Shown: positions 1 to 64,000, numbered from the stretch's first letter. The stretch: 64,000 bases of DNA from Promethearchaeota archaeon (GCA_016839745.1 JAEOTS010000122.1:1-64000), one strand, 5' to 3'. Notes: a model not told the origin generated them from the sequence alone. Program-made: numbers and translations.

Positions 1-413
1 CCAGCGGCTAAAGTTCTTGGTGGAATCTCTTTTCCAAGTAGAACAGCACCGGCACCTAAAATCGCTCCTTCCCCCATTTTAGACCTATGTAACGCATTAG
101 CACCTATTCCAACTAAACACCCATTTTCAATGGTACAAGGGCCATGTATCATCGCATGATGTCCGATAATGCAATCGTCACCTATATCCACTGTAGATCC
201 TACCATGTTGTGAATAGTAACATTCTCTTGAATACTTGTGTTTCTTCCTATAATAACAGTGCCCCAATCTCCTCTTAACACAGCTCCAAACCAGATATTG
301 CTTCCTTCTCCAATAGTAACATCTCCAATAATAACTGCGGTAGGAGCTATATAAGCTGATTCGTGAATTTGGGGTACTTTGCCTGTTCTTGGGCTAGGCA
401 TGATTAGTGGCAT
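1..413 (-). CDS. Gamma-class carbonic anhydrase / hexapeptide-repeat family protein (runs off the window start)
   Basis: Manual translation from ATG at 413: MPLIMPSPRTGKVPQIHESAYIAPTAVIIGDVTIGEGSNIWFGAVLRGDWG..., followed by IQENVTIH and IGHHAMIHGPC, typical of gamma-CA. Not in the ORF track because it is truncated. Confidence 0.88.
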   Translation of the reverse strand, partial: MPLIMPSPRTGKVPQIHESAYIAPTAVIIGDVTIGEGSNIWFGAVLRGDWGTVIIGRNTSIQENVTIHNMVGSTVDIGDDCIIGHHAMIHGPCTIENGCLVGIGANALHRSKMGEGAILGAGAVLLGKEIPPRTLAA

Positions 414-503
414 GATCTCTTCACAATCAGTGTTTTTTTGAAATGAAAAATTAAAGAAATTTTATTAATCTTATTGAAATAAAAAAGAAGATAAAGAGAA
501 AGA

Positions 504-2189
504 TTACTTAATTAGGTTTGCATCGCTGAGAATTTTTTTATGATCAAAAGCTAATTCAACAGTTTTAAGTTGGTCTAACGGTATTAATTCTGCTTTTTTA
601 GAGTCGTCACCACCTCGCATCTCTGAAGTGTCTCCTATTATCCGACATTTATACACGGTTGTATGAACATTTCCTCTAGGATCTCGTCCTTCTTTATTGT
701 AAACACCTAGTTTAGATTGAACTTTTATGTTTAAATTAGTCTCCTCCTTAACTTCTCTGATTACCGCTTCGGTAGGGTTTTCTCCCTTCTTGATAAAGCC
801 ACCAGGTAAAGCAAAATAATCTCGGAAAGGAGGATATTTTCGCTTAATTAAAACAACATTTCCTTTCTGATCTTCAATTATGGCATCAACAGTAAGAGCT
901 ATATCAGGTTTTCGAAGCTGAATTCGCATGTAGATATAATAAAAGATTGTTAGAGATAGTATTCCAATTATTACGACACCAATTAAACCATATAATATTG
1001 ATGTAAAGAGAGTTCCTTTCTGTAAATCAAGGCTAAGCATAATTACACCCGCTAAATCAGCTAAAACACCAGCACCAAAAAGTAAGTTTAACAAATTTAA
1101 ACCTCTTTCAGTTTTTTCTTGAGCTTCTTCGCTTTTTTTATAATATAAATCCTGCATCGCATCATAAATTGTTGTAAATTTTTCATTTACGCGCTTGACT
1201 ACACTTTCTATTTCAAATTCAACTAAAAGATGTTTTAAAACACTGGTATAGTGTTGTCTTCTATTATAATCAAGTTCATTGTAAATTGTGCTTAAGTTTG
1301 TTTGAATTAAACCTCTTAGTAATCTTAAATTTTTAATTTTCATTTCAATTGATTTTAAGTATTGAAACATTTCAGACTGCGTTTTTAAAAAGAGAAGATC
1401 TAACGCCTCGCTAATGGATCGAAGAGCAAATAGTACTGCACGCATTTTTGGAGTAGTACCAATTACGTACTTCATCATATAATCAAAAAATTTCTCATAA
1501 CTTTCTTCCCTCATGTATACGAAACCCGAGTTTCTGCGGATAAAATGTAGCTCAGATAATCGATTAGATAAATTATTTTCAATGCGTTTAGTATATAAAA
1601 TTTCAGAATAGTCTTCCCATTGCCCAGAATAAATTTCTGTCCAATAACCTATTAATTTTTTATATTTTTCAATATTTTCTTGAGTCCATTCAATTACACT
1701 AGGTTTTGTGTTATTCGAAGTTAGGAACACATAGACAGGACTTTCAGTATCTATGAGAATTCCGGTATAAATACTATCTTTAAAAAACTCTTTTAGATCT
1801 TTTACAAATAGATAAGGTATTTGTTGAATCAACATGGGTTTTAATTTTTCTTTTTTCAAGGGTTGATTTGGATAATGTTCGACCTTAAATTGGAAAAATC
1901 CTAAAGTATTAAACTCCCTATCTGTATTTTCATCCCTATAAGGAAAACTTTCAAGATATGGAACCCAACTACATTCAATTGAGATATTTTGAACCATATC
2001 AATTATAATCTCTTTAAGTTCTACTGTCAAACGACGATAAAAGTCTTTTGATGTTAGGTTTTCGAATTTATGTTTGATAAAATCTTCAATCTTCTTCGCA
2101 GTCTCTTTACCGCTTATTTTTTTAGTATTTAGGAACGCGCTTATGAACCAAAATTCTTCGCGATAAATAAAAGAAAGATGTTCGCTCAT
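504..2189 (-). CDS. Membrane protein with CorA/RMD1-like helical region and 2 TM helices, fused to a C-terminal ADP-ribose-pyrophosphatase-type Nudix domain
   Basis: Nudix box GGFIKKGENPTEAVIREVKEETNL, plus RDPRG and LAFDH motifs. Two hydrophobic segments (LNLLNLLFGAGVLADLAGVIMLSL; LFTSILYGLIGVVIIGILSLTIFYYIYM) follow a long amphipathic helix. The CorA-like assignment is inference. Confidence 0.75.
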   Translation of the reverse strand: MSEHLSFIYREEFWFISAFLNTKKISGKETAKKIEDFIKHKFENLTSKDFYRRLTVELKEIIIDMVQNISIECSWVPYLESFPYRDENTDREFNTLGFFQFKVEHYPNQPLKKEKLKPMLIQQIPYLFVKDLKEFFKDSIYTGILIDTESPVYVFLTSNNTKPSVIEWTQENIEKYKKLIGYWTEIYSGQWEDYSEILYTKRIENNLSNRLSELHFIRRNSGFVYMREESYEKFFDYMMKYVIGTTPKMRAVLFALRSISEALDLLFLKTQSEMFQYLKSIEMKIKNLRLLRGLIQTNLSTIYNELDYNRRQHYTSVLKHLLVEFEIESVVKRVNEKFTTIYDAMQDLYYKKSEEAQEKTERGLNLLNLLFGAGVLADLAGVIMLSLDLQKGTLFTSILYGLIGVVIIGILSLTIFYYIYMRIQLRKPDIALTVDAIIEDQKGNVVLIKRKYPPFRDYFALPGGFIKKGENPTEAVIREVKEETNLNIKVQSKLGVYNKEGRDPRGNVHTTVYKCRIIGDTSEMRGGDDSKKAELIPLDQLKTVELAFDHKKILSDANLIK

Positions 2190-2284
2190 CGATTTTTACC
2201 TTAAAATTATTATAAATTCAATTAAATTATATTAAATATTAAGTAATCTTGATTACTTAAGAATTTCACAAAAACACTAAGAAA

Positions 2285-3229
2285 ATGTCAGTTAAACAGA
2301 TTCAAGATGAAGTCCTTAAACTGAAAAAGGAGATAGGAACCACAATCTTAGCTCACTATTACCAACCTATCGAGATTCAGGAAGTAGCGGATCATTTAGG
2401 CGATTCTTTAGGTTTGTCAAGGCTTGCGAAAGAAGCAAATTCGGAGTATATTATTTTTGCAGGCGTGGATTTTATGGCAGAGACTGCTTCCATATTAAAT
2501 CAAGATAAACATGTTTTAATACCTAATCCTGAGTCTTGCTGCCCAATGGCGGCCTATTTAACTGCAGATAAAGTAAGAGACTTCAAACTAAAGAATCCCA
2601 ATTTACCGGTAGTTGTATATGTCAATTCAACGGCCGATGTTAAAGCAGAATCGGATATTTGTTGTACATCATCAAATGCAGCTAAAATTGTAAAAGAGAT
2701 CTCTAAAGTTAAGGGGACTAAGGCAGTATTGTTTGGACCAGACGCTAATTTAGCAGATTACGCTGAACAAAAATCAGGCATCAAATGCATTAAAATGCCT
2801 GAGGAGGGTAACTGTTATGTACACTCCCAACTAACTGTTGATGATATAGAAAAATCAAGAATTAATCACCCAGATGCGTTAATTGTAGTTCATCCGGAAT
2901 GTACTAGACAAGTGAGAAATCTATCAGACTTTGTTGGTTCCACTGCTCAGATGTATAAAAGAGTTAAAGAGAGCTCTACAAATGAAATCGAGTTTGTCAT
3001 TGGAACTGAACGGGGTTTAATGGAAAGAATGGCTCAGGATCTTCCTGAAAAAAAGTTTTATTCAGCTAGGGATGACGGGATGTTATGCTACAACATGAAA
3101 AAGAATACAATAGAATTAATGAGGTATGTAATAGACCATTTAGATGATTCAATGTTTGAGGTAAAAGTTTCTCCTGAAATTGCTAAGAAAGCTTTAAAAC
3201 CCATTGAAATGATGCTGGAATATTCATAA
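2285..3229 (+). CDS. nadA: Quinolinate synthase
   Basis: ILAHYYQ, GDSL, GVDFMAE, CPMA, YVNS, CTSSNA, C-x-VH, HPEC, GST and C-x-x-MK motifs. Confidence 0.95.
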   Translation: MSVKQIQDEVLKLKKEIGTTILAHYYQPIEIQEVADHLGDSLGLSRLAKEANSEYIIFAGVDFMAETASILNQDKHVLIPNPESCCPMAAYLTADKVRDFKLKNPNLPVVVYVNSTADVKAESDICCTSSNAAKIVKEISKVKGTKAVLFGPDANLADYAEQKSGIKCIKMPEEGNCYVHSQLTVDDIEKSRINHPDALIVVHPECTRQVRNLSDFVGSTAQMYKRVKESSTNEIEFVIGTERGLMERMAQDLPEKKFYSARDDGMLCYNMKKNTIELMRYVIDHLDDSMFEVKVSPEIAKKALKPIEMMLEYS

Positions 3230-3287
3230 ACTCGGATAGATAAAGATGTCATGTTTTATAAAAAAAAATAAACACAAAAAATAATTA

Positions 3288-4958
3288 TTAGTTACTTTTC
3301 TTCATTTCCTTCTCTCTCAAAGTTCTGCGTAGTATTTTTCCCACGCCGCTTTTTGGAAGGCTTCGGACAAATTTTACTTCCCTAGGATATTTATAGGCTG
3401 CTAGATTTTCTTTTGCAAAATCGATAATGTCTTGTTCGGTAACTTTTCCCTTGCTCTCCTGCTTAAGTAGAACAAAAGCTTTGATATCCTCACCTTTTAT
3501 ATTATCTGGAACACCAATTACTGCACATTCTTGTATGGCGGGATGTTCGTATAAAACTTCTTCAATTTCTCTAGGATAAACGCTGTGTCCTTTGTATTTT
3601 ATCAAATCCTTAATCCGATCCAATAAAAATAAATGATACTCGTTATCTAATCGCCCATAATCGCCAGTGCGCAGCCATTTATAGCCGCCTGCTTCGAAGA
3701 ATACGAGTTTGTTTTCTTCCGGTCTGTTATGATAACCAACCATTACTTGCGGCCCGGATATGACAACTTCGCCTTCTTCTCCGACCGGTAGAAACTCCAG
3801 CTTCTCATTTATTATTCCTACAAGAGTATTAGTAAATGGCAATCCTACTGATCCTCGTTTCAATTTTGACCAGATATGAGCGGTAATGGCGCCAGTGCTA
3901 GTTTCGCTTAGCCCGTATCCTTCAGCCATTCTAAAGCCTGTTCTTCTCTCCCATTCCTTAGCTAGTTCGTCCGGTAGTGCTCCAGCACCACAATTTACAA
4001 ATTTTAGGCAACTCATATCGATATCTTTCATATGAGGCGAATTTAAAATATTAACAAACATTGTAGGTACTCCAAGTAGCAAGTTTGGTCTCCCATTTTT
4101 AATAACTTCTGCGATTCTTTGAAGATCAAATGATGGAAGAACATAAGATTTTGAACCAACTAGACACCCCATCAATAATTCGCAGGCTTGCCCATAAATA
4201 TGATACCACGGTAAAATGGAAAGACCGATTATATTTTCTTTAAGATAATGCTCAATCATATAATCTATGCCTTGTTTTATTGCCAATAGCATTGATACGA
4301 TATTATTATGCGATAAACTAGCTCCTTTAGGAAGTCCTGTTGTTCCTCCAGTATATTGAATTATAGCAATATCCTCTTTAGTATTGATTTTCACATCGAA
4401 CTCAAGAGGATCTTGATACTTTTCCAATAACTTATCGTAATGAATAATTTTGTTAGTTTCAGGAACGATAATATTCTCGTCCATTACATTTAATATAATT
4501 ACTTTATTGAGTGATAATTTATCGGCAACTTTTTCATATTCCCGAACAAATCGGTCGATCATTACCAAGTATGTTGCACCAGAATCATTAATTTGGTAAG
4601 CAAGTTCTCTTCCTGTAAATAAAGGACTAATGGCGGTCAATGTAGCTCCAAGATACACTGCAGCAAAATAAGTAATAGCGAATTGAGGACAATTAGGAAG
4701 CCATAAAGCCACAACGTCTCCTTTTTTTACACCTAAATCTTTTAAAGCTGCTGCGAATCTTTTAGTTAATACTTCTAGGTCCTTAGTAGTATACTCTTTC
4801 CCAAAAAAATCAATCATAACTTGATCGGTATAATTTTCGCCACGATACTTCCATACATCAATTAACGACATGTTTTCAGGAACATCAAGTTCTACAGTTA
4901 TTCCATCTGGTAAATAATCTTTCCAACTACGATTTTTAATATAATCTGGAAGTTCCAT
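3288..4958 (-). CDS. Long-chain-fatty-acid--CoA ligase (AMP-binding family)
   Basis: YTGGTTGLPKG, EGYGLSET, TGD and PKSGVGKILR adenylation motifs. Confidence 0.93.
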   Translation of the reverse strand: MELPDYIKNRSWKDYLPDGITVELDVPENMSLIDVWKYRGENYTDQVMIDFFGKEYTTKDLEVLTKRFAAALKDLGVKKGDVVALWLPNCPQFAITYFAAVYLGATLTAISPLFTGRELAYQINDSGATYLVMIDRFVREYEKVADKLSLNKVIILNVMDENIIVPETNKIIHYDKLLEKYQDPLEFDVKINTKEDIAIIQYTGGTTGLPKGASLSHNNIVSMLLAIKQGIDYMIEHYLKENIIGLSILPWYHIYGQACELLMGCLVGSKSYVLPSFDLQRIAEVIKNGRPNLLLGVPTMFVNILNSPHMKDIDMSCLKFVNCGAGALPDELAKEWERRTGFRMAEGYGLSETSTGAITAHIWSKLKRGSVGLPFTNTLVGIINEKLEFLPVGEEGEVVISGPQVMVGYHNRPEENKLVFFEAGGYKWLRTGDYGRLDNEYHLFLLDRIKDLIKYKGHSVYPREIEEVLYEHPAIQECAVIGVPDNIKGEDIKAFVLLKQESKGKVTEQDIIDFAKENLAAYKYPREVKFVRSLPKSGVGKILRRTLREKEMKKSN

Positions 4959-5178
4959 TTATTCTCTCATCTCTAATTCAATTGTATAAAACTCAATAAA
5001 AGTTATTCTATTGATTCTCATATCCTATTTAAGTTTTTTCACGTGGAGTAAAAACTTGATTAATTTTTATATACATTCGACTGAGTTCATGTTTTTACTA
5101 AGAATTCTGTTATTCTTAATTGCTTTTTATCATCTAGGTATTTCAAAAAACTATTCGTGGGAATATTAGCTCTTAATT

Positions 5179-6279
5179 TTAGTTATTATTAAGAGTAAGT
5201 GTGTTTAAGTTAATAACCTCCATTTTAAGACCTTTAAAAATTATATTTTTTAGAAGTATTCCTTCCTTGGATTTTCCAAGTTTGCGTGATTGAGTAAGAC
5301 CCTCCATTAACTTATCCCTTTCTATATTCAAAAATCCCATCTCGATAGCATTTTTTATGATAAGATTTAGCACTAGTAGTTGAAATTGTTCAATGATCTC
5401 ATTCCATATTAGCCCCATTTCCTTTAATTCTACAGTGATTTCTTCGGACATAACATCTAGATCATAAATTTGATCTGAAATCCCTTCCTGAAAGTTGATT
5501 ATTTCGTCTATTAAGCGATCTTTTATCAATCTAAATGTTGTAGTCCCTAACAAATCTTCCTCATGAAAGAAAAAATCACTATCAGCTCGTTTGATGAGGT
5601 AAAAACCAAAATCACTCTTAATGAGTTTTATTCTGGCTAAATACTGGATAGCTTCTCTATCAACGTTAAAGATCTCACAAAATTGATCCAAATTCAATTT
5701 ATAACCTTTAAAATTCTGAGAAGGTAAATCAAATCTCCAATATTTTTTCGCAAAATTCCCTTGTCCTAAGATTGAATTATAGAATATGTAAAAAAGCGAC
5801 ATGTACAAATCTCGATCCTGTTGCAGCTCAAAAAAATTATCGCCTATTTTCGAGACTATTCTTACGATATGAATAATGAATGCCGCTTCTAGATTTCTCT
5901 TTTTATAAAAATCTATTAAATCTTCGAGTTTTCTTACGTTTTCTTTAAGCTCATGGATAATAAATAATTCATCCTTTAACTGTAATGGTTCCTCTCCTAA
6001 CTTTTCTATACCCTTATCAGTAATAACATAAAAACGATATTGTTTATTTGAATCTCTGTCTGTAATTAACCGTTGTTCTATTGTTTTATTTTTTCTATGA
6101 AGGGTAAGATATTTAGAAACAGTTGACCTGCTTAATTTTGAGTTTTTGATTAAACTAGTAAATCTTTGTGGACCTAAATTCCTTAAAATGAACAAAATTC
6201 TCCGACTATTGTCCTGAATATTGTCAGACTTTATTAATAGCTCTCTTTTTAATTTTTCAGAAATATTCCAACTCTCCAT
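5179..6279 (-). CDS. Winged-helix (MarR/ArsR-like) DNA-binding protein with a large uncharacterised C-terminal region
   Basis: N-terminal FTSLIKNSKLSRSTVSKYL...YVITDKG wHTH pattern. Confidence 0.65.
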   Translation of the reverse strand: MESWNISEKLKRELLIKSDNIQDNSRRILFILRNLGPQRFTSLIKNSKLSRSTVSKYLTLHRKNKTIEQRLITDRDSNKQYRFYVITDKGIEKLGEEPLQLKDELFIIHELKENVRKLEDLIDFYKKRNLEAAFIIHIVRIVSKIGDNFFELQQDRDLYMSLFYIFYNSILGQGNFAKKYWRFDLPSQNFKGYKLNLDQFCEIFNVDREAIQYLARIKLIKSDFGFYLIKRADSDFFFHEEDLLGTTTFRLIKDRLIDEIINFQEGISDQIYDLDVMSEEITVELKEMGLIWNEIIEQFQLLVLNLIIKNAIEMGFLNIERDKLMEGLTQSRKLGKSKEGILLKNIIFKGLKMEVINLNTLTLNNN

Positions 6280-6561
6280 GTTAATATTATATATTTACAT
6301 TGATATAAATCTATACTTTTTTTTTGGACTTGTACTAAAAAATTACTAAAAAACAAAAAACATTAAATTTAGTATAATAATGAATTCGGAGATAAAGAAC
6401 CACTTCCCACAAACAAGAGAAGATACATACCCAAATATTACTTTTCTTAAAAAGAAAATATGATTTAGACTTAAGTTTAGAAATAAAGACCACATTCTTT
6501 AAAATATTGAATTCTCATAATATTATTAACAATAATAAAAAAAAAAATAATGTGATAATTA

Positions 6562-6813
6562 ATGACCCAATACAGGTTTAGGCTTACGGGAGTCCCTCCT
6601 GATCAAGCAATCAAGCTTATCGAAGTAGATCCTAACCAATCGATTGCAGAAATTAAAAAAACTGTTCAACGGGAATATAAACTAAATCCTATTCTCGCTA
6701 TTCAATTTATTTTTAAAGGAAAAGTACTTCCCGACCAACTAAAGTTCGCTAAAATAGGAATTCATCCTAAAAAGGATGTCATTACTGTAATGGCTACGCA
6801 AGCTGGCGGGTAA
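6562..6813 (+). CDS. Ubiquitin-like protein (eukaryotic-type beta-grasp, exposed C-terminal Gly-Gly)
   Basis: 83 aa; IEVDPNQSIAEIKK...FIFKGKVLPD aligns with ubiquitin LEVEPSDTIENVKA...LIFAGKQLED; ends in AGG-stop. Confidence 0.85.
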   Translation: MTQYRFRLTGVPPDQAIKLIEVDPNQSIAEIKKTVQREYKLNPILAIQFIFKGKVLPDQLKFAKIGIHPKKDVITVMATQAGG

Positions 6814-6828
6814 TATATAAATTCTAAA

Positions 6829-6845
6829 ATTTTTTTCTTTTTTTA
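6829..6845 (+). terminator. Probable archaeal oligo-T terminator after the ubiquitin-like gene
   Basis: Long T-tract (tttttttctttttt) about 15 nt after the stop codon. Confidence 0.4.
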
Positions 6846-6976
6846 TCTTACTTAACGAAATCTTTTTACATTTTCCAAATTAATTCTTATTGTTGCTATA
6901 AGAACCATTTAACTACATAAAAAATCAACAACGAAGGATTTCTAAAGATTATTCAGTAAAGAAAGAAGGAAAGAAA

Positions 6977-7948
6977 ATGAAAGCGATAATATGGACAAAA
7001 TATGGGTCTCCCGATGTTCTTAAATTAAGAGAAATAGAAAAACCTATCCCTAAGGACAACGAAATCTTAGTAAAAGTACACACAGCAACAGCAACCACAG
7101 GGGACTGTGAGTTACGCAGTCTCAAATTACCTTTCTATTACACTTTCCTCTTCCGAATGTATGCTGGTTTCAGAAAACCAAAGAGGCATCTCATATTAGG
7201 GCAGGATGTAGCGGGATCAATTGAAGCTATTGGTGAAAATGTAAAGCTCTTTAAAGAAGGGGATCAGATTTTTGGCAATACAGGATTTAATGGTGCTTAT
7301 GCCGAGTATATTTGTCTACCTGAAGACGCGATATTAGCAATAAAACCCGCTAATGTAAGTTTTGAGGAAGCTGCCACTGTTCCTCTGGGGGGCCTAAATG
7401 CTTTATATTTCCTTAGAAAAGTGAATATACAAAGTGGTCAGAAAGTTTTGATTAATGGCGCGAGTGGCTCTATTGGAACATTTGCAGTACAGCTTGCAAA
7501 ATATTTTGGGGCTAACGTGACGGGTATTGCAAGCACAGGTAAATTAGACATGGTGCAATCGATTGGTGCTGACCATGTTATCGATTATACCTCCGAAGAT
7601 TTCACCAAAAGTGGTGAGAAGTACGATGTTATTTTTGATGTGGTGCGCAAGAGTTCGTTTTCTGGTTGTATTAGATCGCTCAAGAAAAAAGGAATCTACC
7701 TTCAAACTAACCATGGGCTGTTGCGAGGCGTCCGAGGGCGATGGAATTCAATAGTAAGACAAAAGAAAGTAATTAGTGGAATAATAACCGAAAGTACCGA
7801 AGATTTAATTTACCTCATAGAACTGATTGAGGCGAGAGAAATAAAACCGGTCATAGATAAAAGCTTTCCACTAGAACAGACTGCTGAAGCTCACAGATAT
7901 GTCGAGGCAGGAAAAAAGAAGGGAAATGTAGTTATAAATGTGCATTAA
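6977..7948 (+). CDS. NAD(P)-dependent MDR-family oxidoreductase (quinone oxidoreductase/ADH-like, zinc-independent)
   Basis: MKAI..YGSPDVL start, VLINGASGSIGTFAVQLAK Rossmann motif, GADHVIDY. Confidence 0.9.
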   Translation: MKAIIWTKYGSPDVLKLREIEKPIPKDNEILVKVHTATATTGDCELRSLKLPFYYTFLFRMYAGFRKPKRHLILGQDVAGSIEAIGENVKLFKEGDQIFGNTGFNGAYAEYICLPEDAILAIKPANVSFEEAATVPLGGLNALYFLRKVNIQSGQKVLINGASGSIGTFAVQLAKYFGANVTGIASTGKLDMVQSIGADHVIDYTSEDFTKSGEKYDVIFDVVRKSSFSGCIRSLKKKGIYLQTNHGLLRGVRGRWNSIVRQKKVISGIITESTEDLIYLIELIEAREIKPVIDKSFPLEQTAEAHRYVEAGKKKGNVVINVH

Positions 7949-7964
7949 AAGGAAGGGAACATAA

Positions 7965-8936
7965 TTGAAAGCAATTGTATACACAGAATATGGACCTCCT
8001 GATGTTTTTCGGCTTGTAGATGTTGAAAAACCTACACCTAAGGACAATGAAGTATTAGTAAAAATTCATGCAGTATCCTTAAATGGTACTGACTTAGATA
8101 AAATGAGAGGTAGGTATTCAATAACACTAGGAAGGCGCTTAAAACCAAAACATAAAATACTTGGATGTGATATTGCTGGAAAAGTTGATGTAATTGGTAG
8201 AAATGTAAACAAATTTAAGCCAGGTGATGATATATTCATGGATTTGTATGAATTTGGTTTTGGTGCTTTTGCGGAGTATGTTTGTGTTCCTGAAAATGCG
8301 TTAAGGGTGAAACCGGCCAGTATGACATTCGAGGAAGCAGCGACCTTCCCTCAAGCGGCAGTTCTCGCTCTACAGGGTCTTCGTGATAAAGGAAAAATTC
8401 AACCGGGAAAAAAAGTTTTAATTAATGGAGCTAGTGGTGGTGTGGGCACTTTCGCCGTGCAGATTGCCAAATACTTTGGTGCTGAAGTGACAGGCGTGGC
8501 TAGCACGAGGAAATTGGATATGCTGCGCTCGATTGGTGCAGACCATGTCATTGATTACACACAGGAAGATTTTACTAAAACTGGGCAGCGCTATGACCTG
8601 ATCCTTAATGTTGCAGCACATCATTCGATATTTGACTACAAGCGTGTTTTGAATCCAAAAGGAATTTATGCCTTAATCGGAGGTTCCGGGGTGGCAATTC
8701 TTCAAGCTATATTCTTAGGACCATTAATTTCAATATTTGGAAGTAAGAAACTGGGTCTCATGGTATGGAAACCAAATAAGAAAGAAGATATGGTTTTTTT
8801 AGGAGAACTTTTTAAAGCCGGCAAAGTAGTCCCTGTTATAGATAGAAGTTACCCGTTAAGTGAGGTTGCTGAAGCTCTCCGGTATCTTGAAGAAGGACAC
8901 GCCCAAGGAAAAGTAGTAATAACTGTGGCAAAATAA
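7965..8936 (+). CDS. NAD(P)-dependent MDR-family oxidoreductase (tandem paralog, TTG start)
   Basis: VLINGASGGVGTFAVQIAK, GADHVIDY, GHAQGKVVI. Confidence 0.9.
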   Translation: MKAIVYTEYGPPDVFRLVDVEKPTPKDNEVLVKIHAVSLNGTDLDKMRGRYSITLGRRLKPKHKILGCDIAGKVDVIGRNVNKFKPGDDIFMDLYEFGFGAFAEYVCVPENALRVKPASMTFEEAATFPQAAVLALQGLRDKGKIQPGKKVLINGASGGVGTFAVQIAKYFGAEVTGVASTRKLDMLRSIGADHVIDYTQEDFTKTGQRYDLILNVAAHHSIFDYKRVLNPKGIYALIGGSGVAILQAIFLGPLISIFGSKKLGLMVWKPNKKEDMVFLGELFKAGKVVPVIDRSYPLSEVAEALRYLEEGHAQGKVVITVAK

Positions 8937-9005
8937 CATTTCAAAAAAAACTCTTTTTAAGTTGGTTTACGAAATCTTTTAACTTTCTATGAATGAATAC
9001 TTATT

Positions 9006-10229
9006 ATGGGTTTTATAACCAAAGTAGCAATTAAGAAAATCAAAAATGAAGATGTGAAAACAGCTGTTTTTTCAGCACTTGAACTTATTAATGCTCAACA
9101 ATTAATGCAAAAAAATAATATGGTAGTGTTACTAAAACCGAATGTCTTAATGGGTAAGCCAGCTGAGAGAGCAGTTAATACTCATCCCGAAGTTGTCCGA
9201 GCTGTTATTCAATGGGTAAAACAATTCAATCCATCAAAAATTTACGTAAGTGATTCTGCTGGGGGTCAAAAACCCGGTTTTACAGAAGCAGCCATGAAAG
9301 AAAGTGGTATTCAGGATATTTGCGTAGAAGAAGGAGCAATTTGCGTACCTTTTGAACAAACTGAACGTGAAATTTATGAAGTCAAAGATGCTCTTGAATT
9401 GAAAGAGATATCGAGTTCTCGTTTGATTAGGGAAGCAGATTTGATCATTAACATTCCTAAAATTAAAACCCATGGGCAATGCACCTTAACTTGTTGTATC
9501 AAAAATATGTTTGGGACCGTGCTTCTAGCAAATAAAGCTAAAACCCATGCTCAAGCAGCAATTTTGGAGCGATTTTGTTCGGCATTAGTAGACATATATT
9601 CTGTGTCTAAACCGCAGTTAACAGTTATAGATGGCTACTATTGTATGGAAGGTCAAGGTCCTTCTAGTGGCGATGTAGTTAAGTTGGATATAATTCTAGC
9701 AGGATATGACGGTGTTGCTCTAGACAGTACTGTATGTAAAATAATTGGATTTGATCCAGAGGAAATATTATATTTAGAAAAAGCTGAAAAGAAGAATTTA
9801 GGAACCACTGAATCAGAAAATATAGAAATTCTTGGTGAGACTATTGATTCTGTTTATCGAAAATTTAAGCGTCCAAAATTTCGACCAATCTCGATGCCTT
9901 TACCAAGGTGGTTGGCAGATTATATTGGAAAGACCATATTTCGAGCTAAAGTAAAGTTTGATGCTAAAAAATGTAAATTGTGCGCTACTTGCTGGACTAA
10001 TTGCCCAGTTAATGCAATTACACCACCAATTGATATAAAAAAAGGAAATATTCCAAAATGGGATAGTAAGAAGTGCATAACCTGTTTCTGTTGTGTTGAA
10101 TTATGTCCTCACGAAGCAGTCAAATTTAAAATTAACTATATCAAAAACGCTGCATTTTCATGGATGGGTTTAGGTTTTGTCGTATTCTTAGCATTGATTA
10201 CTATGCTTATTCTATGGCTTCTTCCATAA
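9006..10229 (+). CDS. DUF362 domain protein with 2x[4Fe-4S] ferredoxin domain and C-terminal TM
   Basis: LLKPN, THPEV, PKIKTH, KNMFG, MEGQGP motifs; CKLCATCWTNCP and CITCFCCVELCP. Confidence 0.88.
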   Translation: MGFITKVAIKKIKNEDVKTAVFSALELINAQQLMQKNNMVVLLKPNVLMGKPAERAVNTHPEVVRAVIQWVKQFNPSKIYVSDSAGGQKPGFTEAAMKESGIQDICVEEGAICVPFEQTEREIYEVKDALELKEISSSRLIREADLIINIPKIKTHGQCTLTCCIKNMFGTVLLANKAKTHAQAAILERFCSALVDIYSVSKPQLTVIDGYYCMEGQGPSSGDVVKLDIILAGYDGVALDSTVCKIIGFDPEEILYLEKAEKKNLGTTESENIEILGETIDSVYRKFKRPKFRPISMPLPRWLADYIGKTIFRAKVKFDAKKCKLCATCWTNCPVNAITPPIDIKKGNIPKWDSKKCITCFCCVELCPHEAVKFKINYIKNAAFSWMGLGFVVFLALITMLILWLLP

Positions 10230-10414
10230 AACCTTAGGTTTTCTATTTTTTTCATGAGTTGATTTCTAGGTCTAGAAGATTATAATGGCTTATATAAATC
10301 TATTCTAAGGTTTAATTTTCGATATAGATATAAAAAAATGATTACTTGAAAATCTTTTAAAGCTTTAAGGCTAATATATAATATCCTTAAAAAAATGTTT
10401 GACAATATGATAAA

Positions 10415-11806
10415 ATGAAGTTCACTGTATTAAATGGGAGTCCTAAAGGCGCTGAGAGCGTCACCATGCAGTATATCTTATACATTAAGAAAAAGCATCC
10501 AGAACATGAATATGATATAATAAATATCGCACAGACAATTAAGAAGATCGAAAGTGATGAAAATAGATTCAAAGACATTATACACCGGGTGCAAGAATCA
10601 GATGGTGTAATATGGGGTTTTCCATTATATGTAATGTTAGTTTGCTCACAATATAAGCGATTTATTGAATTAGTTTTCGAAAAGAATGCAGAAGCAGCCT
10701 TCGAAAATAAATATACAATTGTCATATCGACTTCTATCCATTTCTACGACCACACTGCCCAGAATTATATGCAAAGTATCTGCGATGACTTAAAGATGAA
10801 GTATGTAGGTAACTTCCCTGCAGACAGTTGGGACCTTCTTTGGCCAAAGCGACGAGCAAGATGGCTATTATTCGCTGAAGAATTTATAAACCACATTGAA
10901 AATAATTTTCCAACCTCAAGACACTATGCTCCTTTAAATCTGAGAGATTTCAAATATACTCCTAGTGAAATTACAGATGATTCGAAGAAAATTGATACAC
11001 TTGGTAAGAAAATTCTAGTTGTTAGTGATGAAACTGATAAAAACACTAACATAGGAAAAATGTTAAAAAGATTCAGAGATTCTTTTTCTGATGAGATCGA
11101 AATCATAAATTTAAATGACATCGATATTAAAGGTGGATGCATATCATGTTTGCAATGTGGATACGATCATAAATGCTCTTATTTGGGAAAGGATGGTTTT
11201 ATTGATTTCTGGGAAAATATGGTAATGACCAAGGATATTCTTGTTTTTGCGGGTGTTATTAAAGATAGGTATTTATCATCAAGATGGAAAATGGTTCAAG
11301 ATCGGGCTTTTTACATGACTCACACACCTACTTTGATAGGAAAACAGATGGGTTATATTGTCTCTGGACCTTTAAGTCAAATTCCAAACCTTTCTGAGAT
11401 GTTTCAGGGTCATATAGAACTACAAGGCTCAAATTTAGTAGATATTATAACTGACGAATTTGGGACATCAGAAGAGATTGATGCTTTACTTCTCGATTTT
11501 GCTAGAAGATTAGTTACATTTTCCAACACCGATTATTTTAAACCTTTAACCTTTTTAGGAGAAGGAGGAAGAAAAATATTCCGTGATGATATCTATGGGA
11601 GAAATCGATTTGTTTTTATGGCTGATCACGAATATTACGAAAAACATGGTTTCTATAACACTTTTCCGCAAAATGATGAGCGTGCAAAAAAAATGAATGA
11701 AAAATTAATTCCACTAATGAAAATTGATAAAGTTAGAACTAAAATTAATATGAAAAAAGAATTTTTACGCCCTTTCTTAAGGGTTCTTGAAGATCCAAAT
11801 AAATAA
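10415..11806 (+). CDS. Flavodoxin-like NAD(P)H-dependent FMN oxidoreductase with duplicated domain (iron-sulfur flavoprotein-like)
   Basis: VLNGSPKG start; second domain has GCISCLQC...C. Confidence 0.8.
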   Translation: MKFTVLNGSPKGAESVTMQYILYIKKKHPEHEYDIINIAQTIKKIESDENRFKDIIHRVQESDGVIWGFPLYVMLVCSQYKRFIELVFEKNAEAAFENKYTIVISTSIHFYDHTAQNYMQSICDDLKMKYVGNFPADSWDLLWPKRRARWLLFAEEFINHIENNFPTSRHYAPLNLRDFKYTPSEITDDSKKIDTLGKKILVVSDETDKNTNIGKMLKRFRDSFSDEIEIINLNDIDIKGGCISCLQCGYDHKCSYLGKDGFIDFWENMVMTKDILVFAGVIKDRYLSSRWKMVQDRAFYMTHTPTLIGKQMGYIVSGPLSQIPNLSEMFQGHIELQGSNLVDIITDEFGTSEEIDALLLDFARRLVTFSNTDYFKPLTFLGEGGRKIFRDDIYGRNRFVFMADHEYYEKHGFYNTFPQNDERAKKMNEKLIPLMKIDKVRTKINMKKEFLRPFLRVLEDPNK

Positions 11807-11832
11807 TTAACATGTAAAGCGAAGGAATAATA

Positions 11833-12027
11833 ATGGCGTGGGGAGGCTCGTTAAACAAGGAGGGTTCCGATCACCTAAGAAATTTAAGAGAAGCTGATAG
11901 CGTAGTAAAGTTCCTTGAAGAATTAAAGCGAAAACTAAACGATAAGGAAAAACAAAAAGTATCAGAGACGATCAATATTATAGTGGAACATTACACTAAA
12001 GAGTCTAAGAATGAATCCTTAGATTGA
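11833..12027 (+). CDS. Small helical hypothetical protein
   Basis: 64 aa with purine-rich GAAGGA upstream, follows the previous gene closely, protein-like composition. Confidence 0.55.
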   Translation: MAWGGSLNKEGSDHLRNLREADSVVKFLEELKRKLNDKEKQKVSETINIIVEHYTKESKNESLD

Positions 12028-12591
12028 TTTAATTAATTCCTTAATTATTTTTATTAGTTTATCTGCTTCAACTTTTAGTGTTCTCGTTAAATTTATTTCG
12101 AAGAAAGGTAGATCGATATTAATAGAACGTTCTTCAAGAGTTAAAGAGTCTTCTTTGTAAAGTTTTAAATCTTTAAATCCCTCTAAGCTTTCAGGAACAA
12201 AACCAATCATAAAAACATTCAAATTGGGTAATTTTTCTACAATTAAATCAATTACAATGTGGACGGGGATTGTATGAGTAGAAATTGGCACATATTCCTT
12301 AATAACCTCACGCTCCAATATAGTTATCGTTCCCGGTGGTTTCTTTACAGTACATGTATCAATAAGGATTAGGCACTCTGGTTTGAAATTAACAACATCA
12401 TCAATTCTAGCCATGGGATCTGTTCCTGCGTTTATGAATAGAAATTTTTCTTTATCGGAAAAAGATAGAAGTTCACTAATAATATAAGGTCCAACACCGT
12501 CATCACTTAGTTTCTCTTCTCCAATCCCCATAAAAACTATACTTTTAACTCCGCTAAGTCTATTTAAAAGTAAGGCGTTAAAATCTCCCAT
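12019..12591 (-). CDS. Hydrogenase maturation protease (HycI-like); start probably MGDFN at 12591
   Basis: VFMGIGEEKLSDDGVG, LILIDT and STHTIP motifs. Confidence 0.82.
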   Translation of the reverse strand: MGDFNALLLNRLSGVKSIVFMGIGEEKLSDDGVGPYIISELLSFSDKEKFLFINAGTDPMARIDDVVNFKPECLILIDTCTVKKPPGTITILEREVIKEYVPISTHTIPVHIVIDLIVEKLPNLNVFMIGFVPESLEGFKDLKLYKEDSLTLEERSINIDLPFFEINLTRTLKVEADKLIKIIKELIKSI

Positions 12592-12707
12592 AAGTAAATT
12601 ATTAATTATTTGTTTGAAAATTAATTTTTGTGTTTCAAAAAAAAAGTATATATGTGTTAACATAGAGATAAAATTACAATAAAAATTTAATTAATAAAAA
12701 GTGATAA

Positions 12708-14069
12708 ATGTTGTCAGATAACAGAAAAGATAGATTAAGTTCTCGTAATCTATGGGGATATGCAATTGGGGCAATCCCTGCAGGATTATTGGCGTATGTG
12801 TTTAGTCTCAAGTATGTGGAACTATTTTACGATGATTTACAATTACAACCAATGTTATTCATTATAGGGCAAGTTATATATATGACTATAAATGCTTTAA
12901 ATGACCCATTATCCGGTCAATTGTCTGATCGTACAAATCGTAAGAGATGGGGAAGTCGTAGAATAATCTACATTAAATATGGCGCACCAATTTGGGCTCT
13001 AACCTTTTTACTTGTGTGGTTTCCATGGAGTTTTGATGATCAAATTGTTATATTTGTTCATTATGTCATAAGTATATGCTTATTTGATACACTTCTTACT
13101 CTAGTAGTTCTAGTTTGGATGGCTTTATTACCAGAAATGACTTCGGATCTTGATCAGAGAAATAAAGGAAATTTTCTATCATTAGTATTTGGTGCAATAT
13201 TCGTCGTTCCATTTTTCCTAATTCTTGGAGACATGAAGCCTACTTCTCAGAGTTTTCAAGTCTTAATGATAATAATAGCTATAGTATCAACTATTTTTCT
13301 ATGGCTCACAGCATATTTGTGCGAGGAAAAACCAGAGTATCAAAAAGATAAATCATTTACATTATGGAAATCAGTAAAAGAAACATTAAAACTAAGATCA
13401 TTCTTGATCTTTATAGGATTTAACTTTTGTAGTGTCTTCCTTACCTCAATAGGCTTGAGTTATTTATTTCTCTGGAGTTTTATTCTTGGTGCGGGAGCAA
13501 CCTATATCTATTTTGGAATATATATTATTGTAGGTTATGGATCAAATATCCTATGTATGAGATTACGTCCTAAATGGGGCACAAAGAAGATTATATTGAG
13601 GTTCGGAATAATAAGGGTAATAGGTTTAATCATATCATTTATAACATTAATTCTTATTCAAAATTCATTGATTGCTATTGTTGGTCTCATAATCTCAACT
13701 TTTTTTGGGGGGTATAGTGTATTTATTGTTCCTATAATGTACTTATCTGCGGATGAAGATGAAATCAATCACGAAACCCGTAGAGAAGGAATGTTTTTAG
13801 GAATGAATGCTCTTTTTACAAAACCAGCAGCGAGTTTGGGACCAATTATAGCGACAATAATATTGGAACTATACCTTTATGCCCCTGGATCAGAGATTCA
13901 ATCACCTACCACATTAATTGGAATAGATATTTTGTTCTTACTTATACCAGCAATCGTTACCGCAATTAGTCTAATCTTTATGTATTTCTATCCACTCCAC
14001 GGCGAAAAACTAAATGATATGAGAGAAAAATTAGAAGTCATCCATAATGCAAAAAAACAGAAGATTTGA
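12708..14069 (+). CDS. MFS transporter, GPH/MelB-like family
   Basis: NALNDPLSGQLSDRT...WGSRR and RREGMFLG motifs; about 12 TM segments. Confidence 0.9.
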   Translation: MLSDNRKDRLSSRNLWGYAIGAIPAGLLAYVFSLKYVELFYDDLQLQPMLFIIGQVIYMTINALNDPLSGQLSDRTNRKRWGSRRIIYIKYGAPIWALTFLLVWFPWSFDDQIVIFVHYVISICLFDTLLTLVVLVWMALLPEMTSDLDQRNKGNFLSLVFGAIFVVPFFLILGDMKPTSQSFQVLMIIIAIVSTIFLWLTAYLCEEKPEYQKDKSFTLWKSVKETLKLRSFLIFIGFNFCSVFLTSIGLSYLFLWSFILGAGATYIYFGIYIIVGYGSNILCMRLRPKWGTKKIILRFGIIRVIGLIISFITLILIQNSLIAIVGLIISTFFGGYSVFIVPIMYLSADEDEINHETRREGMFLGMNALFTKPAASLGPIIATIILELYLYAPGSEIQSPTTLIGIDILFLLIPAIVTAISLIFMYFYPLHGEKLNDMREKLEVIHNAKKQKI

Positions 14070-14128
14070 AATTAATTCAGATTAAAGATTTTAGTTAATT
14101 TTTTTTTTTACTCTACTATTTTTTTATT

Positions 14129-15010
14129 ATGGAAATTTTAAAAGGGAAAACCATAGTAATCACAGGTAGTGGAAGAGGCATTGGAAAATCTGTTGCTCTT
14201 GCTTGTGCTAAAGAAGGTGCTAATGTTTGTCTTACGGCCAGAACGCTTGATGAATTAAATGAAGTTAAAGACGAAATTATTAAATTGGGTACTAAAGTTA
14301 GGGTTTTAGTTAAAACTGCAGATGTTACAAAATATGAAGAAATTGAGAGCGCGTTTAAGGCATTTTATGAAGATTTGGGAGAATTTAACGGAGTAATTGC
14401 CAATGCAGGCTATTCACGGATGTGGGATAGTCATGATTTTGACAGTAATAAATTTTCTGAGATAATTAATATAAATGTGTCAGGCGTGTTTTTTACATTC
14501 AAAGCAGCTTTTTCTTATTTAAAGAAAGATAACAAGAGCGATAAAGCAAGATTTATTATAACTGGAAGCGCTGCTTTCACCAATCCTATGCCAAGATTCG
14601 CAGCTTATACCGCAAGTAAGTATGCTGTCGTAGGATTGCAGAATTCTCTTGCTCTAGAGTATAAGAAGGAGAATATTAATTTCAACATGATTCTGCCCAC
14701 TATGGTAGACACTCGAATGGCGAGAGGTAGGAAAGCTGGAGATGGCAATAAGCCTCCGAACGTTATGAATCCTCAAGAGCTTAATCAATATTACATATTT
14801 CTTCTGAGCGATGATGCATATAGGACTGATAACGCTCTAATATTTATTAACGATTTCGAGGAAGTTAAGAAGTTTTTATCCGAAGCTCCTCCCGGAAAGA
14901 GTGAGAGTTGGGATGTTTTTAAGGATTATCTAGAAGAAAACGCTCCGAATATATATTCCAATGTTAAAAAACTAGGAAAACTAGTCGATTTTATAATAAA
15001 AACATCCTAA
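14129..15010 (+). CDS. Short-chain dehydrogenase/reductase
   Basis: TGSGRGIG, NAG, YTASK. Confidence 0.92.
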   Translation: MEILKGKTIVITGSGRGIGKSVALACAKEGANVCLTARTLDELNEVKDEIIKLGTKVRVLVKTADVTKYEEIESAFKAFYEDLGEFNGVIANAGYSRMWDSHDFDSNKFSEIININVSGVFFTFKAAFSYLKKDNKSDKARFIITGSAAFTNPMPRFAAYTASKYAVVGLQNSLALEYKKENINFNMILPTMVDTRMARGRKAGDGNKPPNVMNPQELNQYYIFLLSDDAYRTDNALIFINDFEEVKKFLSEAPPGKSESWDVFKDYLEENAPNIYSNVKKLGKLVDFIIKTS

Positions 15011-15104
15011 TGGTATTTTTACTGGTGTAAAAATCTACTCATATAGCCTCTTTCACTTAAAGAATTAAATTCTTTAATTATTGTGTGTTTTGATAGTATA
15101 GAAC

Positions 15105-15713
15105 ATGAACGAAATATCGAATGAAAAAGCAGAGAAATCTCAATTTGAAGGAATTATTGAGAATGGAAATGTAATAATTTCTAACAAGGAAGGCATTGAA
15201 GAATTTTATAATAACTCCTACATCGGTACTTTAGATAAAAATAGTGATAATGAAGAAATTTTGATTTTAGGACCAGTAGAAGTTTTATTATTATGTGAGA
15301 GACATCGTATCCTATTATATTCAAATAATAATAAAGAAGACGACAACTTATACGATTTTGAGGGTTTATTGACATACTTCACACAATTTGACGATCGCCT
15401 ATGGCAAAAATATATTATATACATGGATTTGCGGAAGAGAGGTTATATCGTTCGAGACGGATATGGAGAAGGTATTGATTTTCGAGTTTATAAGAGAGGG
15501 GCTGATTTTGAAAAAGATTCAGCAAAATTTCTAATATATCCTGTTTTTGAGGGTTATCCAATAGATTTGAAGGAGCTTGACAAAATGTCTCGGGTAGCCA
15601 TGAGCTCACGAAAAGATCTTGTCGTAGCTACTGTTGATAGGTTGAGTAAACCAATATATTATAGCGTAAATAAATTTGAAATTATGAATAAGGTAGAAAA
15701 AAGCGAAGATTAA
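15105..15713 (+). CDS. endA: tRNA-intron endonuclease family subunit (possibly the structural subunit)
   Basis: YMDLRKRGYIVRDG..GIDFRVY and RVAMSSRKDLVVA; catalytic His not evident. Confidence 0.82.
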   Translation: MNEISNEKAEKSQFEGIIENGNVIISNKEGIEEFYNNSYIGTLDKNSDNEEILILGPVEVLLLCERHRILLYSNNNKEDDNLYDFEGLLTYFTQFDDRLWQKYIIYMDLRKRGYIVRDGYGEGIDFRVYKRGADFEKDSAKFLIYPVFEGYPIDLKELDKMSRVAMSSRKDLVVATVDRLSKPIYYSVNKFEIMNKVEKSED

Positions 15714-15714
15714 G

Positions 15715-17376
15715 ATGCCTAATAAATTTGCTTGTGACACATCAGTAATTTTCAATGGTATTATTTTGAATTTAATAATCGATGGCGATTTAGGAGGAAA
15801 GCCAGAAATTTATGTCTCCAATGTTGTCGTAGCGGAAGTTGAATATCGAACTAATGTTCAAAAAGAAATTGGTTACTATGGCCTAAATGTGCTCAAAGAA
15901 TTAAGAAAGTTAAATAACGAGGAAAAAATAACTCTTCATATTGTGGGAAAACGCCCTACTAGAGAGGAGATAAAAATGAGCCCTGGAGGAGAACTTGATG
16001 CACTTATTAGAAAATCAGCTTTAGAACACAATGCATCCTTGATTACAGCAGATAGAATACAAGGAGATGTTGGTATTTTTGAGGGGCTTGAAGTTATGTA
16101 CGCGAAAGAAAAAGGGATTCCTATAAAAACTGAACCGCTCTCGCTTAAGTTGCTTGATTACTTTGACGAGACTACTATGAGCGTACATCTTAAACAAGGG
16201 TTACCCCCTTATGCTAAGAAAGGTAGCCCAGGAAATTGGTTTCTGGAAAAAATAGGAGATGAACAATTATCTGCCAAATTAATAGAGGAAATTGCTATCG
16301 AAATAATAGAAATGGTCAGAGAGGACGAGCATTCCTTCGTCGAGATTGAAAAAATTGGTGCCGTTGTTGCTCAATTAAGAGAATTTAGAATCGTAATAAC
16401 ACGCCCTCCATTTTCAAATGATGTTGAAATTACAGCTGTGCACCCTCTTGTTACTCTTTCATTAGGAGATTATGCCATTGATGCTCGACTTCATAAAAGA
16501 TTAGAAAAAGCTGAAGGAATTTTAGTAGCGGGAGCTCCAGGGGCTGGAAAAAGCACTTTTTCAGCGGCTTTAGCCAATTTTTATTTAGAACAGGGTAAAG
16601 TCGTAAAAACATTAGAAAGCGTTCGAGATTTGCAGGTAAAAGAAGAAATCACGCAATATACTAAATTAGAAGGGAGTCTTGAAAATTCTGCTGATATTTT
16701 ACTGTTAGTAAGACCTGATTTTACTATTTTTGACGAAGTACGCACAACTAAAGATTTTCAAATTTACGCTGATTTTCGCCTTTCTGGTGTGGGTATGGTT
16801 GGAGTTGTTCATTCGTCGTCTGCTATCGACGCAATTCAGAGATTTATCGGCCGAATTGAACTTGGAATGCTCCCTTCAATAATAGATACAATTGTATTTA
16901 TTAAGGGTGGAGATATATCTACTGTATTAATTATTAAAATGACGGTAAAAGTTCCACATGGATTTAGAGATAAAGATTTGGCAAGACCTGTGGTTGAAGT
17001 CAGAGATTTTAAAACTGACCGCCTTGCTTACGAGATTTATTCTTTCGGTCAGGACATAGTAATTAACCCGATAAATCCAATTGGCCATACAAGTTCTTTT
17101 GATTCGAAAGAACAATATAGGTTAGATAAATTTAGTAGAAGGAGAAAAGAAAAACGAATTGAGTTAGATATTGAAATCACTAAACAGAAAGTAATTCTTA
17201 AAGCAAGTCCTGAATACGCTAGTAGCAATATTATTGTTTTTTCTAACGGTCAAGAAATTTTTACAGGTTCCTTGAGTCGCTCTAGCATCATAACTCTCTC
17301 TCTTTCAAACAAAGAAGGAAGAAGAGTTCTTAAAGAATATGATAGAAATAAAAATTTTTATGGAATTTTAAAATAA
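15715..17376 (+). CDS. PIN-domain/VirB11-like ATPase (PINA family)
   Basis: N-terminal PIN (DTSV...E...D...TAD), Walker A GAPGAGKST, ESVRDL, LLVRPDFTIFDEVR, GVGMVGVVH. Confidence 0.9.
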   Translation: MPNKFACDTSVIFNGIILNLIIDGDLGGKPEIYVSNVVVAEVEYRTNVQKEIGYYGLNVLKELRKLNNEEKITLHIVGKRPTREEIKMSPGGELDALIRKSALEHNASLITADRIQGDVGIFEGLEVMYAKEKGIPIKTEPLSLKLLDYFDETTMSVHLKQGLPPYAKKGSPGNWFLEKIGDEQLSAKLIEEIAIEIIEMVREDEHSFVEIEKIGAVVAQLREFRIVITRPPFSNDVEITAVHPLVTLSLGDYAIDARLHKRLEKAEGILVAGAPGAGKSTFSAALANFYLEQGKVVKTLESVRDLQVKEEITQYTKLEGSLENSADILLLVRPDFTIFDEVRTTKDFQIYADFRLSGVGMVGVVHSSSAIDAIQRFIGRIELGMLPSIIDTIVFIKGGDISTVLIIKMTVKVPHGFRDKDLARPVVEVRDFKTDRLAYEIYSFGQDIVINPINPIGHTSSFDSKEQYRLDKFSRRRKEKRIELDIEITKQKVILKASPEYASSNIIVFSNGQEIFTGSLSRSSIITLSLSNKEGRRVLKEYDRNKNFYGILK

Positions 17377-17407
17377 GACTATATTTCTATAAAAAACTTC
17401 AATTCAA

Positions 17408-17788
17408 TTATTTGGCTAATGCATTTCGAGCTCTTTTTATGTCATCAACTCCAATAACTAACTTATTATGTTCAGCTTGATAGATTAGGTCAATATTAAC
17501 ACCAACATTGCCTATTTTACGGGCCATCTTCCCACCAGATCCGGGTTTTCCTGCAATATGACCAATATCCATGACAAGCACCTCACGTACAGCACTTACT
17601 TTAAAACCTGCTGATTCGAGTACATACTGAGCAACAGTTTCATCTTGAACCAAAATATGAATGACACCTTCATCATTAAGAGGAATTCCACATAAACCTT
17701 CCATATTTATCCCATTTTTGCCTAGAATCTCTCCCATATCAGCTAGTGCTCCCGGTCTATTTTCCAAAATAACAGCTATATCTTTCAT
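17408..17788 (-). CDS. Tandem ACT-domain protein
   Basis: LENRPGALA...GINMEG and GKPG...GVNIDLIY. Confidence 0.85.
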   Translation of the reverse strand: MKDIAVILENRPGALADMGEILGKNGINMEGLCGIPLNDEGVIHILVQDETVAQYVLESAGFKVSAVREVLVMDIGHIAGKPGSGGKMARKIGNVGVNIDLIYQAEHNKLVIGVDDIKRARNALAK

Positions 17789-18003
17789 TTTATGTTTTCT
17801 CTTTTTTTTATTTATTTTTTTTATAAATTTGATTCTTTGGTGATTTTTTCCTAATGCTTAATTATGTCATCTCAATATTTAAGTTTTCTTTTGAAATTAC
17901 ATCAGATTAGATATTTTACCCCTTAAATGCTAAATATAAAGAGTTTGATATTTTTAATATCAATTTTGCTCGAATTTATCATAATTATAATCTGAAACAA
18001 AAA

Positions 18004-19899
18004 TCATTTTGAAATATCAAGTGTAAATAAGACTTCTCCATACTCTACAGATTTTGACTTCATAGGATATCCACTGTTATTAAGAATATAGAGCATGGGT
18101 TTGTTTTCAAGAAGAATTGATCCGGTAAAATATTTGTAATTAAGTTCTCTAGCTATTGTAATTAAGTAATCAAGTAGAAATTTAGCTATTCCCGTTTTGC
18201 GAAAATTTTTCTTAACAACTATGCCTAATTCAACAGTTGATGGTTGATGTGTTTTAAAAAATGCTGCTGAAGCAACTATTTTCTGTTCACCTTCTTCAAG
18301 AGATTCTCCTACCAAAATCATGTCAGTTTGATAATCTATGTTAACTAAGGGTTGTACAAACTTATGAGGAAATTTGCGATCATGTGAGAAGAATCTCAAA
18401 TATCTATCATCTTCATCTAATGAGTAATAAAGTCCTTGCAGTAATCGTTCATCAGTAGCTTTGATAGGTCTAATTTTAAGCATTTTGCCATTTTTCATTT
18501 GATAATTCGTCTCATATTTATCAGGGTATAAGCTGACCCTACCATTTATAGAAAGTGGTAATTTCTGATCTGAATAAACATAATTTATTTTTTTCGCATA
18601 TTCTAAAAGTTCTTCTCTAAAATCCGGATGAGCAATATTTATCATTTGTAATACTCTTTCACGTATACTTTTTCCAAAAAGATAAGCAATTCCCCATTCA
18701 GTAACAACATAATGAATATCACCCCTTGTTATAACTACTCCCGAGCCTGGTTGAAGATACGGAACAATTCTCGAAACAGTTGTACCATCTTTAAGTGTTG
18801 CAGTGCTAGGGAGGACTGCTATAGGTTTTCCGTCTTCAGAGCGATTGGCACCTCTGACAAAATCTACTTGCCCACCTATACCACTATAAAATAATGATCC
18901 AAGCGAGTCAGCATTAATCTGTCCCGTTAAATCAATTGTAAGCGCCGCGTTAATAGCCACTTGCTTTTTGTTTCTGCTAATTATATAAGGATCGTTGCAA
19001 TAATTACAGGGATGAAATTCGACAAAGGGATTGTTATCTACAAAGTTATAAAGCCTTCTGGAGCCCATGACAAAAGAACAAATTATTTTACCTTTATGAA
19101 GTGTTTTTTTTTTACATGTTATTACTCCCTTTTCTACGAGATCAACAATTCCATCCGAGAAAACTTCACTATGCACTCCTAAATCTTTTTTATCTTCTAA
19201 TTCGACTGATAATGCATTAGGAATATTCCCAATTCCCATTTGAATCGTAGATTCGTCTTCAATAAGGGATGCGACATATTTTGCAATCTTTTTAATGGAT
19301 TCATCTGGGGGATCGTAAGTAAACTCAATAATATCGTGATCTGATATAATATAAGCATCTATATCATTCATGTGAATGAATGAATTACCCAGTGTGCGCG
19401 GCATCTTAGGATTAACTTCCGCAACCACATATTCAGCTGCCTCTGCTATAGGTTTAGCTATATCAACGTTAATACCATAACTACAAAATCCAAAATCATC
19501 GGGAGGACTTACCTGAATTAATGCTGTCTTTAAGTGCATTTGTCCCCGTTCAAAAAATTTTGGGATGTCTGAAAGTAGCATTGGAGTGTAATCTGCTAAA
19601 CCCCCTTTCACAGCGCCTCGAAGATTTTCACTAATAAAAAAAACATTGTGCCGAAATAAATCTTCTTTACCTCCAGCTGATTTATAATAATCCAGATCGG
19701 AAAGACTTATAAAATGTATCATCTCTACGTCAGTAAGCTGAGGACCGAGTTCAATAAGTTTTGAAGTGAGTTCGATTGGTTCAGCACAACCTGAATCAAT
19801 AAAAACTCGGTCGCCAGGTTTGATATATCTCTTGATTGCATCTTCTATATTTACATGTTTCTGTTTATATTTTTTAATATTACTCAAATCATTTGTCAT
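18004..19899 (-). CDS. Acetyl-CoA hydrolase/4-hydroxybutyrate CoA-transferase family fused to a C-terminal GNAT acetyltransferase
   Basis: QMGIGNIP, DLGVHSE, SGIGGQVDFVRGA, VVTEWG; GNAT region ELGIVVKKNFRKTGIA...ENKPM. Confidence 0.9.
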   Translation of the reverse strand: MTNDLSNIKKYKQKHVNIEDAIKRYIKPGDRVFIDSGCAEPIELTSKLIELGPQLTDVEMIHFISLSDLDYYKSAGGKEDLFRHNVFFISENLRGAVKGGLADYTPMLLSDIPKFFERGQMHLKTALIQVSPPDDFGFCSYGINVDIAKPIAEAAEYVVAEVNPKMPRTLGNSFIHMNDIDAYIISDHDIIEFTYDPPDESIKKIAKYVASLIEDESTIQMGIGNIPNALSVELEDKKDLGVHSEVFSDGIVDLVEKGVITCKKKTLHKGKIICSFVMGSRRLYNFVDNNPFVEFHPCNYCNDPYIISRNKKQVAINAALTIDLTGQINADSLGSLFYSGIGGQVDFVRGANRSEDGKPIAVLPSTATLKDGTTVSRIVPYLQPGSGVVITRGDIHYVVTEWGIAYLFGKSIRERVLQMINIAHPDFREELLEYAKKINYVYSDQKLPLSINGRVSLYPDKYETNYQMKNGKMLKIRPIKATDERLLQGLYYSLDEDDRYLRFFSHDRKFPHKFVQPLVNIDYQTDMILVGESLEEGEQKIVASAAFFKTHQPSTVELGIVVKKNFRKTGIAKFLLDYLITIARELNYKYFTGSILLENKPMLYILNNSGYPMKSKSVEYGEVLFTLDISK

Positions 19900-19931
19900 T
19901 GCTTCGACCCATTATTAATAATATTAATAAT

Positions 19932-20687
19932 TTAATTTACATTCATCATTTCTTTTACTCTCTCAACGATAGGAGGAATTATTTCTCCAATCGCTTCAAA
20001 GAACCTCAAGTCAGCTTCATCATCGTACGGAGTTTCACCCTGATTTAAAATGATTAATTTTGCACCATTTCTCCAAGCATACCCCGGCATATTTGCCGCA
20101 GGAGTCACAACGAGAGAAGAACCAATTACAAAAAAAACATCAGAACTTTGAGATCGTCTTATAGATTCTTCAAGTTCGTCTATCGGTAAAGGATCGCCAA
20201 AATTAACAATACTTGAGATAAGTCTTCCTTCACAATTTGGACAATTTGGTTGGTTTTTGCGAATTCTACCAGTTCTGTATCCCTGTCCCAATTTCTTTTT
20301 ATCCCATCCTGCTTCCTCAAATGTTAGTTTCTTTCCACAAGCTAAACACTTCATGAAATACATGTTGCCATGTAGTTCAGCTAATTTTTCAAATGGAATT
20401 CCCGATTTTGCGTGAAGTCCATCCACATTCTGAGATATGAGGTAATCTAATTTACCCAATTTTAATAATTCTACAATTTCATAATGACCTTGATTTGGTT
20501 TAACTTGATCCCATGGAGGTGATTTTGGGGGTGGCAATCCAGCATCACGCCTTGTCCACACACCATCAGGACCTCTGAAGTCTGGTAATCCACTCTCTGT
20601 CGAAATTCCCGCACCTGTGAATATAACAAGGCGATTAGACTCGAAAATCCATTTTGCTGCTAATTCAATTTTATCTTCCAATTCCAT
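19932..20687 (-). CDS. cobB: Sir2-family NAD-dependent protein deacylase
   Basis: TGAGISTESGLPDFRG, SQNVDGLH, ELHG, two CxxC, GSSLVVTPA. Confidence 0.92.
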   Translation of the reverse strand: MELEDKIELAAKWIFESNRLVIFTGAGISTESGLPDFRGPDGVWTRRDAGLPPPKSPPWDQVKPNQGHYEIVELLKLGKLDYLISQNVDGLHAKSGIPFEKLAELHGNMYFMKCLACGKKLTFEEAGWDKKKLGQGYRTGRIRKNQPNCPNCEGRLISSIVNFGDPLPIDELEESIRRSQSSDVFFVIGSSLVVTPAANMPGYAWRNGAKLIILNQGETPYDDEADLRFFEAIGEIIPPIVERVKEMMNVN

Positions 20688-20826
20688 ATAAATAAGATGA
20701 ATTTCTGAAAATAAAAATGTATTTTATTTGATTTCTATTATTCGCTTTACGGTAATGAGTCGATATTTTGACACTATTATCTAAATTAAGCACTTACTTT
20801 ATAAAGGTCTATTCTAAATCTTTTAT

Positions 20827-20859
20827 AGAGTATAAAATTTTCACAAATCTTTATACTCT
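20827..20859. promoter_or_regulatory. Inverted repeat AGAGTATAAA-N13-TTTATACTCT in a divergent intergenic region
   Basis: Perfect 10-bp arms read directly from the sequence, between the sirtuin gene and the 20902 ORF. Confidence 0.45.
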
Positions 20860-20901
20860 TGTTGGTTGAAGTATTTATAGGATTAAATAAGTTGGATTTA
20901 T

Positions 20902-21294
20902 ATGACATATGCACTAAACTTCAATAGGGAAGAACTTTTGAGCATACAAATTGATTATGCCAAAATTAATTTTAAGCCCGAGCAGTTGTCTTTAATAAAA
21001 ACTATATCAAAACTCATTTGTGAGCAAATTTCAATCCCGCATTTGGCAATGAGAAGCACAGCATGGTTCGCTCTAATCGAATGGTAAAAAAGGGAGAACA
21101 AATTGATTTCAGAAATCCCAACTATGAGTATGGCAAATAAATTAAAAGCTACTAAGGAAATTTTTAATATTGGAAAGGAAAGATTAAAAAACATACTCAA
21201 TTATCCAAAAGAGCAGAGTGAAATTTTGTTGGATATTTGTTTTGAAAGAGCATTTAAGTGCTATTTAGAGCATCTCAATAGAATTCGGAGATAA
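20902..21294 (+). pseudogene. About 130-aa hypothetical protein interrupted by one in-frame TAA (21085-21087)
   Basis: ORFs 20902..21087 and 21103..21294 are in the same frame; the junction reads ...FALIEW*KRENKLISEIP... Confidence 0.6.
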
Positions 21295-21300
21295 ATGAAA

Positions 21301-22050
21301 TTATTTATTTAAGTAAGTAATTCTTTTAAATTCTAAAGACGCTATTAGAGCTTCAAGATTTTCTCCTAATTTGTAAAATTCTATCATTTTTTGTGGACTT
21401 TCAATATCATTCAAACTTGAAATGTGGTGAGAATCACAACCAATTGATACTTTAATATATTTCTCTTTCAATTTGTTAAAGAAGATATCATATTTCGGAG
21501 AGTAAAATTGTGGATAACTTGAATTGAACTCCACGATAACATCGTATTCTTTTAGGAATTCTAATAATACATCCAAACCCCTAGTAATAAAAAATGAAGG
21601 ATCGAAATGAGCAAGTCCTATTAGAGGAAAATCACTATTATATTTCTTCTTCCAAAAATTTAGAATCTTCTTAACGAAAGCTATTCCTTCAAAACTTTCG
21701 AGGTATTCGAATAAAATAAAATCATACTTGTTTGGAACTATATTGTTAATTATAAACTTCTCAGAACTACTTAAATCTATCTCTATTCCCTTAAAAAGGG
21801 TCAATTTTTTATTTTCATTAACAAGAAAATCTTTACACCTTGATAAATCTTCTAAATATCTCTTAATTTTATCAATATTGTTAAGATTAGGGATATGATC
21901 GGCTTTCCATGAATCTGTAAAATGATCTGTAATGCAAATATAATCTAAATCCTTTTTCAGCGCACTATTTACAATTTCCTCTATGGAATTTCTTCCATCT
22001 GAATATTTTGAGTGGATATGTAAATTTAATTTAGGAGATTCTATTTTCAT
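21301..22050 (-). CDS. PHP-domain phosphoesterase
   Basis: NLHIHSKYSDG, ITDH, GIE, AH, GCDSH. Confidence 0.88.
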   Translation of the reverse strand: MKIESPKLNLHIHSKYSDGRNSIEEIVNSALKKDLDYICITDHFTDSWKADHIPNLNNIDKIKRYLEDLSRCKDFLVNENKKLTLFKGIEIDLSSSEKFIINNIVPNKYDFILFEYLESFEGIAFVKKILNFWKKKYNSDFPLIGLAHFDPSFFITRGLDVLLEFLKEYDVIVEFNSSYPQFYSPKYDIFFNKLKEKYIKVSIGCDSHHISSLNDIESPQKMIEFYKLGENLEALIASLEFKRITYLNK

Positions 22051-22096
22051 AACTCTATCTTTTAAAATTTTTAAAAGATATTATATTTTAAGCTAA

Positions 22097-23968
22097 CTAA
22101 ATCCCTAGTGATTTTATTTCTTTATTGCGAAACCAAGATAAAATTCCGAAAATGAAGAGAATTATTCCAAAAATAAAAAGTACTGAAGTAAAAAGAGTTG
22201 TCCCTGCGAAACCTGGGATGTTCGTAATAGATGTACCGATATTAATAAATATATCCTGTATCGAGACGAAATTATTTACGAACATAAACACTATACTAAA
22301 AATAACAACTCCCGAGATAAATAGCAAAACATCTATTATCAGATTTATAGTATGGATTAATTTAGATTTTTTTTTTCCTAAATCAATGATCTGAGCATTC
22401 CCGATATTAATTGCGACCCTCTCTTTATCAACAAACTTAACAAAATAATACGCTAACTCTCTCAGAGGCAATAAATCGAGAATAACTGTTATAACTGTAA
22501 ACACACACACTATAATTAAAACTCGATTTATTATTACTAAATCAGGGTTAACATCTGAAAAATTATTTATCGCCCATATAAAGAGCCCTATTATAATAGA
22601 AAAGAAGAATTTAATACCGGTTAGTGTCAAATTTATTGAGGGTTTATCAGTTATGGCTAACAAGTGATAGGTAAAGCCAATTACTAATATTATCAGTCCT
22701 AAAACTAAAGCTGGGATTGAAATTATAATACCTAGTATCACAGCAAAAACTAAAAAACAAATAAAAATAAAAATTGGTAAAAAAGGAAAGAAAGGCGCCT
22801 TAAACGGGCGATCTAACTCCTTTCTCTTTCGTCTTAATTTTACAGCAGCGTAATTTACAAAAGCAAGAGCAAAAAAGTATATGAAATTAGTAATTTCAGC
22901 TGTTAATCCAATTCCCGCAAAAATTGTGAATAGTAGAACTAAAATAACAGAAATAATTAAACCCAAAACAGGTAGATCTGATTTTGTTTTAGTCTCTCTA
23001 ATTTTTTCATGAACAAATCGATCTCTTGCTAAAGCAGTAATTACAGCTACTGCTGAACCCAATGCTGCATTTATAGCGATTAACGTTGAAATAATAGCAG
23101 CAAAAACCATAAAATAGAAACCAAATGTTCCAATAACGCTTTCAAATACATCAGCTAATAATACGGGATTATCACTTAAATCAGCGGGATTTCCTCCTAT
23201 AACTAATAAAACTACAAAAGTAATTGATAAATATATAACTAATGTTATAATTATCGCATATATAATTGTTTTAGGGATGTTCTTTGAAGGGTTTTTTAAT
23301 TCGGGGTTTAAATAAGCTATGTTTGAAGTTATTGAGGTAAAAAAAATAAATAATAATAAAAAGCCCGGAATAACCCCCTCAAATTTAATTGGAGGAAGAA
23401 AAAAATTAGGATTTGTGAATGGTGAGATTAATAATCCAGAAATAATAAAGAACGCAAATAAGCAAATTAATATGAAGGTTAGCAATAATAACGCTTTGAT
23501 AGCAATTTTTTGCGTCCTGAAAATTATAATGCTTGTAAAAAGTACAGGCAAGATAGATATAATTGTTACTATTATATCTGAAATTGGAAGGTTAAATTTA
23601 GTAAAAACTTCATTAAACACAGATGCAAATATTTGTGCCGAAAATGAACATGTTGCGATATTTGCTATCCATAAAAAGAAACCAATTATAAAAGCTAAGA
23701 ATCCACCAAGACCCTCTTTGCTAAAATTATAAGCACCTCCAGCAATTGGAAGACTTGTAGAGAGTTCAGCATAATTTAATCCCGTAAAAAAAATTAATAT
23801 CCCCCCTAAAAGGAGACTTAATAATAAACCCGATCCGGCATATTCAATACCTAATCCTAACAATATGAATATGGAACCACCTATTCCACATCCTATACCA
23901 TATATTATCCCTTGAGATAACTTCAGTGTCCTTTCTTGTACAACTTCTTTGGGTTTTATCTCATTCAA
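22097..23968 (-). CDS. APC-family amino acid permease with extra C-terminal TM helices
   Basis: GCGIGGSIF, YAELSTSLPIAGGAY, ELKNPSKNIPK, LDRPFKAP. Confidence 0.88.
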   Translation of the reverse strand: MNEIKPKEVVQERTLKLSQGIIYGIGCGIGGSIFILLGLGIEYAGSGLLLSLLLGGILIFFTGLNYAELSTSLPIAGGAYNFSKEGLGGFLAFIIGFFLWIANIATCSFSAQIFASVFNEVFTKFNLPISDIIVTIISILPVLFTSIIIFRTQKIAIKALLLLTFILICLFAFFIISGLLISPFTNPNFFLPPIKFEGVIPGFLLLFIFFTSITSNIAYLNPELKNPSKNIPKTIIYAIIITLVIYLSITFVVLLVIGGNPADLSDNPVLLADVFESVIGTFGFYFMVFAAIISTLIAINAALGSAVAVITALARDRFVHEKIRETKTKSDLPVLGLIISVILVLLFTIFAGIGLTAEITNFIYFFALAFVNYAAVKLRRKRKELDRPFKAPFFPFLPIFIFICFLVFAVILGIIISIPALVLGLIILVIGFTYHLLAITDKPSINLTLTGIKFFFSIIIGLFIWAINNFSDVNPDLVIINRVLIIVCVFTVITVILDLLPLRELAYYFVKFVDKERVAINIGNAQIIDLGKKKSKLIHTINLIIDVLLFISGVVIFSIVFMFVNNFVSIQDIFINIGTSITNIPGFAGTTLFTSVLFIFGIILFIFGILSWFRNKEIKSLGI

Positions 23969-24030
23969 GTTTAATCGTTCTGTATTGTACTTTTCTTGTT
24001 AGGATATCTTAAGATCAAAACTATACTCAT

Positions 24031-25482
24031 TTAAGATTTTTCAAGATGAAAAACTCCACTAGCGACTGAAAAAACTCCCGCAATTATTAGGATAAGAAAA
24101 AGTAAGATTTCCATTTCGCTAAAATTTATAACTCCGGCGAAACCGAGTAGTACCAATATTATTATTAGTATTCCGACACCAATAAGAATACCGCCGAAAA
24201 ATTTTGATAATCTATAAACTAACGAGAGGAATTCTAATCTGTGAATTCTACTCTCTTTATCTCGAATTTCTTCCTCTTGAGTTTCAAGTTCTAACTTTAG
24301 TTTTTGAAGGAGAGTTTTAGCGTCGTTGGTACTTTGATCAATAACTTCTTTAGATTTTACAAGTTTTTCATGTTCGGCATTCATATAATCTAGTTTCTCT
24401 GTAATAGAGTTTAATCGTTCTTCTCTTTCAGCATATTCAAGATTGGTGGTTTCAATATCTTTTTTGATATCTTCTAATCTAGTTTCGTTTGCTTTGATTA
24501 GACTTTCTTGACTCGATATTTGTTCAACAATAGATTTAGTAGCTTCGTTATGTTGTTGTATTTGTGATTCGACTTCGATCAAATGTTCTTGCTTTTCTGT
24601 GAGTTGGATTTTATATTTTGCAATAAGTTCTTCGTATGTTTCTCTTTGTTTTTCCATTTCTGGAAAACCGTCTTTGTAATCCTCTATATTCTGTTCAATA
24701 ATTTTAATCCGAGTCTCATTTTTCTCAATTTGCTCAGTTAATAGCTTCTTTTCTTCCTCTTTCGCTTCTATTTCTTTGTTAGTATGTTCTAATTCGAATT
24801 TATTTTTACCTATTGAAACTTTAAGTGTTTCGTTTTCAGCTGTTTGACTTTTTATCTTTTTTTCTAAAGCCTCGGCAGTTTCTCTTTGTTTTTCAAGTAA
24901 GTTCTCTTTTTCTTGTATTTCTTGATTCAATTTTGTAATACTATTACGGAGTTCCTCTTGATTAGTTACTTTCTCTTTTACACTATCAGTAAGAACAATT
25001 AAATCTACTTGTCTCGTTTCAAAAGTATGTACTAACTGTTCATTATTTTTTAGTAATTCCTTATATTCAACTTCTAAATTTTCTTTGCTCTCCTTAATTA
25101 TTTCAAATCGTTCTTCTAAATTTTGCATATCTTCATTTTTATGATTATATCTTTCCTCAAGCGCCTTAATGGTTTCTTCAACAGCAGTTAAATATTCCTC
25201 TTTATCTTCAACTTTACTTTGAAATAATTCTAACTTTTCTTGAGCTTCTCGGATTTCTTCACTAATCTTATCACTTCTTCTTTCTTTTTTGTCCGGTTCT
25301 GTGTCACCATCTTTAATTGTACCAGAAATATCTTCAATACTATTTTCAAAAGTTCTAAGTTTCTTGTCAATCAAATCTCTTGAATTTTTAGCTTTTGATA
25401 AGTATTCTTTATCAACTTTTTCAACATCTTTTTCTGATTTATCCTCTGTTTTTTCCGGTTCCTCTTTGATCTCGTCAGTCAT
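24031..25482 (-). CDS. Long coiled-coil protein with C-terminal two-TM anchor
   Basis: About 400 aa of E/K/Q-rich heptads followed by two hydrophobic helices; no Walker motifs. Confidence 0.75.
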   Translation of the reverse strand: MTDEIKEEPEKTEDKSEKDVEKVDKEYLSKAKNSRDLIDKKLRTFENSIEDISGTIKDGDTEPDKKERRSDKISEEIREAQEKLELFQSKVEDKEEYLTAVEETIKALEERYNHKNEDMQNLEERFEIIKESKENLEVEYKELLKNNEQLVHTFETRQVDLIVLTDSVKEKVTNQEELRNSITKLNQEIQEKENLLEKQRETAEALEKKIKSQTAENETLKVSIGKNKFELEHTNKEIEAKEEEKKLLTEQIEKNETRIKIIEQNIEDYKDGFPEMEKQRETYEELIAKYKIQLTEKQEHLIEVESQIQQHNEATKSIVEQISSQESLIKANETRLEDIKKDIETTNLEYAEREERLNSITEKLDYMNAEHEKLVKSKEVIDQSTNDAKTLLQKLKLELETQEEEIRDKESRIHRLEFLSLVYRLSKFFGGILIGVGILIIILVLLGFAGVINFSEMEILLFLILIIAGVFSVASGVFHLEKS

Positions 25483-25921
25483 AGTAAGATTTTTATTTTA
25501 GGAATTTTAGATTTGCATTTAATAAAAGGAGAATTTGGAATTTATAATTTAATATTTATTTAAATACAAAAAATATATTTTATCTTGCTTAACCATATGT
25601 TGACACAAATAAATATTCATTTTCTACATCAAACAAACTTCTTTATAAAATATACTCAACACAAATATTTAAACTTTTGACATGATTTTATTTAGGGGGT
25701 TTTTCGTTGCTAGATCAAGCAATAAATTTATATAAGAGTATCTATAGAAAGATAGAAAAAAAAGATTTTTCAACAGCTTAGATTACGGTATCAATAACCC
25801 CAACCGTTATAGTTCTTACAGAATAACATCAAAATTAAGAATCTAAGAATTTTCTTAATATATTAGTTCATTCTATTCTGATCCTGACTAAATATTCTTG
25901 AAAATATTGGGATCGTATTGA

Positions 25922-27391
25922 TTAGCTTTCATTGATTAATCTAATCTTAATATTGATGAAAAAAGTTCTAGGCCCAAAAGTTACTAAAGCATAATAATTC
26001 TCACGGCTCCCAACTTCTAATTTTCTATCAACAATAGGTAAGATTAATTGACGGTTTCCATAAGTGCTTGCCAATTCATGATCATAATGGTTAAAATCGG
26101 CACGGTTTTCAAGTGCTGTTACTGTATGTAGAAATTGGGAACTGTCCTTAGAGGAAATTTCAGCAAACATATAATGCAAATCAATATAATTTCCGTACTC
26201 ATGTTCATTCATAATTAAGCTTACGGTTGTATGATATGACTTAACAAGTAATTCCCCATTTTTTAAATTCGGATTTGCTTCTAAGCTTAAGTTTAACACT
26301 TTCTCAATTACATTTGTAATATACAGTAATTGGGTTATAGCATAACTCCTCAACTTTACTTTATATGTTAAAGTTAATTCATTTTTATTTTCGACTCGAC
26401 TAATTTCTTTAATTTCTTTCATAGAATTAAACATCGAAGGATCTTTACTAGGTGAGAAGTTTGTCGGATTTAATCTATTTAGGTTTCTATATCCCCAACT
26501 TCTTAAGATATTTTTTTGTGAGAATTTTAAAGTTTCCGTAGCTTCCAAAAATCCTCTTACCATTTGGGATATTTCTAAAGTTGGAGTAGCACTTCCAATT
26601 ATAATTCTGTGCCATGAATTTTGTAAAAATCCCTGTATTGAAAACATTTGAGAGAAAGCACTAGTAGGTGTCATACCCCCAAAAGTTCTCGGATCAATTT
26701 CGACCCACACATTATTGTAGAGTTTTAGAAGCTGATAGTATAAATTAAAATCTCCAGAGATATCTAAACCACTCAAAATTGTAACGATATCGGAATGTTG
26801 TGATAAAAATGACTTAATTTTATCGTATGTAGTGTATTCCGTGTTGTTCTCTGGGAGATTAGTATTTCCTATATCAATTTTAAGGAAATAACCCTTTTCC
26901 TTACAGTAATTAATTAAATCATTAAAGTTATTGTTGTCTGCATCAGTTATGTCTAGTTTTAAAAAAGAGGGATAAACTACTACTCCAACGACTGGAATTT
27001 GATTTTGGATCGATTTTATGAAGGGTATGGCGCTATTGCTAAGATCAAAAGATAAAATTGCTTTAAACAAATTAGGCTCCTTTTTTACAACTGTGATTAC
27101 ATCCTCATTAGTAATTCCGTAATCCCTATGCAAATCCATTGCCTGGATCAGTCCATGCTTGATATTTGAGATAAAAAGCTCTATTTTTTCATCTTCTACA
27201 CTAATTTTTCTACAATAAAAATAATTTTTCCCATCGTTATCTTGAAGCTTTAAAAGAGTTGCTAGAGCATTAGAAGGCTCAATATCGTTAAATATCGGCC
27301 AAATTAAGGAATCTATTTGACCGTAGATAAAAGCATTTGCGTAATTTGCTCCAAATATAGAACTCAAGTCTGGTTGATATAATCTTTCCAT
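25922..27391 (-). CDS. Amidohydrolase_2-like TIM barrel fused to a C-terminal YjbQ/UPF0047-like domain
   Basis: C-terminal HTTVSLIMNE...LILPIVDRKLEVG...GPR (YjbQ-like); N-terminal YNNVWVEI...RIIIGSATP (amidohydrolase-like, degenerate). Confidence 0.6.
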   Translation of the reverse strand: MERLYQPDLSSIFGANYANAFIYGQIDSLIWPIFNDIEPSNALATLLKLQDNDGKNYFYCRKISVEDEKIELFISNIKHGLIQAMDLHRDYGITNEDVITVVKKEPNLFKAILSFDLSNSAIPFIKSIQNQIPVVGVVVYPSFLKLDITDADNNNFNDLINYCKEKGYFLKIDIGNTNLPENNTEYTTYDKIKSFLSQHSDIVTILSGLDISGDFNLYYQLLKLYNNVWVEIDPRTFGGMTPTSAFSQMFSIQGFLQNSWHRIIIGSATPTLEISQMVRGFLEATETLKFSQKNILRSWGYRNLNRLNPTNFSPSKDPSMFNSMKEIKEISRVENKNELTLTYKVKLRSYAITQLLYITNVIEKVLNLSLEANPNLKNGELLVKSYHTTVSLIMNEHEYGNYIDLHYMFAEISSKDSSQFLHTVTALENRADFNHYDHELASTYGNRQLILPIVDRKLEVGSRENYYALVTFGPRTFFINIKIRLINES

Positions 27392-27498
27392 AGTAATTTC
27401 CTCTTTTTACAAATCGAACTTTAAATATTAAGCACTTTAAATAAAATATTTTAATGTAAGAAACCAAATAATAATTATTAAGTTAATTCCTCTAATTT

Positions 27499-29499
27499 TT
27501 GAATTTTGCATTTATGATTGATTTAAAACTTGGAAACTATCCTATTATTATATCCCCTAATATTGGAAATCCTATTTTATTAAATTTAAAGGATTATCAA
27601 GATCGAGCTCAATTTCCCATAAAGAACTTGTCTTTTAGGGCTCTAGTAATTGCTTCTAAATCTCATTCAGCTCAAAAAATTTTGGAAAACTTTCATCAAA
27701 ATTTATTTATCCAACCAATATTGAAAGAAAACGGTGAGTTTTCAAAAAGACGAGGAGATTTAATAGACTTACATCTTGTCGAAATTGAAAAAATTGAAAA
27801 ATTAGATTTCAGAGACCAACCAGTTTTAGAGGAAGAGAATTGTATAGTATGGGACATTAATAATTGCGTTTTTCAATTTGACGATGTTTTTGGAAAAAGA
27901 GAAGCTCTTTATAGAGTAAGATTAGAAATACGCGAACTTGTAACAATAGAAAAATTATTAAAAAATTCTAACCGAGATTTTCTATTGTTCGATATCGTTC
28001 ATGATATCCCCAATCTGAGCGAGAATAAGGTAAATTATCATAGTATCGCAATATTCGATAAAGATTGGAAAGATTTTAACTTTATTCACGCTACAGATTT
28101 TCACATTGCAAGGAGAAACGACTTTATATTACACTACTTAAGGGAAAAAGTAAGATCCAAGGTTGATAAATTTGGTTCTAAAGTTAAAAAATTATCTAAA
28201 ATTGATAAATTTGTTTTAACCCGAGACTTTGAATTTAAAGAAGAATTCCAAGAGAATAGATACGAGGAACTAAGGACTGCAAAATACAATTTTAATTATA
28301 ATTTAAGAAAATTAATAGAATTTGCAAACAATAGAGCTTCGAAAAGAAATCTCGATTTTATGTTTATGACAGGGGATTTAATAGACTACTTAAACATAGC
28401 GAGAGGAAATTATCAATATGAGAATAATTTTCAAGTTTTTTTAGATATTTTACTTGGTTTGAATAAAGGATTAGAAAATCCTCCATATTTAGGAGCTGAT
28501 GAGGAATTTGTCAATAAACAAGAGATTATGGTTCCAATTTTTACAACAATTGGAAATCACGATTATCGCAAAGAACATTATGGGATGAGATTTGGTCAAA
28601 TTCACAAAATTTTCGGGATGACTCATTCAGATGTAAAAGGATATTATGACATTAAATTCTTTAACTACATTACTGCTCTTAGGTCTGATGATAAGTATTT
28701 GAAGGATTATTTTAGATATATTAACCCTAATCTTAATTTTAACCTAAAAATTGGTGAAAAGTATAATTTTATTTTCCTTGATACTGGACAGGATTCGATA
28801 GCAGATATGCATGACTTATTAAAAGGGGGTCCGAGTACTAAAGGGATTAAAGAGTATCAAGTAGATTTATTGCGTGCTTATATAAGATTAGCTCATAATG
28901 AAAAAGTTATTGTAGTTATGCACACGCCCCCCATTTCCCCTAATCTTAATGCAAATAAAAGAAGAAAATATAAAAAAAAATTGAATATCAAGAATAGAAA
29001 ATTAGAATGGTCCGATTTCTACGAACAAAATTTAAGAAGATACGTTGGAACTGGAAGGTTAGACAAGATATTAAACTTAAAATACCAAACAATCATGTAT
29101 AATTGGTCCACGCTTCTAAGAATTTTTACAGGCTCAGATAAGATCATTAGAAGGAAAGTTGATATTGTAATGTGTGGACATACACACACTTTAAAGGAAT
29201 ATCGTTTAAAAGAAGCTAAAAAAACCGAGCGAATAAATTTTGGTTTTTGGTTTTTCCCTATTTATATAGAAGTACCGTGTGAAGTTTATACTTCGCTTTA
29301 TCGAGATAAATTTAAGGAAATCAAGGATCCTCTAGATTTACAAGTCTGGTTCGATGTAAACAAACCATTTATATTTCAAACACAAGCTGTGGGACCACTT
29401 TCGGCGCACTTCAAATTTAAACCGCCCGGCTTTAGACTTTACACCATAAAAGATAATCAAATGACTAATGCTAAAGTATTTTCATTACACCTAAGGTGA
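27499..29499 (+). CDS. Calcineurin-like metallophosphoesterase with large insertions
   Basis: HATDFH, TGDLID, GNHD, VMHTP, CGHTH. Confidence 0.85.
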   Translation: MNFAFMIDLKLGNYPIIISPNIGNPILLNLKDYQDRAQFPIKNLSFRALVIASKSHSAQKILENFHQNLFIQPILKENGEFSKRRGDLIDLHLVEIEKIEKLDFRDQPVLEEENCIVWDINNCVFQFDDVFGKREALYRVRLEIRELVTIEKLLKNSNRDFLLFDIVHDIPNLSENKVNYHSIAIFDKDWKDFNFIHATDFHIARRNDFILHYLREKVRSKVDKFGSKVKKLSKIDKFVLTRDFEFKEEFQENRYEELRTAKYNFNYNLRKLIEFANNRASKRNLDFMFMTGDLIDYLNIARGNYQYENNFQVFLDILLGLNKGLENPPYLGADEEFVNKQEIMVPIFTTIGNHDYRKEHYGMRFGQIHKIFGMTHSDVKGYYDIKFFNYITALRSDDKYLKDYFRYINPNLNFNLKIGEKYNFIFLDTGQDSIADMHDLLKGGPSTKGIKEYQVDLLRAYIRLAHNEKVIVVMHTPPISPNLNANKRRKYKKKLNIKNRKLEWSDFYEQNLRRYVGTGRLDKILNLKYQTIMYNWSTLLRIFTGSDKIIRRKVDIVMCGHTHTLKEYRLKEAKKTERINFGFWFFPIYIEVPCEVYTSLYRDKFKEIKDPLDLQVWFDVNKPFIFQTQAVGPLSAHFKFKPPGFRLYTIKDNQMTNAKVFSLHLR

Positions 29500-29519
29500 A
29501 ATATTTTGAGAGAGCACTA

Positions 29520-30488
29520 TTACTTATTGTTCATTAATTCGATTACTTCCTCATACGATGTATCTGGCATGGGTCCGAAAAATTGAACTTTTAACGCTCC
29601 AGCCGCGTTTGCAAACATTCCAACTCTTTTTAAATCCCAACCTGCTAAATAACCAACAATAAAAGCGCCATCAAATGTATCACCTGCTCCTGTTGGATCT
29701 ATTTCCTCAACTTTAAATCCTGGAACCTTTATACCATCTACCAATCCAGAAGTAAAAATAGTGCACCCATCTTTTCCTTGTTTCAAAACAACTAGTTTTA
29801 AACCTTCTTCTAATAATTTCTTACACGCTTTTGATTCTCCCTTCACACCCGCAAGCATTTCTGCTTCTTCTCCACTTGGGAATAGTATGGTAGTCCCTTC
29901 TAAAATTGGTTTAGAAATTTCTATGATCGTCTTTATATCTAGCATTTCTGGTCTTAAATTTGGATCGAATGAAATAATTACTTTTGGATTTAATGATTGT
30001 GCAATTTTTATTGCTTTATAGCATGATTCCCGAGAACTTTCACTAATTGAAAGAGAACTTCCCATAATGTGAAGCGCTTTTATGTTTGAAAAGTATTCCT
30101 TTTCAATATCATCTGGAGAAGTTTGTCCTGCCGCTCCAGCAGCAAAAATGAATTTACGCGTGCCATCTGAATTATATTGATTAAAGGCTATTCCAGTAGT
30201 TCTTGAATTGTTAATCCGAATTTTAGAAATATCGACGCCGTCAGATTTTAATTTATTAAAGATTACTTTTCCAAATTCATCATTTCCAACAACACCGATA
30301 AAACCTGTAGATAAATCAAACGACTTAGACATTCGAGTAACAGAGTCTATAAAGATGGCAGGAGCTCCACTAGGAAATGGTCCCTTATAAGAAGCCCCAA
30401 CCATTCCATGAGGAGTATCTTTTTCAGATCTCATAACTTCAACTAATAATTCTCCCAAACAAATGATATTAGGTCCCATTGTGATCAA
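29520..30488 (-). CDS. PfkB-family sugar kinase
   Basis: SGAPAIF, GVVGNDEFG, FDPNLR, DPTGAGDTFDGAF. Confidence 0.92.
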   Translation of the reverse strand: MITMGPNIICLGELLVEVMRSEKDTPHGMVGASYKGPFPSGAPAIFIDSVTRMSKSFDLSTGFIGVVGNDEFGKVIFNKLKSDGVDISKIRINNSRTTGIAFNQYNSDGTRKFIFAAGAAGQTSPDDIEKEYFSNIKALHIMGSSLSISESSRESCYKAIKIAQSLNPKVIISFDPNLRPEMLDIKTIIEISKPILEGTTILFPSGEEAEMLAGVKGESKACKKLLEEGLKLVVLKQGKDGCTIFTSGLVDGIKVPGFKVEEIDPTGAGDTFDGAFIVGYLAGWDLKRVGMFANAAGALKVQFFGPMPDTSYEEVIELMNNK

Positions 30489-30626
30489 CTTCTATTTATA
30501 ACATAAAAATTCATTTTTATTTAAATTTTTTAAAACAAATTTTCCTTTTATGAGAAGCGTACTTTTTTTTATATTTTAAATCTATATAATAATCAATAAT
30601 TTTATTGATAAAATTAGGTGTGAAAA

Positions 30627-30866
30627 ATTAACAATAGGAAAAAAGTTGAATTAATAGCTGAAATTTTAGATAGATACGACGATGGTGAATGTTTGTACTG
30701 TGGTGGAACTCTAAATGGCGATTTGGAAAGCGATGATTTCGATGATGGATATTCCGATGATTGGTGTGATAATTGTGCTAAAGAAATTGACCCTCATGAC
30801 GACTGGGAAGATGCTTGCTTAATTGCAATAGATAAAGTTATTCACGATAAACCATTCAAGGCTTAA
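30627..30866 (+). CDS. Small acidic CxxC...CxxC (zinc-finger-like) protein with apparent ATT start; absent from the ORF track
   Basis: Translation (I/M)NNRKKVELIAEILDRYDDGECLYCGGTLNGDLESDDFDDGYSDDWCDNCAKEIDPHDDWEDACLIAIDKVIHDKPFKA*; in-frame TGA at 30621, GGTG at 30617-30620. Confidence 0.65.
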   Translation: MNNRKKVELIAEILDRYDDGECLYCGGTLNGDLESDDFDDGYSDDWCDNCAKEIDPHDDWEDACLIAIDKVIHDKPFKA

Positions 30867-31046
30867 AATCTATTTAGTACCCTATTTCTATTAGGAAATA
30901 ATTGAAATGGAAGATGGAACAAGAGAAATCGACCCATGTGATTTTATAGCATATTTTATGTCTAAAGTTGCCATATAGTTTCCATGGATAAAAATGAGCA
31001 TACCAATGTTATGGCCCTAAACCAAAGACTAAACTGTTGACATTAT

Positions 31047-31784
31047 TTAATGATTATGTCCAATAAATGAAAAGATCAAAATCATAATAAGAACTCCGGC
31101 CAGAATTAACACTAATTGCTTAAGTGTATGTTTTAAGCCCCACTTCTGATGTAGCTCAGGGGCTAAATCTGATAACGCTATATATAAGAAACTTGCTGCG
31201 GATATAGCCAGGGCGTATGGTACTATAAATGATATAGCTCCTAATACAAAATAACTAATTATCGCTGCAGGTATGGTGGTTAAACTTGATAATACATTAT
31301 AAGAAAACGCTTTCTTCTTTGAAAACCCTCCATGCAAAAGAATTCCAAAATCTCCAGTCTCCTGAGGAATTTCATGAGCAATTATGGCAATAGCTGCGGC
31401 TAATCCTACGGTAAAATTCGTAAGGAATCCAGCGGTAATGACAATTCCGTCTATAAAGTTATGAAAAGCGTCTCCTACTAATACGATAGGTCCAGCAGCA
31501 GCGTGAACATCACACTCCTCGTCAGTACAATTGCGCCAAATAATCAATTTCTCTAAGAAGAAGAAGAAAAGAATGCCACCTAACACATACGGCATTACAA
31601 TATGAGATTCTCCTCCAACACTCTCAATTGCTTCAGGGATTAATCCAAGTAAGGCTGTAGTAAGTAGGGTCCCCGTAGCAAACGAGATTAATGTTGAAAC
31701 TAACGCCTTTTGAAGTCTTTCTGCTAATAATACAAAACCGGCTGCTGCTAAAATAGCTCCTATACTGCCCAAAATACTAAACAA
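31047..31784 (-). CDS. ZIP-family zinc/metal transporter (true start may lie about 6 codons upstream)
   Basis: SFATGTLL, GDAFHNFIDG, IAHEIPQETGDF, FLYIALSDL. Confidence 0.92.
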   Translation of the reverse strand: MFSILGSIGAILAAAGFVLLAERLQKALVSTLISFATGTLLTTALLGLIPEAIESVGGESHIVMPYVLGGILFFFFLEKLIIWRNCTDEECDVHAAAGPIVLVGDAFHNFIDGIVITAGFLTNFTVGLAAAIAIIAHEIPQETGDFGILLHGGFSKKKAFSYNVLSSLTTIPAAIISYFVLGAISFIVPYALAISAASFLYIALSDLAPELHQKWGLKHTLKQLVLILAGVLIMILIFSFIGHNH

Positions 31785-31945
31785 AATTATCCATCCAAGA
31801 ACGGCGAATCCACCACAATTTTACTATTGAATTAGACATTTGATAAGTTATAAAAATATAATATTAACATCCTTAATTATTATTCGCAACCCATTTCCAT
31901 TAAATTGTAAAGATGATGAAATTATTATTGCAATTTGATTGAAAA

Positions 31946-32551
31946 TTATTCTTCTGATTCAAAAGGGATGAAAATTTTATTAAAAACTTGAGGTAAACCA
32001 TCGATTATATTCTTTCTTGAAGCTGTAATTAATACTATTGAAAATACAGCAGCAGTTATAAATTGGAAAAAGTTACCAGGCATTTCAACTAGAGCTATAG
32101 CAATTCCAAGTCCAAGTATAAATGCTTCATATATAAAATAACCTAGGGGAATGAGAATTCCACCAGTAATTACAGCTAATATATCACGATAAGAAATTCT
32201 TCCAACACAATCTCTAGGATTTGAAATTAATCCAATCATGAAGCCTTCAATCCCTTTAATGATAAGCGTAGCAGGCGCATAAATTATATATGGCGAGAAA
32301 ATGTCTGCCATCATCGGACCCACACCACCAGCAACGCCACCAATGATAGGGCCAAATAAAAGTGCCGCGAACATAACTGCAGTGTCCCCAATATTAATGT
32401 ATCCTCCGGTAGCAGGAATTGGAATCTGGATCCAATATGTTACTACAAAATTTAGAGCTGTAAAAATAGCTATAATTGAGATCGTCAATGCATTATTTGG
32501 TAAGAGATAACCTCTAAAATTTGGATCCTCTACTTCTCTTTTTCTCTCCAT
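31946..32551 (-). CDS. ECF transporter S component
   Basis: IPIPATGGYINIGD, ADIFSPY...APATLIIKG. Confidence 0.88.
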   Translation of the reverse strand: MERKREVEDPNFRGYLLPNNALTISIIAIFTALNFVVTYWIQIPIPATGGYINIGDTAVMFAALLFGPIIGGVAGGVGPMMADIFSPYIIYAPATLIIKGIEGFMIGLISNPRDCVGRISYRDILAVITGGILIPLGYFIYEAFILGLGIAIALVEMPGNFFQFITAAVFSIVLITASRKNIIDGLPQVFNKIFIPFESEE

Positions 32552-32768
32552 TATCTAAATCACTTACATAAATATTCTTTATTTAATTTAAAAGTTATCT
32601 CTTCTTTAATTAGGTTCATTTTTGAAAACTGATTGAAAAAATCGGATTGAAGATCATGTTGAAGGGGATACTACAAAATGGAATAAGTGCTTTTTACTAA
32701 TACTCGAATTTACAAATTCCTTTTAAAAATCAATAAATCTTATTATTTGCAAAGAATAAATTATTCAT

Positions 32769-35363
32769 ATGTTTATATGTGTAAATAACTTAATTCAAAC
32801 TGAATTAATTGCCGAAGAAGTTTTAATTCTTCCAGAACCACTTCATTTTAAGTTATTGGATTCTAAATTATTAAAGATTAGTGATAACTCTTCAATTCTA
32901 ACAAATTTACCTAAAGAAGATTTATCTATTATTTATCAATTCAAAGAACAACTGAAAGAATTTGGATTTAAAGAAAAACTAGATATTAAGTTGGATCATG
33001 AATTTCCTCATGTTTTTAATAAAAATTCGATTTTAGAATTATGTGCAAGTTATTTTCCTAAATTAGAGATTAATAATCTAATGCAAAGTAGCTGTGCAAT
33101 TGAACAAGGGTATATCATAGTTTCAAACAAGTCAAGATTATACTTAGAGGCGGATTCTTTGCAGGGATTATTTTATGGCATTCAAACGCTAATTCAATTA
33201 TTGAATTCCAATTCAAATAAGGAATTATTTCCTCAAATAGCAATAATAGATTTTCCTCGTTTAGAAATAAGGGGTGTTTCGGATGACATTTCAAGAGGTC
33301 AATCCGCAACGATAGATAGCCTCAAGAAATTTATTAAAATTCTAAGTCATTTTAAAATTAATCATTATTATTTAGTTTACATGCAAGATATGTACAAGTT
33401 TGAAGGTCACCCTGAAATAGGAAAGGGAAGAGGAAGTTATTCGAAAGAAGAAATAAAAGATTTATTTAAATTTGCGAAAGATCATTTTGTAGAATTAATT
33501 CCAATATTTCAAACTATAGGACATTGGGAGAATATATTGCATAATGAAACATATTGGCAATACGGAGAATTTCCTGGATCAAATAGTTTAAATATTGCGA
33601 ATGAAGAAATTTATCCTCTTTTAGACAATATGATAAAGAACTTAAGTGAAGTATTTAAATCAGATTATTTCCATATAGCTGCAGATGAAAGCTGGGACGT
33701 AGGAAAAGTGGGTTCTAAGGATTACATCGAAAAAATAGGAATCGGTAATGCATACCTGAAGCATTACAAGAAAGTTTATGAGATCGTTAAAAAACATGGA
33801 TATAAAAAAATTGTCATATATCACGATATCCTTTGTAAATACGAAGAAGTTCTTGAGGGGTTACCCAAAGATATGATTGTTATGTATTGGAAGTATAATA
33901 CAAAAGAAAACCACCCACTTATTGATAGAATAAAAGAATTTAAGCTACCCTTCATCGTTAGCCCTTCTATTATAGATTACAATCGAGTTTTTCCGTCACT
34001 AATGCGGGCTGAAAAAAATATGACAAATCTAATTAGAAATGGATTTAAAAATGGAGCAATAGGTGAAATAACATCTAGTTGGGGAGATTATTATAATAAA
34101 GAAATTAGAGAAAATAGATTGTATGGATTTATTTACTCCTCGCAGTTAGGATGGAATCCACTTAAGGAAGTTATAATCGCAAATTACTGGAAAAGTCTTT
34201 TAACTTATTTATTTGGTATATATGATGATAGATTGTTTAAAATAATTAGAATCCTAAGGTCTATAGAAGTTAATAAACGTTTACATACCAGGCCTACTTT
34301 TTACTATAATCATTTTTTTAGTCATCCCTATAATAAGAATAGTAAGATGTATAGAAATAATCTAAAAACTACTAAATTCGAGTTAGTAATTAAAGATATG
34401 GATGAAATTATTACTATTTGTCAAGATTTAGAAACAATAGTATTAAGAAATAGAGAGAATCTTCAAAATCTTGCTTTCATTGCTCAACACATAAAATTTT
34501 ATTGTAAAAAGCGAATAAATTCTAAGAAACTCGTCGGTTTTTCCCCCAAAGCAGTAAAAGAAGACTACAAATTGCAAATAATTAAGGAAATCGAGTCTTT
34601 AATAAAGGATTTGAGTTCTCTCTTAAGAGAATACGAATTTCTATGGATGGATGTCGCAAAGAAGGAAGGTTTTGAGCCAATAAAAACGAAATACATATGG
34701 TTACTAGAATTCTATAAGAGTAAAGTTGAAGAAATAAAAAATAATGACGAATGGCAAGACCCTAATATACTTAGCGAAACAATTTATCTTGATGTAAGAA
34801 AAAAGCATCAAATTAGTACAACACATTTTAAAAAAATCATTACCGTTAGCGAAGAAATTGAAACTGCTTACTTACAAGTAGTTGGAGGGACTTTTGCAAA
34901 AATTATCGTTAATAATAATCATATTGGCCATGTAATTTCTCGTCATTCGTTAAACTATATAATTTTAGAAAATAATATTAAGATTTTTGACATTAAGGAG
35001 CATTTAAAAATGGGAGATAATCTAATAATTATTGAAAATACTGATTATAGTGGTGGAATTGGGTTGGTTAATATATTTGGTGAAATTAAGTTGAAATCAA
35101 AACAAAAAATTCAAATAAAATCAGATAAAACGTGGTTAGCAGTAAGAAACCTTGAAGAACATTGGAAAAAAGTTAGAAGTTTTGGTTCCCCTCCTAAGAT
35201 TATTGGAGGATTATGTTATCCTGATTTTGAAAATAATAGACACTCATTAGAAAGCGATATGATGACTACTTTTAACGCTTTAATTGGTCGTATTCCTAAA
35301 AAATTATATTGGTTTTTAAAGTTGGTTATGAAACTATTTAACCGTTACAACATAATAGAATAA
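32769..35363 (+). CDS. GH20-family beta-N-acetylhexosaminidase with C-terminal beta-sandwich domain
   Basis: [46 protein letters not shown] catalytic pair. Confidence 0.85.
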
Positions 35364-35418
35364 AATCCTCAAAAGAATTAAATACAGATTTAAAAATTTA
35401 AATAAAAGAATAAAAAAG

Positions 35419-36072
35419 TTATTTATATTTCTTTAAAAATTCTGGTTTAGTTTTAGTAACTCTTTTTGTTATCTTTGCTTGAATTTCTAACACGACTTTA
35501 GAATTACCTTCGGAGGGAATTGATAAATTGAACTTGTAATTTGGTTCTTCAATTTCAGAGGGTTCTGGTTCAGATTTAATAAAAGTTACATCCTTAGTTT
35601 GCTTAAAATCTAATGTAAGTTCTATAGGATTATTCAGTTTGTTTTCAATATTAATTTTACGTGCTATCTTGTCATACCTCGTTCTAACTTCAATATGTTG
35701 TTTAGGTTCAATAGCATCTTCAAATGTGATTTTTGGTTCTCCTTCTTCAACTTGGACTATGTCATCATCAATAACTATATCATCATCAATTAGTTCTTCA
35801 GAATTTATCTTATTTCCTACAGTTTGAGCAGTATTAAGAAATAGGAATGGCAGGTTATCTTTATATAGCGTCATAGGAGAATTAGCCGGAAGATCAATAT
35901 TTTCTCCTTCTTTAATTAATATATATTTAATAACAGCATCCCATTTGAGTTTATTTGATGAAACTGAATGCTCTGTATATTGGATTTCAATTTTACGTTC
36001 AACATTGAACTGACTATTAGCTTTAAACCATTTTAACTTTATTTTTTTCCTTGTTGGCACAGTCGCTTTCAT
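35419..36072 (-). CDS. Beta-rich hypothetical protein resembling the C-terminal half of DUF4139 proteins
   Basis: DLPANSPMTLY, GEPKITF...IEVR...KINIENKLNNPIELTL...YKFNLSIPSEG pattern; 13 bp from the upstream partner. Confidence 0.5.
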   Translation of the reverse strand: MKATVPTRKKIKLKWFKANSQFNVERKIEIQYTEHSVSSNKLKWDAVIKYILIKEGENIDLPANSPMTLYKDNLPFLFLNTAQTVGNKINSEELIDDDIVIDDDIVQVEEGEPKITFEDAIEPKQHIEVRTRYDKIARKINIENKLNNPIELTLDFKQTKDVTFIKSEPEPSEIEEPNYKFNLSIPSEGNSKVVLEIQAKITKRVTKTKPEFLKKYK

Positions 36073-36085
36073 TTTTTCACTCTCC

Positions 36086-36823
36086 TCATAATAATTGTTT
36101 AAAACGTTGGGTTCTTTTCATTGGACCCTTTTTAGCACTTCTAAGGACATTTAATTCGTTCATAATACCTTGACTCATCTGTTCAGGCGCGTTATCTGTT
36201 TGATAGTCAATAATATCAGATGTTGGTGTAGGTAACTCAAATATAGCAAATCCTAATTCGACATTTTCGTATGTGAAACCTGTTTGATTGTCCACAACGA
36301 TAAAACCTTCAATTTCTGCGGTTTTTCCATCTTCATTAATATTTACCTGAAGTGTGGTGTCCCATTTTATCCTTACATCGGATAAGAAATAAAGGATTTT
36401 TACTATAATTTCACCTTCTTTTGTGGAATTTATTATAAAATTGAACGTTCCTTTCATGTCAGCAAAAGTTTTATAGGAAGATGCCTCACAAATACTCGAT
36501 ACTTTTTCTCTCATTTCCCTTGTAAAATCTATAGCATACGAGATAATGCTATTAGCTGCTGATTTTTCCCTGTCTATGATTTGCTGGGAATTATTATAAT
36601 CTGGTAAGGTTATTATCGTTTGTTGTAATGTGATTAAATCTATATCCTCGGGATTAAGATGCTCCAATCTAATATCAGCAGAGTTGGGATCAAAACTGGC
36701 GGGAACATTTTGAATTTCAAACTCATTTATTCCTTGTTGAATGGATAATTTCATTTCTCTTTCAACAATTCCCCCTCCACCATTAAAAATTACTAAGCTT
36801 TTTACTTTAGGGTCGATTAGCAT
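36086..36823 (-). CDS. DUF4140/DUF4139-like protein (N-terminal half)
   Basis: VIFNGGGGIVERE...GINEFEIQNVPASFDPNS and LYFLSDVRIKW...VDNQTGFTYENVEL. Confidence 0.6.
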   Translation of the reverse strand: MLIDPKVKSLVIFNGGGGIVEREMKLSIQQGINEFEIQNVPASFDPNSADIRLEHLNPEDIDLITLQQTIITLPDYNNSQQIIDREKSAANSIISYAIDFTREMREKVSSICEASSYKTFADMKGTFNFIINSTKEGEIIVKILYFLSDVRIKWDTTLQVNINEDGKTAEIEGFIVVDNQTGFTYENVELGFAIFELPTPTSDIIDYQTDNAPEQMSQGIMNELNVLRSAKKGPMKRTQRFKQLL

Positions 36824-36981
36824 TTTAGATTCAAATTCATTTTTTTAGTATTATCAAATAAGTAAACTTAGTTATTTAAATTTTTATTAAATTCAAATTG
36901 AATATTGAATTCGGGAAAAACCAATAGTAAATATTCAATAGAAATAAAAAAAATTGAAGAAATTGAATTAATTAGGATGGT

Positions 36982-37941
36982 TTAGAAATTTGAATAAATC
37001 ATAAATTTATTCGCTGAACCTAAACTATATATCTCAAACTTGGTTCCCTTCTTAGTTTCACAGAACATTTGTATCATCGGGAATAAATAGATTTGTGTAG
37101 TAATTTGAGCATCCTTATCTTTTGAGTAAGTTTTATAGTCGCTTCCTGCTGTACCTATCGTTTTTTTAATATTTTTGTTCCAATAACCTAACGAAGGTTC
37201 TGCCTTAGACTCCAAATCTTTAAAATCGTTAAATCTTATACCTTCAACCTCCTCGATCATTTGGTGAAGGTCACGTTCAATCTCTTTCTCATATCTCGTC
37301 TGTGCGCTACTAGTCAATACTGGAATTCCTGTAACAACAGTTTTAAAAGGGACTGGGAGAATTTGGTATTTATACATATTTTTGTGACCTCCACAATCCC
37401 TGCATTGCTCTTTGCTTGTACCAGTTCCATAACATACGCCGCAAGGATAAGAAAATAGTTTATCCTCTTTCTTTTGATCTTCTCCTGATAGTATAGTTAA
37501 TTTTTCTTCGATTTTTCCAGTCCCTTTACAAGTTTTGCACCTACCTTCAATATATCCTTTACCGCTACAGTTTTTACAGGATATCGTTTGTAGCGTCTCA
37601 TATGTAGGAACTTTATCATCGCCTTTCCAATTGTCCTTATTAACGTTAGATTTCCCTTTAAATGAATAAAATGTTTCTCTTGGTACTCTAGGAGCAAGAA
37701 CGATTTTTTCTTCCGTTCCTTTTGGTACAGCACCCACAGTCTTTTTTATAGCAAAATAAATTGCAGCTTCCTTTTGGGTGTCTTTAACATATTCTGCAGC
37801 ACTCACGGCATCTAAAGAAAAAATCGCCCCTTTAGTTCCGAATTGCTTTTCCATCTTTTTTTTATCACTTCTTATAGAGCGTTGCTTCCACTTCTCAAAA
37901 ATCTCATCTAAATTTGGTGTTTTAATTCTTACATCTGGCAA
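36982..37941 (-). CDS. DnaJ-type zinc-finger protein without J-domain, SSUH2-like
   Basis: CKNCSGKG, CKTCKGTG, CGVCYGTG, CRDCGGH; no HPD motif; GGTGA 7 nt before the TTG start. Confidence 0.7.
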   Translation of the reverse strand: MPDVRIKTPNLDEIFEKWKQRSIRSDKKKMEKQFGTKGAIFSLDAVSAAEYVKDTQKEAAIYFAIKKTVGAVPKGTEEKIVLAPRVPRETFYSFKGKSNVNKDNWKGDDKVPTYETLQTISCKNCSGKGYIEGRCKTCKGTGKIEEKLTILSGEDQKKEDKLFSYPCGVCYGTGTSKEQCRDCGGHKNMYKYQILPVPFKTVVTGIPVLTSSAQTRYEKEIERDLHQMIEEVEGIRFNDFKDLESKAEPSLGYWNKNIKKTIGTAGSDYKTYSKDKDAQITTQIYLFPMIQMFCETKKGTKFEIYSLGSANKFMIYSNF

Positions 37942-38068
37942 ATGAAAATCACCTGAAATAAATTTGAAATTATTTTTATTTTAATACTACTAAAATTATA
38001 AAAATATAAAATATATCTATTTTATATAAATTATATCAAAATAAAAACAAAACAGATTTTAATTTAAC

Positions 38069-38236
38069 ATGTCAGCAGAAGAACGTCAAGCAGTGGAATA
38101 TTTTAAGCAATGGATGGACCCCAATGGTGGAGGCCTTGCCCAATGGATCGAACATTTTTTAAATCAGGGCGATGAAGCTAAGCTAAGACAAATTAAAGAA
38201 GTTTATGATAAAATTAAAACTGTTTTTGGATTTTAA
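38069..38236 (+). CDS. 55-aa hypothetical protein (below the ORF-track cutoff)
   Basis: MSAEERQAVEYFKQWMDPNGGGLAQWIEHFLNQGDEAKLRQIKEVYDKIKTVFGF*; more GC-rich than the AT-rich flanks. Confidence 0.6.
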   Translation: MSAEERQAVEYFKQWMDPNGGGLAQWIEHFLNQGDEAKLRQIKEVYDKIKTVFGF

Positions 38237-38285
38237 ATTCTGATTTTCTTATTTCAGCAATAAACTTAAGTTTTTTATAGGCTTA

Positions 38286-40964
38286 GTGATTTTTCTTTTG
38301 ATTACCATTTCTAGGGATTATTTTATAGTTTTTGACAAAAATTGGGATATTAAAAAAGAATTATCATTCAATGTTAACTTCTTTTATTTGAAATCTTTCA
38401 AGAAGAAAAATCAAACTTATTCTTATATAAAAAAACCTTTTTTCAGAGGCACTGTTCTCTTTGGATTAGACTTTAAAGATAGAATTCGTCCCGTTGGTTT
38501 TTCTAAACTTGAAAATGATGGAAATTTAGAGCCTATTAATCCTAGACTTCTTAAAAAATTTCTTATTGATAAAAAAAATAAATTTATCGCTTTTTCTAGC
38601 CAAACTAAACCCGAAGATTTCACACCAATTAAAGAAATGCTCAAGAATCTTCAATATGATCAAGATAATATCATAAATATGACTTTTTGCAAATCCTGCT
38701 TAGATAATAAAAAATTTACAATTCTAAATGAAAAATCCAAGATTAAATCGTTAAGGCATCAATTTATTTGTTCTGATTGTGCATTAGATGTTGTAGTAAA
38801 ACAAGTTCAAGTTGCAGGACTTATTTCTTCTGGTAAACTTAATCCGAAACTTAAAAATTTTTTTAATCACTTAATTTTAAAATTTCGGGACCTAAATAAA
38901 ATACTAAACTCTTTTAAGGTTGATTTCAATCCCGTAAAAAATAAAGAGATGACACTTTATGATATCGAAAAAAATCCACCAATTAGTAAGAAATATCTAA
39001 ATTATACGATTGATAACTTAGAAATCCCCAAAGATTTTAAGGAGTTACTAAAATCACTCAAAATTATGAGGTTATTGCCGATACAAGCAATCTCAATAGA
39101 AACAGGATTATTAAAAGAGCAAAAAAGTCAATTGGTTATGGCGCCGACATCAGCAGGTAAAACTCTAATTGGTGAGTTGGCAGGGATTTCAAGAGTTCTG
39201 AAAGATAATCGCAAATTGCTTTATCTAGTGCCTATCAGAGCGTTGGCAAGTTTAAGGACGGAAGAATTTAAAAATAAATATAAACCATTAAATTTGCAAA
39301 TAATAAAAAGAATAGGAGAATCTATATTAGAGAAGAAAGAAAAGGAAGATTTAGAAGAATTGATAAAGGCAGACATTATTATAGCTACTTATGAGGCTAT
39401 TGACTATATTTTAAGAAGTGGTAATAAAAATAATTTGGGATCCATTGGGACAATAATTATTGATGAAATTCAAACTTTGAGTGATCAGGAACGTGGATTT
39501 ATTTTAGATGGTTTAATAGCACGGCTAAAATCAATATTTAAGGGGATTCAATATTTATATTTAAGTGCTACAATAGGAGAACCAGTAGCTTTAGCTAAAA
39601 CATTAGATTGTGTTTTGATTAATTACAATAATAGACCCGTTCCAATCGAACGACATTTAGTACTATGTCTTAACGAAGCAATAAAACTTAAAAATATAAC
39701 AAAATTAGTGCGATCTGCTTACTTAGAAACCTCAACTTATGGATTTAAAGGCCAATCTATAATATTTACAAATTCAAGAAAAAAGTGCGAGTCTCTGACG
39801 ACTTATTTACAAAATAAGGGACTCAGAGTAAGATCTTACCATTCTGGATTAACTAATGAAGAGAGGTTGATAATAGAAAGGGAATTCCAGAATCAAACTA
39901 TTTCAGCAGTTGTAGCAACCGCAGCACTAGCTGCTGGTGTTGATTTACCTGCAAAACAGGTGATTTTCGAATCATTAACAATGGGTATAAACATATTAAC
40001 AGTCGCTGAATTTGAGCAAATGTTAGGAAGAGCTGGAAGGTTAAAAAAACACGACCTTGGATTGGTATATCTTCTAATTGAACCTGGAAAGATATATTCC
40101 CATAGAACAAAGGTTTCCGAAGAAAATATCGCCATTAACTTACTTAATGGAAAAATTAAAGATTATGAATTACATCCTGATGGGGATAAATCCCTAACTG
40201 AACTGCTCGCTTTTATCTCGATGTATAATGAAGGTATTGTAAGAGATAAGATATATAAATTTAATGAATATTTAATTAATTCTAACTATGAGCTAGAAGA
40301 ATTCTTGAAAAAGCTAACAAATTATCGACTTGTCCGCATAGAAAGCAATATTAAATATAGTGCTACATATTTAGGTCAATCTATAGCAAAATCCTTTCTA
40401 ACTGTTGAAAAAAGTTTGGAAATTGTTGAGATATTAAGAAAGAAAGAAAAAAAGATTATTGAAATTGTTCTTGAGTTAAAAGCACTAAAGAATGTATATT
40501 TAACAAAGAAAGTTGTTGCAGACTTGTCAAAGCACAGAGCAGCAAAATATTCCTCAAATAATTTCTTTAGCGCGAGCGTTCTTTCGCTCATGGATGCAAA
40601 CTATGTTAAGAAGAGAAAATCCTTTTCAGATGAATTTATAGAATATGTTGTAAAATGGACAGGAGAAATTTTTAATTGCGATTGTAAAGATAAACCTTAT
40701 TGTGAATGTGGGAGAATTAATCTAGAAAGGATAATTTTAAATTTACGGATTGAAAATAAGTTCTCAATTAGAGAGATTAGTGATTATCTCGAAGAGGAGC
40801 TAAAAATCTTAATCTATAAGGGAGATATCACGGATTATTTAGAAAATTTGATTTATTCTTTCGAAAGTGTACTAAATATTTCAAAAGGAATCTCTAATTT
40901 AGATCCCGATTATGAGAAGGAGCTATTAGATATACCCAATATTATTGAAAAAATTAGAAGTTGA
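38286..40964 (+). CDS. Ski2-like SF2 helicase of the archaeal ASH-Ski2/DUF5814 type
   Basis: APTSAGKT, DEIQ, SAT, YHSGL, QMLGRAGR; N-terminal CxxC..CxxC and C-terminal CDCKDKPYCECG. Confidence 0.85.
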   Translation: MIFLLITISRDYFIVFDKNWDIKKELSFNVNFFYLKSFKKKNQTYSYIKKPFFRGTVLFGLDFKDRIRPVGFSKLENDGNLEPINPRLLKKFLIDKKNKFIAFSSQTKPEDFTPIKEMLKNLQYDQDNIINMTFCKSCLDNKKFTILNEKSKIKSLRHQFICSDCALDVVVKQVQVAGLISSGKLNPKLKNFFNHLILKFRDLNKILNSFKVDFNPVKNKEMTLYDIEKNPPISKKYLNYTIDNLEIPKDFKELLKSLKIMRLLPIQAISIETGLLKEQKSQLVMAPTSAGKTLIGELAGISRVLKDNRKLLYLVPIRALASLRTEEFKNKYKPLNLQIIKRIGESILEKKEKEDLEELIKADIIIATYEAIDYILRSGNKNNLGSIGTIIIDEIQTLSDQERGFILDGLIARLKSIFKGIQYLYLSATIGEPVALAKTLDCVLINYNNRPVPIERHLVLCLNEAIKLKNITKLVRSAYLETSTYGFKGQSIIFTNSRKKCESLTTYLQNKGLRVRSYHSGLTNEERLIIEREFQNQTISAVVATAALAAGVDLPAKQVIFESLTMGINILTVAEFEQMLGRAGRLKKHDLGLVYLLIEPGKIYSHRTKVSEENIAINLLNGKIKDYELHPDGDKSLTELLAFISMYNEGIVRDKIYKFNEYLINSNYELEEFLKKLTNYRLVRIESNIKYSATYLGQSIAKSFLTVEKSLEIVEILRKKEKKIIEIVLELKALKNVYLTKKVVADLSKHRAAKYSSNNFFSASVLSLMDANYVKKRKSFSDEFIEYVVKWTGEIFNCDCKDKPYCECGRINLERIILNLRIENKFSIREISDYLEEELKILIYKGDITDYLENLIYSFESVLNISKGISNLDPDYEKELLDIPNIIEKIRS

Positions 40965-41090
40965 TCTTTTTATTCAATTAAAAAAAAATTAATGGTAAAA
41001 ATTTAATAAATAAAATATTATTCGATAATTAATTAGTTGTTAAAATCTCTGGTAAATATTTAAGAATTAAAAACACATCTCTGTATCTAT

Positions 41091-42050
41091 ATGATTTACT
41101 CCATTTTTCTTTATCAAAGTCCAACAGGTTTATTGATATACGACAAGAGTTTCCAAGAGATCAGTTCTGGAAAGATGGAAATGTTTAGTGCTTTTTTTTC
41201 TGCAATAAAAACTTTTGTTTCTGAACTCGTATTAGGCGATTCGTTAGATCGTTCAAAAGAATTAACAAATATAGAATTAAAAGATTATATCGTTTTGGTT
41301 ACTTCCCTATCTAAAATTAAAGTTGATATGGTCATCATTGCCGATAAAGAAGATACAAAATCTATTAATAAAGTTATTCCAAAATTGATTAAACTATTAA
41401 ATAAATACGAGCAATTATTTCTTTCATGGGATGGGAATAGAGATGAATTAAAAATACTAGATCACCCACTAACAGAATTAATTGCAGCTAATATAAAAGT
41501 TGTAAGAAAATCTTTGCTGGAACATCCCGATCAAATGTTAAAATCAATTTGGGCTCATAAAAAGCAACTTTCAAGAGAAAATGTCGAAAACTTAATTCAA
41601 GAAAGAGATCTTATTATATATAAAATTGAAAATACTGCGAATCTTACTAGAAAAATAGCTATGTCTGAAACTGTAGTAGAATTATCAGAGAAATTAAAAG
41701 ACGAGACAACCTTTCTAAAATATCAAAAAGAAGTAAATAAATTAAAAAATGAAATAAAGGATGTAAAATTTAAATTGAACTATTATTTGGAAAAAACAAG
41801 AGAAGCTCTAAGCGAGGCTATTAAAAATTTAGATAATAAACCAATTCATCAAGGAGATTATAAAAATACCTATCTAAATTTGTATTCCTTTAGTACAAAA
41901 CTAAAATTGATAAAAGAAAACGGTTGGGAAATTTACCGGGAATTAGCAAGTAAACTCATTGAAAAAGATGCATTAAGTGATAGTAATCTTTCTGAACTTA
42001 TCCAGAATTTATTAAAAATGAGTTCTAATATAGAAGATTATTTGAATTAG
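41091..42050 (+). CDS. Longin-like N-terminal domain plus helical C-terminal region
   Basis: SIFLYQSPTGLLIY...MFSAFFSAIKTFVSEL...IELKDY pattern typical of Asgard longin-like domains. Confidence 0.6.
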   Translation: MIYSIFLYQSPTGLLIYDKSFQEISSGKMEMFSAFFSAIKTFVSELVLGDSLDRSKELTNIELKDYIVLVTSLSKIKVDMVIIADKEDTKSINKVIPKLIKLLNKYEQLFLSWDGNRDELKILDHPLTELIAANIKVVRKSLLEHPDQMLKSIWAHKKQLSRENVENLIQERDLIIYKIENTANLTRKIAMSETVVELSEKLKDETTFLKYQKEVNKLKNEIKDVKFKLNYYLEKTREALSEAIKNLDNKPIHQGDYKNTYLNLYSFSTKLKLIKENGWEIYRELASKLIEKDALSDSNLSELIQNLLKMSSNIEDYLN

Positions 42051-42077
42051 TAAAAAAAGTTTACATTGTTCTGTTAC

Positions 42078-43274
42078 TTATTTTATATGTAATTCGATTA
42101 TATCATTTTCTTTTAACTCGTAATCTAAACCAACTTTTTTCTTCTCTTGTCTAGCGTCCTTCCGAATAATTGTTGCGTAATCGAGTGATTCGAGGAAACT
42201 TCTGTGGATCTTTATAGCTACATTCCGCACTGTTGGGTGAATATTGTCAATTAATAGTGGTTTTTCAGCCACAACTCCCTTATGCATTGTATAAACCTTG
42301 ATTTTTCCTAAAAATTTTAATACAATTTTTCCAAAATCCTCAGGTATTTCCTTTTTGTTTACACTCGTTCCAATTACTAATGGAAATTGTTCTGAATAAT
42401 AATTTTCTAGTTCCAAAAAAGAATTTTTTGTAAGAGATAAGTCTCCCTTGGTCCCTAAGATAATAGATTTTTTGTATGTCATGGAAGGATTTAGTGTATC
42501 AACGACTTGTTCAAGATTTATCTTCCCAAAAACCTTAACAATGCCATTCCGTATGCCACCTGCTTTAGTTATTTCTTTAATTCTCTCAGTTAATTCTTCA
42601 ATGTTTTTATTTTCTTTAGCTTCGCTCGTTAAATAAAATACTTGAATCTTATTAGAACCTGTCTTCTCAATGGTAATTGGAGGTGGTGGAACATTAAGGC
42701 GTACATGGGATTCCTGTAATTCCTTTAATAGCAAATTCATTTGTTCTTTATAATTACGCGATAAGTCTATGCAAAAGCATATTAGATCGCAAGCTCTTAA
42801 TTGAGATATTATTTCTTTACCGTTTCCTATCCCATTTGCAGCCCCCTCCATAATTGAGGGCATATCAACAATTTGATAACGAACTTTATTATGTTCATAA
42901 ATACCAATTTCAGGAAGAGGAGTAAATTTACCTATCTTTTCTTTTGCAGCCCCGGTTAATAAATTCAGAAGGGATGTTTTCCCAACACCGGGAGAATGAT
43001 AGTCACTTATTAGAATTAGTTGGATTCCTTCTTTTTTTATTGAAAAAGGACTAACTTGTTTACCCATAGACTTAATGCGATTTTTTTGCGCTTCTTGTTC
43101 TCTTCTAAGTTTTGCAAGGCGCGATTTGTTTAGGGCGACTATTTTTTCAGTAGCTTTGTGTTTAGGAACTAAGGATAGATACTCTTCTAGACGCTTTATC
43201 TTTTCATCAATGGTAGTGGCTTCCAAATATTTTTGATATGCTGCTTGCGCTTCTGGTCCTATATTTGAACTCAT
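42078..43274 (-). CDS. DRG/Obg-family GTP-binding protein with TGS domain (degenerate G motifs)
   Basis: PKHKATEK N-terminus, GVGKTS, QIVDMPSIMEGA..G.G.G, TKGD, C-terminal KIH...VGLDYELKENDIIE. Confidence 0.85.
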   Translation of the reverse strand: MSSNIGPEAQAAYQKYLEATTIDEKIKRLEEYLSLVPKHKATEKIVALNKSRLAKLRREQEAQKNRIKSMGKQVSPFSIKKEGIQLILISDYHSPGVGKTSLLNLLTGAAKEKIGKFTPLPEIGIYEHNKVRYQIVDMPSIMEGAANGIGNGKEIISQLRACDLICFCIDLSRNYKEQMNLLLKELQESHVRLNVPPPPITIEKTGSNKIQVFYLTSEAKENKNIEELTERIKEITKAGGIRNGIVKVFGKINLEQVVDTLNPSMTYKKSIILGTKGDLSLTKNSFLELENYYSEQFPLVIGTSVNKKEIPEDFGKIVLKFLGKIKVYTMHKGVVAEKPLLIDNIHPTVRNVAIKIHRSFLESLDYATIIRKDARQEKKKVGLDYELKENDIIELHIK

Positions 43275-43302
43275 TAAAAAAAGCCAACTCTTAAAAAATA
43301 AT

Positions 43303-43758
43303 TTAGAAAATCGATCGAAACCTATCTTCTGTTTTTAGTTTTAAATCTCCTATAATTTTATCAATTCTGGCTTCAAAATTCTTGAAAAATTTTTCTTTTT
43401 TCGAAAAAATATCGTTAAGAGAGTATCTATTTAGAAAATGAGAATTAACTTCACTTAACTGTTTTTTGACGATACTTGAATCCGTTTCTTTCTCAGTTAT
43501 AGCAAAGGAAATTAATGGCTGCTTATTTAATTCATCGCTTGGTAAAGATATTAAATCGCAATAGCAAACTAGTTTAAAAGAGGCTAAAGATATAACATTT
43601 ATATCATCTCCAAACACTTCTGATGTAAAACTTTCGAGTGCAGAGAGAAATCCTGCTCTTAATTCTGGATCTAAACCTACTCCTGTATCAGAATCGTAGT
43701 ATTTTATATTCAAAAGGTTTCGTATACCTAAATTTATGCCAAGTTCTAAAATAGCCAT
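43303..43758 (-). CDS. Longin-like domain protein
   Basis: DPELRAGFLSALESFTSEVFGDDINVI...QLSEVNSHFLNRY...FKNFEARI. Confidence 0.6.
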   Translation of the reverse strand: MAILELGINLGIRNLLNIKYYDSDTGVGLDPELRAGFLSALESFTSEVFGDDINVISLASFKLVCYCDLISLPSDELNKQPLISFAITEKETDSSIVKKQLSEVNSHFLNRYSLNDIFSKKEKFFKNFEARIDKIIGDLKLKTEDRFRSIF

Positions 43759-43872
43759 CTTTCAATGTGAGTCAATTTTTAATCCTAACCTTATAAGGTT
43801 GTAAGTATATTTAATAATTTCACTTTAGATTATTTGTTTTTTTTTGATAAATAATTCGTCATATTAAGAGGA

Positions 43873-44730
43873 TTACAGCTTAAAGTGGTTTTTATAGGTA
43901 AAGAATGTGTTTTGGAGTAAAAAGCTTACTGTCATCGGTCCAACACCCCCCGGATTTGGAGTAATCCAGGAGCACTTGTCAAAAACTCCTTGATAATCAA
44001 CGTCTCCACATGTTTTTCCATTTACTTTACTGATACCCACATCTATTATAACCACACCTTCTTTTATTTTTTCTTTAGTGATGAAGTTTGGTTGACCGAC
44101 AGCGGTTATTAAAATGTCTGCATTCATAATGTAATCATTTATATTTACCGTTGATGTGTGACAAATTGATACTGTTGCGTTTCTTTTTAAAAGCATGAAA
44201 AATAATGGTTTTCCAACTAAATTTGATCGGTTTATAATAACAGCATGTTTTCCCTTGATTTCTATATTATAGTACTCTAGAAGCGCTATAATCCCTTTTG
44301 GAGTACAAGGCACGAGATCTTCATTGTAGTCAAACAATTTGCCCCTATTGATTGGATGAAGCCCATCTACATCCTTTAGAGGACTGATTATTTCATTAAA
44401 ATCTTTAGTGAAAGGTTTTAATTTTTTTGGAAGAGGTTGTTGCAATATTATCCCATGAATGGTGTTATCTGCGTTTAACCTTTCAATTTCATTTATTAAC
44501 GCTTCTTTTGTAATAGCTTGCTTTAAATTTACTAAAATTGATTCAATTCCAATTTCAGTGCACCTTCTTCTTTTTATGTTTAAATATAATTCCGACGCAG
44601 GATCATTACCAACTAGAACACCCGCTAATTTCGGTTTTACACCAGTTTTTTCTGAAATCAATTTTATTTTCTTTTCTAATTCAAAATTTAATTTCTGTGA
44701 TAATTCTTTACCATCTAATATTTTTCCCAT
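43873..44730 (-). CDS. folD: Bifunctional methylenetetrahydrofolate dehydrogenase/cyclohydrolase
   Basis: KDVDGLHP, PCTPKG, RSNLVGKP, IDVG, PGGVGPMT. Confidence 0.95.
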   Translation of the reverse strand: MGKILDGKELSQKLNFELEKKIKLISEKTGVKPKLAGVLVGNDPASELYLNIKRRRCTEIGIESILVNLKQAITKEALINEIERLNADNTIHGIILQQPLPKKLKPFTKDFNEIISPLKDVDGLHPINRGKLFDYNEDLVPCTPKGIIALLEYYNIEIKGKHAVIINRSNLVGKPLFFMLLKRNATVSICHTSTVNINDYIMNADILITAVGQPNFITKEKIKEGVVIIDVGISKVNGKTCGDVDYQGVFDKCSWITPNPGGVGPMTVSFLLQNTFFTYKNHFKL

Positions 44731-44843
44731 AATAATCTTGACTTTTCAAGTGATAAACTTAATTTTAATCAAATATATGTAAAACAAGGTATTCATTGAA
44801 ATAAATAAGTATTATTATATGCTTATTAAATGATAAAAAAAGT

Positions 44844-45953
44844 TTAAATTCTTCTCCTACGCAAAATTAAGTAAACAACTAATACGATTACTCCTATAAC
44901 TGTAAGTACAATAATCAAGATTAAAAAATTAAGCTCGACCATGAAAATATCTTCGTTCAATAAATCTAGCGATCCAAGGATTTGTAAAATTTTGAAAGCA
45001 GAATAGGATGTACTAATAGAAGAGAGTCTTTGATTGATATCTTCATTCCAATCACTAAAACCACCATCGAGAAAACTTTGATGTTCTAATACCCAATTGG
45101 AAGTTGCGACTCTATTTAATTCAGTCTCGTCTATTAATCTAATTCCTTCAACGCAGAGGTATGTACTACTTAATAATGGAGTTTTAGCGTATAAATCAGG
45201 TAAATAACCACCGTAGTGTTCAAGATTATTAGAGTCTCCGATATAATGTGATTTAAAGTAATTTAAAGTTGCAGTTTGATTAGCTAAATCATTTATTGAA
45301 CCTAATTCACTAAATAAATTAACCGCAAAATATGTAGTAGTCAATGTAGATGATAAAGATTGGTTTCCTCCATACCCTCCGTCTGTATTATTGCACGATA
45401 ATACCCAAGTTTTATGGATTGTTTCATTTTCAACCGGTTCATCGATTATGGTAAATATATTATATATATAGTAAGTTGAAGCCATGTTTGCAGCATTAGA
45501 TATGTTTGTAGGACTAAAGCCACCTCCGATCTGAATGGTGTCATTTATGTACGTATAAATTTGATCACGTAAAACTGAATTTAAAGAAGTTTCTAGGGAT
45601 TCCAGCATGTTTAATGTTTCTAAAAGATAGTATATTTGGTAGATATCAATTTCTCCTGTCTCAAACATAGTTCGAATTTGTTCTTGTAAGTAAGCCTTTA
45701 AACCAGTTATACCAACGCTTCTAATCTCCTCAAATAAGACTTCAATAAGATAAGCATTATAAAAGTCCAAAATTTCTATTGCGTTAGCTGTGTCTTGGGG
45801 TGATATGCCAAAACTTTCGTTTGCTTTTTGATTTTCGTAAATAAAATCGACTAAATGACTCTGACGGGTTTTTGCTAATGCTATTGGTGTAATACTTAGC
45901 ATTAAAGTAATTAATAATAAAGCAAATGTTAAATTCCGAACTCTGTTTTTCAA
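44844..45953 (-). CDS. Prenyltransferase/squalene-oxidase-repeat (alpha/alpha barrel) protein with signal peptide and C-terminal TM anchor
   Basis: Repeats GGGFS, WVLSCNNTDGGYGG, GGYL, WVLEHQSFLDGGFS, each followed by (S/T)T-x-[YS]; N-terminal signal peptide; TM plus RRRR tail. Confidence 0.75.
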   Translation of the reverse strand: MKNRVRNLTFALLLITLMLSITPIALAKTRQSHLVDFIYENQKANESFGISPQDTANAIEILDFYNAYLIEVLFEEIRSVGITGLKAYLQEQIRTMFETGEIDIYQIYYLLETLNMLESLETSLNSVLRDQIYTYINDTIQIGGGFSPTNISNAANMASTYYIYNIFTIIDEPVENETIHKTWVLSCNNTDGGYGGNQSLSSTLTTTYFAVNLFSELGSINDLANQTATLNYFKSHYIGDSNNLEHYGGYLPDLYAKTPLLSSTYLCVEGIRLIDETELNRVATSNWVLEHQSFLDGGFSDWNEDINQRLSSISTSYSAFKILQILGSLDLLNEDIFMVELNFLILIIVLTVIGVIVLVVYLILRRRRI

Positions 45954-46099
45954 TTAAAAAAAAACCCCAATCTGGTTTTAACTAAATTTTAATTTTTTAA
46001 ATTTAACGTGTAATTAAAAATTAACGATCTTTTGAGTTTTTAGTTAGATTATCATGTAAACTATAATAAAAATTAGAAATAAATTGATCAAAGTTTGAT

Positions 46100-47626
46100 C
46101 TAAAAAATATCGCTAATATTCTTATATAACGCAGCACTATTGGATTGAAATTCTTCGTGGGTTACAAATAGATTTTGAAAGCTCGGCAAGCTCCCGAGTA
46201 TACTAGCGCCATTAAATATAGCAAACTGTAAGTTTTCTGGTACGAAGAATCTTACTACCTCTTCCGATGACTCGTAAAAACCAGAAAATTCTCTAGCAGG
46301 TGGAGTATTCTTAACGATCTCAGGAGGTACCTCTGGTATCTCTGTTAATGGAAAACTTTTTCCACAATAAGGACAAAAAATCGAATCTTCATCTTCAACT
46401 TTCTTTTTGCAATTAGGGCAAATTCTCTTTCCTTTTTCACTTTTAGAATTTGTGCCTAGTTTAATGCTTCCAATTGAAAGCTCGGGTAAAATCATTCTAC
46501 CATTACAAGACGGACAGAACTCTTTACCATCAGTTAGATCTACTAACGTACCACAATGTGGACAAGTATCTTCCTTCTTCTGTGATTTTTCTTTTAATTT
46601 CATTTTTTGCCTTTCTTCCCGTGAGGCTTTCACAATCTTAGGTTTTGGTATTTTTCCCAGCTGTGGGATTAATTGTGCTAGTTCAGATCGTAGTCTCTCT
46701 TCAAATCCAGAATATGAAAGATTTCCACCCGATATCATAATATGTGAAAGAAGATCGCTCCAATAATATTTGTCAATTCCTTGCAAGCTATTTATAACCG
46801 CTTGTGGAATGTTAAGGATATTATACCCTAATAAGTTAGGTTTAAATAATACTTCTGGTGCTTCATGGAAGATATAATTTGGTATATTAATATTAGATCC
46901 ATCTGGCATTGTAAAACTAAAACTATCATCTAACTTTGGAGGGTGTTCAGGATCTAAAGCGAAAAAGCAGTTTTTTTCTTTGATATCTTTAATTATTTCG
47001 TCGACTGCACTTGATTCAATATTAATACCTTCTCTCATAAGTAAATTCTTTAAATGTTGATTTACATCTGTACCAGCTAAAGTTAATTTTTGCACCGATT
47101 GATCAACAATTTCTCCACTCAGAATGGGGCATACCCAAGTGATTCCATCTCCACTCTCTATAACTGTACCAGTTGTTAACCCTACACTAAATAAAGACAG
47201 TATAGGGGTAGGAATCATTATTAAACTTCTGACTTTATGGGTTTCATATAAAACTCGAGCAATATATTCCTTAGTCTCCCGCTGGACAAACGGAGGTTCA
47301 GTGTATAGCACTGGATAATTAGTAAGATTTTCAATTCTTAATAGCGAATAGAAAATATAATTTAAGATTTCATAATAATCGTTCCAATCCATTATTGCAC
47401 CCCGTTCGATAGGGTGTTTTATTTTTAGAACTCCTCGCATTTTTGAAGCGTCTGATCCGATATATATATTTCGGGCGCCAACATCAACCATTACAGCTTT
47501 ATATTTTTCAGTACCGGTGATGGTGGGGAAAACAAACCTAGGACTAGGCTCTCCCGCGAAACCTATCTTAGTGTAGGCTGAACCAATGTCGACGATAATC
47601 GGGGTTCCCGGTAATGGTACTGCCAT
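46100..47626 (-). CDS. Actin-family (actin-related) protein with inserted double zinc-ribbon domains
   Basis: VDIGSAYTKIGFAGEPSPRFVFPT, HPIERG..DW, ESGDG, LAGTD, IKEK, PDG, PEVLF, SGGN, GASILGSL; insert with four CPxC. Confidence 0.92.
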   Translation of the reverse strand: MAVPLPGTPIIVDIGSAYTKIGFAGEPSPRFVFPTITGTEKYKAVMVDVGARNIYIGSDASKMRGVLKIKHPIERGAIMDWNDYYEILNYIFYSLLRIENLTNYPVLYTEPPFVQRETKEYIARVLYETHKVRSLIMIPTPILSLFSVGLTTGTVIESGDGITWVCPILSGEIVDQSVQKLTLAGTDVNQHLKNLLMREGINIESSAVDEIIKDIKEKNCFFALDPEHPPKLDDSFSFTMPDGSNINIPNYIFHEAPEVLFKPNLLGYNILNIPQAVINSLQGIDKYYWSDLLSHIMISGGNLSYSGFEERLRSELAQLIPQLGKIPKPKIVKASREERQKMKLKEKSQKKEDTCPHCGTLVDLTDGKEFCPSCNGRMILPELSIGSIKLGTNSKSEKGKRICPNCKKKVEDEDSIFCPYCGKSFPLTEIPEVPPEIVKNTPPAREFSGFYESSEEVVRFFVPENLQFAIFNGASILGSLPSFQNLFVTHEEFQSNSAALYKNISDIF

Positions 47627-47784
47627 GCTTGATCAATTAAATTTTTTAAAGGTTTATGTTCTTTTATATAAATCTCTAAATTTAAGTATTAGTACAATAA
47701 TATAATAAAATGATTTTCCTTAATTAAATAATTTTTCCAAAAGAGGAAAGATAAGTTAGAATATTTTAATTACCAAGATCCATA

Positions 47785-48207
47785 TTAATCGATTTTTAAA
47801 GATTTTTCTAGCTTCTTTTCAATTCCTTCTAATTCGGTTAGGAGATTTTTATAAGTTTTCAGTAAATACTTGCCCCAATCGTTTAGTTTAACCCATCCCC
47901 CTCCACCAAGACCTCCTTTTCTAGTTTCTACAGGTGTTTTTCCTGATCTTTCTTTTATTTTATTTAAAATGTTCCACGCATATTTGTATGAATAACCGCA
48001 CTCTTTTGCTGCTTTTGTTAAAGATTTGGGCTCGTTGTTATTAGCGTCATCAATACATTCAAGTAAATTAGCCCATCCTGACCCTAAAATATTTTTACGA
48101 CCCTCATCTTGAAATTCTAGCCAGAATTTGATTCCAAAACTAATTTTACCTTTTAATTTTTCGATATTAGAGTTATCCTCCAATTTTTCACTAGAAGGTT
48201 CTTCCAT
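47785..48207 (-). CDS. ModE-family winged-helix regulator
   Basis: SLTKAAKECGYSYKYAW...VETRKGGLGGGG. Confidence 0.85.
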   Translation of the reverse strand: MEEPSSEKLEDNSNIEKLKGKISFGIKFWLEFQDEGRKNILGSGWANLLECIDDANNNEPKSLTKAAKECGYSYKYAWNILNKIKERSGKTPVETRKGGLGGGGWVKLNDWGKYLLKTYKNLLTELEGIEKKLEKSLKID

Positions 48208-48308
48208 ATTATTTAATTGACTTACTTAATTTTAATTGTTTTTTATAAGAGTAAAGAGAAAAAGATTAAAGTTAAGTCGATTTTTTTTTTGTAAAATAAC
48301 TACAATGA

Positions 48309-49067
48309 ATGAAAATGTTTTTTCCTGATACAGAGAATTCAGTAAAATTAGGACGAGAAGTTACTGAAGATATTTATCATTTTGAAGAGAACCCGATGTT
48401 GGATTGTAATCAGTTTATAATTAACGACAAAAGTACTGGTGAGTTGGCGCTATTTGATTCTGGAAATGGACTTTCTTTAAAGAGTTTGTTCGAAGGTATG
48501 AATAATCTGGGTTTAGATTATAGAAAAATAACTAAAGTATTTCTAACTCACGAACATGTAGATCATGTTCTGGGCTTGTACCCGCTGATAAAAACTCTAA
48601 AAAGTAATCCCCCTGAATTATATGCTTATGGTGAAACAGCGAAAATATTAAGAGAAGGCATTGAATCAAAGATTTTTCCCGGTAATCTCGGGATCAGTCC
48701 AAAAATGTTTGGTTTAGAAATAATTCCTTTAGATGTCAAGATTCTGAATATTCATGAGACAATTAACATCGGTTCAGAATTCACTTTTAATATTTATTAC
48801 ACTCCAGGTCACTCTCAAGGTTCAATTTGTTATTATGAATCTAATAAAAAAATCTTAATTCCTGGAGATTTAGTATTTACGGGAGGGAGTTTTGGAAGAT
48901 ACGATTTTCCAGGGGGATCTCTGGACGCTTTAATTGAATCGATAAAATTTGTTAATAATTTGGATGTCAAATATTTACTTCCGGGTCATATGGGGATAAG
49001 CGATAACGGAAACCCGCAAATTGACTATTCCTATAAAATGGTTCAGTCAATAAAGAGCTTTTTTTAA
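48309..49067 (+). CDS. Metallo-beta-lactamase-fold hydrolase
   Basis: THEHVDH, TPGHSQG, GDLVF, PGH. Confidence 0.92.
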   Translation: MKMFFPDTENSVKLGREVTEDIYHFEENPMLDCNQFIINDKSTGELALFDSGNGLSLKSLFEGMNNLGLDYRKITKVFLTHEHVDHVLGLYPLIKTLKSNPPELYAYGETAKILREGIESKIFPGNLGISPKMFGLEIIPLDVKILNIHETINIGSEFTFNIYYTPGHSQGSICYYESNKKILIPGDLVFTGGSFGRYDFPGGSLDALIESIKFVNNLDVKYLLPGHMGISDNGNPQIDYSYKMVQSIKSFF

Positions 49068-49230
49068 TTTTTATTAATCAAACACATTTAATTCTATCAG
49101 TAGGGATTTTACAAAATCTAATTTCTTTACCCATTTGATATTTAATTGATAAGAACATTTTTTAACCTAAGATTCTATATTGAAGTTAATCACTTCATTT
49201 AAAATATAAAAAAAGAACAAATTAAAATTT

Positions 49231-49890
49231 GTGATTAAAATGTCTGATAAATCAATAGACGAAGTTTATTTAAGGTCTTACCCAAAAGTTATATTTTTCT
49301 GGCCTATGGCGCTCTTTTCGTTTGTATTATGGCTGTTGCAATTGCTTTACCCTGAACCTCTTGCAATATTCGGTAACATCTGGCTTATTGTATTTTTCAT
49401 TAACATGTTTATCGTTGCTTTCGATTTTAGTAGTACGAAATTTTTCGTTTTAATTCTCGTTGTCGTTGTTGTAGTTTTACTTCTTGTTTTTCTCGTACCA
49501 GGAATGTTTGCTGCTCTTCCAGGAGGAACCTTTAATCCGGGTTTAACAGCAGAATTTTACGTAGTAGTTACTATTATAATGGCGTTTATTTTAGGACTCG
49601 TTGTTTTGGGATCGAGATTTGATTACTGGAAAATTGAAAGAAACGAAATTTATCATAAAAGCGGAATCTTCTCAAGCGCAGAAAGAATTCCTACAAAAAG
49701 TTTAAGAATCAGGAAATCCATCCCAGATGTGTTTGAATTCTTTATCTTGCGTGCAGGATCAATCACACTTATGCCAGGCCAAGGCGACGTAATCCCACTT
49801 CCTACAGTGCTAAACATAAACAAGAAACAGAAGCAGATTGACTATTTATTGAGCTATGTATCAGTAGAACCGGACGAACTGGACGGGTAA
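49231..49890 (+). CDS. Four-TM membrane protein with C-terminal soluble (possibly bPH-like) domain
   Basis: Hydrophobic N-terminal half; YHKSGIFSSAERI...FEFFILRAGSITL. Confidence 0.65.
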   Translation: MIKMSDKSIDEVYLRSYPKVIFFWPMALFSFVLWLLQLLYPEPLAIFGNIWLIVFFINMFIVAFDFSSTKFFVLILVVVVVVLLLVFLVPGMFAALPGGTFNPGLTAEFYVVVTIIMAFILGLVVLGSRFDYWKIERNEIYHKSGIFSSAERIPTKSLRIRKSIPDVFEFFILRAGSITLMPGQGDVIPLPTVLNINKKQKQIDYLLSYVSVEPDELDG

Positions 49891-50127
49891 TTTAGAGCCA
49901 ATTGAAATTCAAAGCCTAAGATTAATATGTTTTTTTTCCTTTTTTAAAATCTATATTTTTTTACAAGTTTTTGTTTTTTGTAAACAACAATAGTTATAAA
50001 ATGAATATAGTCCAAGCCTCTTTAATACATTAAATCCATCTTTTGTTAAATGATACGCCTCGGCTTTTATAGTTGAGAAAGATAGCGGATCCATACCTAA
50101 ATGTTTCCCAAAACCTTCTATGATGTG

Positions 50128-50202
50128 ATAAACAAAAAAAAGAAACAGATTGACAATTTATTGAGCTATGTATCAGCAAAGCCAGATTAATTAGATTACT
50201 AA
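50128..50202 (+). pseudogene. Degenerate duplicate of the last 25 codons of the 49231-49890 gene
   Basis: Reads INKKKKQIDNLLSYVSAKPD*LDY* versus INKKQKQIDYLLSYVSVEPDELDG* at 49816-49890. Confidence 0.75.
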
Positions 50203-50288
50203 ATTTTATAAGAAGAAAGTAAAAATAATTATTTTTTTTTTTGATTTTCATTAGATTTAAGAAGTAAACTATATTTTAAGTAATACTG

Positions 50289-51014
50289 ATGACACATCCT
50301 CTAATTTTATTATTCGACTTTGATGGTGTAGTAATTACTCAACGAGCGCTTGAGTTTACTGCTTTATTGTACTTGAAAAAAGGATTCTATAATTGGAAAA
50401 ACACCAAACAATTGAGATTAATTGATATTGCAAGACTTTTTGAGGAAGCAGATTCGAGTAACAGATTGAAAGCATTTTTTAATGTTTATCGTGTATATAA
50501 AAATTACATCCCTAATCGATGGAAGCGGATTTTATTTTTTATCAAATTTAGAAGAACTTTTCCTAAATACGAAAAATATGAGACTCTGAAACCTAACTTG
50601 GAGGGCATTCTAAAAGAATTAAAAAAACGGGGAGTCATTTTTGGAATTGTTTCAAATACAAGTGGAGAAAGATTAGAGCTATTTAGAAATAGATTAAATT
50701 TAGATGATTTTTTTTCTGTTTTTATTTCCCGTGACGATACAGCAATAAGAAAACCTCATGGATATCCTGTTATAGTTGCGTTAAGGCAAATTAAACAGAT
50801 TTTAAAAGTTCCTATAGATAAGGACAAGGTGTATCTAATAGGAGACCTTCCTACAGATATTGAGTGTGCAATCAACGCAGGAGTGAAAAGTATTGCATTA
50901 CTTTCAGGTCATGGTACTAAAATTGATTTGGAAATGGCTAATCCAAGCATTGTTCTTCAAGAAATTAAGGATATTTTAGAAGTTGACCCTTTCAAAAAAT
51001 TATTATTGGACTAA
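50289..51014 (+). CDS. HAD-family hydrolase (phosphoglycolate phosphatase-like)
   Basis: FDFDGV, VSN, KP, IGDLPTD. Confidence 0.88.
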   Translation: MTHPLILLFDFDGVVITQRALEFTALLYLKKGFYNWKNTKQLRLIDIARLFEEADSSNRLKAFFNVYRVYKNYIPNRWKRILFFIKFRRTFPKYEKYETLKPNLEGILKELKKRGVIFGIVSNTSGERLELFRNRLNLDDFFSVFISRDDTAIRKPHGYPVIVALRQIKQILKVPIDKDKVYLIGDLPTDIECAINAGVKSIALLSGHGTKIDLEMANPSIVLQEIKDILEVDPFKKLLLD

Positions 51015-51033
51015 ACATTAAATTTCGTTAACA

Positions 51034-53769
51034 ATGTTTAATTTGGAAGAGTTTGAACAAGATCAAGTAATTTACCCCCTAGTTGAGAAACTCGATAAGT
51101 TACTTGATAAAAGTAAGACTGAAAAAGTAGAAAAAGTAATTAAACAACTAGAGGAACTATTAGTAGAACAAAAACATGCGATTCTTATTTCCTATATTTT
51201 GAGTATCTTAGCAGAAAGTGATTTTAACCTAATAAACGAGAGCGTCATTAAGAATTTGGAAAGTTACATAAATACAAATGATCCAAAATTAAAGGTTAAT
51301 ACTCTTATAGTAATTGGATTTGCTATGCTCTCAAAACAAAAGTATCTAGATGAATATTGTCCGAAATTCATTGAAAATTTAGGTGACTTAAACAAAGATG
51401 TACGAGATAATATCTATTATTTTTTACAGGAGATTGGAGAGAAAAATCCCAAATTACTATGCGTATATAAAAAAGAATTCATAAATGCTTTATTGACTGA
51501 AGACGCTGAAGAAAATCTAATTTCTATAATGAGTTTTCTAGAAAAGTGCAGTGAATTTGATTTTGAACAGTTATACAGTTTAAGGGAAGTCTTGAAATCA
51601 CTCATAAATCAACATTTTACTAAAGATTCCTCCAAAATTTATTCAAAAACATTAACCTTAGTTAAAATTATTTTCCCATCTGTGAAAGATTTAGGTATTG
51701 AAGAATTTGGATTAAAAGAGTTATTAGAAACGATTCAGAATATTTTTTTGATGAAAAAATACAATTTTACTGAAATTTCTAAGGAGACGGGAGTAGGTTT
51801 AAAAGATTTTGTTAAAAGTATGAGTATAAAAAACCAAAAAGATTGTAAGATATATTTCTACACTAGCAATAAAGGACAAGAAAATGTCTATTTTTATGAA
51901 ATCGAGAAAGAAAAACTGATAAATATATTCGGGAAGGAAGAAAAATTACAGAAGAAAAACATCCTTAAAATTTTTTCCCCTATTATTCGTACTGAACAGG
52001 AATTGAGATTATTTTTAAATACCTTAATTAAGTTGGGGCACATTAAGGGGCATTATTCAAAATTGGGTTATTTTTACTCTTACAACTACATAAAATCAGA
52101 TCTAAAAGACTCATTTCATAATAATGGGATGGTAAATCTTAAAAAATTTGATTATCTGCCTCCTGATTTTATTAATGAAATTATAAGAGATATATCGAAT
52201 CTAACTAAACAGGTTTTTCTGACAGGAAAAGATAATGCTGCGTACTACTCCTTGAAAAGCATTCAGCAACAAATTAACACTGAAGCAGCAAAAAATACTG
52301 CAATTGATTTAAAATCATATAGAGAACGCTTAACGGAGAAAGATTTTATTAAATTGATTAAAAATTTACCAAAAGGTTATTTAACTTATTTTAGAACAGG
52401 AACTCAATGGTTGACTAATGTAGGATTATTAAATGTCAAAAAAGAAATTGAAAATTCTCGATTAATTGGTTATTATTCAATTCCAATGCTCTCAGATAAG
52501 TTAAATGTAAAGAGAGAATTGTTAGTTCAGATTTTTGAAAGTTTTATTGATATTAGGAGCGGAATATTTGACAAGAACAAAGAAATTTTCTATTATTCAA
52601 AATTTCTAAATCAAAAAATCGAAGAAATATACTCAATAAAGAACCAAAATGAAAGAAATGTACAGATAAATCTGATAGCTAAAAATTTAAACATCGATAG
52701 AAGCCATATACTTACAAAATTAGACGAAAATTTAAAACTAATAGGAGAAGAAATAAAAGGAATGGATTTGATTCAAATCGAAGATTACATTGAAAAAACA
52801 GGCATGTCATATAATTTGTTTATTGAATTTATCAATAATTTAGGATTAAATTATTTCAAAAAAGGAGAATTCCTCATCTTTAACGAGAATAAAATCGAGG
52901 AATCCAAAAAAGAGATAAAATTGGAATTAATCGACAAATCTAGATCTGAGAATGTGATTTATTTGGGAGATATAGATGTTACTTCTAGTATTGTTGAGAA
53001 TTTGCTTAAAGAGCTCCAAAGCGATGAAAAAATTAAGGGCATTTTTCATATTCATGAAGGGGAGCTAGTCTTTTACACAGAAAAAGGAATAGAAAATTTG
53101 ATGCTAGATAATAGTTTTATGTTTTCTTTCAATGATTTTTTTTACGGGAAGATTCTAGATGATAAGGATAAAGAGATTTTAACATCTATTTTTAATAATT
53201 TATTGAGTAAAAATCTGTTGAAAGGTACTTTTGACGAAGAAACATTAACATTTGCTAGTTCAGAAGTAGTTTTTGCACAGGATTATAATATAATATTATT
53301 TGACTTTTCGAAAATGATAATGGAATACATAAAAATATTCAATACTGAGTTCGAAAAAATTAAAAAAATCTTAACAAAACAGAACGAGACAATATATCCT
53401 CAAGAGGTTCGGATGATTCAAGGAATAATTGATGTAATTAACGAAAAATATATCCATTGGAGAAACGGAGTAGAAGCGTTCGTGAGAAAAGCTAATACTT
53501 CACTTTTAAAAAAACAAGGGTATACTGTTAAAAAATATAAATCTATTTCACTTTCTACAGGAAAAAAAGAAGATGTAAAATTATTTGAAGAGGATCCGGA
53601 AGTTATAGATCTAATATCAAAATTTAACAATTGGGTTAAATTATTTAATGAATTAGAGCTTAAATATGGAAATGTTATATTTTATCAAAAAAGGTTAATA
53701 AATGATGCAGGAAATATTGGAAATCAAAAAACCTTAAATGATCTGTTAGAAAGATTAAATCTAACATAA
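51034..53769 (+). CDS. Large protein with N-terminal HEAT-like repeats and multiple PCI-like winged-helix repeats
   Basis: TNDPKLKVNTL and GDLNKDVRDN HEAT-like turns; repeated LIKLGHIKGHY, LQSDEKIKGIF, LLSKNLLKGTFD. Confidence 0.55.
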   Translation: MFNLEEFEQDQVIYPLVEKLDKLLDKSKTEKVEKVIKQLEELLVEQKHAILISYILSILAESDFNLINESVIKNLESYINTNDPKLKVNTLIVIGFAMLSKQKYLDEYCPKFIENLGDLNKDVRDNIYYFLQEIGEKNPKLLCVYKKEFINALLTEDAEENLISIMSFLEKCSEFDFEQLYSLREVLKSLINQHFTKDSSKIYSKTLTLVKIIFPSVKDLGIEEFGLKELLETIQNIFLMKKYNFTEISKETGVGLKDFVKSMSIKNQKDCKIYFYTSNKGQENVYFYEIEKEKLINIFGKEEKLQKKNILKIFSPIIRTEQELRLFLNTLIKLGHIKGHYSKLGYFYSYNYIKSDLKDSFHNNGMVNLKKFDYLPPDFINEIIRDISNLTKQVFLTGKDNAAYYSLKSIQQQINTEAAKNTAIDLKSYRERLTEKDFIKLIKNLPKGYLTYFRTGTQWLTNVGLLNVKKEIENSRLIGYYSIPMLSDKLNVKRELLVQIFESFIDIRSGIFDKNKEIFYYSKFLNQKIEEIYSIKNQNERNVQINLIAKNLNIDRSHILTKLDENLKLIGEEIKGMDLIQIEDYIEKTGMSYNLFIEFINNLGLNYFKKGEFLIFNENKIEESKKEIKLELIDKSRSENVIYLGDIDVTSSIVENLLKELQSDEKIKGIFHIHEGELVFYTEKGIENLMLDNSFMFSFNDFFYGKILDDKDKEILTSIFNNLLSKNLLKGTFDEETLTFASSEVVFAQDYNIILFDFSKMIMEYIKIFNTEFEKIKKILTKQNETIYPQEVRMIQGIIDVINEKYIHWRNGVEAFVRKANTSLLKKQGYTVKKYKSISLSTGKKEDVKLFEEDPEVIDLISKFNNWVKLFNELELKYGNVIFYQKRLINDAGNIGNQKTLNDLLERLNLT

Positions 53770-53786
53770 AAGTTTACAATATTTCG

Positions 53787-54089
53787 TTAAGACTTCCTTT
53801 TATTTTCAATTTGAGATATTATTCCCTCAATATCGATTTTTTGGACCGATTTAATTTTATACGATTTAGGAGAATAGGTGCCGTTCATCTCCAGAATACC
53901 TTCCTTTGCGAGATAATTAAGAGATCTCCAAATAAAATTTATTTTGGAGCGATTTGAGGCTTTGATATTATTACATCTTCTTATACTTTTAGTAGTGACT
54001 AAGTTGATGTTATTATCTATTAATTTATTAATCGCCTCTATAGTTTCCCTTAAATTTCTTGAAAAGAAGTCCATAAAATCCTCGCTCAT
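53787..54089 (-). CDS. Small winged-helix-like hypothetical protein
   Basis: VTTKSIRR...FIWRSLNYLAKEGILE...PKSYKI. Confidence 0.55.
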   Translation of the reverse strand: MSEDFMDFFSRNLRETIEAINKLIDNNINLVTTKSIRRCNNIKASNRSKINFIWRSLNYLAKEGILEMNGTYSPKSYKIKSVQKIDIEGIISQIENKRKS

Positions 54090-54237
54090 TAAAAAAAGTA
54101 TTTTACTAATTAGTGTATTAATTTATTCATACGGATTTAAAAACTTTTTTTCTGTTGAATTATAAACGCTCATAAGAATTAAAATTAAATGATCCTATTC
54201 TCTATCGATACCCAAATCAAAATTTAAATTAGATTTC

Positions 54238-55836
54238 TTAATGTCGAAAAACTCTTTTACCGCAAAAGACTAATGCGCAATTTAATTCATCTGCACGCTT
54301 AATAATTGCATCATCGCGAATGGAACCTCCAGGATTGATTATAGCCTTAGCACCTACATCCACAGCAGCTTCTAAACCATCAGGAAATGGAAAGAAAGAG
54401 TCAGTACCCATAACAGAATCCTTTAATTCAGTTTCGTGACCAAATTCTTGTGCTTTTTGTGCTGCTAATTTAACTACATGGACTCGACTTTGTTGTCCAG
54501 CCCCAATGCCAATGGTATAAACTCCATTTTCATAAATTTGAGCAAAACAAGCTGAATTAGATTTCGTCCATTTTGAAACTTTATAAGCAAATATTAGAGC
54601 CTCTTTTTCTTCATTGGTTACTTGCTTTTTGCTTACAACATTCCAATCTTTAATTATATGTTTATGGTCATATTCTTGAACTAAAATTCCTCCCAATACA
54701 CCTCTAATTTCATGATTTCTATAAATTATTTCTCGTTTGTCCAATAAATCGCCAAATTCTATTATCCTCATATTTTCTTTTTGTTTTAGTATCTCAAGCG
54801 CTTCATTTTCGAAAGATGGTGCCAATAGGACTTCAACAAAAATTTTTTCTTTATTTACAATGAAATTTGCTGCATTTGCGGTCAATTCCTTGTTTACACC
54901 CCAAATTCCCCCGAATGCAGATAAGGGATCTGTTTTGAACGCCATTTTAATAGATTCTAATTGGTCGGTTTTATCGATAGCAATCCCATTAGGACTTGTA
55001 TGCTTTAAAATAGCCGTTACATAATGGTTTCTATCAAAATCTAGAAGCATTTGAATACACGCATCAATGTCTAAGTAATTGTTGAAAGAAATCTCTTTTC
55101 CTCCGAGTTGTTTTAGATTATGAAGCCCATATTCACAGGATAGATCTCTATAATAAGCAGCAGCTTGATCCCAGTTTTCTCCATAACGACAATCTTGAAC
55201 TTTTTCATACGTATTAATTATATTAGTTTTCATGATTTGATCTGGGTGATAATAGCTTTGTAAATAATTTGAAATTGCTGCGTTATAATCAGCCATTATT
55301 GTAAAGACTTCTTGAGCTAATGTTGCTCTCGTTTCATCGCTAATTCCCCCTAATTGTTCCAATTCTTCGATTATTTTATCATAATGCCTAGCATTAGGCA
55401 CGACAACAACATTTGGAAAATTTTTTGCTGCTGCTCTTATCATTGTAGGACCGCCTATATCGATCATTTCCAATGCATCAAGTAAAGTAATATTAGGTTT
55501 TGAAATTGCTTCCTTAAATTGATACAAATTACATATCACCATATCTATAGGTGGAATATTGTATTTTAGAGCATCTTCAGAATCTTTTTTTAGTTCTCGT
55601 CGAAAAAGTATTCCTCCTTCGATTTTCGGATGTAAAGTCTTAACTCTACCATCAAACATTTCAGGAGAACCGGTATAATTAGAGATTTGTTCAAAATTAA
55701 TATTGTTTTCCTTTAATAGCCGCCCGGTTCCTCCTGTAGATAGAATTTTAATTCCAAATTTACTTAACGATCTTACAAATTCAGCAATGTTATTTTTATC
55801 AAAGACACTGACGATAGCTCTTTCAATTTTTTTCAT
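54238..55836 (-). CDS. purH: Bifunctional AICAR transformylase/IMP cyclohydrolase
   Basis: SVFDK, STGGT, GRVKTLHP, IDIGGPTMIRAAAKN, RYGEN, SAFGG, DSFFPF, PGGSIRD, VFRH. Confidence 0.96.
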   Translation of the reverse strand: MKKIERAIVSVFDKNNIAEFVRSLSKFGIKILSTGGTGRLLKENNINFEQISNYTGSPEMFDGRVKTLHPKIEGGILFRRELKKDSEDALKYNIPPIDMVICNLYQFKEAISKPNITLLDALEMIDIGGPTMIRAAAKNFPNVVVVPNARHYDKIIEELEQLGGISDETRATLAQEVFTIMADYNAAISNYLQSYYHPDQIMKTNIINTYEKVQDCRYGENWDQAAAYYRDLSCEYGLHNLKQLGGKEISFNNYLDIDACIQMLLDFDRNHYVTAILKHTSPNGIAIDKTDQLESIKMAFKTDPLSAFGGIWGVNKELTANAANFIVNKEKIFVEVLLAPSFENEALEILKQKENMRIIEFGDLLDKREIIYRNHEIRGVLGGILVQEYDHKHIIKDWNVVSKKQVTNEEKEALIFAYKVSKWTKSNSACFAQIYENGVYTIGIGAGQQSRVHVVKLAAQKAQEFGHETELKDSVMGTDSFFPFPDGLEAAVDVGAKAIINPGGSIRDDAIIKRADELNCALVFCGKRVFRH

Positions 55837-55988
55837 GGTAATTCATTCTTTTATATTATGATATAAAAATCAAAATTGGTATTACTAAGTAAGAAATAAT
55901 GCTGTTTTAAGTTAATTAATAGGGATTTAATAAAATTACAATCAATTGAATTTATATTATTGGATGGATTAAAAGGAAGAAATAATCA

Positions 55989-57467
55989 TTAATACCTGCT
56001 AAGTAGGTCGTGAGGTCTACTTTCACGCTGCCCTACATAAGAAACTACGCCAACTTTTGCCTTCTTCATCTCATCTATAGTTTTTGCTCCTGCGTATATC
56101 ATACCATTTAAAAGTCCTTCTTTTAAGGACAATAATACGCCTTCCATGTCTCCAACAAAAGGAACATAATCACTTACACCTTCTGGAAGACTTTTTGAGC
56201 CTTCTGTATATCGATCTGCTACATATCCAGATGTCCTTGCTTCTTTGGAACCCATTCCTCTGTAAATTTTCACTTTTCTACCTTGTATTGTATCGACATA
56301 TCCTGGACTTTCTGTTGATCCCGCAAAAAAGTGTCCAGACATTATTAAATCAGCACCTGCAGTAAACGCTTTGGGTAAATCTCCCGGATTTTTAAAACCA
56401 CCATCTGCAATTAAACTAATTTTTGAATTATAATCTATTATAGCATCAGCCACTTGAGCAGTTGCAAAAAGAGTTGGAGCCCCTACACCAGTTTGAATGG
56501 ATGTAGTGCAAATTGATCCCGATCCCATCCCAACTTTTAATCCAATGAATTTATCCTCATTAAAATTACCTTTTGTAATTAAATGTTCAGCGGCTTCATA
56601 AGTTCCAATGTTTCCTAACACAAAATCGGAATCTAGAAAATCCATGAGTTTTTTAGTGCCTTTAATATCTGATGTTTTATAGAAATCTGCTACATCAATA
56701 AAGAAGATATCTACATAATTCTCGATTTCTTTTAATAATTTTTGAGCATGTGTCGATTCTGGAAATTTAGGAGATAAAGCTAGAGCGCAAATCAAATGAC
56801 CTTCGCTATCCATGGATGCTAAAGGAAATTCTGGAGCTAAATCCTTTTTAGTAATTAATCCCTTTAAGTTTCCTCCTTTATCTATAATAGGAAGTTTCTC
56901 TTTACGAGATTCAAAAAGAACTTCTAACGCCTTTTCTCTAGAAGCCCCCGGTTCGATGGATATCACATCCTTTGTCATAAAATTCTTTACTTTACCGTTG
57001 TTAATATCATTTTTTGAGAAAGGTATATCTCTTTTAGTGAAAATACCACATACTTTGTTTTCTTCGTTAACAACAACAATTCCACTAATATTATAGTTGT
57101 CCATCATATATTTTGCTTTAGAAACGGATTCATCAGGCTGTATCGTGGCTACATCATCAATAACAAATGATCTTGCTCTTTTTACAATCCTCACCATTTC
57201 TAATTGTCGTTCATAGGAACAATTTCGATGTAAAACGCCTAATCCGCCTAATAATGCCATTTTAATAGCCATCAATTCTTCGGTTACTGTATCCATCGCT
57301 GCAGACATTATAGGTAAATTGAATTTATATGATCCTAGATTAGAAGACATATCAACTTCAGAAGGTTCAAAGTTAGTAAATCCTGGTTGAATTAGGACAT
57401 CATCGAATGTAGCAATTATTTCGTTATATTTAACTTTGCTTCGATAATAATCTGTCATTTTCTGCAC
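55989..57467 (-). CDS. guaB: IMP dehydrogenase with CBS pair
   Basis: TFDDVL, SAAMDTVTE, KVGMGSGSICTT catalytic Cys, IADGG, YRGMGS, PEGV. Confidence 0.95.
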   Translation of the reverse strand: MQKMTDYYRSKVKYNEIIATFDDVLIQPGFTNFEPSEVDMSSNLGSYKFNLPIMSAAMDTVTEELMAIKMALLGGLGVLHRNCSYERQLEMVRIVKRARSFVIDDVATIQPDESVSKAKYMMDNYNISGIVVVNEENKVCGIFTKRDIPFSKNDINNGKVKNFMTKDVISIEPGASREKALEVLFESRKEKLPIIDKGGNLKGLITKKDLAPEFPLASMDSEGHLICALALSPKFPESTHAQKLLKEIENYVDIFFIDVADFYKTSDIKGTKKLMDFLDSDFVLGNIGTYEAAEHLITKGNFNEDKFIGLKVGMGSGSICTTSIQTGVGAPTLFATAQVADAIIDYNSKISLIADGGFKNPGDLPKAFTAGADLIMSGHFFAGSTESPGYVDTIQGRKVKIYRGMGSKEARTSGYVADRYTEGSKSLPEGVSDYVPFVGDMEGVLLSLKEGLLNGMIYAGAKTIDEMKKAKVGVVSYVGQRESRPHDLLSRY

Positions 57468-57646
57468 GGTTAAAATTATATTTTAATAGTATTATGAAAA
57501 ATATTATTCTTAACATTGAAATTTAAGTATTAGTAATAAAGACAATTTTGATTTTAAAATTTTAGGTATTTAGTCTATGGAAAATATATATTTTTTCATA
57601 GTATTTTATTATACTATTGAAGAGATAAAAAAGAGAAGGAGCTGGA

Positions 57647-58555
57647 TTACATTTGGGTCAAATTTTTCCGTGGTAAATTTTTTATTTTTGGGTCATTGAT
57701 GTAGGAATCGAGCGTCTTAATGAAAGCATCTCTATCAATTTTAATGTTTGAAGATTCTAATGAACAATAGTTACTGACATGATCGTTGAACACTTGGGAG
57801 GAAACATTTTCCCCTAAATTAGCAATAATATTTCGTTCTTCAATCAGATTTTCTACGGGAGATAATAATTCAAAATCTCCATTCTTCCAGTCCTTCCAAA
57901 GCGGAGTGTTAGGCATTAGATTTAAAGTTCTAAATCGGAAAATTGTAGGGTTTATTTCAGTGAGTACTCCAGCTGTTTCTTTAATGTGTTCCTCTGAAAA
58001 TTTTTTCCCTCCTAAGCCTAAAATAACATATAAACTTAGTTTTATGCCCGAATTTAACACCCTTTTTCCAGCTTTAATCATTGATTCTGCATTGGTACCC
58101 TTCTTCATAAGTCGTAGAATTTTACTACTTCCACTCTCTAATCCCATATATACTATATCTAATCCCGCTTCTGATAATTTTTTTAATTCTTCATCAGTCT
58201 TCCTTAGAATGTCTAAAGCTTTCGCATAACAACTTACTCTTGGTACATTTTTCATTCTTAATCTGACATATTCAATTATCTTTACGAGGTAATCTGTAGG
58301 TGCTGAAGTGGGATTACCTCCGGCCAGAAAAACAGGATATCCATGATAATTTTTATCAGCATAGAGATCAATATCCTTCAGCACATCTTCTAGTGGGCGT
58401 ACTGCATAATCTTGAGTTGTTCCATAGATCCCTTTATATGTTCCACAAAAGCGGCATTTATTCCAATTACAGCCCCCTGTAACAGCTATGAGTACACTGT
58501 ATGCTTCAACAGGAGGTCTGATAATAATTTGACTTGGGGGTACTTTAAAAACCAT
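57647..58555 (-). CDS. Radical SAM protein
   Basis: IRPP.EA, CNWNKCRFC, YMGLESG. Confidence 0.9.
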   Translation of the reverse strand: MVFKVPPSQIIIRPPVEAYSVLIAVTGGCNWNKCRFCGTYKGIYGTTQDYAVRPLEDVLKDIDLYADKNYHGYPVFLAGGNPTSAPTDYLVKIIEYVRLRMKNVPRVSCYAKALDILRKTDEELKKLSEAGLDIVYMGLESGSSKILRLMKKGTNAESMIKAGKRVLNSGIKLSLYVILGLGGKKFSEEHIKETAGVLTEINPTIFRFRTLNLMPNTPLWKDWKNGDFELLSPVENLIEERNIIANLGENVSSQVFNDHVSNYCSLESSNIKIDRDAFIKTLDSYINDPKIKNLPRKNLTQM

Positions 58556-58750
58556 ATCTCATCAAGGATATATATTCTCGATTATTAATTTGCTATGAAC
58601 AAAACTACTAAGTTATTTTAAGCATTTTTAGAATAAAGATTTTAGTATTATATTTTAACACTAAATTGATTAAATTTTTCTTGTAGCATTAATTTAAGAA
58701 GTTATTAGCTTAAATCAAAATCTAACTTATTAGAATAATCGGTATTTTAA

Positions 58751-59356
58751 TTGATCGACACATATACTCAGGGAAAAGAAATCTTATTTACTTTTAAAAC
58801 CGTAATAGTTGGTCCTCCTAGCGCAGGTAAAACTTGTCTTTTTAACCGTTTTTGTTTTAACTCTTTTAATTTCGACACTTCACTCACAATTGGAGTTAAT
58901 TTTCACTCCATCGATCTAAAAATCCGTTCTAAAGATGAAATTAAAAACCCCAAAGAAACTTATAATGTGCAATCAATTTTTGATTTTGGAGGTCAAGAAA
59001 GGTTTAAAGCTTTAATTCCAAAATTTTTAGGAGGAGCTAATGGTGTTCTATTAGTATTTGATTTAACAAGTAAAAATTCATTCGAACAGTTAGAATTCTG
59101 GTATAACCAAGTATTAGAACATGCTAATGGCTTAAATCTTCCAAAATTATTAGTTGGAAGTAAAAGCGATTTAATTTCATCTACCATCATAGAGAACCTT
59201 GTTACAGAAGAAGAAATATGTAATTTTATCCAAGAAAAGAATATGGATGGGTTTTTTAAAACATCAGCCTTACAGAACCAAAATGTATTGACTGTATTTA
59301 AAGAGCTAAATAATTTGATGTTAAAGCATCAAAACACTCAATATGTTGTATGCTAA
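58751..59356 (+). CDS. Rab-like small GTPase (Ras superfamily)
   Basis: GPPSAGKT, TIGVNF, FDFGGQERF, GSKSD, TSA. Confidence 0.9.
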   Translation: MIDTYTQGKEILFTFKTVIVGPPSAGKTCLFNRFCFNSFNFDTSLTIGVNFHSIDLKIRSKDEIKNPKETYNVQSIFDFGGQERFKALIPKFLGGANGVLLVFDLTSKNSFEQLEFWYNQVLEHANGLNLPKLLVGSKSDLISSTIIENLVTEEEICNFIQEKNMDGFFKTSALQNQNVLTVFKELNNLMLKHQNTQYVVC

Positions 59357-59373
59357 TATTCTTCTTTGTAAAA

Positions 59374-60447
59374 CTAAAATTCTCTCATATACATAAAGTC
59401 GGAGAATTCATTGAAGAATGTTTTCTGATTTTTGTTAAGATCTGGATAAATATTTCTAAGCGACACTTTTGCTTGGTTTATTAGATTTTTAGAGAAATGC
59501 TCTGCTATTATCACAGCGTTAGTTTCGGCAAAAATTGTCTCAACAGTCTTAACATCACTTTTACTTAAATCTTCTAAATGATATATTTCATTTAAGGTCT
59601 TTGATTGATTTTCATCTGTATTTTGAACAGCAAATATGTATATTATTTTTTTCTTCCTTGCTTTAATATCACTTTTAATATCAATTATATCATCTCGGAT
59701 CGCAAATGCCTGACCCATTAGGTTCATAGCATTACTTAAAGGTTCAATTTGATAATGAAAATTGCCTTTAGCCAAGATAGCTCCAATTTTTACAGATTTT
59801 TCAAGCAGACTTGCTCTTTGCATCTCTGCGATAGATAAATATTGCTCTAAAGACATGGTAATATTGTGATAATTCATATATTCTTCTATAATTTGCCCTT
59901 TCATTAATCTATCCATTGCTGCTGTATATTCATTTATAGCCTGCAATTTTAAATTATCGGAAAATCTCGAAGTTTTAAGAATGTTTAATCCTAAAAGATA
60001 TCCCTGTGTTCCACCTAATATACTCATGTCTCTCCCATACATCTTAATTATTTCTTCTTTATTCGGAAGTTCTGTATTATTGTATACTTGGTTTAATTCA
60101 TTTTCGAGTTGAACATGAAAAGTGGGTTTACCTCTTCTCTCCAAATCAGCATCAATAAGATCGTCATATATTAAGTACCCACTATGTAGCAACTCCACCG
60201 ATAAGGAGACTTTCCTGATTTGATGTAATTGAGTATCCATATTAATAGGATTTACAATACCTACAAATGCAGCAATCAATAGAATTGGATGAAGTCTCTT
60301 TGCTTTCTTATTTAGAATGAAATCTTGAAGATGAGCAATAAAATCCTTTAATAGAATCTCTTTTTCTATATCGTTTAAATAAGAGAAATAATCTTCTAAT
60401 TCATTATCAATAGCTTCTTTCTCAGATTTCAGGAATTCTTCTATCAT
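59374..60447 (-). CDS. Polyprenyl synthetase family protein (GGPP synthase-like, divergent)
   Basis: ELLHSGYLIYDDLID..RRGKPT (FARM), GQ, RDDIID (SARM). Confidence 0.8.
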   Translation of the reverse strand: MIEEFLKSEKEAIDNELEDYFSYLNDIEKEILLKDFIAHLQDFILNKKAKRLHPILLIAAFVGIVNPINMDTQLHQIRKVSLSVELLHSGYLIYDDLIDADLERRGKPTFHVQLENELNQVYNNTELPNKEEIIKMYGRDMSILGGTQGYLLGLNILKTSRFSDNLKLQAINEYTAAMDRLMKGQIIEEYMNYHNITMSLEQYLSIAEMQRASLLEKSVKIGAILAKGNFHYQIEPLSNAMNLMGQAFAIRDDIIDIKSDIKARKKKIIYIFAVQNTDENQSKTLNEIYHLEDLSKSDVKTVETIFAETNAVIIAEHFSKNLINQAKVSLRNIYPDLNKNQKTFFNEFSDFMYMREF

Positions 60448-60588
60448 TTTTAATCATTGCCTTTGTTTAACTAATTCCTATTTATAATAATTAAATGATA
60501 ATTTATTTACTTGTGTAAACAAGATTTTTATTATTGTTCTTCCAATATTTCTTAAATCTGTAAAGTAAAATAAAAAGGTGATTTTAAT

Positions 60589-61098
60589 ATTCTAATAGCA
60601 GTTTTCTCAGATTCACACGATCATCGAGATAATATTTTAAAAGCAGTTTCTATAATAAACGATAAAAAAGTAGATGCATTAATTCATTGCGGTGATTACG
60701 TTGCACCTTTCGTTAAATTATGGTTCAATAAACTCAATGAATCAATAAAAAAGCAATTTTTTGGCGTTTTCGGAAATAATGATGGAGAAATTCTATACCT
60801 CACACAAAACTTAGGTCAAATTTGTGATTTTGCAAAAAATGGTCATGAGTTAATAATTGAGTTAGGAGGAAAGCGAATTTTTGCTTCACACATGCCTAAA
60901 CAAGAAACCATTGATGCATTAGCAGAATCTGGAAAATTTGATATTATCTTATCTGGTCATACCCATAACATGGTAAATCGGAAAGAGAATGGGGTGTTAA
61001 TAATAAATCCCGGTGAACTCTGCGGATATTTAACGAATAAATCAACATTTGCAATTATTGATACTGAAACTATGAATGCTGAAATTATTGAAATTTAG
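60589..61098 (+). CDS. YfcE/MJ0936-type metallophosphoesterase with apparent ATT start
   Basis: Manual translation (I/M)LIAVFSDSHDH...IHCGDY...GVFGNNDG...SH...ILSGHTH...INPGE; the ORF track caught only the last 68 aa. Confidence 0.88.
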   Translation: MLIAVFSDSHDHRDNILKAVSIINDKKVDALIHCGDYVAPFVKLWFNKLNESIKKQFFGVFGNNDGEILYLTQNLGQICDFAKNGHELIIELGGKRIFASHMPKQETIDALAESGKFDIILSGHTHNMVNRKENGVLIINPGELCGYLTNKSTFAIIDTETMNAEIIEI

Positions 61099-61163
61099 TA
61101 ACAGTTCAATTTATTCGTTTTCTTAATTTTTTTATAGCAGTAAGCTTTAATCTATATTATATT

Positions 61164-62381
61164 ATGAGTCTCCCCTTAGAAGGTAAAGTTGTTATTGACC
61201 TTGCTCGGATGCTACCTGGACCATATGCCTCAATGATATTGGCAGATCTTGGTGCAGAAGTTATAAGAGTTGAGGATCCTAAGTATCCATACGCAAGTCC
61301 TCCACCATTTTTTCAGAAAGGTAGGTATCGTGAGAGTGCATTTAATTCAGTTATAATGAGAAATAAAAGATCTATAGCACTTGATTTAAAAAAAAGTCAA
61401 GCTTTAGAAATATTCTATAAATTAGTAGAAAAAGCAGATGTTATATTAGAAACTTTTAGACCAAAAGTTACAAATAAATTAAAAATTGATTATGATACAT
61501 TATTTAAAATTAATAAATCAATAATTTATTGTTCATTGACAGGGTATGGTCAATACGGACCTTACGAACAAACAGCGGGTCATGACTTAAATTACATTGG
61601 AATTTGTGGGATATTAGATTTAAATAAAGAGAGAGAGTTAGAAGAGAAAAAAGATCAAGAAAGAAAACCTATTCTCCCTGGCGTGCAAGCCGCTGATATA
61701 GGAGGAGGATTGGTTTCAACAATTGGAATACTTGGAGCTTTACTTGAACGAGAGAGAAATCCCAAAAAAGAGGGTCAATATATTGATGTTTCTATGACGG
61801 ATTGCGTTTTTTCTTTTATGCCTATGGCGGCTGCTTTTCAATTTTCTAAAGGTAAAAACGACGGTATGACTAAACCAAGAAATCCTTTGCACGGGGAAGT
61901 TCCATTTTATTCAATTTATAAAACCAAAGATAATAAGTATATGTCTGTCGGTGCGATTGAGGTAAAATTTTGGCGTGGTGTATGCAAGGGGCTTGGGCGG
62001 GAAGATTTAATACCAAAAGGAAATGTGTTGGGAATAGAAAAAGAGGAAGTATTCCGCGAAGTTCAAAATGAATTTTTAAAGAAAACCCAAAACGAATGGA
62101 TGGAGATTTTTTCAAATATTGATGCTTGCGTTATGCCTGTAAAAACTTTCAGTGAAGCATGTGAAGATCCACAAATTAAATCGCGAAACATGGTTGTTGA
62201 TATGAATCATCCAAAATTTGGTAAAATTCAAAATGTAAACTCGCCAATTAAATATTCCAGAACACCTTTAACAATAAGGAGTTTAGCACCGCAAATTGGT
62301 CAAAATACAAGAGAAATTCTGAAGGAGCTTAACTACTCAGAAGAAGATATTAAAAATCTTAAAAAATCGGGAATAATTTAA
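61164..62381 (+). CDS. CaiB/BaiF family III CoA-transferase (AMACR-like)
   Basis: LARMLPGPY...ADLGAEVIRVE, RNKRSIALDLK, FRP, GYGQYGP, GHDLNY, ADIGGG. Confidence 0.93.
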   Translation: MSLPLEGKVVIDLARMLPGPYASMILADLGAEVIRVEDPKYPYASPPPFFQKGRYRESAFNSVIMRNKRSIALDLKKSQALEIFYKLVEKADVILETFRPKVTNKLKIDYDTLFKINKSIIYCSLTGYGQYGPYEQTAGHDLNYIGICGILDLNKERELEEKKDQERKPILPGVQAADIGGGLVSTIGILGALLERERNPKKEGQYIDVSMTDCVFSFMPMAAAFQFSKGKNDGMTKPRNPLHGEVPFYSIYKTKDNKYMSVGAIEVKFWRGVCKGLGREDLIPKGNVLGIEKEEVFREVQNEFLKKTQNEWMEIFSNIDACVMPVKTFSEACEDPQIKSRNMVVDMNHPKFGKIQNVNSPIKYSRTPLTIRSLAPQIGQNTREILKELNYSEEDIKNLKKSGII

Positions 62382-62481
62382 AGTTCAAATTTTTATTTAA
62401 ACATAATTTTATTTAAGAAAATTATCATAATAAAGTAAAGAGGTTAGTATTACCTCATCTGAGTTTATATAAGGCAAAATT

Positions 62482-64000
62482 ATGACTGAAGAATCGCGTA
62501 AGAATGAAGATCGTGATAATGTTGAAAGGAAAGAAGCCACACAAGATAAAGATAGCGAAATAAAAAGGGGTAAACCCGTAGTTCTCAAAGCAGAGGCATA
62601 TAAAACAATAATATTATATGCTAGTAGATACGCAAATCAAGCTATACCTTCCGAAGACTGGAAAGAAATATACGGTCTTTTAATCGGATTTTACGACGAT
62701 GATTTCTTATATGTCGAAAGAGCAATTCCAATGACATATGGTCACGACACAGATGTAGAATTTAGCGAAACCGATTATGGGGATGTTGAAAAAATACACG
62801 AGGAATTAGATAAAGAAGGCAAAGGATATTTTATCGTTGGATGGTTCCATTCTCATCCAGGTTTGACCTTATTCTTTTCATATATTGATCTTATTAATCA
62901 ACTTGGATTTCAGGGCAAATTTAAGGATGCTATAGGATTGGTTTTCGATCATACTCTTCTTGGAAAGAAAAGGGAAGAGAAAATTGATAACAATATTCTA
63001 ACTAAATATGACACGGGATTTGAGATATATCGGTTAACTGATGTAACAATGGATTCTAATTCCGTTGAGTTTGAGACTAATTATCATAAAATCGATTATA
63101 TTGTTGAAGGATTAAATAAATTCTTTTTTGCAAATGTTCTCGCGGAGTTATCTTCTTTAGCTTCAGCAGGAAAACCACTTCAAGAAGCCTTTAAGGAGCA
63201 TTATAGGCTAGAATCAGATTATAAAGATATTGATGGAGTGTTAGAGGACTCAAATATTGAATTATCACAAGAAAATCTTGTCGATATCCCTTTATCAGAA
63301 GATATTAAATTCAACGTTGACGATATTTTTTATGAGACTATTATTGATAGCGATAAAATAAAGGAATTAGCGGATAAAATTATTTACGAAGGAAATCAAG
63401 CTTTTAAAAACAAAGATACTTTTACGGGTATAGAAAAATATCGCCGGGGCATTGAAAAATATAAAGAAATCAATGATGTGAACCGGGTAATGGATTTGTT
63501 AAGAAAAGTATCAAGATCTTGCATAGCCAACAATCATCTAGTGATTGCCAGAGAATTCGCTGATGAATTATTTAATCTAGCAGAATTTAACAATCAAATT
63601 TTTTATAAAGGTATAGCAAATTATATAATAGGTTATATTATCGTAAGAGAAGGAGACATAGACGTATTAGAATATGGTTTGAAAAAAATTGAAGAAGCAG
63701 CTGTAGATTTTATAAAAGTTAAAGATTTTGCTGGCGCTGGAATGGCTTTTAATAAAATTGGATTGAGTTATGAGAAAAAGATTAAACAAATTGGAACCGC
63801 ATGCCTTTTTTATCGGGAAGCTATAGAAAATTACAATAATGGCTTGAGTTATAGTCACCCGCTACGAATTACCCCATGGAGCAAGCCAGAAGTTCTGATT
63901 GAAAAAATAATAGAATTGAGAGATATCATTGATGTTCTGTTACCAGATATAGAAAATTCTGAGATAAAAAAGAAGGTTGTTAATGATCTGAAATCCATTC
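62482..64000 (+). CDS. JAMM/MPN+ metalloprotease (Rpn11/CSN5-like) with C-terminal TPR-like helical repeats; runs off the window end
   Basis: Manual translation: MTEESRK...WKEIYGLLIG...IVGWFHSHPGLTLFFSYID...QLGFQ...IGLVFD; later helical repeats such as KDFAGAGMAFNKIG; not in the ORF track because it is truncated. Confidence 0.85.
   Translation, partial: MTEESRKNEDRDNVERKEATQDKDSEIKRGKPVVLKAEAYKTIILYASRYANQAIPSEDWKEIYGLLIGFYDDDFLYVERAIPMTYGHDTDVEFSETDYGDVEKIHEELDKEGKGYFIVGWFHSHPGLTLFFSYIDLINQLGFQGKFKDAIGLVFDHTLLGKKREEKIDNNILTKYDTGFEIYRLTDVTMDSNSVEFETNYHKIDYIVEGLNKFFFANVLAELSSLASAGKPLQEAFKEHYRLESDYKDIDGVLEDSNIELSQENLVDIPLSEDIKFNVDDIFYETIIDSDKIKELADKIIYEGNQAFKNKDTFTGIEKYRRGIEKYKEINDVNRVMDLLRKVSRSCIANNHLVIAREFADELFNLAEFNNQIFYKGIANYIIGYIIVREGDIDVLEYGLKKIEEAAVDFIKVKDFAGAGMAFNKIGLSYEKKIKQIGTACLFYREAIENYNNGLSYSHPLRITPWSKPEVLIEKIIELRDIIDVLLPDIENSEIKKKVVNDLKSI

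Follow-up and report, generated by a model that had tools for sequence, protein, structure and literature searches.

The locus analysed here raises the question of what happens to an actin when a pair of zinc ribbons is built into the middle of its fold, whether such a protein is real and, if so, what it might do. The Lokiactin cytoskeleton shapes the protrusions of Asgard archaea and underlies their motility, and to our knowledge only profilins and gelsolins have so far been tested as Lokiactin regulators. The gene lies within 64,000 nucleotides of DNA from a Promethearchaeota archaeon (GCA_016839745.1 JAEOTS010000122.1:1-64000), a stretch that we refer to in full as the window, and its product is called the zinc-ribbon Arp, or ZnR-Arp.

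The insert and the actin fold that carries it

The gene, the two parts of its actin core and the segments of its insert were delimited as follows, in the order in which they occur in the protein:

46100..47626, minus strand: whole ZnR-Arp gene, encoding a 508-aa actin-family protein, with the stop codon within the span
46661..47626, minus strand: N-terminal part of the actin core (residues 1-322), with subdomains 1, 2 and 4 and most of 3; helix K is its last element
46640..46666, minus strand: insert entry (residues 321-329), rich in Pro and Gly; P321 to L323 are kept in 31-35 of 36 sequences, and G324 and P327 are invariant
46568..46639, minus strand: Lys-rich linker (residues 330-353), predicted to be disordered (pLDDT 45-48)
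46499..46567, minus strand: zinc ribbon 1 (residues 354-376), with C355, C358, C371 and C374; pLDDT ~78
46424..46498, minus strand: inter-ribbon linker (residues 377-401), variable (family consensus 0.45) and predicted to be disordered (pLDDT 42-48)
46355..46423, minus strand: zinc ribbon 2 (residues 402-424), with C403, C406, C418 and C421; pLDDT ~75
46256..46354, minus strand: return arm (residues 425-457), Pro-rich and then acidic; E446 is near-invariant and F447 invariant
46103..46255, minus strand: C-terminal part of the actin core (residues 458-508), from strand 15 back through subdomains 3 and 1

Residues 9-339 matched the Pfam Actin family (PF00022) with an E-value of 3.6e-71 and 240.4 bits (cut-off 27). 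Pfam Actin was matched again, over a further segment, C-terminal of the insert. When the protein was compared with the PDB by phmmer, residues 5-322 and 458-502 aligned to actin and the ~135 residues between them were unaligned. The best PDB score was that of an archaeal 'HC1 actin' (251 bits). Eukaryotic actin gave 233-237 bits and Arp1 gave 232 bits, so that these scores indicate no specific kinship to Arp1; judged in this way, ZnR-Arp is no nearer to any solved Arp than to actin.

An AF2 model based on a 132-sequence alignment had a mean pLDDT of 84.5, with most of the core above 90. Values were 56 in the D-loop block (residues 41-50), 86-95 in the C-terminal core up to residue 500, and 76 over the final eight residues. 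Foldseek, for which the query was a first AF2 model (36 close orthologues, mean pLDDT 65) that was later superseded by the 132-sequence model, matched many actin chains with a probability of 1.00 and target TM-scores of 0.75-0.83, which identifies an actin fold. ZnR-Arp is a member of the actin/Arp superfamily by its profile, its fold and its nucleotide-site motifs. A preliminary description of this DNA, made from the sequence, had stated that the actin fold resumes intact past the insert, and a TM-score of ~0.8 to actin bears this out.

The insert comprises ~135 aa (residues 322-457) and lies in subdomain 3, where it separates helix K from strand 15. It houses four CPxC motifs, beginning at residues 355 (CPHC), 371 (CPSC), 403 (CPNC) and 418 (CPYC), which form two copies of the spacing C-x2-C-x11/12-C-x2-C. 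Within residues 355-425, Zn_ribbon_3 (PF13248) scored 41.5 bits against a cut-off of 27 and DZR (PF12773) scored 29.5 bits against a cut-off of 27.3. The two Cys4 sites are predicted to be zinc-binding modules. Their Cys pattern is the same as that of the generic ribbons of PF13248 and PF12773; what distinguishes the ribbons of ZnR-Arp is that they sit inside an actin fold. The preliminary description had reported an internal insert with four CPxC motifs in an actin, and Pfam, the PDB alignment and a motif scan all confirmed it. Its boundaries for the insert, 46262-46663, proved accurate and correspond to residues 322-455, and its reading of the insert as a built-in double zinc-ribbon module agrees with the scores above the Pfam cut-offs and with eight invariant Cys.

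In the AF2 model, pLDDT was 74-81 across both ribbons and below 50 in the linkers, which are ~25 residues each. Short strands were predicted at residues 327-329 and 447-450, and these two strands probably pair to form a stalk from which the ribbons are carried. Family consensus values were 0.81 and 0.73 for the ribbons, 0.81 for the actin core and 0.45-0.57 for the linkers; by this measure the ribbons are about equal to the actin core in conservation and the linkers fall below it. The Lys-rich character first ascribed to the linker holds for the protein in the window, but it does not extend across the order, since the linker is acidic in L. ossiferum and the basic charge is limited to the window's own family-level group.

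Several results bear on whether the insert is real. More than 120 proteins with the Actin plus zinc-ribbon architecture were found in a search of 5.8 billion proteins, at 61-94% identity. Orthologues were nearly always 501-511 aa in length, and the few shorter ones look partial. All four CxxC motifs were present in 121 of the 121 family proteins retrieved, and each of the eight Cys was invariant in a 36-sequence alignment (61-87% identity). In addition, the insert is covered, with no indels, by contigs from three independent metagenome studies. Its upstream junction is spanned by an X5 contig (46475-46714) and its downstream junction by an X5 contig (46030-46331) and an X6 contig (46200-46417). 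Because orthologues keep the insert and independent contigs bridge both junctions, it is neither a misassembly nor a product of chance. The preliminary description had named absence from reads or orthologues as the result that would speak against the insert, and both the contigs and the more than 120 orthologues carry it.

Two contig 'joints' with short sides (22 and 42 nt) were also seen; they were single contigs with 85% likeness and were taken to derive from other organisms. One contig of 233 nt derived from an RNA library falls within the insert (46454-46686, with four differences), which is too little to claim transcription. An intein or mobile element was considered as the source of the insert and ruled out on the grounds of its fixed position, its core-like conservation and the lack of any such Pfam or NCBIfam match in the gene. 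When the same genome was searched for paralogues of the module or a possible donor, only generic ribbon matches were returned (E 0.005 or worse), and phmmer comparison of the ribbon module with the PDB gave chance-level matches to the Cys pattern only, the best being the PHD finger of WSTF (E 0.011). A look-up of insert residues 340-456 in the ESM Atlas returned no usable match.

Relatives, distribution and gene neighbourhood

We found five actin-family genes in the genome that contains the window (G000), ZnR-Arp among them. The Lokiactin pair (loci L001 and L002) is:

C80:8995-10107, plus strand: Lokiactin gene, 81% identical to the second Lokiactin
C190:3316-4422, minus strand: second Lokiactin gene

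The further Arps of this genome are a protein of 371 aa (C5) and a divergent protein of 398 aa (C167) whose subdomain 2 has an insert. Identity between ZnR-Arp and the two Lokiactins of this genome is 37-38%. In a maximum-likelihood tree, built after removal of the insert columns from a set without named eukaryotic Arp1-Arp10 sequences, the ribbon-bearing proteins formed a single clade (SH-aLRT 100) apart from the Lokiactins. The base of this tree was without resolution and the sister group of the clade was not resolved. Both the level of identity and the separate clade uphold the earlier assignment of this protein as an Asgard actin-related protein, and the phylogenetic comparison with Lokiactin that had been recommended at the same time succeeded in separating the clade but not in placing its sister group. 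ZnR-Arp departs from conventional actin and Lokiactin in its catalytic residues, in its clade and in the loss of an intact 321-325 loop.

The distribution of the family was assessed in 400 Asgard species genomes (GTDB species set). Full-length matches were present in ~128 of the 135 genomes of the window's own family, its own genome counted, and ZnR-Arp was also found in three more families within the same order. Genomes of other orders in the class gave no full-length match (0 of 7), and no ZnR-Arp was found in other Asgard classes, where the best matches were at the level of Lokiactin (~1e-70, residues 5-325 only). A search for the architecture in other Asgard genomes, as the preliminary description had advised, locates it across one order only, and among these 400 genomes ZnR-Arp is limited to this single order of Lokiarchaeia. 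It is near-universal in this order, to which Ca. L. ossiferum and, probably, P. syntrophicum belong. An orthologue of 552 aa is encoded by a closed genome, probably that of P. syntrophicum MK-D1. Database names of family members include 'zinc ribbon domain-containing protein' and 'actin-related protein'. According to NCBI labels, close orthologues (62-73% identical) are placed in Thor-, Heimdall-, Hod- and Hermodarchaeota, and the GTDB genomes of these groups are without the family; the NCBI taxon labels on those MAG orthologues look unreliable or loose.

Published RT-qPCR primers for UYP44711.1 match the ZnR-Arp orthologue locus of one closed genome (G138) exactly. Because of this exact match, we identify G138 as Ca. 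Lokiarchaeum ossiferum and the ZnR-Arp family as one published 'ARP'. In the main-text passages of Rodrigues-Oliveira et al. 2023 (PMC9834061), UYP44711.1 is one of three L. ossiferum 'ARPs' and is placed among ARPs in a tree, and RT-qPCR found its transcript at a level severalfold lower than that of Lokiactin; the same main-text passages make no mention of the insert or of a function for UYP44711.1. A transcript level below that of Lokiactin points to sub-stoichiometric expression, which fits a regulator.

UYP44711.1 is an orthologue that resembles ZnR-Arp in its insert site, its ribbon 1 and its neighbours (HTH, toroid and FolD), with 40% identity over residues 10-506. It differs in being 499 aa long, in having an acidic linker and no ribbon 2, and in keeping the His at 161. 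Throughout the order-wide alignment, ribbon 1 was present in all orthologues examined, and ribbon 2 was missing from two sampled orthologues, those of G138 (L. ossiferum) and G279. Ribbon 1, universal among family members, is probably the essential binding module.

A paralogue of 385 aa without the ribbon module was observed in another genome of the window's own family (G196, contig C37, L015:2473-3630, minus strand) and is 48% identical to ZnR-Arp. It keeps the entry motif, and its chain rejoins immediately ahead of strand 15. Since this paralogue is nested inside the ribbon-bearing clade, it represents a secondary and clean loss of the ribbon module. Such a natural insert-free protein provides a ready comparison for ZnR-Arp. 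The gene adjoins that of a Ras-like GTPase (379 aa) whose C-terminal extension is long.

Three neighbouring genes recur with ZnR-Arp and have the following positions in the window:

47785..48207, minus strand: ModE-like protein, 140 aa, N-terminal winged-helix type, upstream of ZnR-Arp
44844..45953, minus strand: toroid protein, 369 aa, downstream of ZnR-Arp; PF00432, E 4.8e-19
43873..44730, minus strand: FolD (methylene-THF dehydrogenase/cyclohydrolase), fourth in the conserved cluster

Together with ZnR-Arp they form a co-directional cluster (43873-48207, minus strand) in the order ModE-like, ZnR-Arp, toroid and FolD, which is found in four families at 24-60% identity. The toroid gene is the most conserved neighbour, adjoining ZnR-Arp in 9 of 12 other loci (tblastn; four families, 24-44% identity). 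The HTH (ModE-like) gene adjoins ZnR-Arp in 7 of these 12 loci and FolD is in the same locus in 7 of 12 (tblastn). The upstream protein of 140 aa matched TIGR00637 with an E-value of 6.9e-14, which is under the family cut-off, and ModE in the PDB with 7.8e-07. The toroid protein, taken to be extracellular and held at the membrane, combines a signal-like N-terminus, an alpha/alpha toroid of the prenyltransferase type and a C-terminal membrane anchor. Adjacency held at such divergence suggests co-regulation and is no proof of binding.

A divergent gene of the metallo-beta-lactamase fold (48309-49067, plus strand) is kept within the window's own family. The spacer between ZnR-Arp and the ModE-like gene (47627-47784, 158 bp, read on the minus strand) contains a TTTATATA box ~40 nt ahead of the ATG, and no clear Shine-Dalgarno sequence was found in it. 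ZnR-Arp may be transcribed from a promoter of its own, with a short leader; the indication is weak in a genome of ~31% GC.

The nucleotide site and the filament faces

The nucleotide site of ZnR-Arp is in part that of an actin. Residues D11, G13, K18, G156, G158, K213, E214, G301 and G302 are kept in 36 of 36 family members, D157 varies among distant members, and at the level of sequence the phosphate-1, phosphate-2 and adenosine motifs are all present. At the positions of actin Q137, H161, D154 and H73, which drive or sense ATP hydrolysis and place the attacking water, ZnR-Arp reads T, W, E and R, respectively. Family members have T, S or A in place of Q137, and the H161 position is W in the window's own group and variable in distant members. 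We infer that ZnR-Arp would bind ATP and hydrolyse it poorly.

Standard actin numbering was taken by alignment to a fungal actin of 375 aa, in which P321 of ZnR-Arp corresponds to actin P322 and the match to actin resumes at V327. The actin 321-325 loop (Pro322 and Met325) touches Pro243-Gly245 of the neighbouring subunit in the same strand, and disease mutations that impair polymerisation cluster in this loop (PMC7247010). Since the insert replaces a longitudinal contact loop, it alters the barbed-end face and does not decorate an inert outer surface. The preliminary description had put the insert on the 'outer face of subdomain 3', and this has to be corrected: by alignment and by the published contacts, the site is the 322-325 loop, a longitudinal contact (PMC7247010).

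The filament faces were compared by a permutation test on position sets, in which Henikoff-weighted family sequences were scored for identity to Lokiactin. The contact-residue lists are small and were chosen by us, in part from the literature. For 11 literature-defined contacts of the barbed face, identity to Lokiactin was 0.12 compared with 0.36 for the core (permutation P ~0.013; P ~0.008 with BLOSUM). The changes include Y169 to Q/E/K, I341 to N/K/R and F375 to S, by which the D-loop pocket of the barbed face becomes polar, and R290 to W, which is invariant within the family. On the pointed face, identity to Lokiactin was 0.46 against 0.36 for the core, a difference that is not significant (P ~0.09). 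The D-loop has an actin-like length and has K39, Y40, M44, D46, V47 and K/R50 in common with Lokiactin, and P243-D244-G245 (the PDG loop) is invariant in the family. Lateral contacts did not differ from the core (0.34 versus 0.36).

The groove residues F146, G149, T151, L477, L480 and S482 are the same in every family member aligned and differ from those of actin. An invariant groove at the barbed end implies that this face has been selected for something, possibly a ligand or a contact specific to the family.

ZnR-Arp shares with Lokiactin and actin the fold, the glycines and charges of the nucleotide pocket, and the lengths of the D-loop, the plug and the PDG loop. It is unlike them in the substitution of Q137, H161, D154 and H73, in its diverged barbed contacts and in the 135-aa insert that takes the place of the 322-325 loop. 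In this family, an actin paralogue may have become a protein that no longer builds filaments, with one stacking face remodelled and a metal-binding docking module grafted onto it. This would be a parallel to the making of Arps in eukaryotes, reached by a different solution.

Possible roles of ZnR-Arp

We tentatively propose, with somewhat less than even confidence, that ZnR-Arp, as a subunit with poor hydrolysis, docks on the barbed end of Lokiactin and blocks or anchors this end through its ribbons. ZnR-Arp would bind ATP and hydrolyse it slowly, and its pointed-end face, with the Lokiactin-like D-loop and PDG loop, would dock onto a Lokiactin filament at the barbed end. No further subunit could stack on it because the barbed face of ZnR-Arp is remodelled and occupied, and the filament would be ended or capped. 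The tethered ribbons would then attach the capped end to some partner. Several points count against capping. The likeness of the pointed face to Lokiactin falls short of significance, and the groove of the barbed end is invariant within the family. A stalked loop that exits sideways could still allow stacking, conservation within the family is no different for the barbed and the pointed face, and Arp3 tolerates a small insert at the same loop and still templates a filament.

Eukaryotic Arps offer partial precedents for a protein of this kind. Arp11, which has an actin fold, has the special task of terminating the short Arp1 filament of dynactin; it caps the pointed end, whereas the role inferred for ZnR-Arp is at the barbed end. 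Arp5 and Arp8 of INO80 carry large inserts that bind partners. Arp3 of the Arp2/3 complex reportedly has an insert in the same loop as ZnR-Arp, on the barbed-end face; the Arp3 insert is short and has no metal site, whereas that of ZnR-Arp is ~135 aa long with two ribbons. The face that has diverged in ZnR-Arp is the barbed one, the face from which Arp3 templates, and the loop insert of Arp3 is compatible with a daughter filament templated from the barbed end of the Arp (PMC9295785).

A more specific version of capping, in which the ribbons tie capped barbed ends to an assembly at the membrane or surface that includes the neighbouring toroid protein, is a long shot. If it were true, the filament-end anchor would be a primitive link between cell surface and cytoskeleton, independent of eukaryotic cappers and adhesion adaptors.

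It is conceivable, although we consider it rather unlikely, that ZnR-Arp is instead a non-filament Arp, one that serves as a stable ATP-bound subunit in a larger complex where the ribbons bind nucleic acid or another subunit; we give the same low weight to the corresponding proposal that the conserved barbed-end groove holds the helix of a partner and not a D-loop. Nuclear Arp4 and Arp8, which bind the HSA helix, are the model for such a subunit. The replacement of the hydrolysis residues agrees with it, as do the groove residues, which are invariant in the family yet unlike those of actin. The gene immediately upstream, on the same strand, is of the ModE winged-helix type, here and in 7 of 12 other loci, and would suit a role near nucleic acid, but an adjoining regulator gene is most simply the regulator of the operon. 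Similarly, the ribbons have weak sub-threshold matches to RNA-polymerase subunit P, Spt4 and YacG-type ribbons, but these matches to nucleic-acid-binding ribbons are all far under their cut-offs. The actin-like length and Lokiactin-like residues of the D-loop and PDG loop also argue against a complex subunit, as a non-filament Arp would have no obvious need of them.

We regard as distinctly improbable that ZnR-Arp polymerises, alone or with Lokiactin, into a ribbon-decorated filament that anchors or bundles itself, with the stalk leaving sideways. A D-loop, hydrophobic plug and PDG loop of actin-like length, a highly conserved core throughout and lateral contacts no more diverged than the average of the core (0.34 versus 0.36) are what such a polymer would show, and the existence of an insert-free paralogue indicates that the core is viable alone. 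However, the barbed contacts are the most diverged and the D-loop is Lokiactin-like, a mismatch that argues against homotypic stacking, and the contact loop itself has been replaced by the insert. With Q137 and H161 gone, the hydrolysis clock used by dynamic actin filaments is also missing.

Least probable is that the insert is no docking module but a redox sensor that switches ZnR-Arp in these strict anaerobes, with iron centres like those of rubredoxin, or redox-sensitive zinc, at the Cys4 sites. Of the four knuckles of ZnR-Arp, three are CPxCG (or CPxCN) as in rubredoxin and there is a weak match to an archaeal rubrerythrin-like domain (E 0.0038), but this match is far under threshold (16.9 bits against a cut-off of 32), both sites belong to generic zinc-ribbon Pfam families above their cut-offs, and the aromatic core of rubredoxin is not evident.

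If ZnR-Arp does cap or anchor the ends of Lokiactin filaments, a defined role in regulation would be known for an archaeal Arp for the first time. Its function can be tested directly, because a cultivated species already expresses the orthologue. The preliminary description knew of no characterised example of this protein, and our literature searches likewise found no paper that reports zinc ribbons in any actin or Arp of Asgard archaea, and none that gives these ARPs a function. The gene family itself is already in databases and in one published tree. Among unnamed metagenomic proteins, we also observed a tandem pair of complete actin domains in P0129, P0130, P0135 and P0157 (742-895 aa).
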